Positions 1-64,000 of a DNA stretch of 64,000 nucleotides are shown piece by piece. A program made the position numbers and the translations under genes. The notes under the pieces are model-generated. The model had not been told where the DNA came from. It worked only from the letters and a program-made list of their open reading frames with translations, and did not search any database. The stretch is from the NCBI GenBank assembly GCA_965215005.1, contig CBDCCZ010000014.1:32001-96000 (forward strand), given 5' to 3'. The stretch comes from Kofleriaceae bacterium. Lineage in GTDB: Bacteria > Myxococcota_A > Polyangia > Haliangiales > Haliangiaceae. Numbering within the stretch: position 1 is the first letter of the stretch; every line of letters begins with the position of its first letter.

Positions 1-206
1 CGCATCAGGTGATGGGTCATCGGCCGTTCGACCTCGATACGCTCGAGCTCGGTAGCAATCGCCGAGGCCTCACCGAGCCCCACCGAGATGGCCACGCTGC
101 GGCGTTGTCCTTCGTCGGCCAAGAGCACCATGGGCAGGCCCGTGAATGGATCGACGGTTAGCGAACAGACCGTCATGCGAAAGGTGCCGGCGTTGTCTGC
201 TGCCAC
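1..206 (-). CDS. Bifunctional nuclease family protein (DUF151/DNase-RNase), 3' part outside window
   Basis: Manual translation (not in ORF track): MTVCSLTVDPFTGLPMVLLADEGQRRSVAISVGLGEASAIATELERIEVERPMTHHLM, matching the DUF151 'P.V.L...I.VG..EA.AI...RPMTH.L' pattern. Start is GTG 206 (GAGGGA upstream) or ATG 176. Confidence 0.85.
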   Translation of the reverse strand, partial: MAADNAGTFRMTVCSLTVDPFTGLPMVLLADEGQRRSVAISVGLGEASAIATELERIEVERPMTHHLM

Positions 207-555
207 GACGTCCCTCAACAACTCGCTCGTGCGATGAGCCTTGGCCTCGGGTTCACGCCGACCGTTAAACCATATCTTCGCCGAAGGGCAAGTAGCGAAA
301 TCCACCGGGATCGGCTTACGAGGAATCAGGCGCGCACGACCGAATGATTGGCTAGTAATTGAGACCGGCGGCTCGCTGGCGTTTCGATAGGACGGCGCAA
401 TCGATTCGCTCGCCGCCGCCGCGACGAGCCGCTGCAATGGCTGTCGAGATCGTCACCTCGACAGCGGAACGCTCATCGCACCAATTGCGATTGCCGTCGC
501 GCCGGGGCCGTTGCTCCTGACGCGTCGGGGTCATCTCGCGACGATTTCATTGGAC

Positions 556-1404
556 TCACCGCCCGCGGCGTAGCGACTGCGTCGCGGTCCAAAGCGCAGC
601 ATCGAGGTTGTCGCCGCCGCCCGCACCGGCATGCCGCACCAATCCACGACGATCGATCACCACCAGCAGCGGAACCCCCGTTGCCAAGTAGGATCGAAAA
701 ACGCTGCCGTCGCGATCGCGGCCGATGGCGATGCCGAGCTCGTCCCCGTGCTCGCGCAGATATGCTTGCACCACCGGCGCACTCTCCTGCGAAACAGCGA
801 GCACGACGAGGTCGTCTTTGCGATGCGCCCGCGCAAACGCTGACAGCGGCGCGTGGGTCGCGACGCACGCGTTGCACCACGTGGCCCAGAGCTCGAGCAC
901 CACGACGTTGCCGCGCAGGCCTTCGAGCTCTCCCGAAAGATCACCGCGCAGCATCTGCACGGCAAAATTGGGCGCAGGCTTGCCGAGAAGACGGCGCACT
1001 CGCACCTCGTCTTCCGTGAGCCGGCCCTCGAGGAGCACCTGCAGCACGTTGCGCTGATCGCGTCGCTGCACCTCGACGTCGATCCGATCGCCGACTTGAT
1101 AGCGACTCACGCGCCGAATGAGCGCGCGACTGCTGTCGACCGGCTGGCCGTCAATCGCGACGATGACATCGCCCGCGCGTAGCCCCGCCGCCGCCGCCGG
1201 CGCCGCTTCGATGACATCGATGACGCGAGCGCCCCCAGCGGCATCTTCGATGCGCACGCCGAGCCAGGGAGGAGTTGGCGCAGGGCTCGCTTCGGTCGAG
1301 GCAGGCAGTGCGAGGCAGATCGCAAGGGAAATCAGAGGCACGACGCGGCAAAGGCGAGAAACATGTGGCGTCGCAGCGACCGGAGCGAGCTCGTCCATGA
1401 GCAA
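556..1404 (-). CDS. Secreted PDZ domain + TlpA-like thioredoxin/redoxin protein
   Basis: Signal peptide; PDZ (WLGV..AGLRAGDVIVAIDG); 'GKPAPNF...VVLELWATWCNAC' CxxC thioredoxin fold. Exact start uncertain. Confidence 0.85.
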   Translation of the reverse strand: MLMDELAPVAATPHVSRLCRVVPLISLAICLALPASTEASPAPTPPWLGVRIEDAAGGARVIDVIEAAPAAAAGLRAGDVIVAIDGQPVDSSRALIRRVSRYQVGDRIDVEVQRRDQRNVLQVLLEGRLTEDEVRVRRLLGKPAPNFAVQMLRGDLSGELEGLRGNVVVLELWATWCNACVATHAPLSAFARAHRKDDLVVLAVSQESAPVVQAYLREHGDELGIAIGRDRDGSVFRSYLATGVPLLVVIDRRGLVRHAGAGGGDNLDAALWTATQSLRRGR

Positions 1405-1481
1405 TCAGCGTAGCGCGGAAGCCACTCGCAGCCATGCCGCTCTCGCTACGAGACGTTTTCATGTAGGTAAGAGTAGGTTTT

Positions 1482-1511
1482 TTGACTTCATATCCTTACC
1501 AGGCGTAGGAT
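1482..1511 (+). promoter_or_regulatory. Sigma-70-like promoter, probably giving a leaderless mRNA for the PilZ gene
   Basis: TTGACT-N18-TAGGAT, followed by 8 nt and then ATG 1520. Confidence 0.55.
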
Positions 1512-1519
1512 GCGTGCCG

Positions 1520-1918
<399 letters not shown>

Positions 1919-2039
1919 GCGAGGCGCGCGCGCGGCGTGCGCTGCAAAATCCTGCCGCGAGCGCACAGCAAGGGGCTCCTTGAGGCTGCTATCGTTGCAC
2001 CTTGGCCGTCGCCTCAGCGCGTCTGGCCCGCGAGCCTCT

Positions 2040-3545
2040 ATGATTGAACGAGCATCGATGATCATCGTCTGCGTTGCGCTGGTTGCTAGCGCCGCGGCTG
2101 CCAAGGAGCGCGCCTCCGATGCGCGCGTCACCGCGCTCATCGCTGCCATCGAAGCCGGCGGTGGCGATCGCGCTGCGCTCGCCGCCGAGCTCGCGGAGGT
2201 TGCGCCGCGCGCGGCCGAGCGTATCGCCCAGGCCCTGGAGCGGCCGCGATCGTCGACGGATGAGGAGCGGCGCGCGGTGTTGGCGGCGATTCGTGCCGCG
2301 GTTCCAGACGACAAGGGGCGCTTTCGAACCCCGGCGCGACAGAAGCAAGAGCAGATTCGCGCCGACGACGACTTCGACTGGGTCGGCGCGCTCGCTGCAG
2401 CCGACTCGACGATGCCTGGCTATGGAGAGGTCTACGCTGACATCGCGATCATCCGCGCGTTGGCCGCTAGCGGCGACGTAGCGGCCGGCGTCGCCATGTT
2501 GCAGCTGGCGTTCGACGAGGAAGGGATCATTTATCGCGACGAGGTCGGCCGCTGGCTGCGTAAGATGGCGCCGTACTCGATCCCCGCGCTGATTCGCGGC
2601 TCGGAGTCAAAGCGCGGCTCGATGCGCCGCTACGCCACGTATCAGCTCGAGCGGCTCGATCGCGAGCAACCGTTCAAAGCGCTCGAAGCAGCGGCCGAAG
2701 ACGAGCAGTTGCAAGTCGCCATTCTCGAAGCCTATCGTGAGTCGGGGCACCGCGAGGCGGTGCACGCGGTGCTGGCGTACAGCAATCACAATTCGCCGCT
2801 GGTGCGCAAAGCGGCGCGCCGCGCCTGGATCCACTACGTAGCCGGACCGGCGCCGCCGCCGGCTCCCAAGCGCAAGCTCGAGCTGCCGGGCGGGCGACTA
2901 TCCGATGAAGAGCAGCCGCTATGGCTCACGTATCGCGAGCTGGCGGATATCGAGCTGCATCGGGTCTATGAAGAGACCTTCGGCGAGGCGGCGCCTAAGA
3001 AGGCCGCGCTCGAAGAGCTGTCGAACACGCTGTTCGATCACTACGACCGCGAGCGCGAGAAAGTCCGACAGGACGAGGTCGACGCCGCCTTTGCGCAAGC
3101 CGAGGCAGGCGAGCTCGGCGCGGCCACGGCGGTCTTCGATCGCATTTTGGCTGAAAATCCAGACCATGGTCGTCGCGCCGACATGGCGCCGCATTACCTC
3201 GCCCACGCCAAACAGCTCGAGGACGCGGGCACGTGGCGCGAGGCGTCGGCGGCGTACAGCAAAGCGGCGGGACTGGCCCCGGATGAGTCTCTCGCCGAGA
3301 CGGCGCTGGCGGGACATCACTTCACCCTTGGAATGGCGCTCGAGGCGAGCGGCGCGGATGGCAGCGCCGAGCTGCGCGCGGCCGGAGAAATCGCGCCGGA
3401 GCAACGCAGCCCGGAGGCGATCGCCGAGGCGCGCCGCGAGCTCGACAGCAGCGGGCGGCGGTGGATGCTCTACGCCGGACTCGGCGGCGGTGTGGGCGCG
3501 TTATTCTTACTCGGCCTTGGACTGGCGCTGCGGCGAAGGGCATGA
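2040..3545 (+). CDS. Exported HEAT/TPR-like helical repeat protein with C-terminal membrane anchor
   Basis: N-terminal signal-like segment, Ala-rich helical repeats, C-terminal hydrophobic stretch followed by RRR; stop overlaps the tmk start. Start may be 1980-2058. Confidence 0.65.
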   Translation: MIERASMIIVCVALVASAAAAKERASDARVTALIAAIEAGGGDRAALAAELAEVAPRAAERIAQALERPRSSTDEERRAVLAAIRAAVPDDKGRFRTPARQKQEQIRADDDFDWVGALAAADSTMPGYGEVYADIAIIRALAASGDVAAGVAMLQLAFDEEGIIYRDEVGRWLRKMAPYSIPALIRGSESKRGSMRRYATYQLERLDREQPFKALEAAAEDEQLQVAILEAYRESGHREAVHAVLAYSNHNSPLVRKAARRAWIHYVAGPAPPPAPKRKLELPGGRLSDEEQPLWLTYRELADIELHRVYEETFGEAAPKKAALEELSNTLFDHYDREREKVRQDEVDAAFAQAEAGELGAATAVFDRILAENPDHGRRADMAPHYLAHAKQLEDAGTWREASAAYSKAAGLAPDESLAETALAGHHFTLGMALEASGADGSAELRAAGEIAPEQRSPEAIAEARRELDSSGRRWMLYAGLGGGVGALFLLGLGLALRRRA

Positions 3546-4186
3546 GTCGCGGCGTGCTCATCGTCCTCGAGGGAATCGACGGCGCCGGCACCACCACCCA
3601 AGCCGCGCGGCTCGCCAACGCGTTGACGGAGCGCCACTACCTGGTGCACCTCACCTGCGAGCCGAGCTCTGGGCCGGTGGGCCAGCTGCTTCGCGCGATG
3701 CTCGCAGGCGCGCATGCTCCCGTCGACGCCACCACCATGAGCCTCTTGTTCGCCGCCGATCGCGCCGATCACGTCGCGCGCGAGGTGACTCCGGCGTTGG
3801 CCCGCGGCGCGGTGGTCATCTCCGACCGCTGGTATCATTCCTCGCTTGCGTATCAGGGCGCCGGCGAGAAACGGCAGTGGATTTGGCAGCTCAACCAACG
3901 CGCCCTTCGTCCCGACCTCACGCTGCTCCTGGAGCTTGATCCGCAAACAGCGGCCGAGCGGCGGGCACGAGCGGGCCGCACCGAAGAGCTCTTCGACGCG
4001 CTCGAAACCCAGCGGCAGATCGCCCGCGGCTATCGCGAAACCGTTGCCATGTTGCAAGCGGACGAGCCGATACGCGTCCTCGACGGCGGCGCCAGCGTCG
4101 ATACTGTGCACGGAGAGGTTCTCGAGGCCGTGCTTGCGACGTGCAAGCGACTGGCGAGCAGGCTCATGCAGACGGCACAGGTATGA
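3542..4186 (+). CDS. tmk: Thymidylate (dTMP) kinase
   Basis: IVLEGIDGAGTTTQ P-loop, EP, LLFAADRADH, VISDRWYHSSLAYQG, PDLTLLL. Confidence 0.93.
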   Translation: MSRGVLIVLEGIDGAGTTTQAARLANALTERHYLVHLTCEPSSGPVGQLLRAMLAGAHAPVDATTMSLLFAADRADHVAREVTPALARGAVVISDRWYHSSLAYQGAGEKRQWIWQLNQRALRPDLTLLLELDPQTAAERRARAGRTEELFDALETQRQIARGYRETVAMLQADEPIRVLDGGASVDTVHGEVLEAVLATCKRLASRLMQTAQV

Positions 4187-4698
4187 GCAGCACACGTCAA
4201 TCCGCGCCTCCAGTCGCCGCTGCACGCGGATTGCTGCGCCGACCGGTATTGTGGTTGGCACTTGCGCTCGGTGGAGGGTGCGGCGGGACCCGTGAGCCGC
4301 CGCCCGCTCGCCCTGCCCCGGCGGCTGAGCCAGAGCCGGAGCCGAAGCCAGAGCCAGAGCCTGCGGCCGCCAAGCGAAGCGGCGTGCTCGAACGGCAAGC
4401 AGTCGATGCGGTGCTCGATGCAGGACCCGGCGCGTTCCTGCGCAACGTCGAGGTTTCGGCCGTGCTCGAGGGCGGCGCGTTCGTCGGCTGGCGCATCGTG
4501 CAGTTCCTGCCCGGGGAGCTGCGCTTTGCAGACTACGACCTGCGCCCCGGCGACATTTTGCGAGCGGTCAACGGCAAGCGCATCGTCCGCCCAGACGACC
4601 TGCATAGATTGTGGGAGTCACTGCGCACCGCCGATACGCTGAGCATTCTGCTCGAGCGCGACGGCAGCCCGGTGGAGCTCGAGCTCGTGATTCGCTGA
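4183..4698 (+). CDS. Lipoprotein with PDZ domain resembling the GspC C-terminus
   Basis: Lipobox-like LGGGC, PE-rich linker, 'DLRPGDILRAVNG' PDZ. Confidence 0.7.
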   Translation: MSSTRQSAPPVAAARGLLRRPVLWLALALGGGCGGTREPPPARPAPAAEPEPEPKPEPEPAAAKRSGVLERQAVDAVLDAGPGAFLRNVEVSAVLEGGAFVGWRIVQFLPGELRFADYDLRPGDILRAVNGKRIVRPDDLHRLWESLRTADTLSILLERDGSPVELELVIR

Positions 4699-4708
4699 GC
4701 ATCGCGCC

Positions 4709-5512
4709 ATGAGCGCGGCCAGCGATGGTATCGTTGCGCTCATGATCCCGTACGACGATCTGGTCGCTGCGCTGCACAGCTGGCGTGCTCGTCAAGGGTT
4801 GCCGACCGGCGCCAGCGAGTACCTGGGTGAGCCTGCCCCCGCCGATTTTGCCATCAGCGCGTCCGCCGCCGAGCTCGACTCGAGCGCGGTCGAAGACCTC
4901 GGCGATGATCTCGTCGTCGAAGAAAGTCCGGCTTGGACGACCGAGCCGTACGACGCGCTGGCGGAGGACGACAGCGGTGATGCAGCGGCCTCCTACGGCG
5001 ATTCTGACGGTCCCGAGTTTGCCAACGCCGACGATGAATCCACGATGATCGGCCAGAGCCCGCTCGCACAGCGCGGCGCAACGCCTTCGCCGTGGTCGGG
5101 CGAGGACGAGGTCGAGCAGCCGTCGTCGCGGTGGTTCGACGCCGACGAAGCCGCGGATTCAGAGGCCGCGGTCACGCCCGCCCCGGCGGAGCCGCGGCGG
5201 TGGTTCGACTCAGATGAAGACTCGCCGCCCGCAGAGAGTGCTGCCGGTAGCGAGGAGGACGACGCCATCGATGTCGACGCCGGCGGCTTGGAGATCGAAG
5301 AGGCACCCGCGGCTCGGCAGATGCCACCGATGCCGCCGCCTGGCAGCGCGCGGGCCGGGTCTGCAGCGGAGCTCGCGCCCCCGCCGCTGGCGCCGCCGCC
5401 CGATGACGAGGTCGAGATGCTCGGCGGCTACGCGAGCGACGACTTCGCCGACGAACCCGCCGCCGACGCCACGGTCGTGGGCCAGAGCCCCACGGATCCC
5501 GAGCGCTCCTGA
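4709..5512 (+). CDS. Acidic, Pro-rich, largely disordered hypothetical protein
   Basis: Long ORF with coding-like codon usage; stop overlaps next start (TGATG); short ordered N-terminus IPYDDLVAALHSWRARQGLP. Confidence 0.65.
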   Translation: MSAASDGIVALMIPYDDLVAALHSWRARQGLPTGASEYLGEPAPADFAISASAAELDSSAVEDLGDDLVVEESPAWTTEPYDALAEDDSGDAAASYGDSDGPEFANADDESTMIGQSPLAQRGATPSPWSGEDEVEQPSSRWFDADEAADSEAAVTPAPAEPRRWFDSDEDSPPAESAAGSEEDDAIDVDAGGLEIEEAPAARQMPPMPPPGSARAGSAAELAPPPLAPPPDDEVEMLGGYASDDFADEPAADATVVGQSPTDPERS

Positions 5513-6528
5513 TGCGCGCCTGGCAATCGCACGCAAACGGCGGCGAGTTGGTCGCGGTCGAGGTGGCTGAGCCCGCGCCCGGCCCCACGCAAGTCGTCGT
5601 AGCCGTCGAAGCCGCCGTGGTCGCGGCGCCCGAGCTCGCCGGCCCGCCGCATTTGGTCGCCGGCGGAGCAGGCATTGGTCGCGTCGTCGCCGCGGGCGAA
5701 GCGGCCACCGACCTTCTGGACCGGCGGGTCTTGGTCGGCCCCGAGCAGCCCTGCGGCGAGTGCGATCTGTGCCGTCGCGGCGGCGCTGTGCTGTGCCGCA
5801 GCGCCCTGCTGCTCGGGCGCAACGCCAACGGAACGCTCGCCGAGCGCGTGGTGGCGAGCGCCCGATGGGTGTGCCCACTCGATGGCGACTTGCAGCTGCC
5901 CGACGCCGAAGCGGCGGTGCTCGCGCGTGAGGCCGCGTGGGCTTACGCCATGTTGGCCTCGGCGAGCGTGGCGCCAGGCGAGCCGGTGATTATCGTTGGC
6001 GACTCGGTGGTGACGCGGCTATTGGCCGCACTGGCAGAGCATCGCGGCACCCGGCCCATCGTCGGCGTGCGGCGCGGTGCTGCCGAGCTAGCCGCCGAGA
6101 TCGGCGAGCGCGGCCGGGTCATCGAGCTCGATGGTGACGTGGCCTCGGCACGCGAGCTGGCCGCGCGTGCCGCCGCCGAGCTTGGCCACGGTGAGCGGCC
6201 CGCAAAGATCTTCGAAACCAGTGCTGATTCAAAGATGAGAGCGCTGGCGCTGGCGCTGGCGGGACCACGCGCGCACCTCACGCTGCTCGCAGCTGACGCC
6301 ATCGGCGCCGCTCCGGCTGCTTTCGACCTCGGAGAGGCGATCGAGCGTGAGGTGTCGGTCGTCGGTTTTCGCGGCGCGCATCCCGACCTATTGCCGGAGC
6401 TGGCGGCGCTGGTCGTCAAGGGCGAGCTAGAGGTGCAGCGCTTCGCAACCGTGCATCCCGACGTCGCCGCCGCCGCCGCCGCCGAAGAGGCTCTACCGCG
6501 CGCGGCCGTGGCGCTCATCGGTCGTTGA
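5512..6528 (+). CDS. Zinc-binding alcohol dehydrogenase (MDR)-like protein with degenerate active site
   Basis: Structural-Zn CGECDLC..C motif, 'NGTLAE' and overall MDR layout; no catalytic Cys/GHE motif and no GxGxxG. Confidence 0.75.
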   Translation: MRAWQSHANGGELVAVEVAEPAPGPTQVVVAVEAAVVAAPELAGPPHLVAGGAGIGRVVAAGEAATDLLDRRVLVGPEQPCGECDLCRRGGAVLCRSALLLGRNANGTLAERVVASARWVCPLDGDLQLPDAEAAVLAREAAWAYAMLASASVAPGEPVIIVGDSVVTRLLAALAEHRGTRPIVGVRRGAAELAAEIGERGRVIELDGDVASARELAARAAAELGHGERPAKIFETSADSKMRALALALAGPRAHLTLLAADAIGAAPAAFDLGEAIEREVSVVGFRGAHPDLLPELAALVVKGELEVQRFATVHPDVAAAAAAEEALPRAAVALIGR

Positions 6529-6568
6529 CCGGCGCCGGACCGCTGCCCGACACTGCTCACCGCTCGCG

Positions 6569-7498
6569 ATGTTCGAGGGATTTACAGCGCGCGACTTCGA
6601 GGCGTTCGCCGCGCGCAAGTGGCGCTCCAACGCCTTCAATCGCGAGCGCCTCGAGGTCAACGAGAAACTGGCGGCCCTTGGTCGCCTCCTCATCCCGCAG
6701 CTTCAGAATGCGAGCGCGCCCTTGGCTGCCGACGTCGCGCCCGAGCATCCATGCCTCGCCAATCACCACCAAGCGCGCCGCGGTGAGCTGTTTTTCACCC
6801 GCAACGCCGCCGCCCGCGTCGAGCTCGACAAGCTCATGGATCGCCGGCGAGGGCTCGCGGCCGTTCTCGACGGTCCCTCCCCGCTGCGCTCGCACCTCGC
6901 GCTGGTCATCGCGGTTTCCGAGTCCGGCGTCTGCGTTGCCCTCTCGCTGCCCTCCGAAGCGGTGATCGATCGGCAAAATCTCGCCGGCATCTGCGCCGAG
7001 CCCGAGCGCCAACGCATCCTCCTGGCGCTGCTCCACGCACTCCCCGCCATGGAGCTCGGCGGCGATACGTGCGTTTCGACGCGTGACGTCGATGCTTCCG
7101 AGCTTGCCGCAGGCCTTTCGTGGCTGGCCAGCGACGCCAGCCGCACGCTCACCGTCGGTGGGATGCGCGAGCGGCAGTCAGCGACGGCGATGGGCGCAGA
7201 GCTGGCCGTCGCGCTGGCCGCCGACCTCGAGGCGCTCTTACCCTGCTACCGGCACCTCTGCTGGACCCGAGACAATGACTACTGTCAGCTCACGGAGCAG
7301 CTGCCAGGCGTCCTGCCGAGGCCGCCGCAGCGTCAGCTGGCGCGGCGCGACAACGTACGCATCACCGGCGGCATGTTCGCCGGCCGTACCGGCGTCGTCG
7401 AAAGCATCGACGGCAAAGGGACGGTGCGGGTCGTCCTTGGCAGCATCCCGCTGGTGCTGCCGGTCGAACATCTGCAAAAGATTGACTCGAGTGGCTGA
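6569..7498 (+). CDS. DUF1054/YktB-like N-terminus fused to a C-terminal NusG-type KOW motif
   Basis: N-term MFEGFTARDFEAF; C-term DNVRITGGMFAGRTGVVESID KOW. Confidence 0.65.
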   Translation: MFEGFTARDFEAFAARKWRSNAFNRERLEVNEKLAALGRLLIPQLQNASAPLAADVAPEHPCLANHHQARRGELFFTRNAAARVELDKLMDRRRGLAAVLDGPSPLRSHLALVIAVSESGVCVALSLPSEAVIDRQNLAGICAEPERQRILLALLHALPAMELGGDTCVSTRDVDASELAAGLSWLASDASRTLTVGGMRERQSATAMGAELAVALAADLEALLPCYRHLCWTRDNDYCQLTEQLPGVLPRPPQRQLARRDNVRITGGMFAGRTGVVESIDGKGTVRVVLGSIPLVLPVEHLQKIDSSG

Positions 7499-7633
7499 AG
7501 ACGGTGCGGGCCAGGCTCGGAGATCGAGGCCCGCACGGCAGCGCGGTGATGGGCCGACCTCGCAGGGAGGGGCTCTAAAGTGGGCACGGCGGGGGCGGGA
7601 GACCCGTCGCCCTGCGACAGGACGAAGGGACGG

Positions 7634-9466
7634 TTACGGGGCGACCTCGGCGGGGGCGAGCTCTTCAGTGGGCGCGTCAGTGGCGGGAGACTCATCGCCC
7701 TGCGAGACGGAAAAGGTGATGACCGCGACGACGACCAGCACACCTAGCACGATGAGCGCGAGGATCTTGCCTCTTCCACTCTTGAGCTCACCGACCAGCT
7801 CATCTTCACTGACGCTACCGCTCGCGGGGTCTTTGTAGGCGGGCATCATCTGCGTAGATCCGGTGCGCAGGCTGAACTTGGCTTGGTCGCCGTGGGTGAT
7901 GGATCCGTCGTCCCGGTAGCGATCGTCCATCGGCAACGAGTCCGCGCGATCCGCATTGTCGGCGCCGGTCCGAGCGCGCTCGATGGCCGCCGCCTCCGCC
8001 GCTTCGGCATCCAGCTCGCCTTTTTTGAACCACATTGTCTCGCGGAACTTGCTCTTGGCGCGTCCCGCGGGCGGCGCTGCCGCCGGCTGCTTGACCTTGC
8101 CCTTCCCACCAGCCGGCGCGGCTTGCGGCGGCATCGGCTGCGGCGCGACTTGCGGCGCCATCGGCTGCGGCGCGACTTGCGGCGGCATCGGCTGCGGCGG
8201 CGCGGCTTGCGGCGCCATCGGCTGCGGTGCGGCTTGCGGCGGCATCGGCTGCGGCGGCATCGGCTGCGGCGCGGCTTGCGGCGCCATCGGCTGCGGCGCG
8301 GCAGAGGCCGGAGCTCCTTCAGATTGGCCGCCGCTCAGGAACGCCCCGGCCGCTGTTTGTGAATGCGAGCCGGGCTCGGGGGGGCTGCCCGCGGCGCGCG
8401 GTGGTTGCCGTTGCGGCTCAATCGGCGCCCGGGCGGGCGGCAAGAACGGCTCCTCCGCAGGCGCAGCACCGGCTCCAGCTGCGCCAGATACGGCGGCAGC
8501 GGGCACCTCAGAAGGAGCATCGGCAGAATCGCGGTCGGGCTTGCGCGGATCGGGCATCGCAGCCATCCCTAGCATGGTCTTGGCAAAGCTCGAGGGCTGT
8601 CGTTTCTCTGCCATGTTTTCACCAGCGCCTTCGGCCACGCGCCCCATCGGCTGAGTTAAGGACGGGCTATCGTCGGTGCCGCAGACCCGCTGCACCTCGG
8701 CAACGAACTGCCGAAACGTCATGAATCGGCGAGTGGCATTCTTTTCCAGCGCCTTGAGCACGACCGCGTCTAGCTCGGCTGGCACCGGCGCATGCTGCGA
8801 CGGCGGCACCACCTCCGCGCCTTGGTGCGCCGCCAGCACCGCCTCGACGTCGCCGGCAAATGGCGCCTGACCAGCGAGGAGGTAATAGAGAATGGCCCCC
8901 AAGCTATAAATGTTGGTCCGCTGATCGACCGGCTTGCCTTCAATCATCTCCGGCGCCACGAACCCGGGCACCCCCGCCACCGTCTCGGTCACCGGCGCCG
9001 CGATCCCAAAGTTGATCAGCTTGATGGCGCCGCTCGGGTCGACAAGCACATTTTTGGGCGCCAAATCGCGGTGGATGACACCCACGCGCGCAGCCTCGGC
9101 AAGCGCCTCGCCGATGGCGGCGATGAACGCCGCGGCCCGCGCTGGCGCCATCGGCCCTCCCTCGATGATCAAGGTATCGAGGGAGCGAACGCCGTCGAGC
9201 CGCTCGAGCGCCAGCCACAACTGTTCGCCTTGACGACCAAACGCGAGCACCCGCGCAATCGACGAGCTCTGTAGTCGCGCCAGTTGCTTGAGCTCACGCT
9301 CCGTGCGCTGCAGCGCGAGGGCGGTGGGAAACACCGACTCGTAAACCAGCTTGACGACGCATGGGGCGCCGGTTTGGGTGTCAAGCGCATGCATCACGTC
9401 GCCGGTCGTCCCGCCGCCGATACGTTCGCCCACCTGGAAGCGGCCCCCAACGGGTTCAGCTGCCAC
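7634..9466 (-). CDS. Ser/Thr protein kinase-like protein (probable pseudokinase) with Pro/Gln repeat linker and C-terminal TM helix
   Basis: IGGGTTGDV, VVK, HRDLAPKN, INFG, APE, TNIYSLG; TM ILALIVLGVLVVVAVITF. Confidence 0.9.
   Translation of the reverse strand: MAAEPVGGRFQVGERIGGGTTGDVMHALDTQTGAPCVVKLVYESVFPTALALQRTERELKQLARLQSSSIARVLAFGRQGEQLWLALERLDGVRSLDTLIIEGGPMAPARAAAFIAAIGEALAEAARVGVIHRDLAPKNVLVDPSGAIKLINFGIAAPVTETVAGVPGFVAPEMIEGKPVDQRTNIYSLGAILYYLLAGQAPFAGDVEAVLAAHQGAEVVPPSQHAPVPAELDAVVLKALEKNATRRFMTFRQFVAEVQRVCGTDDSPSLTQPMGRVAEGAGENMAEKRQPSSFAKTMLGMAAMPDPRKPDRDSADAPSEVPAAAVSGAAGAGAAPAEEPFLPPARAPIEPQRQPPRAAGSPPEPGSHSQTAAGAFLSGGQSEGAPASAAPQPMAPQAAPQPMPPQPMPPQAAPQPMAPQAAPPQPMPPQVAPQPMAPQVAPQPMPPQAAPAGGKGKVKQPAAAPPAGRAKSKFRETMWFKKGELDAEAAEAAAIERARTGADNADRADSLPMDDRYRDDGSITHGDQAKFSLRTGSTQMMPAYKDPASGSVSEDELVGELKSGRGKILALIVLGVLVVVAVITFSVSQGDESPATDAPTEELAPAEVAP
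8114..8300. repeat. Intragenic tandem repeat encoding (A/V)APQPM(A/P)PQ units
   Basis: Repeated ggc(g/gcc)catcggctgcggcgcg(a/g)cttgc units, in frame within the kinase. Confidence 0.9.
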
Positions 9467-9578
9467 GTCTTACCTCGTGCTTGTGATGAAAACCGCCACG
9501 GACCCGAACTGGAGCCGTAATTACGCGAATCGTATTAGAAAACCGCACTGCATTCAACTCGCGCCGGACACAAGTAGC

Positions 9579-9888
9579 GACACCTACCGGCTCCGGTGGA
9601 AAATCGAGCTGTTCGTCGAGCAGCGTTCCGTCTGAGGTCGGCGTTTCTCTTGCCGCGCCGATGCCCGCGCTGGATCTGCCCCGCTAGGCGCCGGCCGCGC
9701 ACGCGAACTGTCGGACGCGCGCGCAACTAGTTATCTGCCGATTCAAGATGGCGGCCACGAGGGCGTCACCCACGCGCCGCGCGCGCATCCGCACCACGCC
9801 GGTGCACGTCACCTCGTTTTCCGCAGCTCGAGGCCTCGAGGTGCATCTCTTAAGTTGGAGGTGCATCTCCTAAGTTGTCTGACCAATG
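9579..9888 (+). mobile_element. Degraded IS4-family (IS231/IS186-like) remnant
   Basis: 9579-9614 encodes DTYRLRWKIELF (IS4 Y..RW.IE.F signature); ends in ...CTAAGTTGTCTGACCAATG, resembling IS4-family terminal repeats; no intact transposase. Confidence 0.5.
9838..9877. repeat. 20-bp tandem direct repeat
   Basis: GAGGTGCATCTCTTAAGTTG / GAGGTGCATCTCCTAAGTTG (1 mismatch). Confidence 0.9.
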
Positions 9889-9988
9889 GACGTAGATTAC
9901 ACGTGTTGGGTCAGCACCTCGCGACCAATTGCCTCACGGGGTCGCAGACTCCCCGTCGGGCCTCAGGCCGTTGCCACCGGAGATCGCA

Positions 9989-11785
9989 ATGAAACGCAGC
10001 ATCATCTTCACCATCCTCGCATCGTCGTTGGCCACGGCGTGTGCTTCCAGCGACTCTCCAACGCTTCCCATTCGCGACGCGGCCCTCGACGAGCCGGGCC
10101 GGATCTCACTGCAGGTCTCCACCTCGACCGACGACGCAGAGGAGGAGGAGGACGGCGCTGTCGACCTGACCAGCAGCGACCTCGAGCTCGGCCAGGAAGG
10201 CACCAGCCCGCAGCTCGTCGGTATTCGCTTCGGGTCCGCAGGAGTGCCCGGGGGCGCGACGATCACCAGCGCGCGCCTGCAGCTGACCACCGATGAGGTC
10301 TCGACCGCTCCGACGAGCGTGACCATTCAGGCACATCGAAGCGCCCGAGCGAGCGCATTCGCTAGTACAAACCGCAATCTATCATCGCGGCCCCTCACCG
10401 CGGCGAGTGTGAGCTGGGAGCCTGCGTCTTGGCCAACGGTCGGAGCATCGACCGACGCGCAACGTAGCCCTGAGCTGCGCACGCTGCTCCAAGAGCTGGT
10501 CGACCAGCCGGACTGGGACACCAGCAGCGACATCGTGTTGCTGATCGCGGGCACGGGGCGCCGAACTGCCGAGTCGTTCGACGGAAAATCCTCGGCGGCA
10601 CCCCAGCTGATCATTCAATTTGAGGACGACGGTGCGAGTCCTCCGCCGGGGAGCTGCGACGTGCTCACTGAGCCGGGCTCCATCGCCGGCGTCGAGCCCG
10701 AGTCGCTGGCGCAGCTGTCTCCAGTGCGCGATGCCAACGGCACTCTGTACCGCCTGACCGAGAGCGAAAAGAGCGACGGCAACAATCCGCGCATGATGAA
10801 GTCCAGTGACGGCGGCAGCACGTGGGCCGAGGTCGATGCCGCCAATCGTCCCGAAGCGCGCGACCTCGAGGGCCTGTATCAGGTGCAGCACGGCTCAGCG
10901 CTCTACTACTCGATGAATCTCGGCACCCGTACGGTCTGGGTTTCGTTCAACACCAGCGACGCTGCGAGCTCGCCCGATCGCTGGGTCGCGGAGGAAACCG
11001 TTGCCAGTGGATACGACAAGTCGAGCGCTCAGTACTCGTCCCTGGTGCGACTCGACAGCGGCGAGTTCTGGATCTTCTACAGCTTCACCGAGGACGGCCG
11101 CTCGCAGATCGGCTTTCGCAAACGCACGGGCCCCGATCAGTACGGCAGCGAGCAACGGCTGGCGAGCGCCGGCGGCGACTGGTCTGGACCACGCGCGGTC
11201 GCCGCCGGTGATCGCACCTACGTCGTTTACAAGGACGACGCTGGCGACGCGCTGTATCTGCGCACCCTGAGCGCCACCGGAACCTTGTCGTCGCCACGGC
11301 GCGTTGACCAGAACGGCACCAATAGCGTGCCGGTGCCGCACCTCAATCCAGTGGTCTACCAGCGCGATGGCCAAGAGGTGGTGGAGGTAGCCTTCGCCGG
11401 CGCGGATGAGCGCCTGCGCTCGGTTTCGCTGGTCGACGATGAGCTTACGGAGGAACAGCTAATTTCCTCCTCGCCGGTGCTCAGCGATGCCGACGTGGTT
11501 GAGAATGAGGGCGCTGTGGGCAACCTGTCGCGCGGCGGCGATGCGACCTACATCGTCTGGACCGACGAGGGCTCGGGCGACATCCTGTGGCGGCGCAACG
11601 CCTCATCTGGCGGCCTCGGCCCGATCGAGACCTTCTGGCAGTCGTCGAACGAGGTCGCGTTGTACGTGTACTGCTCGGTCTTCGAGGACGACGGGTGTCG
11701 CAAGCTTGGGTGCACCTACGACGTCGGTCCGCACGATGATGACGTCGGCCAGATCGAGTATCGCGAGCTCGCGCTTCCCGAGTGA
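9989..11785 (+). CDS. Secreted lipoprotein: N-terminal beta-sandwich accessory module + BNR/Asp-box beta-propeller (sialidase-like fold)
   Basis: GGAG RBS, lipobox LATAC, 'DDAEE..DLEL..VGIRF..GATITSA' module, Asp-box SSDGGSTW. Confidence 0.7.
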   Translation: MKRSIIFTILASSLATACASSDSPTLPIRDAALDEPGRISLQVSTSTDDAEEEEDGAVDLTSSDLELGQEGTSPQLVGIRFGSAGVPGGATITSARLQLTTDEVSTAPTSVTIQAHRSARASAFASTNRNLSSRPLTAASVSWEPASWPTVGASTDAQRSPELRTLLQELVDQPDWDTSSDIVLLIAGTGRRTAESFDGKSSAAPQLIIQFEDDGASPPPGSCDVLTEPGSIAGVEPESLAQLSPVRDANGTLYRLTESEKSDGNNPRMMKSSDGGSTWAEVDAANRPEARDLEGLYQVQHGSALYYSMNLGTRTVWVSFNTSDAASSPDRWVAEETVASGYDKSSAQYSSLVRLDSGEFWIFYSFTEDGRSQIGFRKRTGPDQYGSEQRLASAGGDWSGPRAVAAGDRTYVVYKDDAGDALYLRTLSATGTLSSPRRVDQNGTNSVPVPHLNPVVYQRDGQEVVEVAFAGADERLRSVSLVDDELTEEQLISSSPVLSDADVVENEGAVGNLSRGGDATYIVWTDEGSGDILWRRNASSGGLGPIETFWQSSNEVALYVYCSVFEDDGCRKLGCTYDVGPHDDDVGQIEYRELALPE

Positions 11786-11990
11786 CCCCGTCATCGGCCG
11801 CAGGGTGGGGGCACAGCGGTCACTGCGGGTACTCACCCCTCGCGTGTGACTACGCCGGCTCCTGCGGCTCTTCGAGCCAGCCCACCAATGGCGCGACTCG
11901 CAACCGATTCTTGCGGCCGGCGGATCGTCTCTTCCTCGGGACCGCACTTTGCACCACGCTTTCCCGAACAGTTTCGCGCGGAGCAGTGTC

Positions 11991-12632
11991 ATGCGTCTTT
12001 TAACGTGTTCGTTCGTATCTTCTGAGGAGTTTCTCTCGCACTACTCCGCGGCGGTTGGCGGCGGCGCCCTCTTCTATCGCACCCGCGCCGCACTAGGCCA
12101 AGGCGAAGCCGTTCTCCTCGAGGTGTCGTTCCCGGGGCTGCCCAACCGCGCCTTGATGCGAGGCACCGTGCTCGAGCGACGGCAACGCAAAGGGTCATGG
12201 GTCCGGCTCGAGCAAGCAGACACGTCGACGTTGGCGTTCCTACTGCATTTTGCGCGCGGCCACTCCGGTGACGGACGCCGGCGCGAGCGGGCCTTCGACC
12301 GGTTTCCAGCCCGCGTTCCGGTAGAGGCGCGCGCGAGTGATCAGCGCGTGGTGATTGGCAGCACCGCGGACCTCGGCGCCGGCGGCGCGTTCGTCACCGC
12401 GGGTGAGCTTCCGGCGGTTGGGACCCAGGTGGAGCTGGTGCTGGGCCCCACCGGCGAGCGACGCGATACCTACCGCGTCACCGGCGAGGTTGCGTGGGTT
12501 TCTGCGGGTCACGACCGCGGCTTTGGCGTCAGATTTCATCCGCGCAGCAGCGCCGATGGCCGGCGGCTCCGCGTCATGCTCCGGCGCGCCTCCGAGTGCG
12601 GCCGCGCGAGCTTCGCGGGCCGCGCCGGGTAA
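11991..12632 (+). CDS. Tandem PilZ-type domain protein
   Basis: First degenerate PilZ-like unit (GGALF..GEAVLLEVSFP); second with RAFDR and DLGAGGAF..GFGVRF. Confidence 0.85.
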   Translation: MRLLTCSFVSSEEFLSHYSAAVGGGALFYRTRAALGQGEAVLLEVSFPGLPNRALMRGTVLERRQRKGSWVRLEQADTSTLAFLLHFARGHSGDGRRRERAFDRFPARVPVEARASDQRVVIGSTADLGAGGAFVTAGELPAVGTQVELVLGPTGERRDTYRVTGEVAWVSAGHDRGFGVRFHPRSSADGRRLRVMLRRASECGRASFAGRAG

Positions 12633-12770
12633 CGCCGAAGCGAGCGTCACGCCGAAACGGCGAAGCGGCCGCTAGCACGTCTCAACGACGCAGCGCGGCC
12701 GCTCGATTGGATGCATCAGCGGCCGCGTCCTGTCATCGAGGACGTGGCCATCGAAGCGCGCGCAGAAACA

Positions 12771-12935
12771 CTACTGAGCAGGCTGTGGAGCCGGCTGCCC
12801 GGGCTCACCGCAACCGGCGAACAGCTCTTCGTCGCTGGGCGTGGAATGGCGCGACATCACTGCCTTGCGCCGCCGGCCCATGTTCTTGTGGCGGCGTTTG
12901 CGCTTGTTATCACTCTTTTTGGTATCCGATGCCAC
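12771..12935 (-). CDS. Small basic protein (54 aa), absent from ORF track
   Basis: GTG start with GAGGAG RBS (12943-12948); MASDTKKSDNKRKRRHKNMGRRRKAVMSRHSTPSDEELFAGCGEPGQPAPQPAQ*; promoter immediately upstream. Confidence 0.8.
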   Translation of the reverse strand: MASDTKKSDNKRKRRHKNMGRRRKAVMSRHSTPSDEELFAGCGEPGQPAPQPAQ

Positions 12936-12961
12936 TGGACTGCTCCTCGTGCGAGTCGCCT

Positions 12962-12986
12962 CTTCTATCCAAGCGGGAAGCCGCTG

Positions 12987-12990
<4 letters not shown>
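12962..12990 (-). promoter_or_regulatory. Sigma-70 promoter for the small basic protein
   Basis: TTGACA-N17-TAGAAG on the minus strand; the -35 overlaps the rel stop codon. Confidence 0.65.
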
Positions 12991-15167
<2,177 letters not shown>

Positions 15168-15325
15168 GGCTGCAGCCAACGTGGCTGTGACACAACTTGT
15201 ACCAGGCGCGCGATAACGTCAATGCCAGCCAGTGGTGGCCTGCGGCACTGCAACGCCAACCGCGCCATCGAATCGCCGCCGCGTGCCCTTCGCACAGCGA
15301 GATAGAAGCTCACCCATCGCAGCAT

Positions 15326-16033
15326 TCAGCCATGGGCCGAACGGATCAGCGAACGGGCGTGCTCGACGACCCAGTCGCTCGAGTTCTCCCGCACCAGCGC
15401 TGCGAGCTCGCTCAGCCGATGCGGCACATCGTCGCGCTCCGCCGCGCCGTAGCGGCGAACCAAGTAGACCGCGCGCAATAACCGATACGCAGCTTCGAGC
15501 TCCTCGTTGACGATGAGGTGATCGTAGTCGGCGTGGTGCTCGAGCTCGTCCTTGGCCTTGCGCAGCCGCCGCGCGATGACCTCGGCGTCATCGCTAGCGC
15601 GCCGCCGCAGCCGCGCCTCCAGGGTCGCCATGTCGGGCGGCAAGATGAAGATCTTGAGCGAGTCTGCCGGCCACTGCCCCGATAACGCCCGTCCGCCCTG
15701 CCAATCGACGTCAAAGACGACGTCGCGGCCGCCCGACAGCGCGCGCTCGACCGCGGCTCCGGAGGTTCCGTAGCGATTGCCGTGGACCTCGGCGTGCTCG
15801 GCAAACTCGCCGCGCGAAACCATGGCCTCGAACGCATCTGGAGTCACGAAGCAATAATCGCGTCCCTCGACCTCCCCGGGCCGCGGCGGCCGCGTGGTGT
15901 AGGAAACCGAGAACTCGAGGTTGTCGAACTCGGCCAGGAGGCGGCGCGCCAACGTGGTTTTGCCGGCACCAGACGGCGACGAGATGATCACCAGGATGCC
16001 GCGCCGATTTGGCCCTGCAGAGAAACTCTTCAT
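15326..16033 (-). CDS. gmk: Guanylate kinase
   Basis: SSPSGAGKTT, SVSYTTRPPRPGE..GRDY.F, HGNRYGT, DVDWQG, IFILPP. Confidence 0.96.
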   Translation of the reverse strand: MKSFSAGPNRRGILVIISSPSGAGKTTLARRLLAEFDNLEFSVSYTTRPPRPGEVEGRDYCFVTPDAFEAMVSRGEFAEHAEVHGNRYGTSGAAVERALSGGRDVVFDVDWQGGRALSGQWPADSLKIFILPPDMATLEARLRRRASDDAEVIARRLRKAKDELEHHADYDHLIVNEELEAAYRLLRAVYLVRRYGAAERDDVPHRLSELAALVRENSSDWVVEHARSLIRSAHG

Positions 16034-16905
16034 TCGATGTTCTGAACCTGTTCGCGAACCTTCTCGAGCTCCGCTTTGGCCTCGACCACGATTCTAGCGA
16101 TGGCTGCCGACTGCGACTTCGAGGCGATCGTGTTGAGCTCGCGCCCCACTTCTTGCACGAGAAAATCCAAGCGCCGACCGATGGCGCCCTTGCCGGCCGC
16201 CACCGCTTCGACCTGGCGGAGGTGCGACTCGAGCCGAACCAACTCTTCGGTGACGTCGAGACGGTCGGCGAGCACCGCGACCTCCTGCGCGAGCCGCTGC
16301 TCATCGACCTCGATGTTGCTCGGTACCAACAGCCTGGCGATGCGCTCGTGGAGCCGCTGCCGTCCTTCCTCCGGCGCGGTCTTGGCGAGCTCGGCAACCT
16401 GCCGCACCAGCTCCGCAATATGATGAATCCGCGATCGCAGATCCGCCGCGAGCGCCGCTCCTTCGGTCTCGCGCATCCGCACCAGCCCCGCCAGCGCTTG
16501 CGCCGCAGCCTCGCGGATGCAGCTGGCGACCACCTCGGCGTCCGCCTCACTTTCTTCGTGCACCAGCACCCCGGGCTGCGCGACCACGGTAGCGAGGTCG
16601 ATGCCCTCCAGGCCCAGCAGCCCGGCGACCTCGGAGAGCTCGTCGTGCACCCGCTTGGCGGCATCGCGATCGATGCGCATGACGACCGCCGAGCCGCGCT
16701 GATCGACCCGCACCGAGGCGGTGACCGAGCCGCGCTCCAGCGCTGCCCGAAGTCGCGCGGTGAGCGCTTCTTCGACCGGCGGCTCGAGGCTCGCGCCCCG
16801 CAGCTTCAGATCGAGAAAACGGTGGTTCACCGAGCGGATCTCGACCACCGCTCGGCGTCCCTGCTTCTCGGCCAAGCCGCGGCCGTACCCGGTCATGCTG
16901 CGCAC
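16030..16905 (-). CDS. yicC: YicC/YloC family endoribonuclease
   Basis: SMTGYG, EIRSVNHRFLD, DVTEELVRL, GRRLDFLVQEVGRELNTIASK, REQVQNIE; upstream of gmk. Confidence 0.95.
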   Translation of the reverse strand: MRSMTGYGRGLAEKQGRRAVVEIRSVNHRFLDLKLRGASLEPPVEEALTARLRAALERGSVTASVRVDQRGSAVVMRIDRDAAKRVHDELSEVAGLLGLEGIDLATVVAQPGVLVHEESEADAEVVASCIREAAAQALAGLVRMRETEGAALAADLRSRIHHIAELVRQVAELAKTAPEEGRQRLHERIARLLVPSNIEVDEQRLAQEVAVLADRLDVTEELVRLESHLRQVEAVAAGKGAIGRRLDFLVQEVGRELNTIASKSQSAAIARIVVEAKAELEKVREQVQNIE

Positions 16906-16961
16906 CGATGTTTGTTACCACGCGTATCGGCCCGAGTTGAACCGTGAACACAGCATTACAA

Positions 16962-17047
16962 GTGTTGCTGGCAGCGACACCCACAGCGGCTTCACAACAA
17001 GCAAAACCATGAACTTATGCGTCTCCGCGCATGGCACGTGACGTGGA
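16962..17047 (+). promoter_or_regulatory. Candidate sigma-54 promoter region (enhancer palindrome + -24/-12-like element)
   Basis: GTGTTGC-TGGCA-GCGACAC palindrome (16962-16980); TGGCACGTGACGTGGA (17032-17047; -12 is GG rather than GC). Confidence 0.4.
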
Positions 17048-17089
17048 ATAGAGGCCCACGACCGCCATCCTTCACCTGGGAGATCGCTC

Positions 17090-17695
17090 ATGAGACACAC
17101 CGCGCTTTCGCTGCCCATCCTCGCGCTCCTGCTTGCCTCCGCAAGCACCGCCGCCGCGCAACCGGCCACCGTCGCTGCGTATCCGCCGCCCGCGCCGTCA
17201 CCGCAACAACCGGGCTTTGGCATCGGGCTCCACGTCCGCGGCATGTCGCTCGTCGATACGGAAATCGACGAGCCCGAGCCCGAGGATTTTAAAGGGCTCG
17301 GCGGCAGCGGCCTGCATCTCCGCTACCGGCTGAACAAGCGGTTTGGCGTCGAGCTCGGTATGGACGCCTTGGCCAACGTAGCCGAGAGCCGCAAGCATAG
17401 CTCCGTGCAGCTGAGCGCGGTCCTGCACCTCACACCGCGGGGAAACTGGAACTGGTACGTCTTGGCGGGCTTTGGCGGCGGCACAGACGAGATCACCCAC
17501 AGCGGCCACGACTATAAATTCGAACAAGGCAGCGGGCACCTGGGGATGGGGCTCGAGCGCCGCTTCGGTCGCATCGGCCTCGGCGCCGAGATCCGCAGCA
17601 TCGCAGTCGTCCGCGACGAGCATCGACCGGAGTTGGGTCTGCCGGAGGGCAGCTCTGGTGCCACGGTCGATCTCGGCGCGACCTTCTATTTTTGA
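17090..17695 (+). CDS. Outer-membrane beta-barrel protein (OmpA-like 8-strand type)
   Basis: Signal peptide, amphipathic Gly/aromatic strands, C-terminal ..GATFYF; GGGAG RBS. Confidence 0.8.
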   Translation: MRHTALSLPILALLLASASTAAAQPATVAAYPPPAPSPQQPGFGIGLHVRGMSLVDTEIDEPEPEDFKGLGGSGLHLRYRLNKRFGVELGMDALANVAESRKHSSVQLSAVLHLTPRGNWNWYVLAGFGGGTDEITHSGHDYKFEQGSGHLGMGLERRFGRIGLGAEIRSIAVVRDEHRPELGLPEGSSGATVDLGATFYF

Positions 17696-17792
17696 TATCG
17701 CGGCTATTGTTGCCGGCGCCGCCGCAGCACCCAGCAACGTCGATTAATGCAACACCACGAGGCGTAGGTTCGGAGGTAGGCTGCGCCCTCTG

Positions 17793-19025
17793 ATGCCCCG
17801 TCGAACACGCTGCGCCATCCTCGGCATGGTCTTGATGACAGCCGCTGCGTGCTCCAAGACCCGAGAGGAGCCGCAAGGCGGCGAGCGGACTCGCTTCTGG
17901 CACACGTTCAATTCCCACGAAACCGAGGCGCTCAACGCCCTGCTCGAAGAGAACGACTTGCCCGTCGAGCCCGCGCTGCTGCCGTTTGCTCGCGGCCAAA
18001 CGCTGCTGGCGCAGGTCCTGCGGCGCGCCGAGCACTGTCCCGATCTAGCGCGCATCGATGCCACCTGGTTGCCGGCGCTCGCCGAGGCCAAGCTTCTGGC
18101 TCCGGCGCCGCCAAGCGTTGCAACGCTGCTACCCGAAGCCGCCGAGCTCACACGCTGGAACGGCACCGTTTACGGCATTCCGCAATCCATCGACGGCCTC
18201 GCGTTGATCTACGACCGGGCCGCCATTGATCGCGCTGGCGTAGATTGGCCGCCGCCGACCCTGGGCGCGCTTCTGGCCGCGGCGCATCGGCTCTCCCGCG
18301 GCGAGATCTACGGGCTCGGCATGCGTGTCGATGGCTACTGGTTCTTGGCATTCTTGCGCGGCTTCGCCGAGGCGCTCGCCGAGGCGCCATTTCCCGCGGC
18401 CAATGCAGGTGGCGAATCGATTGCGAGCGCAGCGGCTGCCGAGGCGCTGACAGCGTTTGCAGCGCTGTTCGCCGATGGCGGTGTCGCGCCGCCGCCCCCC
18501 CCCAGCGGTAGCGAGGTGCGCGATGAGATCCTGCGGTTCCGTGCCGGTCAGCTGCCGGTGCTGCTAAACGGCCCGTGGGTCATCGCCGACCTCATCGATA
18601 CGCCCGCCGATATGGAGCGACTCGGCGTCGCGCCGTTCCCACGCGCGCCGCGCGGCGGCCAGGTGCTGATCGTGCCGCGCTGCGCCACGCATTCGAGCGA
18701 CGGCTGGAAGCTCGCCCAAATCCTCACCGAGCCGGCATTGCAAGCGCGCTGGTCACAGCAGTTCGGCACCGTGCCCACGACCCAGCAAGGTCTCGCCGGC
18801 GCCGGTCGACTCGCGCAAGAATTCTATCGCGCGCTGCGCCAGGGCTCGCCGCTCGAGCGCTATCCGGCGGCGGCCCAAATGTTTGATGACCTCACTCCGG
18901 CCGTCGCCGCGGTGGTCGCGGGCGATGCCACTGCCGAAGAAGCGTTGGCTGGAGTCGCGCGCGCCTGGCAGCGACTGTTGGCACGCCACGGCGGCGAGGC
19001 CGGAGCGGGAGACGGAGCTCCATGA
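17793..19025 (+). CDS. Sugar-type extracellular solute-binding lipoprotein (family 1)
   Basis: Lipobox TAAAC, FWHTF, PDL, GTVYGIPQSIDGLALIYD, NGPW; ATGA overlap with the HK gene. Confidence 0.85.
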   Translation: MPRRTRCAILGMVLMTAAACSKTREEPQGGERTRFWHTFNSHETEALNALLEENDLPVEPALLPFARGQTLLAQVLRRAEHCPDLARIDATWLPALAEAKLLAPAPPSVATLLPEAAELTRWNGTVYGIPQSIDGLALIYDRAAIDRAGVDWPPPTLGALLAAAHRLSRGEIYGLGMRVDGYWFLAFLRGFAEALAEAPFPAANAGGESIASAAAAEALTAFAALFADGGVAPPPPPSGSEVRDEILRFRAGQLPVLLNGPWVIADLIDTPADMERLGVAPFPRAPRGGQVLIVPRCATHSSDGWKLAQILTEPALQARWSQQFGTVPTTQQGLAGAGRLAQEFYRALRQGSPLERYPAAAQMFDDLTPAVAAVVAGDATAEEALAGVARAWQRLLARHGGEAGAGDGAP

Positions 19026-20782
19026 GGTTTCGCCGCGGCTCGCTCACCACCCGCGTCCTGTTGGTGCTCGCGCTGGCGACCATCACGCCGACGCTGGTGG
19101 TTGGATTTCTGGCCATTCGTCGGGCGCGTCACGATGTCGAGCGCGAGGTCGTGCGCGGCAACTTGGCGCTGATTCGCGCCCTCGGCGCGCAGCTCGACGC
19201 CACGCTGCAGAATGCTCGCCGCACCCTCGAGCTAGGGGCCTCTGCGTGGGCCGATCCGCGCCCCGCCAGCGACACCATCGGCGATTCTGGCGCGACCGAG
19301 CGGCTGCTGCGCCGACTGCGCCGCGAGGTGCCGCTTTTTCAAACCATCAGCGTGCTCGACGTTGACGGCAAGCGGCTGCACGGCGACGCGATCGCCCGCG
19401 ACGTCGGCACCGGCGCCCACACCTTTGGCGGCTATATCGGCGACGCGACGTTGCAAGACGGCCGCCTGCTGATCCCGGTGATCGCGCAAGCGCGGAGCCG
19501 CACCGGCGAGCTCGTCGGCGTCTTCGTCGCGCAGCTCGATCTGCAGTTCGTGTCGCAAGCGCTGGCGAGCGCGCGGCTCGGTCGCGGCGCTCGGTTGATG
19601 GTGGTGGACGGCGAAGGCATCGCCGTGGCGCGCTCCGATAGCCCGATGAACGGCTTTGGGGGCACTCTGCGGCGGACCAATCCGGCGGTCGACAGGGCAT
19701 TGAGCTCCACCGTCGAAGGCTCGCTCGAGTACGCCGGCCTCATCGCCGTCTATCGCAACCTAGCCGGCTATCAGTCGCTACGCGGGGTGCGCTGGGCGAT
19801 CCTACTCGAGCAACCGACCCGCGAGGCCTATGCGCTGGCCTATGCCACCACCACGGATACCATCGTGGCGGGCCTGGGCGTGCTGGCGCTGGCTCTACTC
19901 ATCGGGTTCGTGTTGGCGGCGCGGCTCACGCGACCGCTGCATCAGCTTGCCGAGCACGCCGACGCGATCGCCGGCGAGGGCGGCGATGCGCCACCTCCCG
20001 CTCCGATGGACGCTCCGGGCGAGATCGGCCACTTGGCGCACCGCATCGACGAGATGGCCAAGCGCATCGGCGAGCGCGAGAAGCTGCAGTCGGCGCTGGC
20101 TCGGGGCGACCGATTAGCGACCGTTGGCACCATGGCGGCGAGCGTGGCCCACGAGATCAACAACCCGCTCACCACCATCCTCGGCTACGCCAAGCTGCTC
20201 GCGGAAGACAAACCCGACGATCATCCCGATCGCACCGGACTCGAGCTCATTGCCGACGAGGCAGCGCGCATGAAGACCATCGTCGGCAGCATGCTCGACT
20301 ATTCGCGCGCCGAGCGACCGCGTGCCGACGCCGCCGACGTGGGCGAGGTGACGCGCCGGGTGGCGACGCTGCTGACGCCGCAGCTGGCACGTGCCCGCGT
20401 CGCGCTCGAGCTCGAGCTGGCGACGCATCTGCCGCGGGTCACCGCCGATTCGCACTCGCTGCAACAAGTGCTGGTGAATCTCGTGCAAAACGCCGCGCAC
20501 GCGACGCCGCAGGGCGGCACCATCACCATCGCGAGCCGCTTGGCGCCGGGCCAAATCGCGGTCGAGGTGATGGTGCTCGACGACGGCGATGGCGTCCCAG
20601 CCAGCGACCGCACGCGGGTTTTCGAGCCGTTCTACACCACCAAGGAACGCGGCAAGGGCACGGGTCTCGGGCTCGCGGTCGCCCGGCACTTGGTGACTGG
20701 AGCCGGCGGCTCGCTAGAGGTCGGCGATGGGCCACCGGGACGCGGTGCTGCGTTTCGGCTCGTCCTTCCGCTCGCAGAGTGA
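19022..20782 (+). CDS. Sensor histidine kinase (TM-Cache-TM-HAMP-HisKA-HATPase)
   Basis: Two TM segments, HAMP LTRPL..GEIG, H-box AHEINNPL, N-box NLVQNA, DDGDG, FEPFYTTK, GTGLGL. Confidence 0.95.
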   Translation: MRFRRGSLTTRVLLVLALATITPTLVVGFLAIRRARHDVEREVVRGNLALIRALGAQLDATLQNARRTLELGASAWADPRPASDTIGDSGATERLLRRLRREVPLFQTISVLDVDGKRLHGDAIARDVGTGAHTFGGYIGDATLQDGRLLIPVIAQARSRTGELVGVFVAQLDLQFVSQALASARLGRGARLMVVDGEGIAVARSDSPMNGFGGTLRRTNPAVDRALSSTVEGSLEYAGLIAVYRNLAGYQSLRGVRWAILLEQPTREAYALAYATTTDTIVAGLGVLALALLIGFVLAARLTRPLHQLAEHADAIAGEGGDAPPPAPMDAPGEIGHLAHRIDEMAKRIGEREKLQSALARGDRLATVGTMAASVAHEINNPLTTILGYAKLLAEDKPDDHPDRTGLELIADEAARMKTIVGSMLDYSRAERPRADAADVGEVTRRVATLLTPQLARARVALELELATHLPRVTADSHSLQQVLVNLVQNAAHATPQGGTITIASRLAPGQIAVEVMVLDDGDGVPASDRTRVFEPFYTTKERGKGTGLGLAVARHLVTGAGGSLEVGDGPPGRGAAFRLVLPLAE

Positions 20783-20786
20783 GGAG

Positions 20787-22136
<1,350 letters not shown>

Positions 22137-22187
22137 CGCCCTCACCCGCCGCGCCGCGATTGGGTACACTCGGGCCTGGAGGTTTGA

Positions 22188-23579
22188 ATGGTCGCCGTAG
22201 CACCCCATGAGCAATCCGCCGCAGCCACCGTCGCCGCGTTGCGCGACACCTTTCGCCAAGGCACCACCCGTCCGCACCGGTGGCGTGATGGCCAGCTCGC
22301 GGCGCTGCGGGCACTGTTCACTGATCGGCAATCCGAGCTCGAGGAGGCGCTCCACGCCGATCTCGGAAAGTCGCGGTTCGAAGCGTATCTGGCGGAAATC
22401 GCGCTGTGCATCAAAGATATCGATCACGCCCGCGCGCACCTGCGCGACTGGATGCAACCGGAGCGCGTTGCTGCGCCGCTCGCGCTGCAGCCGGCGCGAG
22501 CGCGCATTCAACGTGAGCCGCTCGGGGTGGTCCTCATCATCGGCCCGTGGAACTACCCGCTCCAGCTGGCGCTGATGCCGCTCGTGGGTGCGCTCGCCGC
22601 GGGCAACTGCGCGATCGTCAAGCCCTCCGAAATCGCCGCCAACACCTCGCGGCTGCTGGCCGAGCTGGTGCCGCAGTACCTCGACTCCACCGCGGTGCGC
22701 GTCGTCGAAGGCGGGGTGCCCGAGACCACCGCACTGCTCGCGGAGCGCTTCGATCATATCTTCTACACCGGCAACGGCGCCGTCGGCCGGATCGTCATGA
22801 CCGCCGCGGCCAAGCACCTCACACCGGTGACCCTCGAGCTCGGCGGCAAGAGCCCGACCATCGTCGATGACACCGCCGACCTCGACGTCGCGGCGCGGCG
22901 GATCGTCTGGGCGAAGTTCTTCAATGCCGGGCAAACCTGCGTCGCACCCGACTACGTGCTTGCCCACCAGCGCATTCTCGAGCCGCTCACCCGCAAGCTA
23001 ACCGCGGCGGTGCGCGACTTCTTTGGCGACGATCCGGCGACCAGCCGCGACTACGGCCGAATCATCAATGAGCGCCATCATGCGCGTCTGAGCAAGCTCG
23101 CCAGCGACGGCCGCGCGGTCTGCGGCGGCACCGGCGATGCATCGAGCCGCTATTTGGCGCCAACCATTCTGCGCGACGTAACACCAGAGTCTGCGGTAAT
23201 GCAGGAAGAGATCTTTGGCCCCATCCTGCCGGTGCTATCGGTGGCCTCGGTGCGCGAAGCCGTCAACTTCATCACCGAGCGCGACAAGCCACTGGCTTTG
23301 TATGTCTTCACCAGTGATCGCGAGACGGCGCGGCGAGTCTTGGAAGAGACCAGCTCGGGAGGCGCGTGCGTCAACGACGCCATCACGCATCTATCGGTGC
23401 TCGATCTGCCGTTTGGCGGGGTTGGCGAGAGTGGCATGGGCGCCTATCACGGCCGCGCCAGCTTCGAGACCTTCTCGCATCGCAAGAGCGTGCTCGACAA
23501 GTCGAGTCACCTCGACCTGCCGCTGCGGTATCCGCCCTACGACGACCGCAAGGCCAAGTGGATAAAGCGCCTCATGTGA
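22188..23579 (+). CDS. NAD(P)-dependent aldehyde dehydrogenase (ALDH3/coniferyl-aldehyde type)
   Basis: PWNYP, KPSE, FYTG, LELGGKSP, NAGQTCVAPDY, EEIFGP, PFGGVGESG; GGAGG RBS. Confidence 0.95.
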   Translation: MVAVAPHEQSAAATVAALRDTFRQGTTRPHRWRDGQLAALRALFTDRQSELEEALHADLGKSRFEAYLAEIALCIKDIDHARAHLRDWMQPERVAAPLALQPARARIQREPLGVVLIIGPWNYPLQLALMPLVGALAAGNCAIVKPSEIAANTSRLLAELVPQYLDSTAVRVVEGGVPETTALLAERFDHIFYTGNGAVGRIVMTAAAKHLTPVTLELGGKSPTIVDDTADLDVAARRIVWAKFFNAGQTCVAPDYVLAHQRILEPLTRKLTAAVRDFFGDDPATSRDYGRIINERHHARLSKLASDGRAVCGGTGDASSRYLAPTILRDVTPESAVMQEEIFGPILPVLSVASVREAVNFITERDKPLALYVFTSDRETARRVLEETSSGGACVNDAITHLSVLDLPFGGVGESGMGAYHGRASFETFSHRKSVLDKSSHLDLPLRYPPYDDRKAKWIKRLM

Positions 23580-23629
23580 GCCCGAGCCGCTCGTGGTGGG
23601 AGTTGATGTGGGCGCCGCCCTGTGGCCTC

Positions 23630-23857
23630 TCACTCGTAGTGTTTATGTCCCGCCACAGCGGCTGCAGTGACCCGCGCAGACCTCGCGCCACCCAAATCGG
23701 CGAAGTCGAGATGCTGCGCGCAGGCGAGGTAATAGAGCTCGTCGCGGAAATAGCCATAGCCACGAGCCGTGAGCAGATGCGCCACCGTGGTGGTCGCAGC
23801 GAGTGCCAAGAGAAGCGGGTCGAAGCGATCATGGGTGTTGCCGAAGCAGCGTTGCAT
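23630..23857 (-). pseudogene. 5' fragment of a GT39/ArnT-like (GT-C) glycosyltransferase
   Basis: TM followed by GYGYFRDELYYLACAQHLD, the typical N-terminal acidic loop of GT-C enzymes; similarity stops abruptly after about 55 aa. Confidence 0.6.
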
Positions 23858-23940
23858 GGGAAGGCTCCGGCGCAGCCGCGCCTGCGAGGGATTCTACTTC
23901 GGCAACGCGCGGCTATACAGCAGTGAGCGCCGCTGGCGCC

Positions 23941-24183
23941 TCACGAGCGCATCAGCGCCTGCGAGCTCGCAGGCTCATCGCCAAGCGACTGATGAGGTCG
24001 CACCCGCGCGTGCTCGGCGCACCAACAGAGGTCACAGATCTCGAACTCGACCATCCCAGCGCACCACGGAATGCTGCGTGTGCAGCGATTGCAGGTAAAG
24101 CGCGCCCCAGCGCACTCGCCGCACGGACACACGTCGTCGCTGAGGCGATCGCCGCTCAATTGGTCGAGGGTGTTGTCGATCAT
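23941..24183 (-). CDS. Small Cys-rich putative metal-binding protein
   Basis: CPCGEC..CNRC..C..CDLCWC in 80 aa; purine-rich stretch before ATG 24183 (alternative ATG 24207). Confidence 0.35.
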   Translation of the reverse strand: MIDNTLDQLSGDRLSDDVCPCGECAGARFTCNRCTRSIPWCAGMVEFEICDLCWCAEHARVRPHQSLGDEPASSQALMRS

Positions 24184-24423
24184 ACGTCTCTCGCTGCTGA
24201 GGTTCATGGGTGTCGCGCGGTGGTCTGCAACGACAGGACCAAACTCGAGCGTCGAGAATGACAACAAATCGTGAGGAGCTCTGCGCAGTTAGGTGACAGC
24301 GCGGGAACCACCGGCGAGCACGATCGAGACGCTGCCCCCGGCGCTGTGGCGGCTTGCCACGAGCGCCTCCCGGGCTCGGGAGCCCCGCGGAGAAGGGTCC
24401 GCGCAGGCGGGCGCTGGCCCTTG

Positions 24424-26187
24424 CTACTCGATCGGCACGACGCGCTCGGTCCACTGGGCAATGTGGTTGCTGGTCTCGATGTTCTGAAATGGCAGGCGGA
24501 ACGCAGGGGCACTGACCGCACCAGAAGCGGCGCGAGCGGGAAAGAACGGCGCCATCCAAATCTGCGGCCGCCCCTCGCCCAGGCGCACTCCAAAGGCCCG
24601 CTTGGACGAGAACGTGAGCCAAAACAGGGGCTCGGCCGCTTCGCCTTCGCCGTAGACCTGCTCGAACGGAGCCCAACGCACCCAAGAGTTGGTGAGCCCG
24701 GGGGCTTCATTGGGCGCTTCGAGCTTGATCGGCGGAACCGAGCCATCGGCTTTGACCACCCACAGCTCGGCAGACGCATCGTCGTAAGCATCCTCGTTGG
24801 ATTTGTTGAAGGCCACCCACTGGCCATCCGGTGACCAGGACGGGTAGTAGAGGTTCTGCGCTTCGGCATCCACTAGCGGCGTCGGCGCGCCGAAGGCAGC
24901 GGTCGCGGGATCGAAGCTGGCGGTCATGATGCGGCCGCCGGTGAAGGTCCAGTCGTTGGTGAACGTCGCGGCATCGGCAACCTCGACGAACACGATTGCG
25001 TCGCCGTTGGGCGAGAAGTCGGGGTGCGTGGCGCGGGCGACGCCCTCTACGGTGGAAACCGCCGTGCCGGCCACGTCGCGCAGCGTCAAGACGCCCTCTG
25101 AGCTGGTGACGATCCGCTCCGCCCCCGGCTCGAAGGTGGCAAAGTTCCACCGCAGCGCCTGCGCCGCGCCGACGATGGGCGTGCGGGTGGCGACGTCGAG
25201 AATCCAGCCCGGTCCGCCGCCGCCGGCGAGGGTGATGGCCATCGTACCGCCATCTCGAGAAAGCACGTGGCACGCGACGCAGCGTTGATTGGCGGGAACA
25301 TCCGGAGGAAGCTGCGGCGGGGTGTAGAACTCCTCAGCGGCTTCGCCCGGCCGCCCCATGTCATGGCGATAGATGCCTTCAGGGGTTGCCCCCGTGGCGG
25401 ACGCCGCCGCCCAATAGTAGAGGCCACCCTCGATGTTCTGGCTGGAGAGCGCGACCTCCACCGAGGTCGAGCGTCCAGCGGTGGTCGGATTGGCCGTCGA
25501 AAGACCGCGCACCGCCACCTGGAACGATTCGCCCGCGGCGGACGCAGCAATCGTTGCCCACTCCTCGGTCAGCACGCTTAGCCACGCGGCCGCGCCCGGC
25601 GCCCCCGTGGTGTAGGCGCGAAGGTCGAGGAACTCGGTGGCGAGTCGCAGCTCGTAGAGATCGAGCGCGCCGGCGCTGGTCCAGTGGACTTCGAAGTCGC
25701 CAAGGTTGAGCGGCATCACCGAGCCCGCGGCGGGATAGACGATGGTGGGCGCCATGGCCGGGTCGTCGGTGGCGTTGTCGAAGAGGGTGCGAGCGTCGGC
25801 GGGAGCGCCATCGACGATGCGCGTCTGCTCGACCCGAACGGTTACCGCGGCGGTGCCAAACTCGCCATCGACGGTGGCGGCGACCTCGCCGCGTCCGGCA
25901 GCGCGACCCGCCGCTTGCAGAGAGGTGCCGTCAAACGAGCCGAGCTGCGGCCGGTCGATGGTGAAGCTCGCCTCGGCCGTGACGTCTTCCGTGGAACCAT
26001 CGGCGTGGCGCTTCGTGACGGTGAAGGCTTGCTCAACCACCATGCCGTCGACCACGACCAGGGTTGCATCCGCCGGCTCGATGACCAGCGTCTCTACGCC
26101 CGCATCACCAGCGCCAGACGCGCCGTCCTGACCTCCGCAGGCGACCACGAGGAGAGAACATGCAAAAAGCGGGTAAAGAGCGCGCAT
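24424..26187 (-). CDS. Lipoprotein with Ig-like N-terminus and TolB-like/PD40 beta-propeller
   Basis: Lipobox VVAC, HPDFSPNG and YYPSWSPDGQW PD40 repeats, LYYW, CVACH, WLTFSSKR; AAGGA RBS. Confidence 0.85.
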   Translation of the reverse strand: MRALYPLFACSLLVVACGGQDGASGAGDAGVETLVIEPADATLVVVDGMVVEQAFTVTKRHADGSTEDVTAEASFTIDRPQLGSFDGTSLQAAGRAAGRGEVAATVDGEFGTAAVTVRVEQTRIVDGAPADARTLFDNATDDPAMAPTIVYPAAGSVMPLNLGDFEVHWTSAGALDLYELRLATEFLDLRAYTTGAPGAAAWLSVLTEEWATIAASAAGESFQVAVRGLSTANPTTAGRSTSVEVALSSQNIEGGLYYWAAASATGATPEGIYRHDMGRPGEAAEEFYTPPQLPPDVPANQRCVACHVLSRDGGTMAITLAGGGGPGWILDVATRTPIVGAAQALRWNFATFEPGAERIVTSSEGVLTLRDVAGTAVSTVEGVARATHPDFSPNGDAIVFVEVADAATFTNDWTFTGGRIMTASFDPATAAFGAPTPLVDAEAQNLYYPSWSPDGQWVAFNKSNEDAYDDASAELWVVKADGSVPPIKLEAPNEAPGLTNSWVRWAPFEQVYGEGEAAEPLFWLTFSSKRAFGVRLGEGRPQIWMAPFFPARAASGAVSAPAFRLPFQNIETSNHIAQWTERVVPIE

Positions 26188-26400
26188 GAGGTCCTTTGGC
26201 GAAGCCGAGAAAATGCCGAGCGTGGAAGGTAACACAGGGGCACGGCTTCGCCGACGCCGATCTTTGCTAGCAGAAGGCGAGGTTCTGCGCCCGTGACGCA
26301 AGCGAAGGCTACTCGCCCAACGGCGGCAAACACCGCTCAGCAACCGCTGTGAGCCAAACCACGACGGTTGCACGAATCGCTGCGAGGCGCTCGGGGACGT

Positions 26401-28443
26401 TCAACGCGCGGTCAGCACCATGAACTGACGAGGCAAGAGCGATACCTCGCCGCCCTCGATCGTCGTATTGGTCATCTGGTCCATGTAACTGCCTACGGGC
26501 ACGCTCACGACGCGCGCATCATCGGCGCGATTGATGGCAACGATGACCTCTTCGAAGGCCGCGCCGCAGCCGCCCATTCGATACACCCACGTGTCGCCGC
26601 TCACCGAAAGGGTCGTCCGCGCCCCGCGACCGAGTGCCTGGTAGGTTGCACGCAGGTGGGCAAGGCGCTTCACCGCGCTGCGTAGCGCTCGCTGGTGCGG
26701 GTTCAACGTCGAGTCGTCCCACGGCATCATCCGCCGGTTGTCGGGATCGCCGCCACCGGCGAGTCCGATCTCGTCGCCATAATAGATGAGGGGGATGCCG
26801 GGATTGGTGAGCATGACGGCGAACGCCAGCGCCAGCCGTTCGTAGGGAACGGCATCGGTCGGTTGGGCAAAGCTCGCCTGCCACGCGTTGCCGGCATGGC
26901 TGCCTTCCGTGCAGTTGCCAAACGTCCAGTCGGCGAAATGGATGGCGCGTGGGATGTCGTGGTTGCCGATCCAAGTCGTCATGATGGCGGCGCGATCATC
27001 GCGGTCGTAAAATCTATCGTTGCCGCGCAAGAATGCATCGAGGCTCGCGAGTCCGCCGGCGGGACTGAACACCGCTTCGCAGAGCTGCCGTTTCAATGGA
27101 AAGTCGAACTGCCCGTCGAGCATGGTGTCCGGATCGATGAAGCGCTTGAGCAAGTCGCGATCGAAGTAGTCGAAGGTTTCGCCCACTAGATAGAAGCGGT
27201 CGCCGTCGGGGCCGCTGAGCTCGCGATTGAGCCGAGTGCGCAAGTCCGTGAGCCAAGCGAGCGGCACATGCTTGATGGCATCGAGCCGATAGCCATCGAT
27301 GCCATACTCTTTGGCCCACCAGATGGCATCACTCACCGACCAAGCCCGAGCTCGGTCATTGTAGAGGTCGAGCGGCGGCAGATACTCGGTGAACGCGCAC
27401 CGCGTTCCCCAGTACGCATCGTCCCAACAGGAGCCGCCGCCGCAGTCTTCGCCGCACAACCGAAAGCGATCGCCATCGTAGGCGAACCACTCGGGATGCG
27501 CGCTGAAGACGCCGCTTTGCGCATCGACGTGATTCATTACGTAATCGAACAGCACCTTGATGCCGTGGCCGTTGGCGCTGCGGGCGGCGTGCGCGGTATC
27601 GACCAGGGCGTGCAAATCGCGGTCATCACCGATGCGCGATTCCACCGCCGGTCGCGGGCTTGGCGCATCGGGATCGGCATAACTGATGTTCGCCGGTGAC
27701 GGCCAATAGCCGTGGTAGCCGGAGTATTGCTTATTGTCGCTGATGCCGGCGCCCGCGCTATCGCGATTCTCGAAAGGCGCCGAGAGCCACAGCGAGGTAA
27801 CCCCGAGGTCCACCAGATACGGCAGCTTGGCGCGTACGCCGGCGAGGTCGCCGCCTTCGTATTGCCCACTCGAGCCGCGCGCCGCGTCGCCATCGGTTAC
27901 TCCAGGCACCGGCGAAGCCTGCCCATCGCTGTCAAAGAATCGGTCCGTCATCGCGAAGTACATGACGGTGTCGCGCCAATCGAAGTCCTGGGGTGCGCCG
28001 CAGCTGGCGGCTCTATCCTCGCAGCGATACACGCTATTGAATCCGCCATAGCCATCGTCTTCGGCGTCGGGATTGCTCGTATCGGACAGCCACTGGCCAT
28101 CGACGATGAGCTTGTAGCGATGGATGCCCGCGGCGAGAGCGGCCTCGAGCTCCCAGACCGCGCCGCGCAGCGTCATCGGCAAAGCGCCTTCGGCAATCGT
28201 GGCGGCCCACGGCACCGGCTCGGTAAAGGAGCCGGTTACCAGCACCTCGGCGGCCGTTGCGTAACCGGACAGTCGCAGCGCCAGCTCGCACCCCGGGGTT
28301 TCGTCCGGGTCCGTCGGCGCTGCGTCAACGCCCGGGTCAGGTTCCACGCCAGCGTCGGACTGCTCCGCGGAGGTGCCAGCGCACGCCGCCGCCAACAAGG
28401 TGAGTAAACAAACAGCGACGTCTCCTATGGGCGCGCAGCGCAT
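26401..28443 (-). CDS. GH13 alpha-amylase/neopullulanase-like lipoprotein with N-terminal glycogen-binding (CBM48/E-set) domain
   Basis: Lipobox LAAAC; YKLIVDGQW; GH13 regions DYVMNH, GYRLDAIKH, GETF, WIGNHD, GIPLIYYGDEIG. Confidence 0.93.
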   Translation of the reverse strand: MRCAPIGDVAVCLLTLLAAACAGTSAEQSDAGVEPDPGVDAAPTDPDETPGCELALRLSGYATAAEVLVTGSFTEPVPWAATIAEGALPMTLRGAVWELEAALAAGIHRYKLIVDGQWLSDTSNPDAEDDGYGGFNSVYRCEDRAASCGAPQDFDWRDTVMYFAMTDRFFDSDGQASPVPGVTDGDAARGSSGQYEGGDLAGVRAKLPYLVDLGVTSLWLSAPFENRDSAGAGISDNKQYSGYHGYWPSPANISYADPDAPSPRPAVESRIGDDRDLHALVDTAHAARSANGHGIKVLFDYVMNHVDAQSGVFSAHPEWFAYDGDRFRLCGEDCGGGSCWDDAYWGTRCAFTEYLPPLDLYNDRARAWSVSDAIWWAKEYGIDGYRLDAIKHVPLAWLTDLRTRLNRELSGPDGDRFYLVGETFDYFDRDLLKRFIDPDTMLDGQFDFPLKRQLCEAVFSPAGGLASLDAFLRGNDRFYDRDDRAAIMTTWIGNHDIPRAIHFADWTFGNCTEGSHAGNAWQASFAQPTDAVPYERLALAFAVMLTNPGIPLIYYGDEIGLAGGGDPDNRRMMPWDDSTLNPHQRALRSAVKRLAHLRATYQALGRGARTTLSVSGDTWVYRMGGCGAAFEEVIVAINRADDARVVSVPVGSYMDQMTNTTIEGGEVSLLPRQFMVLTAR

Positions 28444-28497
28444 TGAGATCAAGGCAGCTCCTCTCGCGTCCAAAGACGCAGCGTGTGCTGCCGTCAA

Positions 28498-28593
28498 TCC
28501 AAGCGCCGTGCCAGCAAGACTTGAACGCTGCGCGCAGTCAACGGCGTGTTGCGCGCCGCGACGGACGCACCTGACGGCGTTGACGAATGCAAC
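28498..28593 (-). promoter_or_regulatory. Candidate sigma-54 promoter with two upstream enhancer palindromes
   Basis: Minus-strand TGGCACGGCGCTTGGA (28513-28498); GTTGC-N5-GCGAC (28548-28562) and GTTGA-N5-GCAAC (28579-28593). Confidence 0.5.
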
Positions 28594-28732
28594 CTCGTGC
28601 GCCATGCAGTCACAGAGCCAGCGATGGCGCGGCTCAAGCTTGCGCATGCTCTTCGAGCGCCGCGCGGCTCACCTCGTGTGCGCACGGCAGTGTCGCATCA
28701 GCCGCAGACCACGCGGCTACAGGCAAGCGAGG

Positions 28733-29383
28733 CTATTGCTCGCCGGGGGCGACCTCGTCGCTGCTCGGGCGGGCGCTTACCTCGACCTTGGCCGCGTTTC
28801 GCTGGGCTCCGCGTTCCGCCGCCGGTAACAAGGCGACCTCCAGCTGGCCGAGCCGCTCGAGCTCATCGAGGGCGTTGAAACCGCCGATGAAGTCGCCGCG
28901 AACGAACACGTACGGGACCGTGTTCTGCTTGGTTTCAGCCACGAGGCGGGTCTCGAAACGCGACGCCAGCTCGTCATCGTCGAGGTCGACGTAGTCATAG
29001 TCGACCTTGCGCTTCTCGAGCAGCGTGATCGCCCTGCCCGTCCACGGGCACGAGGTGCGTCCGTAGATCTGCGCCGAGAGCTCGGGGTTGCCGAGGGCAT
29101 CGTCTGCGACCGCAACAGAGGCCCCCGGAGCCGGAGCCATTGCCGCCGCGTGCGCCGCCGCCGCCGCGCTGGCAACCTCACCGTCCTGGCGCGAATGGTA
29201 GTCCTTACCGCGCGCCGCATCGACCTTCTTGCGCAGCGCGACGTATCGAGGATCGCGCAAGACCTTGTCCTGGATGAAATCGCGGACCTCGCCGCCGACC
29301 TCATCGGCGCGGTTGAACGCGGCGACGAGACCGGTCGCGGTACGGTGAAGGGCCTTGCGGCCATAGCGGGCAATGGACTCCAT
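28733..29383 (-). CDS. Glutaredoxin domain protein (CPWT, single active-site Cys) with N-terminal extension
   Basis: IYGRTSCPWT, TVPYVFVRGDFIGGF; start MESIARY preceded by TAAGGT-N7. Confidence 0.85.
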   Translation of the reverse strand: MESIARYGRKALHRTATGLVAAFNRADEVGGEVRDFIQDKVLRDPRYVALRKKVDAARGKDYHSRQDGEVASAAAAAHAAAMAPAPGASVAVADDALGNPELSAQIYGRTSCPWTGRAITLLEKRKVDYDYVDLDDDELASRFETRLVAETKQNTVPYVFVRGDFIGGFNALDELERLGQLEVALLPAAERGAQRNAAKVEVSARPSSDEVAPGEQ

Positions 29384-29393
29384 CGGCGGCACC

Positions 29394-29948
29394 TTAGCGG
29401 TCGCCTGAGCCGTGATCAACGGGGCGCGACCACACCCGCGACACCAGCTCGCCGCGGCCCTGCAGGTCGACGAGCTCCCGGCGACCACCCACGCACTCGC
29501 CTGCAATGAACACCACCGGCAGCTCGCGGCCACCGCTATCGCGCGCCACGGCCTCGGTCGTGGCCTCATCGTCTTCGACGTTCCGAACCTCGTACGGCAC
29601 CGCCACGCTCTGCAACAGCTCGCAGATCGCGTCGAGCTCGCGGCGGTACTTGTCTTTGTGAAACACCACCACCGGCGCCGCCTCCGGATCCGCGGCGACG
29701 TCGACTTGGCTGCGCTGCGCGATAACCGCCTCGAGAGCGCGACGCTCGGCCAGCTCCTCCTGGGAGCACAGCGGCCGACCGAGGCGATCATTGGCAAACC
29801 GTACCGCCGCCTTCGACCACCGCAATGGCGGCAGTCGGTCGCCGCGACGCGACGCGACGAGTTGAAAAACGCCCGCGCGCAGACGGTCGAGGATCGCACT
29901 CGCGGGCCCCGCGTCGGCCGAGGAAACATCGATGACTGGTTCGGACAC
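29394..29948 (-). CDS. Glutaredoxin-like protein lacking the active-site CxxC
   Basis: ELPVVFIAGECVGG glutaredoxin C-terminal motif; active-site position reads HKDKY; GAGGAG upstream. Confidence 0.7.
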   Translation of the reverse strand: MSEPVIDVSSADAGPASAILDRLRAGVFQLVASRRGDRLPPLRWSKAAVRFANDRLGRPLCSQEELAERRALEAVIAQRSQVDVAADPEAAPVVVFHKDKYRRELDAICELLQSVAVPYEVRNVEDDEATTEAVARDSGGRELPVVFIAGECVGGRRELVDLQGRGELVSRVWSRPVDHGSGDR

Positions 29949-30022
29949 GAAGACTCCTCGGGAGGCCGGCGGCCACGCCCGTTGATGGCGCGCACCGCCG
30001 GCGGCGGCTACTCACGGCACTC

Positions 30023-30057
30023 ATTGGTGACAGGGGCAGACCGCCCCCGTCACCAAT
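30023..30057 (-). terminator. Stem-loop downstream of the activase/dehydratase operon
   Basis: ATTGGTGACGGGGGC-GGTCT-GCCCCTGTCACCAAT on the minus strand: 15-bp stem with one G-U pair, 15 nt after the stop; no U-tract. Confidence 0.65.
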
Positions 30058-30071
30058 CCCGTGGTGCGTTC

Positions 30072-31919
<1,848 letters not shown>

Positions 31920-31942
31920 TGGAACAGTTCCTCCTCGGGGGC

Positions 31943-35545
<3,603 letters not shown>

Positions 35546-35574
35546 GCGCTGGTACCCCCGGGTCGAAACCCATA

Positions 35575-35618
35575 GCTAGACTGACGCGTCAGTCTAGCCA
35601 CCGACTGACATGTCAGTC
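35575..35618. promoter_or_regulatory. Tandem TetR-type operator (GACTGAC-N2-GTCAGTC x2) overlapping a probable promoter
   Basis: Perfect 24-bp palindrome GCTAGACTGACGCGTCAGTCTAGC (35575-35598) and perfect 16-bp GACTGACATGTCAGTC (35603-35618), lying between the TetR gene and the activase start. Confidence 0.85.
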
Positions 35619-35707
35619 CAGTGCCACGAGCATCGCCAGCAATAAAAAAACGCGTAGCGATCTCAAGCACCTAAATAGGCTCACAGGCCCGACCGCAAGG
35701 AGCGGTT

Positions 35708-36349
35708 TCAGCCTTGGAAGACGCCGCGGAGGGCGAAGGAGATGAGCTCGTCGACGATGGCCTCGGTGCTGGGAGGCTCACTGGCGTCGATGGCGTCTTG
35801 CACCACGCCGCGCACCGCGCCGAGCAAGGCTGCGGCGACCAAGCGACTGTTGCAGGGACGTACGAGCCCCATTTCCAGGCCGTGGTCCAACGACGACCGA
35901 ATCAACTCTTTGATTTCGCGATAGAAACCGTCGACGCGAGCAGCGGCCTCGACATCGGCGGCTTGTCCATGGAGGAGCAAGATTTGCGTCAGCGGGCGCT
36001 CACCGAGCACGTAATCGAAGACGCGCACCAGGCTGTCGCGAAGCTGCTGCTTGGGAGGAGCCGCCCTGGGATCGGCGACCTCGATGCGCAGGATCCGCGC
36101 GCGCAGCGCCCGCAGGGCCTCCTCGAGGATCGAGGCAAACACCTTCTCTTTGCTCTCGAAATAGAGATAGAAGGTCCCGCGGGCGATGTCGGCGCGGCGA
36201 ATGATCTCGTTGATCGAGGCCTTATGATAGCCGCGGTCGGCAATGACCTCTTTCGCGGCGGCCAAGATCTGGCTGCGGCGATGTTCGCGAGCTTGTGCGG
36301 AGCGAAGCTCCGTATCAGAGAGTTGGTCGGACACGGTATGCGGGGCCAC
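35708..36349 (-). CDS. TetR/AcrR family transcriptional regulator
   Basis: RRSQILAAAKEVIADRGY..INEIIRRADIARGTFYLYFESKE HTH; start GTG 36349 (or 36334). Confidence 0.93.
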   Translation of the reverse strand: MAPHTVSDQLSDTELRSAQAREHRRSQILAAAKEVIADRGYHKASINEIIRRADIARGTFYLYFESKEKVFASILEEALRALRARILRIEVADPRAAPPKQQLRDSLVRVFDYVLGERPLTQILLLHGQAADVEAAARVDGFYREIKELIRSSLDHGLEMGLVRPCNSRLVAAALLGAVRGVVQDAIDASEPPSTEAIVDELISFALRGVFQG

Positions 36350-36440
36350 CCTCGGCGAGGATAACGCATTGCTGGTGTGACCAGTGCGGTTCCAACGGGA
36401 CTCCAACGCGGTTCTCGCACGCCTTAAGGCTCACGCCGAC

Positions 36441-37667
<1,227 letters not shown>

Positions 37668-38007
37668 GGCGTGAGTAACGAGAGGAACGCAACGGACCAA
37701 CGTTGGTAGCGTACTCACGCATGGCTCGCAAGAGTCACCGCCGCGTCACCCGTCCACGCTAGGCCGCTCACGGATTGGTCCGATCTTTACGGATCTACTC
37801 GTAGCCAGAGCGCTGCCGATTGTTCTTGGAGAAGACGCGGCCCCTGTGCGGCTCTCCGCGTGCTCACACTGTGACGCGTATTTCATGCTCTTCTGCGTCA
37901 GCTGCGCCTACAGCAGCGCAAGGACACGGCCGTGTAGGCTTCAAAAACCCTGCGCAGCGGTGCGTTGGAGCACCTGAGCTCGCCGGGATCGGCTGTAAGC
38001 TAGACCT

Positions 38008-38520
38008 ATGTGTCGACGCTCCTTCGTCCTCTTAGCAGTGTTACTCGGGTCGATGAGCTGCAGTGCAGAGCCCGCAGAAGTCGTTGGTACGTACGAGATG
38101 ACGCTCATCAATCAAAGTGACGGCTGCAGGCTGGATATGCAGCCTGGAGACGCGATCGACGACGTCTCCATGACCTTCAGCCAAGATGGCTCGAAGATCA
38201 CCGGCAGCGTTGACGGAGTCGCCGGCACTCTGCTTCAGCTTTGGCTCGGCGAACAAACCTTCGCCGGCACGGTCGACAGCAGCGCGTTTCAGTTCCGCAT
38301 CGCCGGCTCCAGAGCCCAGCAGCAGGGCAACTGTGCCTATACAATCGATATCGACGCGGTGGGACGCGTCGCGGGGGATCAAGTGCGCGATGGCATCCTG
38401 CGCTGGCGGCCGCGCACCAATGACAACAGTGATTGCGGTTTCTTAGCGAGCTGTGTGACGGTCCAGAGCTTCAGTGGCCGCCGGCTGCCGCTAGCCGACG
38501 CTGGCGCGGCGTTGCGTTAG
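38008..38520 (+). CDS. Hypothetical lipoprotein
   Basis: Lipobox-like GSMSC, beta-rich, paired Cys. Confidence 0.7.
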   Translation: MCRRSFVLLAVLLGSMSCSAEPAEVVGTYEMTLINQSDGCRLDMQPGDAIDDVSMTFSQDGSKITGSVDGVAGTLLQLWLGEQTFAGTVDSSAFQFRIAGSRAQQQGNCAYTIDIDAVGRVAGDQVRDGILRWRPRTNDNSDCGFLASCVTVQSFSGRRLPLADAGAALR

Positions 38521-38605
38521 TCGACGTGCGTTCCGCAACGGGCTCGCTGCGTCGCCTTAGAGTGACCAGACAAATCAGTACGTTGCGCATGGCAAGGCGG
38601 TTGCT
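38511..38605 (+). promoter_or_regulatory. Sigma-54 promoter with IHF-like site and weak enhancer half-sites
   Basis: TGGCAAGGCGGTTGCT (38590-38605, exact GG-N10-GC); AATCAGTACGTTG (38573-38585, 1 mismatch to WATCAANNNNTTR); GTTGC/GCAAC half-sites 38511-38539. Confidence 0.65.
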
Positions 38606-38619
38606 AGGGAACGCTACCC

Positions 38620-39705
38620 ATGAGCGATGTTCGACTGCGGAGCGTCAGCAAGCGCTACGAGGGATCGCAGGGCGCACGTCCCGCGCTCGAGCACCTCGAC
38701 CTAACCATTCCTAGCGGTGAGCTCGCGGTGCTCGTCGGCCCTTCCGGCTGCGGCAAGTCCACCACCTTGCGGATCATCGCTGGCCTCGAAGAGGCGACGT
38801 CGGGCCGGATCTTCATTGGAGATCGAGACGTGAGTCGGGTCCCGCCGTCACAACGCGACATCGCCATGGTGTTTCAGAGCTACGCGCTCTATCCACACAT
38901 GACGGTCTTCGACAACCTCGCCTTCGCTCTGCGCATTCGCAAGCTGCCCGCTCACGAGATCGCCACACGGGTTCAGGCCGTGGCCGCATCGCTCGGGCTA
39001 GAGGAATACCTCGAGCGACGCCCAAAGGCCCTCTCTGGCGGTCAACGCCAACGAGTCGCCATTGGCCGCGCGGTGGTTCGCGATCCCGAGGTGTTTCTCT
39101 TCGATGAGCCGCTTTCCAATCTCGACGCCAAGCTGCGCGGCGACATGCGTCGCGAGATCGCTCGCATCCACGGACGCTCGCGCACAACCTCGCTATACGT
39201 AACGCACGACCAGATCGAAGCGATGACGCTGGCCGATCGCATCGTGGTGCTCCGCGACGGTGTCCTGCAACAGGTCGGGACACCGATGGAGGTCTACGAT
39301 CAACCAGCAAACCGCTTCGTGGCGGGCTTCTTTGGCACTCCAGCGATGAATTTCCTGCGCGCTCGAATCGCCGGTGGTGGCGCTTCACTGCTCGCGCAGG
39401 GCCCCGGCTTCGAAGTTCCCATCGAAAGGCGCAGCTACACCTCCGAATCGGTGATCGTGGGTATACGTCCCGAAGCGCTCGCGCTCGAGCCGCGTCCGGG
39501 GACGGTGCCGCTCCGTGCAAGCGTCGAGCTCCGCGAGATGCTCGGCGCCGAGGTCCTGCTCCACCTCTCTTCCGACGCCGGAGCACTTACCGTTCGCGCC
39601 GATCCGCGAGCGCCCGCTCGCAACGGGGATAACTTGACTGTGTTTTTCGATCACCAGCGGGTTCATCTGTTCGATGCCGACACCGAAGTGAGGCTTTCTT
39701 CTTGA
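38620..39705 (+). CDS. Sugar ABC transporter ATP-binding protein (MalK/UgpC family)
   Basis: GPSGCGKST, MVFQSYALYPHM, LSGGQRQRVA, DEPLSNLDAKLR, YVTHDQ; C-terminal TOBE. Confidence 0.96.
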   Translation: MSDVRLRSVSKRYEGSQGARPALEHLDLTIPSGELAVLVGPSGCGKSTTLRIIAGLEEATSGRIFIGDRDVSRVPPSQRDIAMVFQSYALYPHMTVFDNLAFALRIRKLPAHEIATRVQAVAASLGLEEYLERRPKALSGGQRQRVAIGRAVVRDPEVFLFDEPLSNLDAKLRGDMRREIARIHGRSRTTSLYVTHDQIEAMTLADRIVVLRDGVLQQVGTPMEVYDQPANRFVAGFFGTPAMNFLRARIAGGGASLLAQGPGFEVPIERRSYTSESVIVGIRPEALALEPRPGTVPLRASVELREMLGAEVLLHLSSDAGALTVRADPRAPARNGDNLTVFFDHQRVHLFDADTEVRLSS

Positions 39706-40925
39706 TCCGTTGGGTTGCCATCTGGTGGATTGCGCTCGCATTCCTCGGGTGTAGCCGCGCCGATTCCGAAGGCAACGTCGTGCTGCTTTGGCATGCCTAC
39801 TCCGGGGCCGAGAGAGTTGCACTCGAAGAGGTGACCAAGTCGTTCAACGACGAGCATCAGGACGTGCACTTGCAAGTGGTGCCCGTACCCTATGACGCTT
39901 TCGCCGATAAGGTCACCAATGCGATTCCCAACGGCAACGGGCCCGATCTGTTCGTATATGCCCATGATCGCATTGGCGACTGGGTAGCCGCTGGGCTGCT
40001 CGAGCCTATCGACTACTTTGTTGATGAGACCGTCGCCGACCAACTCGCATACGAGGCGCTCGCCGCCATGGCGTACCACGGCTCGCTCTACGGTCTACCT
40101 CTGGCGGTCAAGTCGGTTGCCCTCTTCTATCGCACAGACTTGTGTCCCCAACCTCCGCAAACCACCGATGCGCTTCTCGAATGGGGACGCAACTTCGCGG
40201 AGCAACATCGCGGCAGCCACGCGCTCGTTTATGAGAACACTGACCTCTATGGACATGCGGCTTGGCTGCACGGGTTTGGCGGCCGGTTGTTCGATGATCG
40301 CGAACGACTGACCATCGCGACCCCTCAAGGTCGCGCCGCGCTGGAGCTGGCGCGCGAGATCGGAGGGCCAGGGGGAATCGTCCCGCCGGAGCTCACCGCG
40401 ACGATGGTCGCGACGTTGTTCAATGAAGGTCGCGCGGCCATGGCAATTTCGGGCCCGTGGTTCATGGCCGACATCGCGGCCGATGTGCCGTGGAGCGTGA
40501 CTGCCTTACCGGTCGTGAGTGCAACCGGCAAGCGGGCGCGGCCGTTCCTCGGAGCGGAAGGGGTGCTCATGAGCGCTCGCGCGCGCGATAAATCTGCCGC
40601 CTTCACCGCAATGGCCTATCTTGCCGACAACCGCTCCGCCCGCCAACGACTGGCGCGCGCCCACCAGCTGGTCGCCAACCCTGCCGCGTACGACGATGAG
40701 GCGCTCGCCACCACGGCGCCCGCACAACGTCTGGCGTTGCGGGCGTTTCGCCAACAGACGGCTCAGGCTGTGCCCATGCCAGCCACACCTGCCATGCGAC
40801 TGGTCTGGACCCCCTATAAAAGCGCCTTGGAGGGCGTGATTGCCCGCGGGCTCGATCCCGACGCTGCGCTTGCCATCGCCCAACGCGAGATACAAGGGTA
40901 CCTCGACCATGCGGATTCGCCGTGA
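39702..40925 (+). CDS. Maltose/maltodextrin-type ABC substrate-binding lipoprotein
   Basis: Lipobox FLGC, GNGPDLFVYAHDRIGDW, YGLPLAV..ALFY, ISGPW, PMPATPAM..VW (MalE-like). Confidence 0.9.
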   Translation: MIRWVAIWWIALAFLGCSRADSEGNVVLLWHAYSGAERVALEEVTKSFNDEHQDVHLQVVPVPYDAFADKVTNAIPNGNGPDLFVYAHDRIGDWVAAGLLEPIDYFVDETVADQLAYEALAAMAYHGSLYGLPLAVKSVALFYRTDLCPQPPQTTDALLEWGRNFAEQHRGSHALVYENTDLYGHAAWLHGFGGRLFDDRERLTIATPQGRAALELAREIGGPGGIVPPELTATMVATLFNEGRAAMAISGPWFMADIAADVPWSVTALPVVSATGKRARPFLGAEGVLMSARARDKSAAFTAMAYLADNRSARQRLARAHQLVANPAAYDDEALATTAPAQRLALRAFRQQTAQAVPMPATPAMRLVWTPYKSALEGVIARGLDPDAALAIAQREIQGYLDHADSP

Positions 40926-42470
40926 GGAGCTGGTTTCTCAGCTTCGCAGTCACCGCGGCAATCGCGGCCACGATCGCCACGGTCGCCTTCATCTCCTACC
41001 GGAATCGCAGTTTCGAAACTACTTTAAAGCATCGCGCGCACCTCGCGGCGCGGCAGCTGGCAGCCGGTGAGGTACCGACGCCGCCTGTGGTGCTCGCAGC
41101 GATGGTGGACAGATCACGGCAGCGAGGACGCTACCCGTTCTTGCGTGAGCGACGGCTCGTCGAGGGCCGGGTTCTAGGGGGACCGCAAGCGGGCGCCTTC
41201 GATAAGTTACTCTATGATGCAGCAGCTCGCGCAGAGCGCAACGGCGCCTTCGTAGAGCGCTTGCCCAATGGCCTCGCCGTGGCCGCGCTGCCCAATGAGC
41301 AGGGCGTAGCCGTCGCAGCAGCAGCAAGCTCGCATCGGCAGACCTTCCCATGGCTCATCTTCGTAGGGCTATTGTCGGTGGGAGCCGTGGTTGCCGCTGC
41401 CAGGTGCCAGCGTCGGCGGCGCTGCGCGATGCTTCGGCTTGGTGCTCGGTGGCAGCGGGTTGGCGGTGCCGACGTATCAGTGGGCGGGGATCTGGCCTGG
41501 GGTCGCACTGACCGGCACTGCGGTCGGCATCGACGCTTCTTGACTGCAGCGGCTGGATGGCGCGGGCTCGCGCCGAGCTGCGCGACCACCGAGTCGCCTA
41601 CAGCTTCCTGGCACCGGCGGCGCTGGCGATGCTGGTGCTCGTCGCCGGTCCGTTCCTCATGGGACTTCTACTGGGCTTCTACGACCATCATCACGGCACC
41701 TGGACTCTTTGTAGGCCTTGATAACTTCGCCGCGATTTTGGCCGGATGATGGCCGAGAGCTGAGTGACCCTCTCAACTTCTGGTTCACGCTCGCCGTCAC
41801 CATACTCTGGACCGGCGCGAACTTGCTCTTGCACGTCACGCTTGGAGTTCTGCTGGCACTTCAGCTGCGCCACACCTGGCTTGCAGGGCGAGGCGTGTTC
41901 CGCATGCTGCTGATTCTGCCGTGGGCCATTCCCAACTACATCACGGCCCTCATTTGGCGTGGCATGTTCCAGGGCGAATATGGTGCGATCAACGCCATCC
42001 TCGCGAGCGCGGGAATCGACGAGGTTTCCTGGTTCTCTTCCTGGGCGACGGCGTTCGCGGCCAACGTTGCGACGAATACCTGGCTTGGTTTTCCGTTCAT
42101 GATGGTCGTCGCCTTGGGAGCACTGGAGTCGATCCCACGTGACATGTACGAAGCCGCCGCGGTCGACGGTGCTTCGCGCTGGCAGAGCTTCTGGCATATC
42201 ACCGCGCCGCACCTGCGCCCCGCGCTCGGGCCCGCCATCGTGCTAGGTGCGATCTGGACCTTCAACATGTTCAACGTCATCTATCTGGTCAGTAACGGAC
42301 AACCGGGTGGCAGCACTGACATCTTGGTAACCGATGCCTATCGTTGGGCATTCGAACGCGGCGAGCGCTATGGATTGGCGGCGGCCTACGCGACGATCAT
42401 CTTCATCGTCTTACTGGGTTGGACGGTATTGGCAGCACGCATCGGACGTAGGCAGGCGGAGAAGCGGTGA
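40922..42470 (+). pseudogene. MalF-like sugar ABC permease interrupted by about four +1 frameshifts (pseudogene or sequencing error)
   Basis: Continuous permease sequence (AYSFLAPAALAML..FVGLDNF..LPWAIP..EAAAVDGA) is recovered only by removing single bases near 41401, 41533, 41706 and 41745. Confidence 0.8.
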
Positions 42471-42513
42471 TGGTTGACCTCCCGCGCCAGAGCTCGACGA
42501 GGCTTCACCTCCA

Positions 42514-43476
42514 ATGAACGAAACACCCATGGAGGTGCCGATTCGGCGGCACCCTGCCGCCAGACGCCTCACGTATCACTCTGCGGCGGAAACGCGAGAG
42601 CTTCGAGTCGCCTCCAACAGGCGCTCGCCTACGGGACCTTCGCTGCTAACCGCGGCGCTCACCTATGTTGGCCTCATCGTCACCACCTCGGTAGTTCTCT
42701 ATCCGGTGGCGCTGGTGCTGAAGAAGGCGTTTGAGCCCGGCCGCCAGTTCGCCCTGTCACCGTCCCCGCTGCCAAACACCCTCAGCTTGGAGCATTTTCG
42801 CGCGCTGTTTGCCGCCGCTGGCCCTGGCGGCGAGCTGCTGTTCTTGCGTCACGCCCTGAACTCGGCCGTGGTCGCTCTGGGCACGACGATCATCGGTGTC
42901 GCGCTGGCGTGCACTGCTGCGTATGCGCTAAGCCGGCAGCGTTTTGCTGGGCGCAGGGTCGGCCTCACGACGTTTCTCGTGGTGCAGATGTTCCCGGCAA
43001 CGCTGCTCATCATGCCGCTTTACGTGTTGCTGCACCGACTCGGGCTGCTCAACGCGTTGATCGGCTTGATGCTCGTCTACGCTACCACGGCGATTCCGTT
43101 TTGCGTTTGGACGCTAAAAGGCTACTTCGACACGTTGCCACGAGAGCTAGAAGAAGCAGCTCGCATCGACGGAGCCTCACCTTGGACGATTTTCTTTCGC
43201 GTCATCTTGCCGCTCGCTCGCCCCGGCATTGCCGTGACGGCATTGTTTTCATTCATGACGGCATGGAACGAGTTCATCCTCGCAAGCACGTTCATGACCG
43301 ATGAACGCAACTACACGCTCCCGGTATTGCTGCAGTCGAGTGTCGGCAAATACTCCGCAGATTGGGGCCTATTCGCCGCGGGCGCCGTGGTCACTAGCCT
43401 GCCGGTCATGGCCCTATTCTACGTACTGCAGCGCTATTTAGTTGGCGGCCTCACCACCGGAAGTGTCAAGGGTTGA
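42514..43476 (+). CDS. MalG-like sugar ABC permease
   Basis: QMFP, KGYFDTLPRELEEAARIDGAS EAA motif, WNEF, QRYLVGGLTTGSVKG; true start may be further downstream. Confidence 0.93.
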   Translation: MNETPMEVPIRRHPAARRLTYHSAAETRELRVASNRRSPTGPSLLTAALTYVGLIVTTSVVLYPVALVLKKAFEPGRQFALSPSPLPNTLSLEHFRALFAAAGPGGELLFLRHALNSAVVALGTTIIGVALACTAAYALSRQRFAGRRVGLTTFLVVQMFPATLLIMPLYVLLHRLGLLNALIGLMLVYATTAIPFCVWTLKGYFDTLPRELEEAARIDGASPWTIFFRVILPLARPGIAVTALFSFMTAWNEFILASTFMTDERNYTLPVLLQSSVGKYSADWGLFAAGAVVTSLPVMALFYVLQRYLVGGLTTGSVKG

Positions 43477-45032
43477 CGGCTCTCGTCGGGTGCTGCGACC
43501 GCATCGATCGCCGCTCCGGCCCCTGCACCGAGGTTGTGGACTGCGAAGCCGCGAAACGCGCGCCAAAACTGCCAAGCTTCGACGTCCGGCGCGAGCAACC
43601 CCGGTAGCTGCTCGAGCCGCGGAATTGGCGCAAGGCCATCGCCAGTGGGCGCGACGAATCGGCGTGGGAAGCGTTGCCGGCCGGCGCTAGCCACACCCAA
43701 GTGCCACACCGCCAACGTATATCGGCGGTGCGCAGCCAGGCTACGAGCACGATAGATATGCCCCTTGATGGAGTTTGGCTGGCTGATGACCTGCGCGGCA
43801 AACAGTGCTCGCTCGTTACCCACCTCGGCGGTCCGGGACATCGCCGCCATGCATTGCAACGCGATGCCGGCGACCGCGAGCACGATGAGCAGCGGCCGAA
43901 TCGACGGCCAGCGCTGCACACCCGCACCCGCGGCGTGGCAGAGCCCCAACACGAGAAACACCGAGGGCGCCAAGAACAGTCGCTCTGCGAAGAGAGTAAC
44001 GATCAACAAGATGCTGTTGGAAAACAGCGCGTAGCTGGCCACAAACGCAAGGCTGGCGCCGGCGAGGTGCTTCAGCGCATGACCTGCCGCCTGCCCGCGA
44101 CGCATTCGAAGCCATACGAGCGCGAGAACCGCTGCTGCCAACGCGACACCGAGCCAGCCATAAGGCTCTGAGAAGTCGGCAGCCACGGGTATCGCATCGA
44201 ACGTATAGTCAAATGACAACCCAACAGGCACGAGAGTGAGTGCCACGTAGCGTCCCAACAGAACAAACGGCATCCACAGTCGCTCGATGACGGAAGCATC
44301 TAGCAGCGGATTGTCGGCGGGGAGGATATAGCCGGCAATGTTGATTGGCAGCAGCGCCGAGCGCACGAGCAGGAACGCCAGCGCCGCTGCAAGGAGCATC
44401 GCCAGCGTGCAACCGTGCCGCTGCCAACGAAGGCTGGCGAGCCCGCGCGTGCCGATCATCCAAACGGCAGCTACTAGCGGCAACAAGAATGCCGACTCCT
44501 TGCACAACAGCGCGGCGACATACAAGCCCACACTCACCATGGCGCGCCGGTCGAGCGCCGCAAGCAACGCCAGGAGCGCCAGCAGCAGCGACATCACTTC
44601 GGCGCTGTTGGCAACCAATCCGACCGCATCGACGTGAATCGCCAGCGATGCGAACAACGCAGCCCCCACAGCTGCCATTTCTTCACCGAGCGAGCGGCGA
44701 TAGAAGCGCTGCACGACGGCCACCAGCGCGCAAAACCACAAGACACTCACCAGGTGAAAGAAGCCCGGCTCCGCCCCCCAGAGCGCCCACTGACCTGCGA
44801 AGAGCAGCGTCGCCAGCGGCCGCAGAGTGTTGGCGCCCTGCCCCAACGGCTCGCCCATGTAGTTGTATTCGAGCACGGCGGTCATCGGCGCCGCCCCGTT
44901 GACCACCGGATGCTCGACGATATCCGTGACGTCGTCGGCGACGAAGCTGCCGCTCACGCCCAGACCATGGGCAAGCACCGCGGCGATCAGCGGAGCTAGC
45001 GCCAGCCCCAAGCGACGCACCCTATCGCTCAC
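43434..45032 (-). CDS. TMTC/DUF1736-like multi-TM glycosyltransferase (GT-C)
   Basis: FVADD, RPL, FH, IHVDAV, LCKE, DNP, Y..L..VP..LSFDY, AERLF.APS, then a short TPR-like tail. Confidence 0.75.
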   Translation of the reverse strand: MSDRVRRLGLALAPLIAAVLAHGLGVSGSFVADDVTDIVEHPVVNGAAPMTAVLEYNYMGEPLGQGANTLRPLATLLFAGQWALWGAEPGFFHLVSVLWFCALVAVVQRFYRRSLGEEMAAVGAALFASLAIHVDAVGLVANSAEVMSLLLALLALLAALDRRAMVSVGLYVAALLCKESAFLLPLVAAVWMIGTRGLASLRWQRHGCTLAMLLAAALAFLLVRSALLPINIAGYILPADNPLLDASVIERLWMPFVLLGRYVALTLVPVGLSFDYTFDAIPVAADFSEPYGWLGVALAAAVLALVWLRMRRGQAAGHALKHLAGASLAFVASYALFSNSILLIVTLFAERLFLAPSVFLVLGLCHAAGAGVQRWPSIRPLLIVLAVAGIALQCMAAMSRTAEVGNERALFAAQVISQPNSIKGHIYRARSLAAHRRYTLAVWHLGVASAGRQRFPRRFVAPTGDGLAPIPRLEQLPGLLAPDVEAWQFWRAFRGFAVHNLGAGAGAAIDAVAAPDESRQPLTLPVVRPPTK

Positions 45033-45297
45033 AGCAACGCATCATAGAACATCTCCGCGGGATCGGCGACGCAGAGCCGTACCTACCGCCTGCGACACCC
45101 ACCTATGCACGAGCGCCGCCGGACACTCGCGCGTTGCGCTGGGTTTCGCATCTCGCGTAAGCTCGCATGCGGGTCGGGGGCTTCGTCAAAGAATCGCGAA
45201 GCGCACGCTTTGCGCGCGATTGTTCACTGAAGAGGCCGCGGCGCATCTTCGATGCGGAACCTGTTCCTGATCCTGCTCGCACCTCGAGAAAGCAGAG

Positions 45298-46896
45298 ATG
45301 GACGCAAGCAGCCCTCCGCACACCGATGAGCCATTGCTGGCACCCACGCGCCGGCCGACGACTGTGCTGCTGATCGCCGCCGGATTCTACGTCGTTCTTG
45401 TCGTGGGGCTCGCCCTCTCGGGGCGTTTCACGTTTGTGTGGAAGACGTCGGTGATCCCGGCGCTGTTCATCGTCGCACTCGCGACGCGGCAGATGCGCGT
45501 CTTTTTATACGACTGGGCGGTACTACTCGGGGCAATCGTTCTGTTCGACTCGCTCCGCGGCCTGATCTTTGCGGTGCTAACGCGACTCGAGCTCCGCTGG
45601 TACGCAGCATACGTGGTCGATGCGGAGCACGCCCTCCTGGGCGGTACGACACTGCCGGAAGTACTGCAAGCGGGCGGCAATGGCGGACAAGCCGACGCAT
45701 TGGCCAAGACGCTGGTCCTCTTTCACGGCAGCCATTTCCTCTTCTTCCTACTCTTTGGCCTCGCGGTGTGGCTGTTTCGTCGCGCCGAGTTTTGGCGCTT
45801 TCGCGTGTCCATCCTGCTCCTGCTCGGGATGGGTCTCCTCACCTATCAGCTCGTTCCAACGGCACCTCCGTGGATGGCAAGCGATCTCGGTCTCATCGGT
45901 CCCATCGATCGCATCACTCTACAAATCTACAACACTGCCAGCCCCAACCTGGCTCGCACGTTCGACGTGAACCCAATCGCGGCCATGCCGTCGCTGCACG
46001 CGGCGCTGCCCGCGCTCTTCGTTCTCATCGGGCTCCATCACTTCCGCTTGCGCGCGCTCGTGGTCGTGTTTTATGCATGCATGGTCTGGTTTGGCATCGG
46101 CTACCTCGGCGAACACTATCTAGTCGATATTCTCGCCGGCGCTGGCTACGCGGCCGTGGCGTACCTCCTGGTGTACCGCGGGGTTCTCGATCGGTTTACG
46201 CGTGCAGACGATCCTGCGCTCACGGCAGATCGGGGCCATTGGCCGCCAGTCTTGAAGCACCGCGTCCTCATCGGACTGGTTCTCGTGATCGCTGCCGAGG
46301 GCGTGGGGCAAGCAGCCATCTCGCTTCGAGCCCCCATGGTCATCGATCGAGCCTTCGTGACGAGCGAGCTCATCGGTCGCAGCCCGTTAGGACACTTGCA
46401 CTTGGCAAGGCTCGCGACCTCGGAGGGCAATTTCGAGGAGGCCGCAGCGGCACTGGCAGCGGGCTTCGCCGAGATCTCCGAGCCCAACCACATGCTCATG
46501 GCACTCTCGGCGCTGCGATCGCTATCGAATGCAGCCTCGGATCCGCAGCTCGAGAGACGTCTGCTCGACGGGCTGCCGCCGCAAGCAAAAATCCTCAAGG
46601 AAATGACGCTTGCCAGCGTTCAATTCTCTAACGGAGAAGCGCGATCAGCAATCGACCGATTGCGGCGGATCACGGATGAGCACCCACAGGCTGCCAAGCC
46701 GCTCTACCTACTCGGCACGTTTGGAAGCGAGAGCGGGCTGATGTCTGCAACGCAGGTGGAAGACATAGCCGCCCGACTGGACCGCCTCGAAGACCTTGAC
46801 GCCCAAGCAGCGAGCTGGGCCGAAGACCTGCGGAGAATGTCTAGCGCTAGTGGTCCGGGCGCCGCTGGTAAAGTGCCAGAGGTCCCGACGCGATGA
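45298..46896 (+). CDS. PAP2-family phosphotransferase (Aur1/IPC-synthase-like) with C-terminal TPR-like domain
   Basis: PTAPPW, AAMPSLHAA, EHYLVDILAG; multiple TM; helical soluble C-terminus. Confidence 0.85.
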   Translation: MDASSPPHTDEPLLAPTRRPTTVLLIAAGFYVVLVVGLALSGRFTFVWKTSVIPALFIVALATRQMRVFLYDWAVLLGAIVLFDSLRGLIFAVLTRLELRWYAAYVVDAEHALLGGTTLPEVLQAGGNGGQADALAKTLVLFHGSHFLFFLLFGLAVWLFRRAEFWRFRVSILLLLGMGLLTYQLVPTAPPWMASDLGLIGPIDRITLQIYNTASPNLARTFDVNPIAAMPSLHAALPALFVLIGLHHFRLRALVVVFYACMVWFGIGYLGEHYLVDILAGAGYAAVAYLLVYRGVLDRFTRADDPALTADRGHWPPVLKHRVLIGLVLVIAAEGVGQAAISLRAPMVIDRAFVTSELIGRSPLGHLHLARLATSEGNFEEAAAALAAGFAEISEPNHMLMALSALRSLSNAASDPQLERRLLDGLPPQAKILKEMTLASVQFSNGEARSAIDRLRRITDEHPQAAKPLYLLGTFGSESGLMSATQVEDIAARLDRLEDLDAQAASWAEDLRRMSSASGPGAAGKVPEVPTR

Positions 46897-48340
46897 GCTC
46901 GTAACGAACTTCTAGCAGCGCCAGGAACTCGCGGCGCGACATGTACTTCGGTGGCGGCGATTGCACCACGACCACCATCGCCGGCTCGGCGCGACGGAGC
47001 GACTCGACGATCTGCTGAAACGCATCCGGGGAGGACTCGACGTCTCGCCAAAAGAGCTCCTGTACAGCGGCCTTGCGATTTGCGAGATAGTAGATTTCAG
47101 CCTCGGCGAACGCGACGTAGAGCGTATCGCTTGCGTCGGTCCGCGTCGCGATCACTTCGGCCAGAGAGTCGGCAATGAGGTAGCCCGGCCGCTGATATCG
47201 AAGTGCCGAGACTTCCTTGGGCGCAAGAAGCCAAAATGGCGCTTCTCGCACCAAGAAAATCACCACTCCTACGACCAACATCAGCCTCGCCGAGACGTGC
47301 GGCAACCGCGGCTGGTCCGCTGTCATGGCGGCCGCCGCACACACCGCCAGTACTGGAATCAACTGCTGAAAGTAATGGGCATGCCACATTCCTCCGAGCG
47401 CCATTCCCGCTCCGCTGGTGACGATCCATACCAGCAGAAAGTGCCGCATGGCGGGCTGGCATCGCATCAAACCGATCAGACCAACCGCGGCCAAGGGCAT
47501 CCACGACGAGTAGGTCTCTCGTATCCCCGCGAGCAGGCGGCTCAGTTGCCCCCCAGCGGACTCGGTGACGACGGAGTAGCCGAGCAAGCGGCGCTCGACG
47601 AACGTATTCCAGTATCCGCCCCAGTCGACGAGAGCTCCGTGCACGAGGCACGCTGCCGGCAAGAGGACCATGCCGGCAATCGCATAGATCACTTGTCGCG
47701 TCGGCGGACGCTCGTGTACGAGCCAGAGGAGCACCAGAAGGCCCGCTGCACCACCGCTCGGCTTGATGATTGCAGCCGCGCCAGCGGTGAGACCGGCGAC
47801 TAACCAAGATCGCCGCCACGCAAACGAGGCCGATAGGGTAATCGGCAGCAACGTAAAGAGCTCGGCGTTGCAGGTAAATCCTTCGATCCATGGTGCTGCG
47901 CTCACGACTGCAAAGAAAGCGGCGGCCCAAACGCCCGTGCGCCGTCGGCTCAGGTGCCTGCCGCACCAGTAGATGGAGATCACCGTTGCAGCGTTGTAGA
48001 GGGCGCCAAACAGCCGAATCGTGCGAGCTCCTCCGCCAAACAGCTCAGGCACCCAATAGAGCACGAAAAGGCCCTGCGGCCGGTCGAGAGGGATGTCGCG
48101 GTACGGCTGAAAGTCGCTTGACCAGAAGCGCGCTACGTACGCATACGCGCCCTCGTCGGTAATCAGTGGAACCTCGAGAAAGGGCCAACGAAGCGCAATG
48201 GAGGCAACGGCAATGGCTGCCACCAGTGCGTAGACGCCGAGCGGTGAGCTGCAAGCACGAGCAAGTCGCTGGGCAAGCACGGCAGCAAGCTTAACGCAGC
48301 TGAGCTCGCCGCACTCGATCCCGACGATGCCCTGACGCAC
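46847..48340 (-). CDS. ArnT/PMT-like (GT83/GT39) membrane glycosyltransferase
   Basis: TDEGAY..PYRD..DRPQG, IRL, NAELF, KP, HYF..P; start uncertain. Confidence 0.8.
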   Translation of the reverse strand: MRQGIVGIECGELSCVKLAAVLAQRLARACSSPLGVYALVAAIAVASIALRWPFLEVPLITDEGAYAYVARFWSSDFQPYRDIPLDRPQGLFVLYWVPELFGGGARTIRLFGALYNAATVISIYWCGRHLSRRRTGVWAAAFFAVVSAAPWIEGFTCNAELFTLLPITLSASFAWRRSWLVAGLTAGAAAIIKPSGGAAGLLVLLWLVHERPPTRQVIYAIAGMVLLPAACLVHGALVDWGGYWNTFVERRLLGYSVVTESAGGQLSRLLAGIRETYSSWMPLAAVGLIGLMRCQPAMRHFLLVWIVTSGAGMALGGMWHAHYFQQLIPVLAVCAAAAMTADQPRLPHVSARLMLVVGVVIFLVREAPFWLLAPKEVSALRYQRPGYLIADSLAEVIATRTDASDTLYVAFAEAEIYYLANRKAAVQELFWRDVESSPDAFQQIVESLRRAEPAMVVVVQSPPPKYMSRREFLALLEVRYELIASGPLALYQRRPDH

Positions 48341-48380
48341 CTACGTCTGCAGCGATTCTAGCCATGCTACGCTAGCTGCG

Positions 48381-49865
48381 TTGCGCGAGGGGGCCCAATT
48401 CGAGAAGCGCTCGAGTGCGTTCGTGGGCGCCATTGTGGTTGTGGTGGCCAGTCTCCTTTACGGTCTCACCGTTGCTCGCAGTGTGTTCTGGTATGACAGC
48501 GCCGAGTTCGTCGCGGCCGCGGTGACCCTCGGCATTCCCCACCCCCCGGGGTATCCGCTCTACACGCTCGTCGCGCACACCTTTACCTGGCTACCGCTCG
48601 ACCCTGCAGTCTCCGTCAATGTCATGAGCGCGGTGTTCGCGACTCTGGCAGTGGCGCTCAGCTATCGTGTTCTGCGGCGAGTGCGGGTAACGGTCGCGGG
48701 GGCAGCCGTGGGAGCGTTGGCGCTGGCCACCTGTCCGCTGTTTTGGTGGCAGGCGGTCGTCGCTGAGGTCTACACGCCCGCTCTGGCAACGATGCTGCTC
48801 GTTTTGGAGCTGCTTCTGGTCGGTCTCGAAAAGAACGACGGCCGCCGGCTCATCATAGCTGGTGCGGTCGCGGGCCTCGGGCTGGGTTTGCATCTATTCA
48901 TCGCGACCGCTGGACTCGGATTTGCGCTCTTGGTCCTCGCCGTAGGGGCACCGCCTCGAGCACGACCGTTTAGCCACCTCTTCTCTCGCGCGAGCGGACG
49001 TCGGCATCTAGCGATCGCAGCCGCTTCGGCGTTAGCAGCGCTCATCGGCGCCACGTTGATCTACGCATGGCTGCCGCTGCGCTCGGCAATGCAGCCGGCG
49101 TTCGACTACAGCCAACCGCGCAGCTGGGCGCGATTTGCGTGGATGGTGACGGGCGGCGAATACAAACACTGGTTTGGTGGCATGGATGCCATCGATCGAG
49201 CGCTCGCTATTGCCAGCGTCTTCAAGAACGCGCTCTCGGTGTTCGGCCTGCTGCTGGGCATTGGGGGTATTGCATGGGCGCTACGAAGTAGGCCGATATT
49301 CGCTGCGGCGCTGCTCCTCATCATTGCCGGCAACTTGTTCGTTTTCGCGGATTACCAAGTTCACGACTTCGAGGTCTTCTTCTTGCCAGCGATCGTTGCC
49401 ATGACGCTGTTCATTGGTATCGGGACCGAATGCGTGCTTAGCGCGGCAGCTCGCATAGCAGACGCGCGGCGCCGTTGGCTGTTGCAGAACGCAGCCCTCG
49501 CGGGCTTACTCCTCTACCCCATCACCACTGCATGGACCAACTACGAAGCGATCGACATGAGCGACTTCGATGAAGCGGAGCAGTGGGCCCAGGTGCTGCT
49601 ACGCGAGCTGCCCCAGAATGCGGTCATCTTCGACTTTCATACGCCGGAAGAGTGGAAATTCAAGGCGGTCTTTCACTTCTACTATCAGCAAGCTCTCGGC
49701 CAGCGCCTCGATGTTCTGGTGGGCAAGCCGGCGAGTCTACGGGACATCGTCGGCGCGTTGAGCCAAGGCCGGGCGGTCTACGTCTTCCACCCCATCGAAA
49801 CGCTGCGCCTGCACTTCACGATTGAGCCACAGCTCGGTCTGTTCGCGGTCACCGGGGTGAAATGA
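48381..49865 (+). CDS. DUF2723 (TMEM260-like) membrane glycosyltransferase
   Basis: DSAEFVAAAVTLGIPHPPGYPLYTL, VNVMSA, FWWQAVVAEVY, GL.LGLH, Y.WLPLR. Confidence 0.85.
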   Translation: MREGAQFEKRSSAFVGAIVVVVASLLYGLTVARSVFWYDSAEFVAAAVTLGIPHPPGYPLYTLVAHTFTWLPLDPAVSVNVMSAVFATLAVALSYRVLRRVRVTVAGAAVGALALATCPLFWWQAVVAEVYTPALATMLLVLELLLVGLEKNDGRRLIIAGAVAGLGLGLHLFIATAGLGFALLVLAVGAPPRARPFSHLFSRASGRRHLAIAAASALAALIGATLIYAWLPLRSAMQPAFDYSQPRSWARFAWMVTGGEYKHWFGGMDAIDRALAIASVFKNALSVFGLLLGIGGIAWALRSRPIFAAALLLIIAGNLFVFADYQVHDFEVFFLPAIVAMTLFIGIGTECVLSAAARIADARRRWLLQNAALAGLLLYPITTAWTNYEAIDMSDFDEAEQWAQVLLRELPQNAVIFDFHTPEEWKFKAVFHFYYQQALGQRLDVLVGKPASLRDIVGALSQGRAVYVFHPIETLRLHFTIEPQLGLFAVTGVK

Positions 49866-49887
49866 CGATTCACCCCGATGCGCCACC

Positions 49888-51510
49888 TCATGGCTGATTG
49901 GCAACTATCATGAGGCGGTGAGCGCCCGCAGCGATGAGGGGCACGCACGCTGCCGGATACACCCAAACCGGGTGGTTCGCCGCCCCGCGTTGCTGCGCAG
50001 AGCAGCGCGCCGACGCAGCAGCGGCTGCGCGCAGCTCATCAGAGGCATGCGGACCAATGACCACTCGATGGAACCGCCAAGGCAAGACCAGCGCCTTGGG
50101 CGGACCGTTCTCCCACGGAACTATCGTAGGCACGGACAAGAGCGAGGTTGGCGTATAGAGCACCCAAGCGTCGAGGTCGTCCTGTAAAGCGTGCTTATAG
50201 TGATGCATGGCCGCCACCAACCCAGGACACGCCCATGTTGTGGCTCGCAAAAGAGTGCTGTTAGGGTAGTCGGTGACGAGGAGCGTGGCACCTTCATCCT
50301 CCGCACACACCGCCTCACGATATGCCGTCTGCATTTCCTGCACGGAGCGGCGATAGGCGATGGATGGGTTGATTGCGGCGTCTATTCGCGGAACCGGCAA
50401 GTGGGCAGGCCCTAGCAAAAACCACCCAAAGAACGCCGCGGCGACCAGACCCGCCCGCAACTTCAGGAGCCCGTGGGGGCGCGCGGGCCACGTTGCCGGG
50501 ATCAAGCACGACAACGCAAAGGGGCCGGCCAGATAGCCGAGCTCGGCGAGGAACACCATTGCATAGAATGCCAAGCTCACAACCACGGAAGCCGCGAGGG
50601 GCACGAGCCATTCTCGTCTCGCAGCTCCCATTGCAGCCAATGGCATCGACAACAACAGCGCTCCCCAGCCAGCGTAAACGAGGTTGACCTGGGTCGCCCA
50701 CGATTTACTGTCCGGGCTCAGCAGACTATAGGTTTGCACCACCGGCCCAATTAGCGCGTCGCTGGCCCGGCCATACATGGCGAATCCGCCGGTCAAGATG
50801 ACGGTTGGCAGCCACCAGACGGCGATCCCGAGGAGACCCGTGGCGATCGCGAGCGCCCACCGCCGTGGCGGCTGTCGCCACGTAAGCCATAGTGCGATAG
50901 GCACGAGGGAAACTAGAATGGTAGGACGAAGACCGCCAGCAAGGCCGCAGAGAAACGCGAATGCAGCGAGGTGCTGCCAACTGAGAACCCGCCGCCAACG
51001 CGCCGCGAGACCAAACAACGCCAGCAGCGTCAATGCCTCGGACGAATGCGACTGGCCATCGCCGCCGTAGTACCAGAGCACTGGATGCACCACGACCAAC
51101 GCCGCAGCCCAAAGCGAGCGCGAGTCGACGCGGCCAGTGAGCTGCCTGCACGTCCAATAGGCAACTGCAATGGACACCGTACCCATAGCGAGACAACCCC
51201 ACTTGGCTATTAGGAGTGGGTCGTCGGCCAGCACCACGGCCACGAGCTTTAGGTAGAGCACGTAACCGAGATATCCCGGCGGATGCGGCTGGTGCTGCAG
51301 CAGGTCGAAGTGACGTGCCGCGAGGCCGAAGTTGACCACGTCGATGTCGCTAAACAGCGGCACGTCGATGGCCCAGCGCAGCAGACCGCCGAGCCACACG
51401 AGCAGCAGCAACATAGCGTAATGCACGCGTAGATCCTCACTAGAACGCAAGCGCGACCCCCGCGGCGATGATAGCGGAAAACGCTGCGTGAAGGCCGGCC
51501 GGCCGCTCAC
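49888..51510 (-). CDS. DUF2723-related GT-C membrane protein
   Basis: DVVNFGLAARHFDLLQHQPHPPGY, P.LWYYG, GGLRP; many TM; start may be about 51414. Confidence 0.75.
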   Translation of the reverse strand: MSGRPAFTQRFPLSSPRGSRLRSSEDLRVHYAMLLLLVWLGGLLRWAIDVPLFSDIDVVNFGLAARHFDLLQHQPHPPGYLGYVLYLKLVAVVLADDPLLIAKWGCLAMGTVSIAVAYWTCRQLTGRVDSRSLWAAALVVVHPVLWYYGGDGQSHSSEALTLLALFGLAARWRRVLSWQHLAAFAFLCGLAGGLRPTILVSLVPIALWLTWRQPPRRWALAIATGLLGIAVWWLPTVILTGGFAMYGRASDALIGPVVQTYSLLSPDSKSWATQVNLVYAGWGALLLSMPLAAMGAARREWLVPLAASVVVSLAFYAMVFLAELGYLAGPFALSCLIPATWPARPHGLLKLRAGLVAAAFFGWFLLGPAHLPVPRIDAAINPSIAYRRSVQEMQTAYREAVCAEDEGATLLVTDYPNSTLLRATTWACPGLVAAMHHYKHALQDDLDAWVLYTPTSLLSVPTIVPWENGPPKALVLPWRFHRVVIGPHASDELRAAAAASARCSAQQRGAANHPVWVYPAACVPLIAAGAHRLMIVANQP

Positions 51511-53255
51511 TCCGGCGACGGGTGCGGATCTAGCGACAGCTCACGCAGGGACAGCCAGCCGTTCCACGGTTTGACGCCGCGCACCCGATGGTGCACGAGG
51601 CCATAGGGATCGGGCGCAATCAGCGGAACGATCGGTAGCGCGCGGGCGAGCTCGAGGGCCAGCTGCGCCATCAGCGGTGCACGCTTTGCCGGCTGCCAAA
51701 CGCTTTCGAGCGCGCCGAGGAGCTCTTCGACCTGAGCATCCCCGAACCGGCCGAAGTTGAGGGCGCCCCCAATTCCGACGAGCTCTCCAACGCCCCGATC
51801 GACGTCGCCCCGCCACTCGACGAACGCGAGATCGAAGTCGCCACTCTCCAGCCGATTGAGGATGACCGCTGCACTCGCTGTCCGAACGCTGGTGAGGATG
51901 CCGGCGCGTCGCAAGCTCTCGAGAACCAGCTCACGACCCGCATCGGGCTCTTCGGACACCAGCACGTCGACCAGCCAGCGGCGGCCCTCGAGCTCGCGGA
52001 TGCCATCGCCATCGGTATCGCGCAGGCCGGCAGCATCGAGGAGCCGCGCCGCCTCCTGGGGAGCGTGCGACGGCGGCGGCGGTGCGCGGCCGTGCCCGGG
52101 GCCGCCGAGCCAGATAGGCCCGGACACGGCGCGCGCCAAACCGCCATGAGCGCCCCTAACCAGCTCCCCCCGATCGATGAGCAGCGCCAGCGCGCGGCGC
52201 ACGCGCACATCTGCGAAGGGCGCTCGGCCGTGATTGACGGCCAGGTACCGCAGCGTTGCCGGCCGCAGGCGCAGCGGCGCAAACGAGCGCGCCAAAGCCG
52301 GGGCAGAGGCCTGCTCCGGGTAGTGCGCTGCGATGAGCCCGCCAATGAGGTCGAGCTCTCCGCGCTTGGCGGCCGTGAGCGCAGCTGCGGCGTCGGGTTG
52401 GTGGAGGAACTCGATGCGCTCGATCGCCGGCGCTGATCCCCAATACGCCTCGTTGCGCACCAGAGTCACTAGGTCGGGCTCGAAGCTCTCGAGGCGGTAC
52501 GGCCCGCTTCCGACCGCGCCGCTGGTCGGGCTGCGATCGCGATACACGTGAGCGGGCACGATGGCTACCTCTGCAAGCGCGCGCAACACCTGGGCGCTCG
52601 GCCGGCGCAAGCGAATCCGCACCCTGCGCGGTCCCAGGATATCGACGCCGACGACGTCGGCGAGCTGCCGCCGAACCTGCAGCGGACCACGGCGCGGATG
52701 GCGAGCCGCGTCTAGCGAGAACTGCACGTCCACAGCCGAAAGCCGCCTGCCATCATGGAATGCGACGTTGTCGGCGAGCTCGAGGCGGATGAGCTGACCG
52801 TTGCCGAGAACCTCCCAGCGGGTCGCGAGCCCAGGACGGTACGCGGGCGACGCGCCGTCGGTAGCGGGAGGCGTAAATCGCAATAGCGTCTCGAAGATCG
52901 TGTCGCTGGCGATGCGCCGGCCCCATTCGCTGGCTGCCGACATAGGATCCAATGAGCGTGGCAAGGCATCCATGTGCACCCGCAACGTTCGCGCACGACG
53001 TGCACGCGCCCGCCGCTGTGCCGCTTCATCGACGGGCGCTGTTATCGTTTGCGCTTCCGAAGGCGATACGGCGCGCGGATCAGGCGCGAGGCGCCACGGC
53101 TTGGAGCGAGCTGGCGCGCAGTGACAGGTCCGCAGCGCCATACCGAGCAGCAGGAATAGAGCGCCCACAAGCACCACCGCGCGGCGTCGCCAGCGCTTCG
53201 CAACGACCGCTCTCGATTGCCCGTTTCCAGAGTCTTGTCGGCGTCTTGCGCTCAT
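51507..53255 (-). CDS. ABC transporter substrate-binding protein, family 5 (peptide/nickel type)
   Basis: SLDP..IFETL, PGLA..W, FHDG..LSA.DV.FS, GSGPY, RN..YW, PF.D.RVRRAL..IDR; start uncertain. Confidence 0.88.
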   Translation of the reverse strand: MSARRRQDSGNGQSRAVVAKRWRRRAVVLVGALFLLLGMALRTCHCAPARSKPWRLAPDPRAVSPSEAQTITAPVDEAAQRRARARRARTLRVHMDALPRSLDPMSAASEWGRRIASDTIFETLLRFTPPATDGASPAYRPGLATRWEVLGNGQLIRLELADNVAFHDGRRLSAVDVQFSLDAARHPRRGPLQVRRQLADVVGVDILGPRRVRIRLRRPSAQVLRALAEVAIVPAHVYRDRSPTSGAVGSGPYRLESFEPDLVTLVRNEAYWGSAPAIERIEFLHQPDAAAALTAAKRGELDLIGGLIAAHYPEQASAPALARSFAPLRLRPATLRYLAVNHGRAPFADVRVRRALALLIDRGELVRGAHGGLARAVSGPIWLGGPGHGRAPPPPSHAPQEAARLLDAAGLRDTDGDGIRELEGRRWLVDVLVSEEPDAGRELVLESLRRAGILTSVRTASAAVILNRLESGDFDLAFVEWRGDVDRGVGELVGIGGALNFGRFGDAQVEELLGALESVWQPAKRAPLMAQLALELARALPIVPLIAPDPYGLVHHRVRGVKPWNGWLSLRELSLDPHPSPE

Positions 53256-53270
53256 GTTATCAAACACTTT

Positions 53271-53912
53271 ATGAAGCGTGTTCCTCGCCTCGCTCGACTC
53301 GTCGTGTTGGTTGCGGTCTCGGCGCTCATCGGCTCGCTCGCCGCCTGCGCCGATGACGGATTCGATGGCGCGGAGGCCGAGGTCAAGAAGACCAACATCA
53401 AGCTCGACTTACCGCCTGTACCCCAGTTCGACGTTCCGTCGTTCGATGGCGAGCATCGCAGCGTCAAAGAGCTTCGACTCAACGGCCGGAGTCTTTTTGA
53501 TAGCGAGCTCGACGTCAAGGGTTACATCGTTTGGGTGTACGACTGCCTCGAGGAGCAGCGCGAGCCGGGCATGACCGACAAAGACGTGCAGAAGAAGATC
53601 GACGAAGATCCGACGATCTGCAACCGGCCGCATGTGATTCTCGGCGACACCGCCGATACCCCGCCCGAGAAGGGTATCTGGGTGGTCGAGCTTCCCCGGG
53701 CGCTGCGCAAGGACGAAGAACGGGGCCTCAAGCGCAAGGAGATCGCAGAGCACAACAGCACGGTTCCTGAGGTCGCGGTGGGCGATGAGGTGATCGTGAA
53801 AGGCAAGTGGAACAACACCTCGCCGCACGGCTTCGCCAACTCCGAGGGGCTACTGATCTTCGCTGAGATCGAAAATCTCACCCGCGCCGCGCCTGAGGGC
53901 GATCAGGGATAG
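53271..53912 (+). CDS. Hypothetical lipoprotein (possible OB-fold-like domain)
   Basis: Lipobox LAAC; VKGYIVW..C..C..VGDEVIVKGKW; strong coding bias. Confidence 0.75.
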   Translation: MKRVPRLARLVVLVAVSALIGSLAACADDGFDGAEAEVKKTNIKLDLPPVPQFDVPSFDGEHRSVKELRLNGRSLFDSELDVKGYIVWVYDCLEEQREPGMTDKDVQKKIDEDPTICNRPHVILGDTADTPPEKGIWVVELPRALRKDEERGLKRKEIAEHNSTVPEVAVGDEVIVKGKWNNTSPHGFANSEGLLIFAEIENLTRAAPEGDQG

Positions 53913-53937
53913 CGGCTACGCCTGCGCGACTCGTCGC

Positions 53938-55584
53938 TCAGCGGCGGCCAGCGTCACGTAGGATGGAGCAGGGCTCGGGGGCGAGTTGCCCGACCGGGCC
54001 TTGGTTGACGCGCACTCGGCAGGCGCGGTCGAGCTCGATGCGATAGCGGCGCTCGCTTGCTGCAGCACCGAGCGGTGGCGGGTCGAAGACGACGTCTAGT
54101 CGTCGATCCGGCGAGAACCGCTCGAGGTCGGGAAACGCTACCACGCGCAGCGTCGCGAGCACCGAGCGAAGCTCGGCCATCCGTTGGGCGGCCGATGCGC
54201 CTAGCGAGGTCTCGCGCGAGCCGCTGAGGTCGCGCCAGTCATCGACCAGCGCGCCGCGCGCCAGCCGCGCGACCACGCGGTCGCGGTGACGAACCTCGAG
54301 CTCGCGCAGCGCGTAAGGCTCCTCGCGCACCAGGCTGCGGTCACGCAACGCCGAAGCCGGTGGCGTTGCAATGATCCCGTCGGCCAGCGGCAGCGCAAGC
54401 GAATCGCCGGGCCGGCGCGCATAGCGGCGACCCTCGGCATCGCGGGCAATCTGGATGCGCTCCTGTTCATCGCCGCTAAAGACCACCAGCTCGGCCTGCG
54501 CCGCACCGCCGGGCCAGGAAACTGGCTCAGGCACAAGAGCGGTTCGCAAGGTCTCGAGCCACGCCTCCACCGCATCGGTCGCTGCTGGCGCGCCATCGAG
54601 CTGCCAACGGGCCCCCGCTCGCTTCAACTCGAAGTTGCCGGCTGCGGAGCGCACCTCGATGCGGCTGGGACGACCGCGCACGAGCGCGCGATCGATGAAC
54701 TGTCGAGGAGCCAGAATTTCGGCCTCGACAGCGGCGACCGCCTGCGCATCGACACAGCCGGCGCCAACCGGTGCGATCGCGAGCACCGCGTCACCACAGC
54801 GGCCACCGACGATCACCTCTTGCGGCTCGCCAGCGCCGATGACCCGCAGCCAAAGTCGCTCGGTGCCCTCGGCAGGCGCCGTTTCCGCGGTGAACGACGC
54901 GATGGAGAGCTCGCGCAAGCGCTCGATGAAGTCCGCGACGTGGACGGGGTCGGCCCGCAGCTGCCCACCCGCTACCGTGATGCGGGGTTGGCCGGTCGTC
55001 GCCAACACGACAGACGCATCCCCAGCAAAGGCCTCGATGGCGGTGATCTCGCTGGGTCGGGCGCGGATCAACGACCGCGCGCGCAGCTCCTCGAGCCCCC
55101 GCGTCAACACGCGCGCTGCATACTCATCGATGAGATAGACGAACTCGGCACCGCCCACCTCGAGCCAGGCGCGGCCGGAGCGCACCGCACCAACCCGCAA
55201 AAGCACCGGCTCTGCGTCGCGCCGACCAATCTCCACCGTCGCCGTCGGCGCCTGCAGACCGAGCGGCGGATCGCCAGCGCGCGCCCTCGGCAGTCGCCGT
55301 TGGTACGACAGCAGCTCGAGCACGCCAACGAGCTCATCGACCGCCGCCTCCTGCGCGACGCCGTTGGCCAACACCAGCTCATCCGTTTGCTCGAGCCGCT
55401 GCAACATGACCGGTTGTCCCTGCGCCGGCTCGAGGTGCAGAAACGTTATCTGCGCGCGCTCCAGGTGCGGCAACACCCGCCGCGACGTAAGAACCGGCGC
55501 CTGCCGACCCGGCAAGAGAATCACCAGCGCGACGAAAAGCGCCGCCACCACCGACAGCGCCAGCAAGCCGCGCTCACGACTCAC
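53938..55584 (-). CDS. DUF4340 domain protein
   Basis: N-terminal TM, repeated 'LGL..P...V.....LRVG..YL..L..LR.R.L' units; last gene of the GldAFG-like operon. Confidence 0.75.
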   Translation of the reverse strand: MSRERGLLALSVVAALFVALVILLPGRQAPVLTSRRVLPHLERAQITFLHLEPAQGQPVMLQRLEQTDELVLANGVAQEAAVDELVGVLELLSYQRRLPRARAGDPPLGLQAPTATVEIGRRDAEPVLLRVGAVRSGRAWLEVGGAEFVYLIDEYAARVLTRGLEELRARSLIRARPSEITAIEAFAGDASVVLATTGQPRITVAGGQLRADPVHVADFIERLRELSIASFTAETAPAEGTERLWLRVIGAGEPQEVIVGGRCGDAVLAIAPVGAGCVDAQAVAAVEAEILAPRQFIDRALVRGRPSRIEVRSAAGNFELKRAGARWQLDGAPAATDAVEAWLETLRTALVPEPVSWPGGAAQAELVVFSGDEQERIQIARDAEGRRYARRPGDSLALPLADGIIATPPASALRDRSLVREEPYALRELEVRHRDRVVARLARGALVDDWRDLSGSRETSLGASAAQRMAELRSVLATLRVVAFPDLERFSPDRRLDVVFDPPPLGAAASERRYRIELDRACRVRVNQGPVGQLAPEPCSILRDAGRR

Positions 55585-57757
55585 GCCGCCTCCGCCACCA
55601 CACCAACATTCCAAGCGCCGCGAACCCCGACGGAATCACCACCACGCACGCCAGGCAGGTGAGCCCGAGTTGGTCCTTGGTCATCACCAAGCGCAACTGC
55701 TCGGGCGTCTTGGCGCCGACCTCGACGTCGCGGCTGAGCCCGGTGAGCCAGGCGATCGCAGCGGTGATGAGCACGTCGCCCGCGGCCCCGCCGGCGAGTG
55801 CCTCGGAAGCCACCCCAGCGTCGCCCACGACCACGACGCGGGCACCCGCCGCGGTCTCGGTCGCCACAGCGACGCTCACGGGACCGAGCACATCGCCGGG
55901 ACCTGCCGCGGGATCACCCGCAAACGCAGTTGTGAGGTCGGTCTCGCCCCATCCGGTCGCCGACGAAGTCACGAGCGCGGTGGCCGCCGGACCTAGCGCC
56001 AAGACTGCGCGCGGCCGCTGCCACACCGTCAAACGCCGGCGCTGGAACCCACTGGTGATCGGGTGATCGGGTGCGTAGGTGTCGGCGGTGGCCCAGGCCC
56101 CTTCCACCGCGATGCTTCGCGCGGGATCGATAACGATGGCGGCTGGTGTCTTGATGCCGACCTCGGCGAGCACGAGCTCGAGACCTGTGGCCGGCAAGGT
56201 CATCGCTTCCTGATTGGGTTGTCCGTAGGCAACCAGTAATCGGCCACCACCGGCCACATACGTTGCGATTGCAGCGGCGGCTGCAGCGGGTAATGGACGT
56301 CTGGGGCCTGCCACGATCAACGCGCGACAATGCGCTGGTACCGCATCCACGACGCTGCCGAGGTCGGTGGCGCGCAAGCCCTCGCGCTGCAGGCGCGCGA
56401 GCACCGAGCTCCATCCCTGCGAATCGTCGCTCGCTAGGGCCACTTCGCCGTGGCCACTGGTGAAGCACACCGCGCCCGCGTCATCGACGACGAGCTCAGC
56501 GAGCGCGTCGGCGAGCGCATCTTCGGCTTCGAAGCGTGCGAGTCCACCGGCGCCGAGGTCGTCGGGGCGAAAGCGGGCCATGTCGAGCAAATCGAGAACG
56601 CGGGTGCGACCGCCCGCCTGCAGAACCACCGCGCCGCCTTCACGCAGCTGCTCCACCGAAACCGCGTATTCACCGGCCAAGGCGGCGATGCGCTCCCCTT
56701 CCAGCACCGGGTCGAGCGAGCCAAGCGCGAGCAGCGGCTGGGCGCGCTCCATGCGCGATAGCAATCGATCGATCTCGCGATAGACCTCGTCGAACTCCTC
56801 GAGGCTCGGCCGTATCGCTAGCACCTTTATCGGACGGTCGACGCGATCGAGCACGGCTAGGGTGGCAGGCTCCAAGCTATTGGCGCGGCTCGACGAGAGG
56901 TCGAGCGTGTGTGAATAGCGGCGCGCGAGAATCGTGGCGCAGACGCCGATGATGACGATGAGAACCGCGGCAATTGCACGACGCTGCACGACCTGGGCGC
57001 TGCGTCGACCGGCGGCGATTACGGCGCTTGCCGCCGCAAGTCCTGCCGCAATCATCGCGACGAAAAGCACCACCGCGTGAAGGTCGATGGCCCCGCGCGC
57101 GAACTCATAGGCGTGCGCGCGCAGATCGAGCGCTGCCGAAATCGCCGCGAGGGGCCCGCTGAAGTCGCCAATTTCGTCGAGCTCGCCGACGAGAAGCAGG
57201 ACCAGAAGCAGCATGAAGCTAATGACCGCCGCGATGATCTGGCTTGCTGTCACGGCGCTGGCGGCGAGGCCCAAGGCCAGAAAACCAGCTCCCATGAGCA
57301 AGACCCCCGCGTAGGCACCGATGACCGGACCGAGCTCGAAGCTGGCGCCCGGGGGCGCGTAGTAGCGAAGAACGAGCAGGTAGAGGACAGTCGGCATCCA
57401 AAGCAGCGCATAGAACGTCACTGCACCAGCCCACTTTCCAAGCAGCACCGCCCCGTCGGTAACCGGTGCGGTGAGGAGCGTTTCCCAGCTCCCCTGGCGC
57501 CGTTCTTCGGCGATGAGCCGCATCGCGATGACCGACACCACCAGCAGCAGCACCGACCAATACAAGAACGTGCCACCAAAATGGCGCGACAGCACCGCCC
57601 CCAGCGGAGCTTGCTGGCGCGGGTCGGCGAGCACTGTGACCACCGCCCAAAACGACAGCCCTTGCACCACTAGAAACAGCACTCCAACGACGTAGCCGAT
57701 CGGCGCGTAAAAATAGGCGGCGAGCTCGCGCCGGGCAATGACGAGCGCCGCCGCCAT
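55574..57757 (-). CDS. Fused GldF-like ABC permease / GldG-like periplasmic domain protein
   Basis: IARRELAAYF.PIGY, MRLIAEERRQGSWETLLTAPV..GK, DLS...NSL..AT, FTSGHGE, HPIT, WGET. Confidence 0.88.
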   Translation of the reverse strand: MAAALVIARRELAAYFYAPIGYVVGVLFLVVQGLSFWAVVTVLADPRQQAPLGAVLSRHFGGTFLYWSVLLLVVSVIAMRLIAEERRQGSWETLLTAPVTDGAVLLGKWAGAVTFYALLWMPTVLYLLVLRYYAPPGASFELGPVIGAYAGVLLMGAGFLALGLAASAVTASQIIAAVISFMLLLVLLLVGELDEIGDFSGPLAAISAALDLRAHAYEFARGAIDLHAVVLFVAMIAAGLAAASAVIAAGRRSAQVVQRRAIAAVLIVIIGVCATILARRYSHTLDLSSSRANSLEPATLAVLDRVDRPIKVLAIRPSLEEFDEVYREIDRLLSRMERAQPLLALGSLDPVLEGERIAALAGEYAVSVEQLREGGAVVLQAGGRTRVLDLLDMARFRPDDLGAGGLARFEAEDALADALAELVVDDAGAVCFTSGHGEVALASDDSQGWSSVLARLQREGLRATDLGSVVDAVPAHCRALIVAGPRRPLPAAAAAAIATYVAGGGRLLVAYGQPNQEAMTLPATGLELVLAEVGIKTPAAIVIDPARSIAVEGAWATADTYAPDHPITSGFQRRRLTVWQRPRAVLALGPAATALVTSSATGWGETDLTTAFAGDPAAGPGDVLGPVSVAVATETAAGARVVVVGDAGVASEALAGGAAGDVLITAAIAWLTGLSRDVEVGAKTPEQLRLVMTKDQLGLTCLACVVVIPSGFAALGMLVWWRRRRES

Positions 57758-58510
57758 CTACGCTCCCTTGGCGCGGCCGGCTCCACTCGAGGACGCGGCA
57801 AGCGAGATGAAGACGTCTTCGAAGTCAGCGGTGGCAGCAAGTCCGGCCTGCTCGCGAAGCGCGGCAGCACTGCCATCGCCGACTAGACGACCCGCGGCGA
57901 TGACAACGACCCGCGCCGCGATGCGCTCGATCTCGGTGAGTTGGTGCGATGACAGCAACACGGTGTGGCGCTCGCTCAGCGCTGCCAACGTATCGCGAAG
58001 CGATCGAACCTGCACCGGATCGAGTCCGGCGAGCGGCTCGTCGAGAATGAGCAGCGGCGGTCGGCCGAGCAGCGCCGCCGCCAGGCCGACGCGCTGGCGG
58101 TATCCCTTGGACAGATGGCCGATGATCCGGCGCAGCTGATCGACGACGCCGGCCGCCAACGCCGCCTCTTCGAGGACTGCCCCGAGCGCGCTGCGCGGCA
58201 CCTGCCGTAGCCGGGCGCGAAACCGCAGGTACTCGGCCACTCGCATCTCGGGATAGAGGGGCGCAGACTCCGGGAGATACCCGAGTTGTGCGCGCGCCGC
58301 CACAGGTTCCTCGGCGACATCGTGATTGGCGATCTCGACGCGCCCGGCGTCAGCAGCGAGGAACCCGCTGAGGATGCGCAGGGTGGTGGTCTTGCCTGCT
58401 CCATTGGGGCCAACGACGCCGACGAGCCCGCCGCGCTCGACGTTCAAGTCGAGTCGATCGACGGCCAGCGTGTGGCCGAAGCGCTTGGTCACTCCCTGTA
58501 GCCGAATCAA
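57758..58510 (-). CDS. ABC transporter ATP-binding protein (GldA-like)
   Basis: GPNGAGKTT, GYLPE..PLYPEM, LSKGYRQRVGLA, ILDEP..GLDP.Q, SSH; start TTG 58510 (or 58519). Confidence 0.93.
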   Translation of the reverse strand: MIRLQGVTKRFGHTLAVDRLDLNVERGGLVGVVGPNGAGKTTTLRILSGFLAADAGRVEIANHDVAEEPVAARAQLGYLPESAPLYPEMRVAEYLRFRARLRQVPRSALGAVLEEAALAAGVVDQLRRIIGHLSKGYRQRVGLAAALLGRPPLLILDEPLAGLDPVQVRSLRDTLAALSERHTVLLSSHQLTEIERIAARVVVIAAGRLVGDGSAAALREQAGLAATADFEDVFISLAASSSGAGRAKGA

Positions 58511-58590
58511 CGCCGGCAAGTGTAGTACGGCTTTTGCCGACTCACGCCGCGGCGGTCACGCGACGGCGCCAGCGGCGGATCCTCTCGGTA

Positions 58591-60435
<1,845 letters not shown>

Positions 60436-60599
60436 GAACGAATCGCAAGCGATGAGCGACCATGATACTCACCCTGCGCTCGCCTGCGAAGGGTTGCTGT
60501 CGCTCCAGGCGTGGTTCACGTGGGAAGTCGTGAGCCGCTAGCAGCGCGACGAGCAATTGCGCCCGCCTAGGAGCGCCGCGTGGGACGAGCGGCACCCGC

Positions 60600-61886
60600 T
60601 CACTCGAGACCGCGGCGGCGCAGATCGTCTTCATCGAGCCCGGTCAGATGTCCGAGCTCGTGGGCCAAGGTGCGCCGAATCTGGGTGTCGAGCTCGGCGC
60701 GGGTGCGGACGGCACGTGCCAGGTTTTTTCGGTACAGGACGATCGTGCGCGGGAGAGCGGCCGCGCGCCGCGCCGATGCCCCCAATGGCAATCCCCGATA
60801 CAGGCCCAAGATGGTGGGCGCAAGCGGCGGATCGACAGCCAGGAGATCTTCCAGAGCAGGAACGTCGGCCAACTCGATACGAACCTGCTTGACCAGTGTA
60901 GCCAACTCGGGCTCGAGCTCCGCCACGGCGGCGTCGACCTCGGCGGCGAACTCCTCAGGCCGCAGCGTCACCGGCTCCCAAAACTCCTCTGGGCTCTCCT
61001 GCCGGGCACGGGCGAAGTGCACCGCAGCGTCGCTGTCCCGCCCCATGCGCTCATAGATCAACCCGAGCTGGTGATGAGCGTATGCATCGCTGGGGGCGCT
61101 TCCAAGAACGCCAGCGAATGCCACCAACGCCTCATCGAAGCGGCATAAGTGGAACAAGGCGACGCCGCGCTCGTGCTGCGCAGCAATCGCCTCAGGAGCT
61201 AGCTCCAGCGCTGCATCAACCTGATCGAGAGCTTCGTCGGGACGCCCGAGATCGTTGTATGCCTGCGCCTCGAGCAGCAGCAGCCGGGCGCGATTTGAGC
61301 GATTGGCGCGCCGCCGAGTGGCGGCGTGAGCGCGGCCGCGGCGGGCCAGCTCGAGGCCCACCATGGTGGTGTCGCGCTGCTTGGGCGGCAGGACGTTGAT
61401 GTAGAAGTCCGCCGCCGCCGCCAAGGTCTCCGGGTCATTGGGATCGAGCGCCAACGCCATGGTGAACGCGATCTGCGCAGCGTCGTAGCTGCCTCGCGCC
61501 GCTAAGGTGGCCGCGCGATAATGATGCGCCTCCACCGACTGCGGCCACAGATCTGCCGCCACGTCGGCGCACGCATACGCCGCGGCGAAGTTGCCTTCGT
61601 CGAACCGCGCCACCGTCTCGTCGAGCAAGGAGTCGACATCGCGTAGCGCCTCGCCGGTGAGCGAGCATGCTTCAAACGACGGCCGATGAGGATGGCTATC
61701 ATGCTCGTGACGCTCCAGGGGCCGCATCACCGCCGCTGCTTGCGGCCCTTCATTGCAAGGGCACAGAGAGCTCACACCGGCATCTTCCGGCGGTGCCGCT
61801 GGCGCCGATTGCCCCTTCGACTTGCAAGCGCCAACCGTCGCGACGAACGCGAGCGCCAACATCATATGGAACCGCAGGCGGCGCAC
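60600..61886 (-). CDS. Lipoprotein with TPR repeats and C-terminal minimal zincin (Zincin_1) metallopeptidase domain
   Basis: Lipobox VGAC, TPR repeats, ILGLYRG.P..I.LYR.N..TLAHELGHLTG HExxH. Confidence 0.87.
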   Translation of the reverse strand: MRRLRFHMMLALAFVATVGACKSKGQSAPAAPPEDAGVSSLCPCNEGPQAAAVMRPLERHEHDSHPHRPSFEACSLTGEALRDVDSLLDETVARFDEGNFAAAYACADVAADLWPQSVEAHHYRAATLAARGSYDAAQIAFTMALALDPNDPETLAAAADFYINVLPPKQRDTTMVGLELARRGRAHAATRRRANRSNRARLLLLEAQAYNDLGRPDEALDQVDAALELAPEAIAAQHERGVALFHLCRFDEALVAFAGVLGSAPSDAYAHHQLGLIYERMGRDSDAAVHFARARQESPEEFWEPVTLRPEEFAAEVDAAVAELEPELATLVKQVRIELADVPALEDLLAVDPPLAPTILGLYRGLPLGASARRAAALPRTIVLYRKNLARAVRTRAELDTQIRRTLAHELGHLTGLDEDDLRRRGLE

Positions 61887-61956
61887 CCGTGCCAGTGTAG
61901 CGCGAACCTTTCGCATTCATACCCGCCGCCGCACAACCGCCGCCGCGCGTCGCACC

Positions 61957-64000
61957 TCAGTGCGCCTCAGCCCACGTCTCTCCGCTGCCAACGTCCACCA
62001 CCAGCGGCACCGCGAGCTCGAGGGCCGCCGCCATTTCGGCCTGCATGACCCGTCCGAGCTCCTCTGCCTGCGAGCGCTCTACCTCGAACACGAGCTCATC
62101 GTGGACGGTGAGCAGAATCTTGGCGTCGAGGTCGCCGCGCTCGAGCCGCCGGCTCGCCTTCAGCATCGCCAGCTTCATGATATCGGCCGCGCTGCCCTGC
62201 ATCGGCGTGTTCTGCGCGATGCGCTCGGCGGCGCGGCGGCGGCCATAGTTTTTGGCCGCTAGCTCGGGAATCGGCCGCTTGCGACCCAGCATCGTGGTCG
62301 CCACGCCATCCGCACGGGCACGCTCAACCAGCTCATCCATGAACGAACGCACGGTGACGAACCGCTCGAAGTAGCGGTCGATGTAGTGCTGCGCCTCGGA
62401 GCGCGGGATATCGAGGGCTCGAGCCAACCCAAACGGCGACTGCCCGTAAATCAACCCGTAGTTGACCGCCTTGGCGACGCGCCGCTCGGCCCCTCCAACC
62501 TCCTCCAGAGAAATCCCGAAGACCTCGGCCGCCGTCTGGGTATGCACGTCGACGCCGCGGCGAAACGCCGACGTCAGCACCGGATCTCCTGACAAGTGCG
62601 CCATGATGCGCAGCTCGATCTGCGAGTAGTCCAAGCTCACCAGCAGCCGGCCCTCAGCGGCGACGAACGCGCGGCGAATCTTGCGTCCCAGCTCGGTGCG
62701 AATGGGAATGTTCTGCAGGTTGGGATCCTGCGACGACAGGCGCCCCGTCGCCGCCACCGCCTGAGCGAACGTGGTGTGCAGCCGCCCCGTCCGCGGGTTG
62801 ACCAGCGGCGGCAACGCATCGATATAGGTGCCCTTGAGCTTGATTAGCTCGCGATGCTCGAGGATGGGCCGCACCACCTCGTGGTGCGAGGCCAAGCTCT
62901 CCAGCACCTCGTGGTCGGTGGAGTAGCCGGTCTTGGTCTTCTTCATCTTTTCGCTGGTGAGGCCGAGCTTATCGAACAGCAGCACGGCGAGCTGCTTCGG
63001 CGATCCCAGGTTGAGGGGCTCGCCGGCGAGCTCGAAGACGCGACTCTCGATGGCAGCAATCTCGCTGCCGAGCTGATCGGCGAGCCCGCGAAGATAGTCG
63101 ACGTCGATAGTGATGCCAGTGCGTTCGATGTCCGAGAGCACGACCGCCAGCGGCACCTCGAGCTCATCGTGCAGGTGCCGCACCTGGGCTCGCCCCATGC
63201 GCGCGGTGAGCTCGGCGTCGGCGCGGAGCACCGCGATGGCCGCCATGCCCGCATACTCGGCAGCACGCTCCACGGGCACCGCTTCAAAACCGATGGCGTT
63301 CTTGCCCTTGCCAAGCAGCTCGGCGCGCTTGGGCAGCGTGAGCCCGGTGGCGCTGGCCATTACCCGCTCGAAGGCGTAGGCATCGCGATTGGCATCGATG
63401 AGATATGTCTCGAGCATCGTGTCCCCCACCACCCCGCAAAGCTCGAGACCGGCATCTAGAAGCGCTTTCCGCGCAGTCTTGGCATCGTGCACGACTTTGG
63501 CGACGCTGGGATCGGCGAGCAGCAGCGCGAACGCCGCGGGCAGCGCCGACAGCTCGAGCTGCGCCGGCGCGCTGAGATACCGATGGCCGAGAGGCACGTA
63601 AACCGGCGGCTCATCGGCAAAGGCGAGCGCGATCCCGACGACGCGGGCGCGATCGTGACGACCGCCGTCGGTCTCGACCTGCAGCGCGACCCGCTTGGCC
63701 TGCCGAGCCGCGACCACGACTGCTTCGAGCTCGCTTGCATCGAGCACTACCCGAGCCGCCGGCACCTCGATGGCCGCGGGCGCGCGCACCTCTTGGGCGT
63801 CCTGACTCGGTGCCGCGGCGCCAGGATCGAGCCGCGCCAACAGCGCGTGGAACTCGAGCTCGTGAAACAACTTGGTGAGGCGCTCGCCGTCCCACGGCGT
63901 TGGCACCAGGGACTCCAACGTACACGGCAGCTCGACGTCGTCCCGGAGCTGCACGAGCTGCCTCGAGAGCTCGAGCTGCGCGCGCTGCTCGCTATCGCTG
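61957..64000 (-). CDS. polA: DNA polymerase I (5' part outside window)
   Basis: SPKQL, GYSTD, TGRLSSQDPNLQNIP, DYSQIELR, R..AKAVNYGLIYG, NTPMQGSAADI, TVHDELVFE. Confidence 0.98.
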   Translation of the reverse strand, partial: SDSEQRAQLELSRQLVQLRDDVELPCTLESLVPTPWDGERLTKLFHELEFHALLARLDPGAAAPSQDAQEVRAPAAIEVPAARVVLDASELEAVVVAARQAKRVALQVETDGGRHDRARVVGIALAFADEPPVYVPLGHRYLSAPAQLELSALPAAFALLLADPSVAKVVHDAKTARKALLDAGLELCGVVGDTMLETYLIDANRDAYAFERVMASATGLTLPKRAELLGKGKNAIGFEAVPVERAAEYAGMAAIAVLRADAELTARMGRAQVRHLHDELEVPLAVVLSDIERTGITIDVDYLRGLADQLGSEIAAIESRVFELAGEPLNLGSPKQLAVLLFDKLGLTSEKMKKTKTGYSTDHEVLESLASHHEVVRPILEHRELIKLKGTYIDALPPLVNPRTGRLHTTFAQAVAATGRLSSQDPNLQNIPIRTELGRKIRRAFVAAEGRLLVSLDYSQIELRIMAHLSGDPVLTSAFRRGVDVHTQTAAEVFGISLEEVGGAERRVAKAVNYGLIYGQSPFGLARALDIPRSEAQHYIDRYFERFVTVRSFMDELVERARADGVATTMLGRKRPIPELAAKNYGRRRAAERIAQNTPMQGSAADIMKLAMLKASRRLERGDLDAKILLTVHDELVFEVERSQAEELGRVMQAEMAAALELAVPLVVDVGSGETWAEAH

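Follow-up and report, generated by a model that had tools for sequence, protein, structure and literature searches.

A candidate ribosomal microprotein family of Myxococcota and Bdellovibrionota, represented by a small basic protein encoded next to rel

Only cryo-EM revealed the unannotated basic ribosomal microproteins of Borrelia and Flavobacterium (PMC10618245, PMC11851116). bS22 (AURKAIP1/COX24, PF08213; analogues eL41/eS32 and mS38) is a very basic protein that forms a bent helix and binds a pocket of 16S rRNA helices h2, h27, h44 and h45 (PMC10618245). bL37 and the N-terminal extension of Borrelia uL30 are likewise small, basic, bent helices of restricted lineages that sit in an rRNA pocket (PMC10618245). 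bL38, a lineage-wide protein of 5 to 6 kDa in Bacteroidota and Borrelia, was found only by structure, and the tiny, basic and lineage-variable bTHX (PF17070) is listed as variably present (PMC11851116). bL38 consists of a β-hairpin plus a helix, and its gene shares an operon with those for bL28 and bL33.

Here we describe a 54-residue protein from a Kofleriaceae bacterium and the family to which it belongs. Like bS22 (about 30 to 55 residues), members of this family (40 to 60 residues) are small, very basic, predicted to form a bent helix, often unannotated, and encoded by a stand-alone gene with TTGAC upstream (present at 19 of 20 bS22 loci). The two differ in Lys plus Arg content (58% for bS22, 33% for the family), and an invariant central Gly and a C-terminal tail of the form GTTPxF(P/A)IH or STxSxxELF are features of the family. 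The family is also more variable, with a mean column identity of 35% versus 80% for bS22, in sets that differ in breadth. In comparison to bL37 and the uL30 extension, the family has no PDB sequence match, occurs in different taxa and is a longer, stand-alone protein. Unlike bL38, it is predicted to be all-helical and lies outside ribosomal operons.

A small gene with its own promoter-like element next to rel

The window, the whole stretch of 64,000 nucleotides that was analyzed, carries the gene on the minus strand at positions 12771..12935 (54 codons, GTG start), as supported by its open reading frame (ORF), composition, homologues and dN/dS. The product has a mass of 6.06 kDa and a pI of 10.6, and all 13 of its Lys and Arg residues lie within residues 1 to 30. 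The ORF, its GTG start, the basic N-terminal run and an STPSDEELFAG stretch are all present as reported in a preliminary description of this DNA, together with a Shine-Dalgarno-like GAGGAG located 7 nt 5′ of the GTG (12943..12948, minus strand).

The gene starts 51 nt past the stop codon of rel (RelA/SpoT family, TIGR00691, 730 residues; 12987..15179, minus strand), the last gene of yicC-gmk-rel. A putative sigma-70-type −35 hexamer, TTGACA (12985..12990, minus strand), contains the rel TGA (12989..12987), and a putative −10 hexamer, TAGAAG (12962..12967, minus strand), follows 17 nt past it. The placement of TTGACA-N17-TAGAAG over the rel stop was described correctly, and the 3′ end of rel carries this putative promoter element. 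A consensus promoter scanner returned no site for this pair, because its −10 model demands T as the sixth base. Across the family, TTGAC occurs within 130 nt upstream of the gene in 181 of 204 loci, compared to 175 of 1,509 long ORFs of the same genome; the combination of TTGAC with YA at the −10 distance, YA being the conserved positions 1 and 2 of the −10 box, occurs in 170 of 204 loci versus 67 of 1,509 long ORFs. This enrichment, which is seen whatever the neighboring gene, indicates that the promoter element belongs to the 54-codon gene and not to rel, as had been proposed. Judged from the position of TTGAC, leaders of 6 nt or less would result in 15 family loci.

On its 3′ side, the gene faces a convergent gene for a PilZ-domain (TIGR02266) protein (11949-12632, plus strand), which is also adjacent in loci L002, L003 and L005. 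Between the two lies a long G+C-rich hairpin devoid of a U-tract (12676..12746, minus strand; 113 nt folded), with a folding energy of −58 kcal/mol and a z score of −2.78, 3 of 200 shuffled sequences being as stable. The terminator scan made no call for this hairpin, which is a possible 3′ end signal of the 54-codon gene. The usual place of rpoZ is between gmk and rel or spoT; in the window it is missing from that interval (15179-15326) and is found instead on contig C27 of the same genome.

The 54-codon ORF is a real gene. In 57 disjoint pairs of homologues, picked by nucleotide identity from 206 genes, the pooled dN/dS was approximately 0.16, with values below 1 in 53 of the 54 computable pairs, and differences at the first, second and third codon positions numbered 227, 200 and 752, respectively (752 of 1,179 at the third position). 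A chance ORF or the shadow of an antisense frame might be suspected, since the ORF is short and is overlapped by two long plus-strand ORFs (12711-13370 and 12494-13033). That interpretation is refuted by the dN/dS value, by homologues in hundreds of genomes, by the detection of the Bdellovibrio homologue as peptides, and by stop codons that break the antisense frames in 8 of the 10 closest other loci. Conservation and purifying selection thus came out as the preliminary description would have them.

The position of the gene directly behind rel, which is correct for the window, had been taken to suggest a stringent-response factor. Among 148 loci examined with flanks of 1.5 to 3 kb, some of them ended by contig ends, rel adjoined the family gene in 8, all from close kin; rel was upstream on the same strand in 4 of these (the window, L002, L006 and L008) and convergent in the other 4 (L003, L005, L007 and L011). 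There is no conserved pattern of synteny or cotranscription with rel, and the stringent-response link is therefore not supported. The neighbors found elsewhere include a type II/IV secretion ATPase gene on the opposite strand (47 loci), holB (23 loci), metK (19 loci) and, in smaller sets, genes for TatD, tetratricopeptide repeat (TPR) proteins, TruA, S49 and other peptidases, and a thiolase. Since neighbors vary by lineage, the proximity of rel is local and uninformative on function. A role as a partner of Rel or a stringent-response regulator, to which the 51-nt distance and the same-strand arrangement in three further loci would lend themselves, is highly improbable in view of these counts, of a promoter element that is kept whatever gene adjoins, and of the Bdellovibrio homologue, whose expression goes up in the growth phase and not in the starved attack phase in the supplementary data considered below. 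The adjacency is likely incidental, and we do not regard rel as a functional partner. In the 47 Bdellovibrionota loci numbered within L095-L172, the gene lies on the opposite strand beside genes for a secretin and the type II/IV secretion ATPase.

Distribution and predicted structure of the family

A single-sequence search retrieved 38 homologues and a profile search 1,354 clusters; the broad profile retrieved 456 representatives (clustering at 50% identity, E ≤ 0.001). The own genome contains one match to the family profile, and the family is present in all 59 genomes of the own class (G000 included). In the own phylum, 155 of 301 genomes had a match to the broad profile A3 at E ≤ 1.7e-7; matches extended to 174 genomes at E ≤ 0.05, from which the 19 with E > 0.002 were left out. 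Profile A5 found the family in 118 of 151 Bdellovibrionota genomes, with one match each, and two further small phyla contributed 9 of 14 and 3 of 39 genomes. The gene is thus single copy and near-universal in its lineages. A scan of GTDB contigs for the family motif gave at least 119 loci, and many of the 80 titled records were from Bacteriovoracaceae, Oligoflexia and Bdellovibrionales. Named relatives with a homologue include Haliangium, Kofleriaceae, Enhygromyxa, Sorangium and Polyangiales, and the window would accordingly belong among these myxobacteria. Judged from these profile and motif matches, the family spans at least four bacterial phyla, including Myxococcota and Bdellovibrionota.

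The phage and plasmid collections gave no matches to the family, and no credible A3 match was found in the own-phylum families f15, f22, f25, f27, f29 and f30. A deeper search of 10 family-negative genomes returned nothing below an E value of 0.03 and no family-like short ORF. Six loci carry record titles of Sulfitobacter, Enterobacteriaceae, Flavobacteriaceae or Rickettsiales (L122, L164, L170, L137, L143 and L169). The flanking genes of five of them (all but L143) group with Bacteriovoracaceae or myxobacterial loci. The six titles are probably mislabeled and these taxa were therefore excluded from the family range. Two distinct family copies are present in genome G029 (L035:1797-1934 and L036:2974-3111), and genome G127 has two family matches, each close to a contig end.

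The family core comprises approximately 40 residues, and the shortest members have about that length. Residues M1, S3, R12, G20 and K24 and a following (G)T(T/P) element are conserved family-wide, R23 being near-invariant as well in one of the family alignments. Most members end in GTTPxF(P/A)IH; the window subfamily and the genus Bdellovibrio end in (S/G)T(x)S..LF, and families f18 and f26 have yet another tail. The STPSDEELFAG stretch, which had been described as a core, is accordingly a subfamily tail and not a family-wide core. The first 40 residues contain on average 33% Lys plus Arg and 4% Asp plus Glu (186 members of at least 40 residues). AlphaFold2 models of the window and Bdellovibrio proteins agree with each other (pLDDT, 84; pTM, 0.44 to 0.45) and predict a helix at residues 4 to 18, a break at the invariant Gly20, a second helix from residue 21 to residue 30 or 31, and a short third turn. 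Both predicted helices are rich in Lys and Arg, and a short conserved element of Thr, Pro and aromatic residues comes after them. The protein is thus short and strongly basic with little globular fold, as are lineage-specific ribosomal microproteins. Twelve longer representatives that we inspected seem to owe their length to start sites called too early, to low-complexity tails or, in one case, to a chimera, and none was an informative fusion. P0263 (96 residues), in which an N terminus that looks LysR-like by eye is joined to the family core, is probably a chimera. Long Lys/Ala/Pro-rich C-terminal tails follow a 41-residue core in L121, L157, L180 and L101, which are of the Bacteriovoracaceae type. 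The cluster of the Haliangium protein also lists a 582-residue E. coli primase, probably a clustering artifact.

The window protein had been left without a named family, and it has no match in Pfam or NCBIfam. Thirty members of set A2 searched against the same libraries gave a best E value of 0.036, for one member each, and five divergent members gave 0.006 at best, with helix-turn-helix (HTH) models below the cutoff. Sequence and profile searches of the PDB revealed no homology, the best profile rows being a designed repeat protein and uS14 at an E value of 0.49. For the 54-residue helical model, Foldseek returned no matches and VIA-align returned generic helices with a best Z score of 3.5; neither fold search was informative for such a model. 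Rfam had no matches across 20 family loci. Neither Q6MGZ6, CAE81131, WP_011166074 nor Bd3769, all designations sought for the Bdellovibrio member, was found in main texts (subscription papers and bioRxiv supplements were outside the scope of the search), and Bd3769 was not found in the Tn-seq supplement of PMC6561027. The literature search for ribosome structures or ribosome proteomes of Myxococcus or Bdellovibrio returned only unrelated reviews. The family is therefore one for which we found no model, no structure and no mention in the literature.

Relation to bS22 and other known small ribosomal proteins

The possibility that the protein is a divergent bL32, bS22, bL34, bL33, bS21 or bTHX that has gone unrecognized deserved attention, since the ESM Atlas automatically labels the cluster nearest to the Haliangium homologue "50S ribosomal protein L32 family protein" (score, 0.95), and since the distribution of the family is almost complementary to that of bS22. 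That Atlas cluster shares no Pfam family, however, and the Bdellovibrio query returned only "hypothetical protein." The family has no match to PF01783 (bL32), a canonical bL32 is encoded elsewhere in the own genome (E value of 1e-16), and none of 186 members has two Cys residues. Canonical bL33 and bL34 genes were found in all five genomes tested, and the family matched neither Pfam model; a canonical bS21 gene is present in the own genome, again with no family match. PF17070 (bTHX) had no match in the own genome or in the family. A separate rpoZ was found in all five genomes tested. With the canonical genes in place, we rejected the idea that the family replaces bL33, bL34, bS21 or the omega subunit of RNA polymerase. 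Orthology to bS22 is contradicted by an hhalign probability of 0.3%, by negative bit scores of bS22 on the family profiles, by the lack of a family match to PF08213 (bS22/COX24), and by 12 genomes that hold both genes. Co-occurrence with the canonical genes largely refutes the interpretation as a known protein, which we consider scarcely tenable.

The distribution of bS22 was analyzed in the same genomes. bS22 was not found in the own genome (92.8% complete). Among the 301 genomes of the own phylum, 143 contained the family only, 63 bS22 only, 12 both and 83 neither, so that bS22 was present in 63 of 146 genomes lacking the family versus 12 of 155 genomes having it. Eleven of the 12 genomes with both genes belong to f26 and one to f51, and among these exceptions are variants in which the conserved motif at the C terminus has been lost. 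In Bdellovibrionota, three genomes had bS22 over the cutoff, all of them among the 33 lacking the family. None of the 14 and 39 genomes of the two small phyla had a bS22 match; since most of the 39 lack both genes, these phyla do not inform the exclusion test. Fisher's test on the 12/143/63/83 table gave a P value of 6e-13, to which we attach no weight, since related genomes are not independent observations; the patterns track lineages and so reflect few events. Orthology is ruled out, and strict replacement weakened, by the 12 genomes that carry both genes. The family and bS22 thus nearly exclude each other in distribution, and they are not homologous. The further proposal that the family is a nonhomologous replacement filling the decoding-center pocket of bS22/eS32/mS38 in predatory bacteria is tentative, and we regard it as doubtful.

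Expression of the Bdellovibrio homologue and candidate functions

The protein encoded at locus L223 is identical to Q6MGZ6 of Bdellovibrio bacteriovorus (locus tag Bd3769). Over 40 residues, it shares 40% identity with the window protein; its score on the window-subfamily profile is 25 bits, compared to a maximum of 12 bits in 2,000 shuffles. In the TMT proteome supplementing PMC12546842, Bd3769 was detected by three unique peptides and increased by 0.63 log2 at 3 h (FDR of 5e-9) before declining. Its time course was compared over 11 time points with 36 ribosomal, 34 background and 21 housekeeping rows of that table. The ribosomal rows were taken from places 1 to 26 and 41 to 67 of 67 text matches, leaving out RimO, PrmA, an acetyltransferase, and the second paralogue each of S1 and S4; the background set comprised all 34 other rows in the part of the table that holds Bd3769.

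Within these rows, the correlation of Bd3769 with the median of the 36 ribosomal proteins (r = 0.88) equaled or exceeded that of 13 of the 36 ribosomal proteins, and none of the 34 background rows was as close. The best partners were uL30 (0.98), bS21 (0.96) and uL23 (0.95); r exceeded 0.85 for 19 of 36 ribosomal proteins versus 1 of 21 housekeeping proteins, the closest of the latter being the mutase Bd1853 (0.90). Four of the 21 housekeeping rows followed the ribosomal median at least as closely as Bd3769, namely, EF-Ts (0.98), RpoA (0.95), EF-G1 (0.89) and IleRS (0.885), so the time course shows membership in the growth and translation regulon and not binding. The summed TMT signal of Bd3769 (5.1 to 5.8 log2) was approximately 1 to 2 units below those of bL35, uL30 and bS21, such sums not being molar. 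A lysine-rich 42-mer could account for the low signal, and lower abundance could fit it also.

At the RNA level, Bd3769 increased from 4.7 RPKM in the attack phase to 1,491 RPKM in the growth phase in the supplement of PMC3627812, compared to 6 and 2,861 RPKM for bS21; growth-phase-specific expression is common, since it applies to most rows in the first part of that table. In the sorted RNA table of PMC10627809, Bd3769 (1,106 RPKM) stands between uS4 (1,011) and bL9 (1,126), which would correspond to approximately the 96th percentile according to the row numbers in that table.

We consider it somewhat probable that Myxococcota, Bdellovibrionota and related phyla have in this family a lineage-specific ribosomal protein that had gone unrecognized. 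The resemblance to lineage-specific ribosomal microproteins that was noted at the outset held, the protein being conserved, separately promoted, small and basic, and we infer that it binds the ribosome or RNA. This assignment draws on the core-gene pattern, the size and charge, the bS22-like gene layout, the behavior of Bd3769 protein and mRNA, and the cryo-EM precedents. Arguing against it are the lack of PDB homology, a gene that is never beside ribosomal-protein genes (none were found among the 35 of 45 recurrent neighbor clusters that were annotated), covariation that is not ribosome specific, the lower TMT signal, the commonness of growth-phase expression, and a variability greater than that of bS22. 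If the assignment is correct, an rRNA pocket would accommodate the bent basic helix, as for bS22, bL37 or bTHX; there the helix would neutralize rRNA backbone charge and might stabilize the folding or assembly of one ribosomal subunit, a role that bS22, bL37 and bL38 have in other lineages (PMC10618245, PMC11851116). Its own housekeeping promoter would keep production of the protein matched to the rate at which ribosomes are made.

A less probable explanation, to which we give some minor weight, is that the protein is a nonstructural RNA- or ribosome-binding factor of the growth regulon and not a stoichiometric part of the ribosome. It could then be an assembly chaperone, a tRNA- or mRNA-binding protein, or an accessory subunit of RNA polymerase. 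The location of the gene outside ribosomal operons is compatible with such a factor, as are, in the proteome table, the translation factors and RpoA, which follow ribosomal proteins equally well, and the Bd3769 signal below that of small ribosomal proteins. However, the predicted 40-residue bent basic helix devoid of a globular domain would better suit an rRNA-embedded protein, and in the same table Bd3769 tracks small ribosomal proteins better than the polymerase subunits RpoB (0.55), RpoC (0.58) and RpoZ (0.19). The separate rpoZ of the five genomes tested speaks against an accessory subunit of RNA polymerase.

It is unlikely that the protein is a small nucleoid-associated protein that binds or compacts DNA. 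Its high Lys plus Arg content would be in keeping with this function, as would the long Lys/Ala/Pro-rich tails of L121, L157 and L180, which presumably recall histone H1. The Bdellovibrio nucleoid is indeed compacted by unusual proteins (PMC10627809). Nevertheless, the time course of Bd3769 departs from those of three HU proteins, whose correlations with the ribosomal median in the proteome table were 0.57, 0.35 and −0.13, and its mRNA is nearly absent in the attack phase (4.7 RPKM), although the protein is present then. The searchable supplements of PMC10627809 name Bd3769 once, in the RNA table. The protein-intensity sheet does not list it, which for a peptide-poor protein is a weak argument.

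If the ribosomal assignment holds, the ribosomes of at least four phyla, among them those of the model predator Bdellovibrio bacteriovorus and of the myxobacteria Sorangium and Haliangium, contain an additional protein that has no name, which would lengthen the short list formed by bS22, bL37, bL38 and bTHX. The gene is often uncalled and, when called, is named "hypothetical." Bd3769 would offer a concrete, genetically tractable target, and the near-exclusion with bS22 would make it testable whether unrelated basic helices can swap in one rRNA pocket. Were the family to replace bS22 in its pocket, a 70S map of Bdellovibrio would show Bd3769 as a density close to h44 that has no assignment, and the protein could influence aminoglycoside access. 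Even if it is not ribosomal, the protein is a conserved single-copy core protein that lacks a family model and deserves one. New here are a single profile uniting the Myxococcota and Bdellovibrionota members, the proteome and transcript evidence assembled on Bd3769, the finding that the family is none of the canonical small ribosomal proteins, and the distribution pattern of bS22.

Two further small ORFs were observed in the own genome. A 49-codon Arg/Lys-rich ORF on contig C10 (L269:814-960, minus strand), with no Pfam or NCBIfam match, has TTGAC upstream and an AAGGA site. A very basic 40-codon ORF on contig C12 (L268:959-1078, plus strand), seemingly uncalled and with no Pfam, NCBIfam or PDB match, has TTGAC upstream and a GGAG site; its start presumably recalls that of bTHX, and it is another candidate ribosomal microprotein.
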